Notes under the pieces: generated by a model
Told to the model about the DNA's origin: nothing
Seen by the model: the letters and a program-made list of their open reading frames with translations, nothing else
Database searches by the model: none
Part shown: positions 1 through 32,000 of the stretch, one piece after another
How the letters are laid out: each line of letters starts with the position of its first letter
Numbering within the stretch: the stretch's first letter is position 1
Program-made: the position numbers and the translations under genes
Source: Methanocaldococcus jannaschii DSM 2661
Lineage (GTDB): Archaea; AGJL01; Methanococci; Methanococcales; Methanocaldococcaceae
Assembly (NCBI RefSeq): GCF_000091665.1
Contig: NC_000909.1
Coordinates: forward strand, 291,996 to 323,995
Length of the DNA stretch: 32,000 nucleotides
Direction: 5' to 3'

Positions 1-558
1 GGAATTTTTTTTATAGGATAATTATGTAAGATATCGAAAAAATACAAATTTTTATAAAATATTGAACAAGTTGGATTTACATTTATATATTATATGAATG
101 TATTATAGTTTTTACTTTTATAAAATACATGTTTAAAACCCCTTACTATAAAAAGTCCTATACACCATATTTCTCTGCAAAATCGCAGAAATAAATATTT
201 TAGAGAATATTGGTGCCCTTTGGACATCTAAATTCCTTAGTTATATAAAAACTGCGAAAGTCCTATTTGAACGCCTTCTTATTAAAGACGTTTATATATT
301 TATTCTAAGATGTTCTGCAAGGAACTATTAATACGTCGTATCGTATTTTTATCTTTTTCGTTCTGGATTTTTGTCATATTTTACATATAATGTAATAAAG
401 AATGTGCAAGTATATATTAACTCTCTGACGATTTTTAGATATTTTCAAAAATCAACCATATAGATAGTCAAACACATATTTAAAAATATTTAAAAATAAA
501 ATGGTTAAAATGGTAAAAATTCGAAATGAGTGTATAAATAAAAAAGACGAAAATAAAA

Positions 559-1440
559 TTATTCAAGAGCTTTTTTAACAGCATCTTTTAAAAATTTAGG
601 TGCTGCTAAAAATATTCCCTTATGGACTTCTTCATCATAGTATTTAGTTTCCATATCTTTTAAAGCTTCTTTTATTCTTGCCTCATCAACTTCTAATGGG
701 TTGTATTTTTTAGATGCTAATGTAAAGCTCCAGAATCCACTTGGATATGTTGGCATTGGGTAGGTGTATGGCATAATTATCTTAAATCCAGCATCTTTTA
801 AATATCTGCAGATATTTTGTATCAAATCTAAGTTATACAATGGACTCTCTGATTGCTGAACCATAATTCCATCATCATTTAAACATTTAAACACATTTTT
901 ATAAAATTCTTTCTCAAAAAGCCCCTTAGCAGGCCCAACAGGGTCTGGACAATCAACAATAATCACATCATACTTCTTCTCTGTTTCAGCAACATACTTA
1001 ATTCCATCTGTTATTATCAAATTTACCTTCTCATTATCAATTTCACAGCTCAATTTTGGCATATACTTTTTACAAGCTTCAATAACCTTTTCATCCAACT
1101 CTACAAAATCCACTGTTTCAACTGATTTATGCTTAACAACTTCCCTAACAGTCCCTCCATCCCCTCCTCCAATAACCAAAACATTCCTTGGATTTGGATG
1201 GGTGAAAAGAGGTATGTGGGATATTAATTCATGATAAATAAATTCATCTCTCTCTGTTGTCTGAAAAGTGTTATCTAAAATTAATGCCTTCCCAAAATCA
1301 TAGGTGTCAATAATCTCTATCTCTTGAAATCCTGATTTCTCCCTATATAAGATATCCTTAACTCTAACTGAAAGAGCTACATTGTTGTTATGATACTCTG
1401 TAAACCAAATATGGCATTTAAAATCATTATTTTGATTCAC
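559..1440 (-). CDS. speE: Spermidine synthase (aminopropyltransferase)
   Basis: 293-aa ORF with the SAM-fold glycine motif VLVIGGGDGGTVREV and DVIIVDCPDPVGPA, both typical of spermidine synthases. GTG start preceded by AGGTGA. Confidence 0.9.
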   Translation of the reverse strand: MNQNNDFKCHIWFTEYHNNNVALSVRVKDILYREKSGFQEIEIIDTYDFGKALILDNTFQTTERDEFIYHELISHIPLFTHPNPRNVLVIGGGDGGTVREVVKHKSVETVDFVELDEKVIEACKKYMPKLSCEIDNEKVNLIITDGIKYVAETEKKYDVIIVDCPDPVGPAKGLFEKEFYKNVFKCLNDDGIMVQQSESPLYNLDLIQNICRYLKDAGFKIIMPYTYPMPTYPSGFWSFTLASKKYNPLEVDEARIKEALKDMETKYYDEEVHKGIFLAAPKFLKDAVKKALE

Positions 1441-1582
1441 TCTACATCACCTTATTTATTTTAGGAGGTGTAAATATAATAGTTATAAATGGAGTAATGT
1501 TAATTAAACCTTTTGTCTATAAAAATTTTTGCATGGTGCTATTTATGGGTAAGAAAAATCCTAAAATTGATGATTTGAAATT

Positions 1583-2374
1583 TTGGAATTATATAAAAAG
1601 GGATATTCTGCAAGAACGATTGCAAAAATATTGGGATGTAGTAAATCAACAGTATGTTACAGATTATATAAATTAGGTATAACTCCAAGAAGAGGTTTAG
1701 ATTTGAATCCTCAAGAAATTATTAAGTTATATCAAAATGGATATACAACTACTGAAATAGCAAAGATTATGAAGTGTAGCCATGAAACGATAAGAAGAAT
1801 TCTAAGAAATAATAATATCGATATTAGAAAATCATCTGAAAGCTTAATAATCAAAAATACGAAAAAAATAAATTTAAATCCTTCAGAATCGTTAGCTTAC
1901 ATATTGGGAGTTTTAAATGGAGATGGAAGTGTAAATAAGCAGGAAAGTAATTATGTGATTGAATTAAAAGTTACAGATAAGGATTTTATAGAAGAATTTA
2001 AAAGAAATCTTGAAAACATTGGCTTCAAATACATAAATGAATATGTTAGGAAATTTGAAAATAAAAAAGACCAATATGTTGTAAGAGTTCGTTCAAAAGG
2101 TTTCTATTATTGGTATAAAAGTCTTAATGTAGATTACTATATGAATGTAATTGGAAATAACGAAAAACTAATGATTTCTTGGCTAAAAGGATTTTATGAT
2201 TCCGAGGGTTCAGTTGTAATAAACAAAAAAGGAAATTATGTATATAAATATGTCAGTATAGCGAACACTAACAGGAATCTAATTGATGTTTGTTGTAGTT
2301 TCTTAGAGAAATTAGGAATTGAGTATTCAGTTTATTGTGAGAAAAATAACAGATATAAATCTGGATACCTCTGA
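1583..2374 (+). CDS. LAGLIDADG-type homing-endonuclease-like protein with two N-terminal HTH repeats; probably disrupted (see findings)
   Basis: Two LAGLIDADG motifs (LAYILGVLNGDGSV and ISWLKGFYDSEGSV). Two tandem HTH-like repeats (YSARTIAKILGCSKSTV and YTTTEIAKIMKCSHETI). TTG start. Family-like sequence continues in frame past the TGA at 2372-2374. Confidence 0.75.
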   Translation: MELYKKGYSARTIAKILGCSKSTVCYRLYKLGITPRRGLDLNPQEIIKLYQNGYTTTEIAKIMKCSHETIRRILRNNNIDIRKSSESLIIKNTKKINLNPSESLAYILGVLNGDGSVNKQESNYVIELKVTDKDFIEEFKRNLENIGFKYINEYVRKFENKKDQYVVRVRSKGFYYWYKSLNVDYYMNVIGNNEKLMISWLKGFYDSEGSVVINKKGNYVYKYVSIANTNRNLIDVCCSFLEKLGIEYSVYCEKNNRYKSGYL

Positions 2375-2453
2375 AGAATATACATAAAATCCAACTCTTT
2401 AGAAAAATTTAAAAAATTAATCAACTTTAGAATTGAAAGAAAAGCTAAAAAGC

Positions 2454-2828
2454 TTATTTAAGTTCAAAAGTCCCATTTTCCATTAATCCTCTTTTTAAAT
2501 CAATTATTTGTATTGATTTTGGTTTTAAAAACTCTCTTATAACTTCTAATGCCTTGTATGGGTCTGTATGCTCTCCACAGGTAAATACATCCAAGGCGGC
2601 ATAGCCATACTCAGGGTAGGTATGTATTGCTATATGACTTTCCGCGAGCACAGCAACTCCTGTAGCTCCTTGAGGAGAGAATTTGTGAGTTCTTACACAA
2701 ATTAAAGTAGCTCCACATGCTTTTACACTATCTACTAACATCTTTTCTATGCCCTCAATATCGTCCAATGCCTTTGGGTCGCAACCCCATAACTCTAATA
2801 TTAAGTGTTTCCCTAAGTATTTTAACAT
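2454..2828 (-). CDS. speH: S-adenosylmethionine decarboxylase proenzyme (pyruvoyl-dependent, SpeH type)
   Basis: Self-cleavage region [14 protein letters not shown] and overall SpeH-like sequence. I chose the internal ATG at 2828 (MLKYLGKH...) because GGAGGTGA lies just upstream; the ORF track extends to 2861. Confidence 0.9.
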
Positions 2829-2962
2829 GCTTTCACCTCCAAATTTGGTAAATAAAAACAAATTAATGTAAGAAACTTTTAGAAAGTAAAAATTATCTTT
2901 AAATTATTTTTACCTTAATAGTTATAACTTAATTATATTTAACTGTTAATGTTTTTCGAAAA

Positions 2963-3460
2963 TTATTTATACCACAATGCAGCTGCAGCAAATGCACATC
3001 CTAACTTTTCAACAGTATGCTCAACTGCAATTGATTCAATTCTATCCAATTCCCAGCCTCTCATCTCAAAACCAATCTTCGCCATCTCTCTAACTGTTTT
3101 TTCAGCCTCTTTTTTTGAGCATTTTCCTTCATACTCCATTATTAAACCACATAAACTCTTATCTTTTGGAATAGCTACACTTATTGCAGCTGATATTGTC
3201 TCTCCTGGGACATCGCTAATGATGTATCCATAAGCTGTTGGAACCAAAGCTCCCATTGGTAATTTAGGCAAAGGAACGATTTCAGCTTCTGGAGGCATTA
3301 TACTGCTGATTCTAATTAAATTGACATTCCCTATGCCTGCATTTAACAAAGCTCCATCAAAAGCGTTTAGTGGTGTTTCTCCTTCACTACTACCTGCTAC
3401 TAAGGAAACTGTGTTTGGTAATTTAAAATAAGCATGGAGAGGGTTTATCTCAGCATTCAT
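2963..3460 (-). CDS. pdaD: Pyruvoyl-dependent arginine decarboxylase
   Basis: 165-aa ORF with a Ser-Ser self-processing region ([11 protein letters not shown]) and overall PdaD-like sequence. GGAGGTG lies upstream of the ATG. Sits in the polyamine cluster with speE and speH. Confidence 0.9.
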
Positions 3461-3731
3461 TCAACGCACCTCCAAAAACACATGTTTTTCTCAATTTATG
3501 AACGAGTATATATAATAGATGTAAGATTTTTTAGTGTAAATAATGATTACTCATATATAAACTCTTCGGTGCTGAAATAAATTAAAATTTTTTGAGCTTT
3601 TATGTAAAAAAATAGGATATTATGAACTATTTTCGATTAGATTAGGAAGGTATTAGCAAAAAAGAAAATTTTAAAAATTTTAAGACCTTTAAGTGTTAAA
3701 ATAAATTTTGTTTGTTATTTATTGATTATCC

Positions 3732-4406
3732 TTAAATTAAGAACTCTTTTTCTTTTAATATATCTTCTACTGTCTTTCCTAAGTAATCATCCTTAGAGAC
3801 AACTCCATAAGGATAAACAAAAACCTTATCCTCAATATTTATTCTTGGATACTCTGGCTCTATAATTACATCCTCTAATAAACATCTCTTTAAATAGTTT
3901 GCTGTTTTTGTAATGTTCATTAATCTTGGTGGTTTGTAAGGAGGATTGTTTTTTAAAAACTTCCACTTTGTTCCATAATAAACAATATAATCTGGGTTAA
4001 ACAATAAAACAACCTCTCCATGTATCTCTAAAACTAAAGTCCATGAAAAAACCCCTCTTGTAAAACCCAACAATCTTCCCAAATAGGATGTTTTTGGTGT
4101 CTCATAATAAACCTTCAAAGTTCTACCAACAATTCTTGATAATGCCTCTTTAATATGCACATTCTTCGGGTTTGTTGGTAGAGAAGTTTTTGGAATGACA
4201 TTTATGGGAACACAGTTGAGTGGTTTAACCATATGTAGTGCCAAAAGAGGATAGAAATAGATATGCTCTTTTTTGTTTTTCATTACGATGCCTTCTATGG
4301 GACCGTTAAAATCAGCCTTCAAAACTTTACCTCTATAAGTATTAAAAGATTTATTTAGTGTAAATTCTCCAATCATATCCTTTCTTAATGCATATTTTGG
4401 CTTCAA
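3732..4406 (-). CDS. Hypothetical protein
   Basis: 224-aa ORF with a TTG start preceded by GGAGG. No motif I can recognise. Confidence 0.5.
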   Translation of the reverse strand: MKPKYALRKDMIGEFTLNKSFNTYRGKVLKADFNGPIEGIVMKNKKEHIYFYPLLALHMVKPLNCVPINVIPKTSLPTNPKNVHIKEALSRIVGRTLKVYYETPKTSYLGRLLGFTRGVFSWTLVLEIHGEVVLLFNPDYIVYYGTKWKFLKNNPPYKPPRLMNITKTANYLKRCLLEDVIIEPEYPRINIEDKVFVYPYGVVSKDDYLGKTVEDILKEKEFLI

Positions 4407-4536
4407 ACCAAAAACCTCCTATTGGTTTTTATAAATTTAAATTCCACAGCCATTTATATAATTTAAATTATCAACTATTTAAATTTTGTTTTTATCTCTA
4501 TTATAAAAAAGAAATTAAAAAGTAAATAGAGTAAAT

Positions 4537-5442
4537 TTATTCAAACAACTCTCTTAAGTTAAATTGATATTTACCTAACTTACCTCCATAGTTTCCAGCT
4601 GTAATCTTCTTAACACCTTTAACTCTTGTAGCTGCTAAGATACCCTGCTTCATAGCCTCTTTAACTGATTCCTCATCAACACCATCAATAACTATCTCAT
4701 AAACTCCATTTACATCTTCTGGAATTTCTGAATCTTCAACAACACCCTTCAATGTTGGACACATCTTGTGGTTTGTTGTAGCAACCATGAACTTGTATTT
4801 TGGATTACTTGCTCCAACTTTACTACCAGAAGCAACAACTCCTCCTGGGAATGGAGTTATAACGCCATCAACACTTGCAATAGCATTAACTGCAGCTTCA
4901 GCAGCGATTAAGGCAGAGGCGTTTGTATCTGCCATTATAAAGAAGTTTCCTCCAGCAACTCCTTTCTTAATTCCAAACTTAGCTTCAGTTATAAATTCCC
5001 CTCCCATGATTGGGATTTTATAAACTTTTCTTCCATATAATTCATCTTTCTTCTCATAACCGTCTCCGAAAAACTTCAACTTAAATCCAACCTTTAACTG
5101 CTCATCAGCCATGTCTCCCATAGCATCAAAAATAGCAGTTGTTGGACATGTTAAGACACACTGCCCCAATCTCTCTAACATTTGATGCTCTAACTCTGAC
5201 TTTTTAGGGTGGCATATCTGTATTATAAATCCTGGTCTTCCATCTGGTGTTTTTGATGGAGGGACATATTTCTCAATTCCTGCTTCTGCTGGACACATTA
5301 TAACTGAACAACCAAAACCTGTTGCCTCTGTAGCTGCAATCTTAGCCCACTTCTTTGTAGCTGCTGTTATTAAAACTCTTGAAACCCATATTGGGAATGC
5401 TTCTGCAAATGTATCTTCAATATATACTCCATTTATTTCCAT
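4537..5442 (-). CDS. ftr: Formylmethanofuran--tetrahydromethanopterin N-formyltransferase
   Basis: 301-aa ORF. The N-terminus [27 protein letters not shown] and the length are characteristic of Ftr from methanogens. GGAGGG RBS. Confidence 0.9.
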
Positions 5443-5613
5443 AGTTTCCCTCCATTAAGATTTTAACAATTATAGTTTATCTTAGGGGCTATTAATATCT
5501 TATCATTTGGTTTTTAATATTCGATAAATCCATAAATAAAAATATATCAACAATAATTTTAAATAATCTAAGTATAGGTAATATAACAATTAAAAAGATT
5601 TAGAGGGATAGAA

Positions 5614-5907
5614 TTGAACGGCATTAGGAGAATTGTTTTAGATATATTGAAGCCGCATGAGCCAAAAATAACAGATATGGCATTAAAATTAACATCATTA
5701 TCAAACATTGATGGGGTTAATATTACAGTCTATGAAATAGATAAAGAGACTGAGAATGTTAAAGTTACAATTGAAGGGAATAATTTAGATTTTGATGAGA
5801 TTCAGGAAATTATTGAAAGTTTGGGAGGGACTATTCACAGTATAGATGAGGTTGTTGCAGGTAAAAAGATTATTGAAGAAGTTAGAACACCACAAGATAG
5901 GCATTAA
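5614..5907 (+). CDS. DUF211-family small protein
   Basis: 97 aa. [14 protein letters not shown] ... [10 protein letters not shown] ... [28 protein letters not shown] matches my memory of the archaeal DUF211 pattern. TTG start. Confidence 0.6.
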
Positions 5908-6002
5908 TAGAGGGTCTTTCAAAACTTTTTAGAATAACTAAGGTATTAATCTTTTTTACTTATTTTAGATAATTTTAAAACCAAATTAAATTGTGTGAGA
6001 CT

Positions 6003-6650
6003 ATGGACTTTTTTGAGAGATATAAGAATTTAAAAGAAAAGTATGAAGAAAAAAAGACAAAGCCAAAAGTTATTGTAGTTGGGAGAAGTAATGTAGGTAA
6101 ATCCACTTTTGTTAGATTAATGACTGGAAGAAAAGATATTAGAGTAGGAAAAAAGCCAGGAGTTACTTTAAAAATTAATGAATACGATATGGGGGAGTAT
6201 ATTTTGGTGGATATGCCTGGCTTTGGTTACATGGCTGGACTACCAAAAAAAGTGCAAGAGAAGATTAAGGATGAGATTGTTCATTATATTGAAGAGCATG
6301 CTGATGAAATAGCTGCTGCTGTTCAAATTATAGATACGAAATCATTTTTTGAGATAGTTGAAAGATGGAAAGGGAGGGGAGAAATTCCAATTGATTTAGA
6401 GATGTTTGACTTTATAACTGATTTGAAGATTAGCCCGATTCTTGTAGCTAATAAAATGGATAAGATAAAGAAAGAGGAATGGGATGCAGTTTTAGATGGC
6501 ATCTGTGAATATTTAAAATGCCAGCCACCATGGCATCAGTGGAAGTTTATAGTCCCAGCCATATTGAAAGAGGGTAAAGGAATTGAAGAGATAAAGAAAA
6601 AGATTCTTGAGAGGGTTAGATTGTTTAAAAAATTAAGAGGAATAGAATAA
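6003..6650 (+). CDS. engB: GTP-binding protein EngB/YihA family
   Basis: G1 [10 protein letters not shown]3 DMPGFG and G4 NKMDK. I prefer the ATG at 6003 to the TTG at 5991 given in the ORF track. Confidence 0.8.
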
Positions 6651-6676
6651 TTATTGAATAGGTTGGTTGTGATAAA

Positions 6677-7045
6677 ATGACAAATAATGACAAAATTGTT
6701 GCAATAGTAACCTCAATAGCTGTTATTTGCATATCCCTAACTGTTATATTCTGCGATACCTTAGTATTAGCAGTTGGTGTTCCTACACTTGTTTTGTTGT
6801 GGCTTGTATTTTTAGGATGGATAAACAATAAGAAATTAGATAAAGGAGAGATGAGGAGGGCAATAACTGGCAGTATCGTTATAGCATTTTTTATTATATT
6901 GATTGCTATATCCAAAAATCCAGATATATACTCTAACAATAAAGAAATTTTCTCACTATTTTTTGGAATGGTTACTACGATAATAGGTTATTATTTCGGA
7001 TACAGAAGTGGAAAAGAATCAAAAAATTCATCAGGAAACGAATAA
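6677..7045 (+). CDS. Small integral membrane protein (hypothetical)
   Basis: 122 aa with about 4 hydrophobic segments. No recognisable family. Confidence 0.5.
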   Translation: MTNNDKIVAIVTSIAVICISLTVIFCDTLVLAVGVPTLVLLWLVFLGWINNKKLDKGEMRRAITGSIVIAFFIILIAISKNPDIYSNNKEIFSLFFGMVTTIIGYYFGYRSGKESKNSSGNE

Positions 7046-7066
7046 ATTATATTAAAAAAGGAATTT

Positions 7067-7102
7067 CGTTGCAATCCTCATTGTTCAGATTGCAACGTTT
7101 TT
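7067..7102. terminator. Perfect 10-bp hairpin followed by T5, between convergent genes
   Basis: CGTTGCAATC (7067-7076) pairs with GATTGCAACG (7088-7097) across an 11-nt loop, then TTTTT (7098-7102). It lies between the stops of the 6677-7045 (+) and rps10 (-) genes. Confidence 0.4.
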
Positions 7103-7141
7103 GCCTATGAAATTTTGTTTATTAAAATAACCACACTAATT

Positions 7142-7447
7142 TTATTTGAACTGTATCTCTATTTGAACATTGTCAGGGATTCTTATTTTCATAATGTGTC
7201 TTAAAGCTCTCTCGTCTGCATCAATGTCAATTAATCTTTTGTGGATTTTCATTGTCCATCTGTCAAATGTTGATGAACCTTCTCCATCTGGACTCTTTCT
7301 TGTAACAACTCTCAAGACCTTTGTTGGTAATGGTATAGGTCCTGAAATATCTACTCCTGTTTTTTCAGCAATCTCTTTTATTTGTCTGCAAATTTCATCT
7401 AAAACTTTGTGGTCTGTACTTGATAACTTGATTCTTGCCCTTTGCAT
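7142..7447 (-). CDS. rps10: 30S ribosomal protein S10 (uS10)
   Basis: [17 protein letters not shown] ... [17 protein letters not shown] is typical uS10. Lies immediately downstream of tuf, as in archaeal str-type operons. Start taken at the internal ATG (7447). Confidence 0.9.
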
Positions 7448-7529
7448 ACTCTCCCCTCTCAAATGCTTTAAAATATTAAAAAAATATAAAATGGGATTTA
7501 AAAGCTATTAAAAGGGAAATTTAAGGAAT

Positions 7530-8816
7530 TTATTTGTTCTTAGCTTTGACATCGATTGCCATACCTGCAGCGATTGTCATACCCATATCTCTGATAGCGA
7601 ATCTACCTAACTGTGGAATTTCTCTAACGTTTTCAATGACCATTGGTTTTGTTGGTTTGATTTTGACTATTGCTGCGTCACCAGTCTTTAAGAACTGTGG
7701 GTTCTCTTCAATGACTTGCCCTGTTCTTGGGTCTAATTTCTTCAACAACTCAATGAATGTACATGCAACCTGTGCTGTGTGTGCGTGGAAGACTGGTGTG
7801 TAACCAACTGTAATTGCTGTTGGGTGCTGTAAGACAACGATTTGAGCTGTGAATTCTTCTGCAACTGTTGGTGGGTTGTCTGGGTGCCCACAAACGTCTC
7901 CTCTCTTAATATCTTTCTTACTGACTCCTCTAACGTTGAATCCAATGTTGTCTCCTGGTTCTGCTTGTGGAATTTGTTCGTGGTGCATCTCAATTGACTT
8001 AACTTCTCCGCTAACTCCTGCTGGTTCGAAGACAACTTTGTCTCCTGGTCTTAAGATACCTGTTTCGACTCTTCCAACTGGGACAGTTCCAACCCCTGTA
8101 ATTGAATAGACATCTTGGATTGGGATTCTTAATGGTAAGTTTGTTGGTTTTTCTGGTGGTTGGAATTTGTCTAATGCTTCAACTAATGTTGGACCTTTGT
8201 ACCATGGCATGTTTTCTGATCTTTTAACGACGTTGTCTCCTTTCAATGAAGCTGTTGGGATGAAGTCAATTTGGTCTGGGTTGTAACCTAAGACTTTTAA
8301 TAACTGCTCTGATAACATCTTTTTCATTTTTTCGTATTCTTCTTGGCTGTAGTTAACTGTATCCATCTTGTTAATTGCAACTGCAATTTGCTTAATACCC
8401 AATGTTCTTGCTAAGAACATGTGCTCTCTTGTTTGTGGCTGAATTCCTGTCTTGGCATCATTAACATCAACAACTAAGACAGCAGCGTCTGCCTGTGAAG
8501 CTCCTGTAATCATGTTTTTAATGAAGTCCCTGTGTCCTGGACAATCGACGATTGTAACTTCATATTTTTGGGTTTCGAACTTCTTGTGAGCTACGTCAAT
8601 TGTAACCCCTCTTTCTCTCTCTTCTTTCAAGTTGTCCATGACGTAAGCAAACTCGAATCCTGCTTTACCTCTCTCTTGAGCTTCTCTTTTTAACTTCTCT
8701 AATAACTGTGGGTCGATAGCTCCACTGTCGTATAATAATCTACCGACTGTTGTTGACTTACCTGCATCGACGTGTCCAATGAATGCTACGTTTAATACTG
8801 GTTTTTGCTTTGCCAT
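7530..8816 (-). CDS. tuf: Translation elongation factor 1-alpha (aEF-1A)
   Basis: 428 aa with [14 protein letters not shown] and NKMD G-motifs and full-length EF-1alpha-like sequence. Confidence 0.97.
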
Positions 8817-9106
8817 ATTTCATCACCAATTTACCTTCTTTTTTATCTTTTTTATTTTTATTATATTTATTCTAAAATGGTGTTAAGTTAAAACTTAACA
8901 GGGTAGGAATATAAGAATACAGAATTTGTGGTGATATAAGTATTAAATAGGGGGTATATATATCTTTTGGTTATGCAAGAATCTTATGATTAACTCAACA
9001 TTTCATAAATATAATTGTGATAATGATACTATATAATATTTTAGTATTGTGCTATTTTTATAGTTCTGTTCTTTTTAAAAGTTAATAAAAGTTATTAAGG
9101 AAATTT

Positions 9107-9132
9107 GAACTCCTTCCTAAAGGAAGGAGTTC
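9107..9132. terminator. Perfect 11-bp stem / 4-nt loop hairpin downstream of the 9171-10097 (-) gene
   Basis: GAACTCCTTCC taaa GGAAGGAGTTC, about 40 nt past the stop codon of the minus-strand gene. A role as terminator or stabiliser is inferred only. Confidence 0.3.
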
Positions 9133-9170
9133 ATCAGTGCTTAGTTATTGCAAAAATATTTTGAAAAGAA

Positions 9171-10097
9171 CTATAATTTTCCGACACCCAATATCCTAAT
9201 TTTTGCACTGCCATCAATTAAACATAGCTTATCTCCAACATCGTAAGCTATTTCTTTTTGCAGTGAAAGCTTTATTTTGTTTTTATTCACTTCCTCAACA
9301 ACACATGAAACACTTTGCAAACCAACAATTATTTGGTAGTTCTCCCCTTCCTTTACAGTTTTTTGCATGAATGGGTTCCAGTTAATGTTGATTTCAATCT
9401 CTTTAGCAACTTTTAACTCTCCATTTGATAGTATCATTCCTCTATCTAACTCATCTGTAGTTATTCCTTTTAAAGCTAAACCTACTCTATTCCCAGCTTT
9501 TGCCTCTTTAAAATCATTATCATGGATTTGAATGCTCCTAACCATTGCCATTTTATCTGTTGGATAGACCCTCAAATTGTCATGAACTCTTACAGTTCCA
9601 CTCTCAACCTTTCCTAATATAACAGTTCCAACACTTCTAACAGTAAAGTAGTGGTCTATTGGAATTTTAACAAAGCCGTTATAATCTCTCTCAATATTTA
9701 AATTAATCATCTTTTCCCTAATGTTTATAAAATCTCTCTCTAAGATTTCAAAGTCCTTCATTGATGTTTGGGATATTATATTTTTCAACATGTCTAAATC
9801 AACATATTCACCAACAACAAAAGCTCCATTATTTATTCCAAACATATCCAATGCTAAAAGTGTCTCTCCTAACTCTCCTGTAATCTCATCAATAAAAACT
9901 AAGGCATAGTCCATCATGTTTATTTCATATATTAAAGGGTTTATTCTATCTGGATATCTTGTTGGCTCTACATAACAAACTGCCTTATCTCCCTGTTTGT
10001 AATTATATAAAGTTATGTCTGTTGAAGTTCCTTTCTTCCCTAATTCTTTTCCAACACCTTCAACATGTCCAAATAACCCTACTGTCAAACCTTCCAT
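9171..10097 (-). CDS. EF-Tu/SelB-like translation-GTPase paralogue with degenerate G domain
   Basis: 308 aa. The EF-Tu domain-2-like beta-barrel segment FTVRSVGTVILGKVESGTVRVHDNLRVYP is clear. The N-terminal GHVEGVGKELG replaces the canonical GHVDxGKS/T, and no NKxD motif is seen. Confidence 0.6.
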   Translation of the reverse strand: MEGLTVGLFGHVEGVGKELGKKGTSTDITLYNYKQGDKAVCYVEPTRYPDRINPLIYEINMMDYALVFIDEITGELGETLLALDMFGINNGAFVVGEYVDLDMLKNIISQTSMKDFEILERDFINIREKMINLNIERDYNGFVKIPIDHYFTVRSVGTVILGKVESGTVRVHDNLRVYPTDKMAMVRSIQIHDNDFKEAKAGNRVGLALKGITTDELDRGMILSNGELKVAKEIEININWNPFMQKTVKEGENYQIIVGLQSVSCVVEEVNKNKIKLSLQKEIAYDVGDKLCLIDGSAKIRILGVGKL

Positions 10098-10252
10098 TTA
10101 ATCACCATAATATTTTTTAGTAGCCCAATTATTCTCTCTAAAGAATTAACTATTTAAGAGCTAACTATAACCTTATTATTTTATATTAATTGAAGATTTT
10201 ATAAAACATTAGATTACATAAATAAACCATTATAACAAATGGAGGGGTGATT

Positions 10253-11557
10253 ATGAAATTTGTTGAAAAATACTTTGAATTTGAGAAGTATGGGACTAAT
10301 CTAAAGGTAGAAACCCTTGCAGGAATAACTACATTTATGACCATGGCATATATAATATTTGTCAATCCACAGATTTTGAGTACTGCAGGTATGGATTTTG
10401 GAGCAGTTATGGTTGCTACTTGTATTGCTTCAGCAATTGCAACTTTAGTTATGGGATTATATGCAAGATATCCATTTGCCTTAGCTCCAGGAATGGGATT
10501 AAACGCTTATTTTACCTATGGGGTTTGCTTAGGAATGGGAATTGATTGGAGAGTTGCCTTAGGTGCTGTTTTCATCTCTGGAGTGCTCTTTATAATATTA
10601 ACATTAACAAAGATAAGAACATGGATTTTTAATGTTATTCCAAATGCTATAAAGTATGGAACTGCTGTTGGTATTGGTTTATTTATTGCGTTTATTGGGT
10701 TAAAAAGTGCTGGTATCATAGTTAGTAGTAAAGCTACATTAGTTACATTAGGGAATTTAATGGAGCCATCTACACTGTTGGCGTTGTTTGGGATATTTTT
10801 GACATCAATCTTAGTTAGTAGGAATGTTATTGGAGCTATATTAATTGGAATTATAGTAACTTCGCTAATAGGAATGATTTTAGGAATTTCACCATTCCCA
10901 GAAGGAATATTCTCAATGCCTCCATCAATTGCACCAACATTCTTACAGCTTGATATAATGGGGGCTTTAAACTTAGGTTTATTGACAATAGTCTTGGCAT
11001 TCTTCTTTGTTGATATGTTTGACACTTTGGGAACTTTAAGTGCTTTAGCCTCTCAGGCTGGATATTTAGATAAAGATGGAAAACTGCCAAGGGTTGAAAA
11101 GGCTTTAATGGCTGATGCTACTGGAACAGTTGTTGGTTCTCTCTTGGGAACTTCAACTGTAACAACCTATATAGAATCTGCAAGTGGTATAGCACTTGGA
11201 GGAAGAACAGGTTTTGTTTCAGTAGTTGTGGCTATGTTGTTTTTATTATCTTTATTTTTCTATCCAGTAGTTAAGGCAATTCCCCCCTATGCAACAGCAG
11301 CAGCACTTGTCATTGTAGGAGCTTTAATGATGAGGTCAGTAAAATACATCGACTTTGATGACTACACAGAGGCAATTCCTGCATTTATAACTTTGCTAAC
11401 TATTCCTTTGACATTTAGTATAGCTACAGGTCTCGCCTTAGGATTTATAACATATCCAATCTTAAAGGTATTTACTGGAAGATGGAAGGAAGTACATTGG
11501 CTTGTATATGTTTTAGCCGTAATATTCGCTTTAAGATTTGTATATCTTTCGGGGTAA
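10253..11557 (+). CDS. Purine (adenine/guanine/hypoxanthine) permease, NCS2/AzgA-like family
   Basis: About 434-aa polytopic membrane protein. The N-terminus FEFEKYGTNLKVETLAGITTFMTMAYIIFVNPQIL and the segment ESASGIALGGRTG are typical of AzgA/PbuG-type permeases. ATG at 10253 follows GGAGGGGTGA. Confidence 0.75.
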   Translation: MKFVEKYFEFEKYGTNLKVETLAGITTFMTMAYIIFVNPQILSTAGMDFGAVMVATCIASAIATLVMGLYARYPFALAPGMGLNAYFTYGVCLGMGIDWRVALGAVFISGVLFIILTLTKIRTWIFNVIPNAIKYGTAVGIGLFIAFIGLKSAGIIVSSKATLVTLGNLMEPSTLLALFGIFLTSILVSRNVIGAILIGIIVTSLIGMILGISPFPEGIFSMPPSIAPTFLQLDIMGALNLGLLTIVLAFFFVDMFDTLGTLSALASQAGYLDKDGKLPRVEKALMADATGTVVGSLLGTSTVTTYIESASGIALGGRTGFVSVVVAMLFLLSLFFYPVVKAIPPYATAAALVIVGALMMRSVKYIDFDDYTEAIPAFITLLTIPLTFSIATGLALGFITYPILKVFTGRWKEVHWLVYVLAVIFALRFVYLSG

Positions 11558-11626
11558 AGTATTTAAATAACCTTAAATTATCTTATATCTCCTATTTTCC
11601 AAATCATATTTTGTGAGTTGATAAAT

Positions 11627-11932
11627 ATGAAAGTAGCCATTTCAATGGATGTTGATAAAATTAGTAATAGTTTTGAAGATTGTAAGTATTTCTTAATTGT
11701 TAGAATAGATGATAACGAAGTTAAGAGTACAAAAGTTATATTCAATGATGAAAGTGGAAAAAAGTCTATTGTAAAAGAAAACGTTAATGCAATTATATGT
11801 AAAAACATAAGTGAAGAGAATTACAAAAAATTTAGCAAAAAAATAGAAATTTATCATGCTGAAGGAGATGATGTTGATAAAAACATCTCTTTATTTATTG
11901 AGGGGGAATTAAGTAAAATAAGTAATCCATAA
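11627..11932 (+). CDS. NifX/NifB-C-terminal-like small protein (dinitrogenase FeMo-cofactor-binding domain family)
   Basis: MKVAISMD..ISNSFEDCKYFLIV ... VNAIICKNISEENYKKFSKKIEIYHAEG...ISLFIEGEL follows the pattern of archaeal single-domain members of this family as I remember them. Confidence 0.7.
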   Translation: MKVAISMDVDKISNSFEDCKYFLIVRIDDNEVKSTKVIFNDESGKKSIVKENVNAIICKNISEENYKKFSKKIEIYHAEGDDVDKNISLFIEGELSKISNP

Positions 11933-11996
11933 TTTTTTAAGAGACACCGTAAAATTTATATACTAAATCATTATATTTTTCATATGCCTATTTTGA

Positions 11997-12086
11997 GCAG
12001 GGGTAGCCAAGCCAGGACTACGGCGCTGGACTTGAGATCCAGTGGGGCTTTGCCCCGCCTGGGTTCAAATCCCAGCCCCTGCGCCA
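11997..12086 (+). tRNA. tRNA-Ser (anticodon UGA), class II with long variable arm, CCA encoded
   Basis: Acceptor stem GCAGGGG/CCCCTGC. Anticodon stem CTGGA/TCCAG with loop CTTGAGA (anticodon TGA). Variable arm GTGGGGCTTTGCCCCGC. T-arm CTGGGTTCAAATCCCAG. Discriminator G followed by CCA. Confidence 0.9.
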
Positions 12087-12316
12087 ATGATTTAACAGCC
12101 TAACAGAGCTTTTTTGATATAGTCCAGTATTAAACTAATGTTATTTTAAACTTATACTCTAACAAAATTTTAGAGGACTATGATTTTTTAAGTTGTGCAT
12201 AACTGGACTAAAATTTGATACGGTAAGATATTGATGAATTTGAAGATAAAAATATAATTGCTTATAAAAAATATGAAAGTGAAACCCCCCGCAACCCTCC
12301 GAAACCATTGTCAATT

Positions 12317-12757
12317 TTAAAGGTCAATGTCATCAGCCCCCTCTTTATCTTCAGTAAGTTGCAATAGCTCCTTCATCTCTCTTATGGCCATAACTAAATT
12401 CCTACCAGCAACTTCTTTTTCCCTCGCTGTTGCCTTTGGATTTTCCAAATCTTTTTTTGCGGTTTTAATCATTGTAAATAAACCTTCCAAAGCCAATCCA
12501 AAATTATTCGCAATCTCCTTATACATTTTTGAGTAAATTTCGGTAGTTTCTTCTTCTATTGCTTCAAGTAGCTGAGGCTTTACATGGTTTTGCATGTGCC
12601 TTAAAATCGCACTGTATGAGATGTCTTCGTTATACTTTTCTTTTAAATATTTTGATATTTTTTTAGCTCCCCAGCCCTGGAAATATAATGCTTCTATCTC
12701 AGCCCTGTGTGGAGAGTTGCAGACTTTACATAATTTATTATTTGTATTATTTGGCAT
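12317..12757 (-). CDS. Zn-finger/HTH DNA-binding protein; candidate small terminase subunit
   Basis: 146 aa. CKVC...(HTH-like [25 protein letters not shown])...RHMQNH gives a C-x2-C ... H-x3-H arrangement around an HTH, a layout I associate with phage small-terminase or DNA-recognition proteins. It is the last gene of the packaging operon. Function is uncertain. Confidence 0.4.
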
Positions 12758-12758
12758 T

Positions 12759-14609
12759 TTAATCCCTCACAGGTGTTATTGTGCATCTACAACCGTATCC
12801 TAATGGTGGCACTAATTCAGGTCTTTCAGCAGGTACAAAGATGAGCCCATGCAGTTTTCTATGGCTTGGTCTAACTCTTTCATCTTTCATTGTGACATAT
12901 ATTACCTTGTCATTCCAGAACCTTCTCGCTCTTGTCAGATTATAGGTTTTGTTCATCTCCTCACGAGCCCTCATCTGCAATCTTGAACCCTTAACATCTT
13001 TTGCAACTTTTTTAAGATTCTTTGCAATTTCTTCTTCACCAAGTCCTTTTTGAATTCCCTCTGTAAGAACATCAAGGAACTGTTGGCTATATGATGAATA
13101 TATGTTGTAGAATGCCTGTTCCCAATGTTGTTTTAGTATATCAATAGTTTGCTGGTCTAAGTCATCATATATCTTCAATGAATTGAGTGTAGGGGCTACG
13201 TAGTCAAGGAAGAACATATCCACTTCTTCTCGAGTGAATTCCCTTAATAATTCATCCCAATCTTGCATAAGTTCGTTATATCCAAGCCTTTCATACGTTT
13301 CAAGTATCCAATTTACAAAATTTTCCATTGATTTTTTGCCGAACTTATCTCCCACTTTTTCTAATTTGCTGATTATTTTTTCCAAACTTTTACGCTTTTT
13401 TTCTAATAATTTTTGTTTTTCTTCATCTGCGTATTCTAAACCTCCTTTACCCTCTTTTGCCATTTTCAATAGCTTCTCAACTTCTTTTTCAGTTAAATCA
13501 GGATATGCCGCAAGTATTTCTCCAAATTCATTGCTTGGGAAGATTCTTTCAATCAATGCACTGAAGTCATATTTGGCTACCTGTTCTTGTGCCTTTAATT
13601 CTGCAACCATTTTTGCTTTTTGCAACATATTAATTTCCCAGTCAGGGTCTGGATTCGCAAATTTAACCCAGATGCCTTTGTATCCCATTTTTTCTAACTG
13701 GTCTGCAATCCATCTTTCAATTTCCTGCTGATACCCTTGAACAATTCTTAATATGTTCCTATCTACAGTCCTTGATGTTGTGAGCTCCTGCCCAGATGCT
13801 TTTACAATACTAATTGAAGTCCCCAATCCCATGAATATGGCACTGTCATAGTAATACAGCATTGTTTCTATCAAATCAGTTGGGATGTCTTTTCCTATGC
13901 TTATTGTTTCAAATTTTACTTCATCAGGAGTTGCAGGAATATATACTCTGGTTCTATTTTGGTGATTTGATAGTGCCTTTTTTATTATCTCTCCTGCTTT
14001 AGTGTTTTGAGTAATCCCTATAATTGTTGGGATTAGGGTTTTCTGAACCATGAGTGGCAATACTTTTAAAGCAAGTGTGTTTTTTTGGTCTGCAATCTCT
14101 TGGATTGTTTCATGTATTGGTATTGGATTGTAATATACTCCCAAATACTTTTCATCATAAAATTCAACATCCGCAGGAAAGTGTTGTCTTAGCTCCATTG
14201 GTGCAATTACAACCCTAACATCCTCTTCTGTATCAACTTCCCACCATCTTTCGGCATTATTCCTTTTAATTGTGTATGTGATGCAATACTCATATCTTCC
14301 TTTTTGTGGATTCCAATGTTTCCTTTCCTTAAAGTTCATTGAATTCGGATTGATGTAATGCAATTTGTAGAGGTAGCATTTTCCTTTCAGTAAAAAATCA
14401 GAAAATGCTAATTGTAAGTCCCTTATGTGTCTATCAATCAGTCCTGAAATCTCATCAATTACATCTTTGGATAGTTGCTTCCCATCAATTGATACTATTG
14501 AGTATGGTGTAAAGATTTGAGTGAATAAGATTCTCAATGCCATATTTACAGCAGTATCTTTTGCTAAGTCAATACTAACAGTCTCCATTTGAATTTTATC
14601 ATCTTCCAT
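12759..14609 (-). CDS. Portal protein fused to a Mu F / SPP1 gp7-like head-morphogenesis domain
   Basis: 616 aa immediately downstream of the large terminase. The C-terminal [16 protein letters not shown]...[10 protein letters not shown] is the hallmark Mu F-family motif. The portal call for the N-terminal ~400 aa rests on size and position. GGTGA-N4-ATG start. Confidence 0.6.
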
Positions 14610-14618
14610 AGTATCACC

Positions 14619-16268
14619 TTAAAAGAAACTTCCAAACTCAAATTCCTCAAATTCTTCTTCATCGTCAAACACTTGGCGGTATGAGTAATCCTCTTCATCA
14701 ATTGCATTCACATTGTGGGTAATGCAATTATAGGCACTTGAGACAACAGCATCTGCTAAGTCAGGACTACCTTCACCGAAATAGATTACTTTATCCCCAT
14801 CTATTTGGTGTTGGAGGATTTGAGTTCTTAGTTTTTGCCAAATATCTTCATTGCATCGAATTTCGATTTTTGCTTTTTTCCGTTTTACACCAGTTGCATC
14901 ATAGTATTCTTTTGTCCCTTCTACGAGTTCTTGGAATGTTGTCCATAGTTTGACGTGTTTAGATAGCCTTTCACCTTTGAATTTTTGTATAAAATATTCA
15001 CTTTGGAATCTGTCAAATGTGAATTTAACTGAAAAATGGTTTTGTAAATGATTGTAAAACTTCTCTAAACTTAAATAATCAATCTTATGTCCAAGCGTTG
15101 GAGTAAGAACAATAATGTCTGAAATTATAACCTTCCCTTTATCGAAATAACTTATCGCAATTACGCCCTTATCTCTGTTAATCGCAAGGTCAGTATGGCA
15201 GTAAATGGTTTTATCTGTGCTTTGAAGTTGTTTAAACTCCAATCTTATCAAATTGTTTTCATAAATTGCCCTCCATGTGAATAATCCCATTTCCACTTTA
15301 TGCCTTGCTTCCAGAGCTTCTAAACTGATGAAATAAGCGTTCAATTCAGGAGGTTCGCATTCATACATACATCTTGCAAGGATTGGGTTCTTTTGGTATT
15401 GTGCTTTAAAGTCTTCTTTTGAAACCCTTGTATTCACTTCCCATGTTTTCCCTTTGAATGTATATGCCTCATCGACTGCCTTATAATCAAGATATAATCT
15501 ATATCCTACGTCATCTCTCGGATTTGGAGTTGGAAATCTTGTCCATGTGATTGCTACGACTCTTGCTTTATCTTTGAATCTTGACTTTGCAGAACTTAAC
15601 CCTTGTTCAAATAATTGCTCTGCATTTTTAAAATCTGGGTCGCTTATCTCATCAGCTACAACGCATAGGGCATTCATCCCTTCAAATGATGTTGCTCTTG
15701 AGTGACCTGAGTGCATTGTTATTTTATCTCCTATCTCTGCTTTTGTTTCCAATACACATATAGGGGCTTTTTGTCTTTTTTTCTTATCTATCCCTATCAT
15801 TTGCCATACTTTGCATTTAAGAAACCATGCTTTAAACTCTTTGAAAAAAACATTCTTTGCTAAATGGTCATTGGGGGCAACATTAACAAAATCAATTCTT
15901 GTGAATTTTTCATAATAATCTTCTACACAAGCTCGGAACATCATATAATTGAACAATAATGAAACCATGAAGTCCTTACCGCCACCTTTTCCAATAATCA
16001 ATATATTAATGGGATGTTCAACCATATTGAGTAATATTTCTTTCTGTTTTTCGGTTATTGTGTGCAAATCCATTGTTATTTCACAGAATTCTATAATATT
16101 TAATGATTTTAATTTGTCAATTAACTCATAGAATAGCGGAGGGAAGTTATGTTTATTCAGTTTTTGAGGTATGGGAATATCTAACTTTTTGCAGAGTTCT
16201 AAAAATATTTTTTTATTGAAAGTTTTCTTTTTGAGAGATTCTCTCACTAATTCGACGATATACATCAT
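14619..16268 (-). CDS. Terminase large subunit
   Basis: 549 aa. Walker A-like ILIIGKGGGKD and Walker B LCVVADEISD. RNaseH-like nuclease half with IYCHTDLAINRDKGVIAISY and a C-terminal SPDLADAVVSSAY. The ATGA overlap with the upstream gene suggests translational coupling. Confidence 0.75.
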   Translation of the reverse strand: MMYIVELVRESLKKKTFNKKIFLELCKKLDIPIPQKLNKHNFPPLFYELIDKLKSLNIIEFCEITMDLHTITEKQKEILLNMVEHPINILIIGKGGGKDFMVSLLFNYMMFRACVEDYYEKFTRIDFVNVAPNDHLAKNVFFKEFKAWFLKCKVWQMIGIDKKKRQKAPICVLETKAEIGDKITMHSGHSRATSFEGMNALCVVADEISDPDFKNAEQLFEQGLSSAKSRFKDKARVVAITWTRFPTPNPRDDVGYRLYLDYKAVDEAYTFKGKTWEVNTRVSKEDFKAQYQKNPILARCMYECEPPELNAYFISLEALEARHKVEMGLFTWRAIYENNLIRLEFKQLQSTDKTIYCHTDLAINRDKGVIAISYFDKGKVIISDIIVLTPTLGHKIDYLSLEKFYNHLQNHFSVKFTFDRFQSEYFIQKFKGERLSKHVKLWTTFQELVEGTKEYYDATGVKRKKAKIEIRCNEDIWQKLRTQILQHQIDGDKVIYFGEGSPDLADAVVSSAYNCITHNVNAIDEEDYSYRQVFDDEEEFEEFEFGSFF

Positions 16269-16672
16269 CTCATCCTTTTAATGACTTTTTCCACGATTTT
16301 CGGTAAATCTTTTTGGACTTTTTTCAATGCGGGCTGTATAAATGGTCTTGCTGGAATGTTCTTTTTCTTACTCCCAAATTCATGAACTCCAGCATACACC
16401 ATGTTATTGAAAACTTTCACTTGCAAACCTTTTGAAGTGATTTTCACCTTACTATCTGTTGCTTTTAATAATGCTCCATGATAAATTAATCCTTTGGTGT
16501 TCCTACCTTCCTTTTCTTTCCTTTTTTGATAATCTTTGCTTAATGGTTTCCATTTCAATTCTTTCTTCTGAAAACCCCTTTGTATATTGTCATCAACTTC
16601 AGCAACCAACTCTTTCTCAATCTCATGAGCCAACTCTTTTTTAAATTCCCGCACCCATTGTTTGTAGTCCAT
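16265..16672 (-). CDS. HK97 gp10-like head-tail / tail-completion protein
   Basis: 135 aa. YAGVHEFGSKKKNIPARPFIQPALKK matches the conserved core of the HK97 gp10 family (..EfG...ipArPFl.pa) as I recall it. Confidence 0.55.
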   Translation of the reverse strand: MDYKQWVREFKKELAHEIEKELVAEVDDNIQRGFQKKELKWKPLSKDYQKRKEKEGRNTKGLIYHGALLKATDSKVKITSKGLQVKVFNNMVYAGVHEFGSKKKNIPARPFIQPALKKVQKDLPKIVEKVIKRMR

Positions 16673-16676
16673 AAAA

Positions 16677-16997
16677 TCACTTCAATTTAAGTGGTTTTCC
16701 AGTTAGGATTAAAACTGCAACGTAAGCCCCCAATATTTGATGCCCATACGCCTCTGCAATATCCTCTTTTGTATATCCTTCACAAGCCAATTCTATGACT
16801 TTTAGATAGTTTAAAGTTCCATTTTCAAGCCCGTGTTTAATTGCCTTGTCTATTGCTGCAATAACTTCTTCTTTAATATCGTCTGGAACTCCAAAAGCAG
16901 AATTTATAACTCTCAGAATCCTATCATTTGCATCAGAGTTGCTTAAATTATGTGTGCGTTGGTTTTCTTTCTCATCTAATTTTTTCCATAAAGACAT
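16677..16997 (-). CDS. Hypothetical protein (provirus packaging-side operon)
   Basis: ORF with an internal ATG at 16997 preceded by GGGGGT. No recognisable motif. Confidence 0.45.
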   Translation of the reverse strand: MSLWKKLDEKENQRTHNLSNSDANDRILRVINSAFGVPDDIKEEVIAAIDKAIKHGLENGTLNYLKVIELACEGYTKEDIAEAYGHQILGAYVAVLILTGKPLKLK

Positions 16998-17023
16998 GCT
17001 AACCCCCAATAAGTTTTATGAAT

Positions 17024-17404
17024 TCAATTAGAATCATCAACAATTGTGATAATGCAGGAGGCAGAATCTTTGAAGCTATTACTACTCCTGCCAGAGATTC
17101 TATTGCCCTCATCAGGATGTAACGTTTTAGCTTTTTCTTTAAGTCTAATGATTGAGTTGTCTGTAGTTTCATCACTGCCCACTTTAATTTCCCTAACTCT
17201 TTGATGAGGAGGTTTGAAATAGTTAATAACATACGGCACAGCTTTTTTGCTAAGGACAGGTATATAGAGGAGAAAAAACAATAATGAGAAAATTCCAAAA
17301 ACAGCTAAAGTCAATGCCATTGATTGGTATAGTTTTTTTAGATAGAAAACTAATTCCAAAACACAAAACAATACTACAAATCCGATAACTGTTTGTTTGT
17401 CCAT
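17024..17404 (-). CDS. Small membrane protein (two hydrophobic helices), hypothetical
   Basis: Two TM-like segments (VIGFVVLFCVLELVFYL and LTLAVFGIFSLLFFLLYIPVL). The ATG at 17404 has the GGTGA-N4-ATG signal used throughout this element. Confidence 0.45.
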   Translation of the reverse strand: MDKQTVIGFVVLFCVLELVFYLKKLYQSMALTLAVFGIFSLLFFLLYIPVLSKKAVPYVINYFKPPHQRVREIKVGSDETTDNSIIRLKEKAKTLHPDEGNRISGRSSNSFKDSASCIITIVDDSN

Positions 17405-17408
17405 ATTT

Positions 17409-17672
17409 TCACCATTCATCAATTATTACCAATCGTTTTCCCGAAGCCTTTAGCAATTTTAAAACTGTTGAGATTCTTGGGTCCTGCAACTCATTATTTT
17501 TGATTTTGTGAAGTGTGCCTTTTCCAAGACCTGTTTCTTTAGAATACCTGTATATTGAACCTTCATTAACAATTTTGCTAAGCTCTTGCATCAATTGTTC
17601 AACGTTCTTTATTTCTTTCCCTTGAACGCCAATGATAAAAATTGCCTGTTTTGAATCGGAGTCTGTCATCAT
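17409..17672 (-). CDS. XRE/Cro-like helix-turn-helix regulator
   Basis: YSKETGLGKGTLHKIKNNELQDPRISTVLKLLKASGKRLVI resembles an XRE-type HTH. It is the first gene of the leftward operon, next to the divergent control region. ATG at 17672 is preceded by GGGGAT. Confidence 0.55.
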   Translation of the reverse strand: MMTDSDSKQAIFIIGVQGKEIKNVEQLMQELSKIVNEGSIYRYSKETGLGKGTLHKIKNNELQDPRISTVLKLLKASGKRLVIIDEW

Positions 17673-17690
17673 GTTATCCCCGTATTTCTC

Positions 17691-17817
17691 TTTGTTCAAA
17701 CTTATATTTATACTTTATTTCACTTAAATGAAACAATATTTAAATAATAGAAATGATAAAAATCTTTTTGGGGCTACCCCACTCTGCTATTTTGTTCAAA
17801 ATTGTTAGGTGAGCAAA
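17691..17817. promoter_or_regulatory. Divergent control region between leftward (packaging) and rightward (head-tail) operons
   Basis: AT-rich with TATA-like boxes on both strands (about 17701-17712 read leftward, about 17736-17746 read rightward). The 10-mer TTTGTTCAAA occurs at 17691-17700 and again at 17791-17800. Confidence 0.4.
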
Positions 17818-18117
17818 ATGGGGTTATTCAAAAAAGAGAAAGACAATGGTGTAATTGATGACTTAGTTCCTAAAAAAAGTGATTATGTTGAGAAGATTGC
17901 TCAAGAAGCTATAAGAAAAGACAAAGTTGATGCATTAGTTAGAAAACATGAGATGGAGCAGTTCTATCACGAAGTTTCTCAAAATGAGAAAATTGCAGAA
18001 TTAAAAGCAGAATTAGCTAAGAAAGAAAAAGAAATCGAAGAACTTAAAGAGGAGATTAGGGGCTTAAAAGGGAAAGCAGGAGGTCTTGGAATCGGAGGTA
18101 GCCAAGTTACAAGGTAA
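17818..18117 (+). CDS. Coiled-coil protein, hypothetical (first gene of head operon)
   Basis: Charged heptad-like sequence (IAELKAELAKKEKEIEELKEEIRGLKGK). The ATG at 17818 follows AGGTGA. Confidence 0.45.
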   Translation: MGLFKKEKDNGVIDDLVPKKSDYVEKIAQEAIRKDKVDALVRKHEMEQFYHEVSQNEKIAELKAELAKKEKEIEELKEEIRGLKGKAGGLGIGGSQVTR

Positions 18118-18180
18118 GGTTGAAGTTCTGGAAAAAATAATCTTAAAAAAACTCTAATTTTTTCTTTTTGAGGGAGAGAT

Positions 18181-18924
18181 ATGCAGTCAATATTCCTTCC
18201 AGTTTTAAATCCAACAACGATTGATGGGCAAGAAATAACTGAAGAGTGGATTAAAAAATACGGTCCTACGTTGAGGGGTAAGCCCGTCAATATTGACCAT
18301 AATTATTATTCTAATGGAAATCTCGCAGTTGGGGACGTGGTTGATGTTTATTTTAATCCCGAGGGCAACCTCTATGCCCATATAAGAATCTTCGATGAGA
18401 TTTATTGGCGTTTGGTAGATAATGGAATAAAAATCAAGGGAGTTTCTTTTGAATTTAACGATGATGGTGTTGGCGAAGAAGGTATTATGAAGGGCTTAGC
18501 TCTCTGCTTAGAGTCGGACCCGAAAGTAGATTTTGCGAGGTTGGTTGAAGGGAATTATGTTCTCGAAGTTTTGGCATCAATTAAGAGGGATAGTATGGAC
18601 ACTAAGACACAGGAAAAAACTGAACCTAAAAAAATTAAAGACATGACAGAAGAAGAATTTGAGAAGTTCTTACATGAGAAAATTGAGCAAATATTGGCTT
18701 CCCATAAAAAAGAAAATGAAGACAAGGATAAAAGCGACAATGAAGATGATAAGGTTGTTGAAATACTCGCTTCTAAAATGGATGAATTGGTTGCAGTGAA
18801 TAAGTCAGTATTAAAACAGCTTGAAGAAATTAGGAAAGCCCAAAAGGAAATTCTCGCATCCGCACCAGTGCCTCCTTCTGGTTCTGGAAATTCGGGTCAT
18901 AGAAGAGCGAATCTGGGATTATAA
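18181..18924 (+). CDS. Prohead protease (HK97/S78-like) with C-terminal scaffold-like acidic coiled coil
   Basis: PVNIDHNYY...(49 aa)...GVSFEF gives a His...Ser spacing like the His/Ser dyad of HK97-family prohead proteases. The C-terminal third is acidic and helical (EEEFEKFLHEKIEQIL...DELVAVNKSVLKQLEEIRKAQKEIL). Lies upstream of the capsid gene. Confidence 0.5.
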   Translation: MQSIFLPVLNPTTIDGQEITEEWIKKYGPTLRGKPVNIDHNYYSNGNLAVGDVVDVYFNPEGNLYAHIRIFDEIYWRLVDNGIKIKGVSFEFNDDGVGEEGIMKGLALCLESDPKVDFARLVEGNYVLEVLASIKRDSMDTKTQEKTEPKKIKDMTEEEFEKFLHEKIEQILASHKKENEDKDKSDNEDDKVVEILASKMDELVAVNKSVLKQLEEIRKAQKEILASAPVPPSGSGNSGHRRANLGL

Positions 18925-18933
18925 GGTGAGAAT

Positions 18934-19293
18934 ATGACTACTGAAAACATCATCTCTGGCATAGCAATTGCAGACCTCGCACCATACAGATTTGGAAAAA
19001 TAACTTCAACTGGAATTGGATTTGGAACTTCAACAGTGAGTGATGATAGCATATCAATAGATGCGGATGGAGTCATTATTAACAGCAGGGCGATTTACAC
19101 AGCTGGAATGTATGTTGATTTAAAAGTTAATGGTGTTCAGAAAGTTGAAATTAAGGAAGGAGAATCAATAGCCCCAGGGGATTATGTTATTCCAAGCACT
19201 GATGGCAGTGGCAAGGCAGTTAAAAGCCCGATTAAGGCAGGGTTCAAAGTGGCATCTGTTGAGGGGAATTACTGCACTATTATTTTGAGATAG
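18934..19293 (+). CDS. Putative head decoration protein (DUF2190-like)
   Basis: 119 aa lying between the protease and capsid genes. [24 protein letters not shown] resembles the DUF2190 pattern. Weak call. Confidence 0.35.
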
Positions 19294-19303
19294 AGGTGAG
19301 ATG

Positions 19304-20089
19304 ATGGCACTTAATGAGTATGATGCTCAAATTGTAGAGCAGGCAATGAAACCAATACTTGATTCAAACTTATTTTCAAGGAAAATTTTCCAAAAAAAGA
19401 AAATTCCTGAAGATGTGGAGGTTTATAATTTAGTTCAAGTTGTGTTTGATGAAAATGCGTTTAAAAAGGGTTCAATGGAATTGACAGAAGTTCCAATTAA
19501 GACAACAACCTCACCATTCACAGTATTTGACATTAATCTGAAAGTTACAAAAGCGAGGAGGTTTGTTGAAGGACCTAATGCTGACTATAATAAAGCACAA
19601 ATTTTTGAAGGTCTCGCAAAGGTTGTGGCAAGGGCTGAAAATCAATACTCAATTGATGCATTGAGTAAAAACAATACAGCAGTGGGTGCATCAGCATCAT
19701 GGAATGGTGCAGATACCACTCCAGATAAAATAGCAAATGACATCATAGATGCAAAAACAAAGATTGAGCAGTATTCAAATGCAAAATGTGCGTTAGTAGC
19801 TCCAGTTGATGCAATTGCATGTTTTAGGAAAATAGGAACTCAAGGTTTTAGTGCTTATGATGAAACAAAGGATTTCATTAAGGAAATCATCCCAACAAAC
19901 TTAATCACTGATAAATCTGCATATTTAGTCCCAATTGATATTGCAATTCTTCAAATGGGAGTAGCTGTGGAGGCAGACCAATTTATTGAAAAGAAAGCGA
20001 CTCAGGTTGAGTTTATATTTACAGAGGCAATAAGCCCTATGGTTAAGGAAAAGAATGGAATTATTAAGATTCAAAAAGTATTGGGATAA
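19304..20089 (+). CDS. Major capsid protein (putative HK97-fold)
   Basis: 261 aa. Sits after the protease/decoration genes and before the connector and tail genes. The second ATG (19304) has GGTGA-N4 spacing. The call rests mainly on synteny. Confidence 0.5.
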
Positions 20090-20092
20090 TGC

Positions 20093-20407
20093 GTGATTTT
20101 TATGGTTGATGTTTCGGAAATTTTAGCGAAGATGAAGCCCCTCTTAGGAATGAGTGCTGATGAAGAATTTGCCAATCCTGAACAAGCAGAGGCATCTGCA
20201 AACTTAGCAATAAAAACATCCCAGGTTGAAGACGTTGATATTATTGCCATATTGGCTTGCTATTACTACACTGAATCAAGGGATATGAAAACTGACGAAA
20301 ACGTTTCAGTTATGGCTAATCACTTTTATAGAATGTATCAAATTGCTATTGAGGAAGCAAAACAGAAGGAATTAAATGAAGAAGAGGGGGCGGTGTTCTT
20401 TGACTAA
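20093..20407 (+). CDS. Putative head-tail connector/adaptor protein
   Basis: Small acidic ORF directly after the capsid gene. Start is ambiguous (GTG 20093 or ATG 20102). Positional call only. Confidence 0.35.
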
Positions 20408-20699
20408 CTATGCTAATGCAAAGGCGTTAGTTGAAAAAATACTTGAAGATTTAAAAAACAATGGCATCAAAGTTAAATCTCCTTTATCCAAAATTCAGGA
20501 CTTCCATTGTGAGGCGGATTTCTCAGTAGAGATTGAAAATAGAGTTGCTTATGTAGATGCAACATTTACTTTTGATAAATTACCAAATGAGGATTTAGTA
20601 GAGAAAATTGAAGCAGTTATGACGACATATAACTCTTATTTGGAAAGAATTGACTTTGAAAGCGATTATACTAAGTTAGAGTTTAGGAGCGTGAGATAA
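20376..20699 (+). CDS. Putative head-tail joining protein
   Basis: Small ORF between the connector and tail tube genes. The real start may be the TTG at 20400 (GGTGT upstream), giving an 8-nt overlap with the previous gene. Confidence 0.3.
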
Positions 20700-21403
20700 T
20701 GGTGCTATCACTTACTCCACCAAGCCAAGAAAATATTTTGGCAAGTGGAAAGTTGGCATATTTTGGTGCAAAATCACAGGTTGATACTTTTACAGGAGAT
20801 GAGCAAAATGATACGTTTGAATTAACAAAAGATGATGCGGTTCTCGGTTCGGAGATTGTTAAAGTAAATGGTGTTTTGCAGTTCGAAGGGCAAGATTATA
20901 CAGCAATCCATGAAAATGGAATTTTGAAGAAAATTAAATTCACACAGCCACCAGCAAATGGTGCATCAATTACAGTTGAATATCTCTATTTGGACTTACC
21001 TCTCGGAGGAGCTTCAGAATTATCCGTAAAAGAGGATAAGGATAAAGAAGAGCTGACTGTGGATTGCAGTTATGGGAAGATTCAAATCGAAAAGGGTTCA
21101 AGCATAACATTATCATTCAAAGATATCATCACCGTTGGAGACATTAAGCTTACTGCTTATTTCTCAGGGGAGATTCTTGAAGGCAACACATACTCAAAAT
21201 ACAAAAATGGAGCTTCAAAAAGTGCAAACATTGTTGTTCTTGCATTTTCTAAAGAAGCTACGATGGCTTATGGAGTTGAACCTCCAAAGAGGATTGTTAT
21301 AATAAGGGGAGCGATGCCTAACAATCTGGAGTTTGACTGGAGTGGTGGGAGTAAGTCATTTGATTTGACGGCCCAAAGTTATGAGATTATCGACGTTAAA
21401 TAA
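20699..21403 (+). CDS. Putative major tail (tube) protein
   Basis: 234 aa, immediately upstream of the chaperone-like gene and tape measure, matching the canonical siphovirus order. ATG overlaps the previous stop. Confidence 0.45.
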   Translation: MVLSLTPPSQENILASGKLAYFGAKSQVDTFTGDEQNDTFELTKDDAVLGSEIVKVNGVLQFEGQDYTAIHENGILKKIKFTQPPANGASITVEYLYLDLPLGGASELSVKEDKDKEELTVDCSYGKIQIEKGSSITLSFKDIITVGDIKLTAYFSGEILEGNTYSKYKNGASKSANIVVLAFSKEATMAYGVEPPKRIVIIRGAMPNNLEFDWSGGSKSFDLTAQSYEIIDVK

Positions 21404-21412
21404 GGTGATTAA

Positions 21413-21775
21413 ATGGATAAAAATGAATTTTTAAAAAAATTAGATGAGAAGTTTAAGGAATCAGAACAAAAGAATCTTGAAGCATTAGAAAAAATAAGGT
21501 CTAATCTCCCTCAATTAGAAATTGAGATATTTGGAGAGAAACTCACAGCTATAATTCCACCATTATCAGTTGAAAAAGAAATGATTGAAGATGCAAAGAA
21601 CCTGGAGCCTTTAGATTTTGCATTAAAATACATTCCAATTTTATATGGTATTCCAAAAGAGAAAGTTGAGGAATTACCTTCGATTGTTATTGCAGAACTC
21701 ATCAAAAAGTACTTTGAAGCTTATAAGCAGTTAAACAAGGATAAATCCTTTCGCAATAGAGTGGGCACTAAGTGA
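21413..21775 (+). CDS. Putative tail assembly chaperone (gpG-like)
   Basis: 120-aa acidic helical ORF between the tail tube and tape measure genes. GGTGA-N4-ATG start. It is followed by a start-less overlapping ORF. Confidence 0.45.
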   Translation: MDKNEFLKKLDEKFKESEQKNLEALEKIRSNLPQLEIEIFGEKLTAIIPPLSVEKEMIEDAKNLEPLDFALKYIPILYGIPKEKVEELPSIVIAELIKKYFEAYKQLNKDKSFRNRVGTK

Positions 21776-21923
21776 TGATGCAACAGAGCTTTATTTTGTT
21801 TGTAAATTTTTAAGAATCCCCCCGAGTGAAGCGATAAAGCTAAATAAGATGGATTACAATATAATATTAGGATTTGCAATTAGAGAAATGAAAGATAAGT
21901 TAAAATATGGGGGGATTCTATGA
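21735..21923 (+). CDS. Start-less +1-frame ORF; candidate frameshift extension of the tail chaperone (gpGT-like)
   Basis: 62 sense codons open in the +1 frame relative to 21413-21775, overlapping its last 13 codons. The only in-frame start is the ATG at 21849. Its TGA (21921-21923) overlaps the ATG (21920) of the next gene. Confidence 0.3.
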   Translation, partial: TRINPFAIEWALSDDATELYFVCKFLRIPPSEAIKLNKMDYNIILGFAIREMKDKLKYGGIL

Positions 21924-22291
21924 GATGGCTCACACCATTCGGTATGTTGTTCATAAGTGGAACATACTATGGACTAATATTTTTTGGTTTAATTATGGAG
22001 GTTATTCATAATGCATTGATTAGCTTAGTCTTAGCATTTTTTGTAGTATTCGCATGGGATTTGGTTTTATCCCTAATATATGGTTTAAGATTTGTTAAAG
22101 AGGGGGATTATATAGCTTTGGACTGGGATGGTCAGTTCCCTGACTGCTATGGATTGTTTGCAAGCACGTGCCTTTCAGCAGTGATTTGGACATATACAGA
22201 TTCATTGTTGTTAGGTTTAATTGTCCCAGTCATCATTGTATTCTTAGGAAAGCAATTAATGCGTGGATTGTATGAAAAAATTAAAAGTTGA
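21920..22291 (+). CDS. Polytopic membrane protein inside the tail module
   Basis: 123 aa with about 4 hydrophobic segments. ATGA overlap upstream, and a 20-nt overlap with the tape-measure start downstream. Confidence 0.5.
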   Translation: MRWLTPFGMLFISGTYYGLIFFGLIMEVIHNALISLVLAFFVVFAWDLVLSLIYGLRFVKEGDYIALDWDGQFPDCYGLFASTCLSAVIWTYTDSLLLGLIVPVIIVFLGKQLMRGLYEKIKS

Positions 22292-24812
22292 AGGAACGTT
22301 AGAATTGAACTTGGATGATAAGGATGTAAGGAAAAATCTAAAATCATTAGAAAAAATAAAATCAAAATTAGAGATAGAGAGCAATATCAACGCAGTAATT
22401 AAGCAGTTGGATGAGTTAAAAAATGTCAAATCAGAAGTTGAATTTAAGAGCAATATAAATATGATAATTAGAGAGTTGGAAGAGATAGAGGCAGATGCCT
22501 CAAAAATGAACATAAACTTTGATTATGACTTATCAAAACTAAAAAGTGAATTGGAACAATTGAAAAACACAAAAATAGATATTAAAACAAATACAGACCA
22601 GATATTAAAACAAATCAATAAAATAAAAAGTGAATTATCCGAAAAACAAACAATTAGGGCAAAGGTTGAAGTGGATAGGACAGAATGGGATAAACTAAAG
22701 AAGGAATGGTCTGAAAAATATCACATAAACGCAATTGCAGATGTGGCAAGTGTAGGGACTGCATACATGGGGATTTCCGACGCTGAAAAATACAACGAAC
22801 TAATGACAATTTTAAGAGAAAGGGGCTTAACTAAAGACCAAGCAGAGAGATTAATACAAATCGGCTTATATAACGGCTATTCTTTAGATGAAATTAGAGA
22901 CGGGATTGTATATTCCAATGAGGCGGTTTTAAAGTTGGCAGCATCAAACGATAAATATGCAGCTCAAATATTAGCAGCAATGGCAATGGCTGAAAGAGGA
23001 GGAGAACCTGGAGCTGATGATATAGCAAGGATGATTTCAGCACTAACAGCAATGGGAAAATCAAATGAAGAAATAATGAAAATGGTGAATGCTGAAGTTT
23101 TAGAAATGAAGCAAGGGCATACAGAAGTTGCAGAAGCAATTAGGGAATTCAGCATAACTATGGGAGATACCTTAGACCCTGAGAAATTTGCATCTATATT
23201 AATTCAAGCACAGGCAGCTGGAGCTCAAGATGTTGGACAGTTGGCAGAGGCAATAAATGATTTGGCATTAAACTCAAGACAGATGGGATTTGATGTTGAA
23301 AAAGCATTGAGGGAAATTCAAAAAACAAAAGATGATAAAACATTAGCTGAGTTAGCAAAAAAGTATGGCTTAACTTATGAACAAATAGTTAAAATTCATG
23401 ATTATTTACAGAGAGTGGATTTAGATAAGGGCTTGCCAGACAATACCAACGAATTGGATAGGTTAATAAGCATAAATAAAGACCAAAAGGGTATTTTAGA
23501 AACAATTAAGCAGGATATTGAGGGCTGGTTAGCAGGTCATGGATATTTGCAATATGGGGCAGAGCTTGGAGTAGGTCTTGGAGGTCTTGGAAAAATACTT
23601 GAAATAGCAATTGGTGCAGCAATTGGTTCTGCATTAAAAGATGCTTTTGGTGAAATTAAATCCACATTATTTGGTAAAATTAGTTTGGATAATTTAAAAC
23701 TTCCAGAACTCTCAAAAATCAAATTACCTGTTGATTTAGAAATCCCAAAAATTCCAAAAATTAGCATGCCTAAAATTAAACTTCCAGTTGATTTAAAACT
23801 TCCAAAAATCCCAAAAATCAACATACCAAAAATTAACCTACCAAACGTCTCTGGATTATCTAATGCATTTAAGGGCTTAGGTGAAGCTGTTAGGTTTGCC
23901 GGAAGAGCTTTCGGATTTTTGTCAGTTGTTGTAGAGCCAGTAAAACAACTATTGGAAGGAGATATACAAGGAGCTATAGAGCATTTAAAAGTTGGGCTTA
24001 TTGAATTAGCGGCTTGGCCTGTTGCATTGGGTGAAGCATTAGCAGCTGTTACATTAGCAGTTGGTGATTTCTTAGGATTGTTTGATTTAGATGGGGACTC
24101 ACCATTATCCGCTGCAAGAGCTGGAATTCTAACACTCTTGGCAGCATTTGAATCAATATATAGTTTTATTACTGGTGATTGGAGCGTTGTTCAAAATACA
24201 TTACAAGAGGCATTTGAAGAGTTAGGGATGAAAGAAGATGAAGCCAGACAAGCAGCTGAAAACTTAGCTCAGCAATGGCAACAATTACCTCAGCAAATAT
24301 TAGATGCATTTAATGGTTTTGTTGATAACATTAAACAAACATTTGATGAATGGTGGAATGGATTGAATGAATGGTGGTCTCAAAAAATAGAAGAAGCTAA
24401 GAACTGGGGTAGTGATTTGATTCAAAATATAATTGATGGAATAAAAGAGAAATTTTCAGAGTTGGAGAATGCTGTAAGTCAAGCTGCGGGTATTATCTCC
24501 AGTTACTTACATCACACCACTCCAGATGTAGGGCCATTAAAAGACGACGATAAATGGGGAATCCATTTTATGGAAAACATTATTGGTGGAATTAGAAAAG
24601 AAATTCCTAACTTAAAGAAAACTATTGATTATACTGCTAAACTGATGAGCTCCGCGAATCCTAAAAATTGGAAAATTCAACAAGTAGGAATAACACACAG
24701 CACATCTTACTCTTATGGAGATATACACATAAATGTAGTTGGAAATAGCTTTAATGAGCATCAATTAGCTCAAAAAATTGCTTTGATTTTGAAAAAACAA
24801 AGGTTTAGATGA
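22272..24812 (+). CDS. Tail tape measure protein
   Basis: 846 aa and the largest helical ORF in the tail module. Periodic N-terminal coiled-coil repeats, Ala/Gly-rich hydrophobic stretches in the centre, an internal tandem repeat, and the canonical position after the chaperone gene. Confidence 0.75.
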   Translation: MKKLKVEGTLELNLDDKDVRKNLKSLEKIKSKLEIESNINAVIKQLDELKNVKSEVEFKSNINMIIRELEEIEADASKMNINFDYDLSKLKSELEQLKNTKIDIKTNTDQILKQINKIKSELSEKQTIRAKVEVDRTEWDKLKKEWSEKYHINAIADVASVGTAYMGISDAEKYNELMTILRERGLTKDQAERLIQIGLYNGYSLDEIRDGIVYSNEAVLKLAASNDKYAAQILAAMAMAERGGEPGADDIARMISALTAMGKSNEEIMKMVNAEVLEMKQGHTEVAEAIREFSITMGDTLDPEKFASILIQAQAAGAQDVGQLAEAINDLALNSRQMGFDVEKALREIQKTKDDKTLAELAKKYGLTYEQIVKIHDYLQRVDLDKGLPDNTNELDRLISINKDQKGILETIKQDIEGWLAGHGYLQYGAELGVGLGGLGKILEIAIGAAIGSALKDAFGEIKSTLFGKISLDNLKLPELSKIKLPVDLEIPKIPKISMPKIKLPVDLKLPKIPKINIPKINLPNVSGLSNAFKGLGEAVRFAGRAFGFLSVVVEPVKQLLEGDIQGAIEHLKVGLIELAAWPVALGEALAAVTLAVGDFLGLFDLDGDSPLSAARAGILTLLAAFESIYSFITGDWSVVQNTLQEAFEELGMKEDEARQAAENLAQQWQQLPQQILDAFNGFVDNIKQTFDEWWNGLNEWWSQKIEEAKNWGSDLIQNIIDGIKEKFSELENAVSQAAGIISSYLHHTTPDVGPLKDDDKWGIHFMENIIGGIRKEIPNLKKTIDYTAKLMSSANPKNWKIQQVGITHSTSYSYGDIHINVVGNSFNEHQLAQKIALILKKQRFR
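23715..23846 (+). repeat. In-frame 57-nt (19-aa) tandem repeat, two copies plus a partial third, within the tape measure gene
   Basis: KIKLPVDLEIPKIPKISMP / KIKLPVDLKLPKIPKINIP / KINLPN, read directly from the sequence. Confidence 0.85.
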
Positions 24813-24821
24813 GGTGATATT

Positions 24822-25364
24822 ATGGCCGTACTTGCATCATCCACAGAACCAGAACCTACAGAGTCATTACTACAACAAACTAATGAATTATTAATTATTG
24901 GCAAAGGAGCTATAGTTTATAAAGAATTCACTACTGGGGTAGATGCGAGAATTATAGACTCTCAAACGATAGGAATAGGGATTCCATTTAATTATTATCC
25001 GTTTATGTGTATGGTATTAGATGATGCAGGTAATGGAATACCAATGCAAGAATTTACTTCAGCACCTGGCAGTTTAACTGTAAAAGTAGCAGCAACATTG
25101 GACTCTACAAAAACTTATAAAATAATTGCATTTTTGATTGGAGACTCAATGAAAATAATAACATCCATTCAAAGTCAATCTGGAACTGTCACTGAGATTG
25201 CTCCAGGATTTGGAATATTTAAAGTCATTTACAATGACACTGAGGGAACTGACACACTAACAATAAATTATGATGATGGAACCAGTGAAACAATAACAGT
25301 TGATAAAAGTAACTTATGGACTGTGTTACCAATGCAACTACCAGATGCAGAAAGGGTAGCATAG
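24822..25364 (+). CDS. Hypothetical virion protein (distal-tail position)
   Basis: 180 aa, the first gene after the tape measure. GGTGA-N4-ATG start. No recognisable motif. Confidence 0.35.
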   Translation: MAVLASSTEPEPTESLLQQTNELLIIGKGAIVYKEFTTGVDARIIDSQTIGIGIPFNYYPFMCMVLDDAGNGIPMQEFTSAPGSLTVKVAATLDSTKTYKIIAFLIGDSMKIITSIQSQSGTVTEIAPGFGIFKVIYNDTEGTDTLTINYDDGTSETITVDKSNLWTVLPMQLPDAERVA

Positions 25365-25375
25365 TGGTGATTGTT

Positions 25376-26269
25376 ATGCCTCCTCTAATCTCAAACAATA
25401 CTTTTTTTTTGATGAATACTACAAACGATGGCAATGGTGGCAGTGTTAGTTACGATTATCCACTTTTATCCAATCAAAACTCACTGATAACTAACACAAC
25501 GAACAATTTAACTTCAGACTCAACAAACACCGACATTTCTAATGAAACTCCAATACTGTCCAACAATACTCCAATTCTAATGAATACACCAACTAATCCA
25601 AATTCAGATTCTGATACTACAACTCCTACTGTTGTTTCACATACAGTTGAATTAATCACCGAAGAGAAAAAAGTCATCTCAAAAATAGTTTATTCAGATG
25701 GAACAGAAGATGTGAAAGAGTTGGATTTAACCGATTTCTACAATAGTGCTTACAATGAAGGATATTCTGCAGGTGTGAATTCAGTTGATTTTAGTAAAAC
25801 AGGTTACATAATTGAAAATGGAATTATCAAAGTAACAACTACACTAACTAATGGAAAATCACAAGAATATAACATTACTCTTGATGAAAACTTAGTTGTT
25901 AGTTTATATAACCAAATAATGGCTAATAAAAGTAGCTGTTTCCAAATTAGACAGAATGAAACAGAATACAGCTTTTTAGTTGAAAGTAGGCAATATCAAC
26001 CACAACCAAACTTAGCATATCAACCAGCCGTAGATGGAACGCCAGTTTATGAAGTGTTAGGACAGGAACAAAAAACTTGGAGTTTCACTCTTTATGTTGA
26101 TTCAATTCCAAAAATGCAATTCTTACAACAGTTAGCAAGTAATCCCCTGATAGAAGTTTATTTTGATGAGATTGGTGATTGGAAACAGGCTTTAATTCAG
26201 AGTATTTCCTTGTCAAGGATAACTACTGGACATTATTATGCTGATATTGAACTTATAATTTTAGAATAA
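25376..26269 (+). CDS. Tail/baseplate-region protein with N-terminal Asn/Thr/Ser-rich linker
   Basis: The ATG at 25376 follows GGTGA. The first ~85 aa are low-complexity N/T/S/P with several N-X-S/T sequons. The C-terminal half is beta-rich. Confidence 0.4.
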   Translation: MPPLISNNTFFLMNTTNDGNGGSVSYDYPLLSNQNSLITNTTNNLTSDSTNTDISNETPILSNNTPILMNTPTNPNSDSDTTTPTVVSHTVELITEEKKVISKIVYSDGTEDVKELDLTDFYNSAYNEGYSAGVNSVDFSKTGYIIENGIIKVTTTLTNGKSQEYNITLDENLVVSLYNQIMANKSSCFQIRQNETEYSFLVESRQYQPQPNLAYQPAVDGTPVYEVLGQEQKTWSFTLYVDSIPKMQFLQQLASNPLIEVYFDEIGDWKQALIQSISLSRITTGHYYADIELIILE

Positions 26270-26278
26270 GGTGATAAA

Positions 26279-26584
26279 ATGGAAGACATGATTACTCTTA
26301 CAGACGAAAGAAAGACAGTCAAATTTGAAAATCTTCCAGAAATTTATGTTAGAGTTCATGATGAAGCCAAAGGTTTAGTTTTAACTGTTAAGAATCCTTA
26401 CGATACGGATGTATATGCTAAAGTGTATTATGCTCCTGATGGAGAAAATTATGACACTGTAACTTCTGAAGTTGTTAAATACGATTACCAAGCACAAAAA
26501 ACAGAATTAATACCCATTAAGCACCCATATATGAAAATATCATTTGATTCTGCTGTTTCAGGGTGGGTGTCATATATAAAATAA
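26279..26584 (+). CDS. Hypothetical small virion protein
   Basis: 101 aa with a GGTGA-N4-ATG start, inside the tail-tip module. Confidence 0.4.
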   Translation: MEDMITLTDERKTVKFENLPEIYVRVHDEAKGLVLTVKNPYDTDVYAKVYYAPDGENYDTVTSEVVKYDYQAQKTELIPIKHPYMKISFDSAVSGWVSYIK

Positions 26585-26594
26585 AGGTGATACT

Positions 26595-27050
26595 ATGGGA
26601 TTTGACCCAGTAACTTTTGCAAAAATAAAGAAAATTTCAATAGATTCAAATGCAGATGGATACATCGACTACGCAAATCAGGCAGGAAATGCTGATAAGT
26701 TAGACGGAAAAGATGCATCAGATTTTTTATCAATTGATTCATTTAAAGATTTAAAAGAAGATAATGGATACATAAAATTTCCAACGGGGCTTATTATGCA
26801 GTGGGGGAAGGTTTATGTCAATAATACCACATCATATCAAGAAATTCCTGTAAATTTTACCATTGAATTCCCGAACAAATGTCTAAACGTATTTGCATCA
26901 ATATATGAGGGTTCTGGAGTTGATAATGACTATATCAAATGTATAACAAGAATTGCAAACATTACAACTAAAGGGTGTGTTGTTTGTATTACAGATATCA
27001 GTGGTGCAAGTGGAGATGTAGGATTTTTCTGGTTTGCAATAGGATATTAA
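26595..27050 (+). CDS. Tail fibre / receptor-binding protein (gp53-like C-terminal domain type)
   Basis: NADKLDGKDASDF followed by GYIKFPTGLIMQWGKV....IPVNFTIEFPNKCLNVFASI. This is the same pattern I know from many bacterial prophage tail-fibre tips (..nAdkLdG..as.F.. and ..GliiQWG.....v.FP.aFpn.cl.v). Confidence 0.6.
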   Translation: MGFDPVTFAKIKKISIDSNADGYIDYANQAGNADKLDGKDASDFLSIDSFKDLKEDNGYIKFPTGLIMQWGKVYVNNTTSYQEIPVNFTIEFPNKCLNVFASIYEGSGVDNDYIKCITRIANITTKGCVVCITDISGASGDVGFFWFAIGY

Positions 27051-27067
27051 AGTATATGGTGTAAAGT

Positions 27068-27619
27068 ATGAAAACAATTGTCATAGATAAATCAATGTCC
27101 GTAGATATAGAGTATTCAATTAATGCCATTGACCAGTGTAATATAACTTCATTGAAAGATTTACAAATCCAACCTTTTGACCAATGTATTATACTTTGGA
27201 ATGATAAAATAATTTTCAGAGGATATTGCATTGATGCAAGATTATCACAGAGTTTTGGACAGCAACAGTATGAATATACTATTAACAGCCCCCTCTGGAT
27301 TCTAAGCCAGCAAAAAACTACGGCAAAAACTACATTTTTACAGATTTTCTTAAAAGAGTGTTGCAATTTATGTAATTTGGAACTGGATTATCAATTAGAT
27401 TCAAATCCACTGATTTACATTGAAGAAAGTAGTTATTTTGATGCATTAAAAAAGTGCATACTTTATACAAAAAACTACAATACAAGATTTTACGTTGATT
27501 ATGAATACAATTCATTAATTTTTACAGATAAAATTTCAGGACAACATCCAAAAGAAGAGAAAGTTGTCGGTTATGAATTTGAATGGGATACTGAGATTAT
27601 AAACCAAGTAAGGTGGTAA
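27068..27619 (+). CDS. Hypothetical tail-tip/baseplate protein
   Basis: 183 aa and Cys-rich, within the tail-tip module. No confident motif. Confidence 0.35.
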   Translation: MKTIVIDKSMSVDIEYSINAIDQCNITSLKDLQIQPFDQCIILWNDKIIFRGYCIDARLSQSFGQQQYEYTINSPLWILSQQKTTAKTTFLQIFLKECCNLCNLELDYQLDSNPLIYIEESSYFDALKKCILYTKNYNTRFYVDYEYNSLIFTDKISGQHPKEEKVVGYEFEWDTEIINQVRW

Positions 27620-27621
27620 TA

Positions 27622-32000: not shown

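Follow-up and report, generated by a model that had tools for sequence, protein, structure and literature searches.

How is an open reading frame translated that has no start codon of its own and opens inside the gene preceding it? This question is raised by a locus in the archaeal genome of Methanocaldococcus jannaschii DSM 2661 (1.74 Mb, three replicons, 31% G+C), of which we analysed a stretch of 32,000 nucleotides, henceforth called the window. Here, the gene of a putative tail assembly chaperone, G, overlaps an ORF in the +1 frame, T, which runs up to the next gene. Our comparison of this arrangement across its relatives argues, with good confidence, that T is translated as an extension of G, in a G-T protein made via a +1 slip of tRNA-Phe at the sequence UCC_UUU_CGC.

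The two ORFs lie in a morphogenesis operon on the + strand, which extends from about 18.2 to 30 kb of the window. Directly upstream of G, and adjoining it in every longer contig, is the gene of a structural protein of 234 aa (20699-21403, + strand). G itself (21413-21775, + strand) encodes 120 aa by standard decoding and ends at the TGA 21773-21775. It is overlapped by T (21735-21923), and both ORFs stand 5' of the tail tape measure protein gene (22272-24812, + strand), from which G is separated only by the +1 ORF and an extra small gene for a polytopic membrane protein of 123 aa (21920-22291, + strand). The tape measure assignment derives from a match to PHROG 58, 'tail length tape measure protein', with an E-value of 9.6e-18; nine further families were matched as well, eight of them tape-measure PHROGs. 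The start of this gene at 22272, which implies an overlap of 20 nt with the preceding gene, was adopted from the annotation of a related virus, MFTV1 (see below), and the product from 22263/22272 to 24812 has 849 aa.

The hydrophobic protein gene always stands between T and the tape measure gene, its ATG overlapping the stop codon of T as ATGA (21920-22291 in the window; 3460-3603 in contig L024, 1288-1428 in L025, about 3101-3233 in L026 and 3011-3205 in L039). The called size of its product is 123 aa in the window, L021 and L022, and 46-64 aa in distant contigs from hydrothermal vents and in L023, where it is partial. The size thus varies, but the ATGA coupling to T is kept. Ribosomes in the +1 frame would be delivered directly to the hydrophobic gene.

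Frame translation places a TAA of the +1 frame at 21732-21734 (+ strand), four codons 5' of the proposed slip codon. The T ORF opens after it, continues for 62 sense codons and ends at TGA 21921-21923, overlapping the downstream ATG at 21920; it shares 38 nt with G. Its first in-frame ATG comes at 21849; neither GTG nor TTG occurs earlier in this frame, and a search for motifs resembling a Shine-Dalgarno sequence (GGTGA, GGAGG and similar) found none in 21690-21930. Numerous stops close the -1 frame. In the extent of the ORF, its contact with the downstream gene, the missing start, the limited -1 frame and the presence of UCC-UUU-CGC (TCC TTT CGC, 21746-21754) within the overlap, the first-pass annotation of this DNA is borne out; the gap between G and the membrane protein gene, given there as 145 bp, measures 144 bp (21776-21919). 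Because of the TAA at 21732-21734, a shift into this frame must take place 3' of that codon. A slip on UUU_C would, according to the fusion translation, join residues 1-113 of G to T, giving a G-T protein of 169 aa. The T extension, as delimited by this translation and by alignment, comprises 56 codons of the +1 frame, from GCA 21753 to TTA 21918-21920, followed by the TGA (21753-21923, + strand). The junction that had been predicted for it, ...DKSF-AIEWALSDD..., is precisely what a slip on UUU_C yields, and the predicted tryptic junction peptide of G-T is SFAIEWALSDDATELYFVCK.

Is this arrangement shared by other elements? Relatives were gathered via genome searches, IMG/VR, a word search of 5.8 billion proteins and phmmer of 1.8 billion representatives; the DNA of all of them was fetched and its three frames were compared. 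Close relatives, in which G is 77-92% identical, are L002 (the MFTV1 provirus), L009, L010, L020/L021 and L023. More distant are hydrothermal-vent contigs with a G identity of 34-44% (L024, L025/L028, L026/L027, L030, L040, L031/L032 and L039) and three species of a second genus of the same order, with 27-35% (L003, L004 and L005). A search of metagenome and genome contigs with the G alignment revealed no relatives, and a T profile, run against all 40 genomes of the class, matched only the five genomes already known. At least nine lineages share the arrangement of a G-like ORF of 116-130 codons followed by a homologous +1 ORF; being related, they are not to be counted as independent events. 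Without exception the T homologue occupies the +1 frame; no lineage has it in the -1 frame or fused to G.

To Methanocaldococcus fervens tailed virus 1 (MFTV1, Fervensviridae), the stretch 20699-24812 shows a nucleotide identity of 87% over 99% of its length, with the same gene order. MFTV1 has been isolated and forms virions, and it shows the same arrangement of G and the +1 ORF. In its GenBank record the T ORF is not annotated, leaving 144 bp empty (4034-4177 in L033; MT711370.1, 11772-11915), and G, the membrane protein and the tape measure protein are named just 'hypothetical protein'. Both this record and the host annotations, which leave the ORF as a 144-bp gap, should carry a joined CDS.

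A gene that is divided between two frames may simply be broken: a formerly continuous G-T gene would have been interrupted by a frameshift mutation as the provirus decayed, and nothing about it would be programmed. The element is indeed an integrated provirus, found in a laboratory strain, and the copies in the second genus lie in remnants of just three genes. However, the same frame arrangement recurs in at least nine lineages including MFTV1, and its presence in a virion-forming virus argues against decay in a dead provirus. A continuous homologue is also missing among 1.8 billion proteins: phmmer of these representatives returned only G-like and T-like pieces, and no G-T fusion in a single frame. 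Lastly, T is under purifying selection, and we therefore consider a broken gene exceedingly unlikely.

The evidence for this selection comes from the substitutions themselves. In our alignments the mean column identity is 61% for T, compared with 52% for G. Between close relatives, changes in the +1 frame fall mostly on third positions, and synonymous changes outnumber non-synonymous ones in five of six pairs (10 to 4, 8 to 3 and 12 to 6, for example), as against 0-3 synonymous and 8-14 non-synonymous changes in the other two frames. Judged by these counts, purifying selection is acting on the +1 frame only; with this and its conservation as protein in at least nine lineages, the arrangement goes beyond chance. 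Between the species of the second genus, G and T each show purifying selection in their own frame as well, with 21 synonymous and 17 non-synonymous changes in G, and 14 and 9 in T.

T could nevertheless be made as a separate protein of about 55-60 aa, from a non-canonical or nearby start or by re-initiation after G, and no frameshift would then be involved. Possible starts do occur near the site in some relatives: an ATG two codons before it in L023 and two to three codons after it in L025, L028 and L039, and a TTG or GTG in L024, L026 and L030. Gene callers have used such nearby starts, and have thereby produced separate proteins of 53-69 aa in some lineages; in those that carry such codons, T may have a start of its own. 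Yet the positions of these codons are inconsistent among lineages, and none of ATG, GTG and TTG precedes the conserved T residues in the window, in L002 and L031 or in any of the three second-genus genomes. A Shine-Dalgarno-like motif is absent, whereas the genes of the element carry strong GGTGA signals, and the ATGs right after the stop codon of G belong to the other frame. Separate translation would also leave unexplained the invariant TCC_TTT_C and the avoidance of AGR and TTR codons described below, and we regard it as unlikely. Of the features named in the first-pass annotation, the overlap, the in-frame UUU before a C and the +1 ORF are all found again in the relatives, but the lack of a start is not universal, some of them having possible starts.

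How readily a separate gene is annotated here is illustrated by L023 (362-375), in which a Lys-to-Asn change in G (AAG to AAT) makes the +1-frame ATG two codons before the site, and this ATG was taken as a start by the gene caller.

Where, then, would ribosomes change frame? In most lineages the +1 frame has a stop 2-5 codons before the TTT, with L020/L021, L026, L040 and the second genus open further upstream, and a zero-frame stop follows 2-8 codons after it (two codons after it in the second genus). Between these stops, most lineages leave only a few codons near the TTT for the shift, and within the permitted stretch the sole motif common to all lineages is TTT followed by C. The sequence is AAA TCC TTT CGC in the window, L002, L020 and L023; CAA TCC TTT CTT in L024 and AAA TCC TTT CTT in L039; AAA TCC TTT CTA in L030 and L040; CAA TCC TTT CTG in L031 and AAA TCC TTT CTG in L003, L004 and L005 of the second genus; AAT TTT CGC in L025 and L028; and AAA TTT CGA in L026. 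An in-frame TTT followed by C is hence found in every lineage, and the longer TCC_TTT_C in seven of the nine.

A codon-level alignment of 11 representatives reveals what has been held constant. Wherever the serine is present (9 of the 11 rows) it is encoded by TCC, which makes up just 6% of the serine codons in the host genome, and wherever the phenylalanine is present (likewise 9 of 11) it is encoded by TTT. The codon that follows is always CGN or CTN, and never AGR or TTR, even though these account for 98% of arginine and 76% of leucine codons, respectively. Elsewhere in the alignment the codons of conserved residues are scrambled: an invariant glycine uses four, a conserved leucine five, and another serine is AGT in six rows and AGC in four, the other conserved residues with four- and six-fold degenerate codons using three to five each. 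The invariance of TCC and TTT against this background argues for selection on the nucleotides, beyond that on the amino acids. Some G genes contain further in-frame copies of TTT_C, so there is no avoidance of the tetranucleotide as such.

What the comparison fixes is the frame and a stretch of few codons, and not the event itself; the +1 frame could in principle be reached by a -2 shift, by a slip at another codon of the overlap or by transcriptional slippage that leaves the mRNA one base short. The overlap, however, has no homopolymer run longer than three bases, which makes slippage of the polymerase unlikely, and no tRNA in the permitted stretch would be able to re-pair two bases back. With TTT_C as the only motif that all lineages have in common there, we hold these other routes to be very unlikely, and favor a slip of a single tRNA on UUU_C, in support of the interpretation given in the first-pass annotation.

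The codons and tRNAs of the host fit such a slip. The zero-frame codon after UUU, which had been expected to be rare, turned out to be the rarest sense codon of the genome, with CGC occurring 0.05 times per 1000 codons in 834 long ORFs. The combination TTT_CGN is found 11 times in 455,000 genome codons, and TCC_TTT_C six times; the provirus has no TTT_CGN other than that of the slip site. CTG, the corresponding codon of the second genus, is the third-rarest there, whereas CTT and CTA, which occupy the A site in four lineages, are not very rare in the genome analysed here, at 8-9 per 1000. The tRNA set of the genome contains one tRNA-Arg (GCG) and a single tRNA-Phe with the anticodon GAA. Re-pairing of tRNA-Phe from UUU to UUC, as originally suggested, would therefore exchange a wobble pair for a Watson-Crick pair in a +1 move. 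The comparative evidence is unusually clear, in that a rare serine codon and the UUU_C are both invariant and the A site holds the rarest codon of the host.

These observations are consistent with the following sequence of events. Most ribosomes translating 21413-21775 would end at the TGA at 21773 and release the 120-aa G. A minority would pause with peptidyl-tRNA-Phe (GAA) on the UUU at 21749-21751, since the A site presents CGC, the rarest codon of the host. The tRNA would then re-pair one base forward on UUC, turning the G-U wobble into a Watson-Crick pair, and decoding would resume in the +1 frame at GCA 21753 and end at the TGA 21921, yielding the 169-aa fusion, in which G and T are joined as ...KDKSF-AIEWAL.... 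As in influenza A PA-X, the signal would include the UCC, placed in the E site. From conservation, codon rarity and the tRNA set, the proposed shift cassette would accordingly span UCC_UUU_CGC at 21746-21754 (+ strand), in the E, P and A sites.

Stimulators of the shift were looked for on both sides of the site. Conserved RNA structure was sought 3' of the site; RNAalifold predicted 0 pairs there, the single-sequence z-score was +0.8, and Rfam gave no matches. An upstream stimulator resembling a Shine-Dalgarno sequence was considered and rejected as a general feature, as it is present in L026 alone. In this lineage, which is without TCC, a GGTGGG lies three bases 5' of TTT_CGA (2909-2930). Its spacing is similar to that of the internal Shine-Dalgarno sequence that stimulates +1 frameshifting in bacterial prfB; alternatively, the same bases could serve a TTG or GTG start.

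What can be said about the proteins themselves? The structure model of G has a pLDDT of 75 and is mostly helical, with one beta-hairpin. Its best matches in BFVD are weak (E 0.009-0.7, TM 0.4-0.5), but several among the top 50 are named tail assembly chaperone, including one from a haloarchaeal virus. Searches for a fold match in the PDB found none for G, and comparisons of G, T or their alignments with PHROG, Pfam and PDB sequences gave nothing useful. A match of G to 'E8' of 8fje looks spurious, consisting of weak overlapping matches of one G segment to repeats of the chain, and was discarded. The position of the gene, the recoding arrangement and the weak fold matches of the model together suggest tentatively that G is a putative tail assembly chaperone. 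For the upstream 234-aa protein the AlphaFold model has a pLDDT of 67, and no convincing match was obtained in PHROG or Pfam. Its N-terminal domain (residues 20-110, approximately) is confidently modelled as a beta-sandwich, with BFVD E-values down to 1.5e-5, that occurs in many phage fibre and structural proteins; the rest is poorly modelled. Judging from its position, it is a possible tail tube or major tail protein.

If the analogy to G and GT of phage lambda holds, G and G-T would chaperone the tape measure protein and recruit the tail tube subunits, and the efficiency of the slip would set the ratio of G to G-T. We infer the slip and its efficiency, and likewise the chaperone function of G and T, the function being drawn from lambda by analogy.

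The second genus presents the locus in a different setting. There, only three genes remain: G, the T ORF, which lies in the +1 frame with TCC_TTT_CTG at its site, and a gene whose low-complexity product has about 245 aa (1441-2758 in L003; 1444-2748 in L004; on the reverse strand in L005; in its context, 9074-10391 of L015). This remnant lies between genes for a reductase and a histone, and neither a tape measure gene nor head genes are found close by. The remnant could reflect recent decay or exaptation.

How does the proposed frameshift relate to known systems? The obvious reference is the G/GT pair of lambda, whose frameshift was described by Levin (1993) and by Xu, Hendrix and Duda (2004), here as reported in the review of Atkins et al. 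(PMC5009743). As in the window, it is located before the tape measure gene, with a short overlap near the 3' end of G and a T that lacks a start of its own, and it yields two products in a fixed ratio, as would be expected in the window. Lambda differs in using a -1 slip of two tRNAs on the heptamer G_GGA_AAG, where the window would use a +1 slip of one tRNA, and there is no sequence similarity between the two. With T in the +1 frame in every lineage and the -1 frame closed, the locus would represent a variant of the G/GT pair, and not one built on the canonical X_XXY_YYZ heptamer.

Shifts in the +1 direction are known from structural genes of Listeria phages. The first-pass annotation mentioned such a shift for phage PSA, and correctly so: PSA, A118 and A500 have a +1 shift in the major tail protein gene (tsh), and PSA has another in the capsid gene (cps) (PMC5009743). 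As proposed for the window, a single P-site tRNA slips beside a slowly decoded codon in a structural gene. The Listeria sites differ in that the slip occurs on CCC, beside either a stop codon or a pseudoknot, and they reside in capsid and tail-shaft genes rather than in a chaperone gene.

Predictions of a +1 shift exist for haloarchaeal myoviruses as well. In 2020, Dyall-Smith et al. (PMC7230728) suggested that ribosomes shift by +1 at a conserved TTT-CGC in the chaperone pair of the HF1 group (HF1, HF2, Serpecor1 and Hardycor2, Hafunaviridae), and for the haloarchaeal myovirus HSTV-2 a +1 shift was called 'very likely' for the G-T protein (Atkins et al., PMC5009743). In HF2 the site reads AAG TTT CGC AGA TAG, with the +1 frame open. 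In the HF1 group, as in the window, the tape measure gene of an archaeal tailed virus is preceded by two chaperone ORFs, and in both the shift is a prediction only. The HF1 group consists of myoviruses of halophiles, and the family of the window of siphovirus-type Fervensviridae of hyperthermophilic methanogens; HF2 has AAG before the UUU where the window has UCC, as in PA-X, and the A-site codon in the family of the window varies between CGN and CUN. Homology between G of HF2 and G of the window family was not detectable (hhalign probability 1%), so that a common origin of the site could not be shown. The kind of site was hence already known from the prediction in haloviruses; what our comparison would add is another virus family and host lineage, and the full PA-X-type UCC_UUU_CGN. 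The family of the window would thereby be the second archaeal virus group with a TTT_C(G/T)N site, unrelated to the first. A 2021 review of archaeal recoding lists as the sole demonstrated case a -1 shift, in fucA1, and calls the haloviral +1 shifts apparent (PMC8211752); Archaea still lack a demonstrated case of programmed +1 frameshifting.

As a sequence, the nine-nucleotide site recurs in eukaryotic systems. For PA-X of influenza A, the minimal +1 cassette has been given as UCC_UUU_CGU (Firth et al., 2012, as related in PMC5009743), in which mutation of the UCC cuts the efficiency by 40-70% (PMC5009743), and a human gene, PLEKHM2, has a +1 shift at UCC_UUU_CGG (PMC11451614). UUU_Ynn is prone to +1 shifts in bacteria, too (PMC5009743). 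With the window, PA-X and PLEKHM2 share the UCC_UUU_CGN, the move of tRNA-Phe from UUU to UUC as proposed here, a rare CGN as A-site codon, a contribution of UCC from the E site and the lack of a conserved downstream structure. They differ in that they operate on eukaryotic ribosomes, in unrelated proteins, and are experimentally proven, whereas in the window the shift is predicted, and would take place on archaeal ribosomes in an organism growing at about 85 C. Whether UCC_UUU_C(G/U)N is a self-sufficient +1 signal on archaeal ribosomes, even at about 85 C, as it is on eukaryotic ones, we judge to be evenly balanced. If it is, the signal common to PA-X, PLEKHM2 and the window would act through conserved features of the ribosome, tRNA-Phe and tRNA-Ser, and not through lineage-specific factors, and with this virus family programmed +1 frameshifting in Archaea would for the first time be open to experiment. 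MFTV1, as an isolated virus, provides a route to an experimental test, and the genetic tools available for hosts of the genera Methanocaldococcus and Methanococcus would open another.
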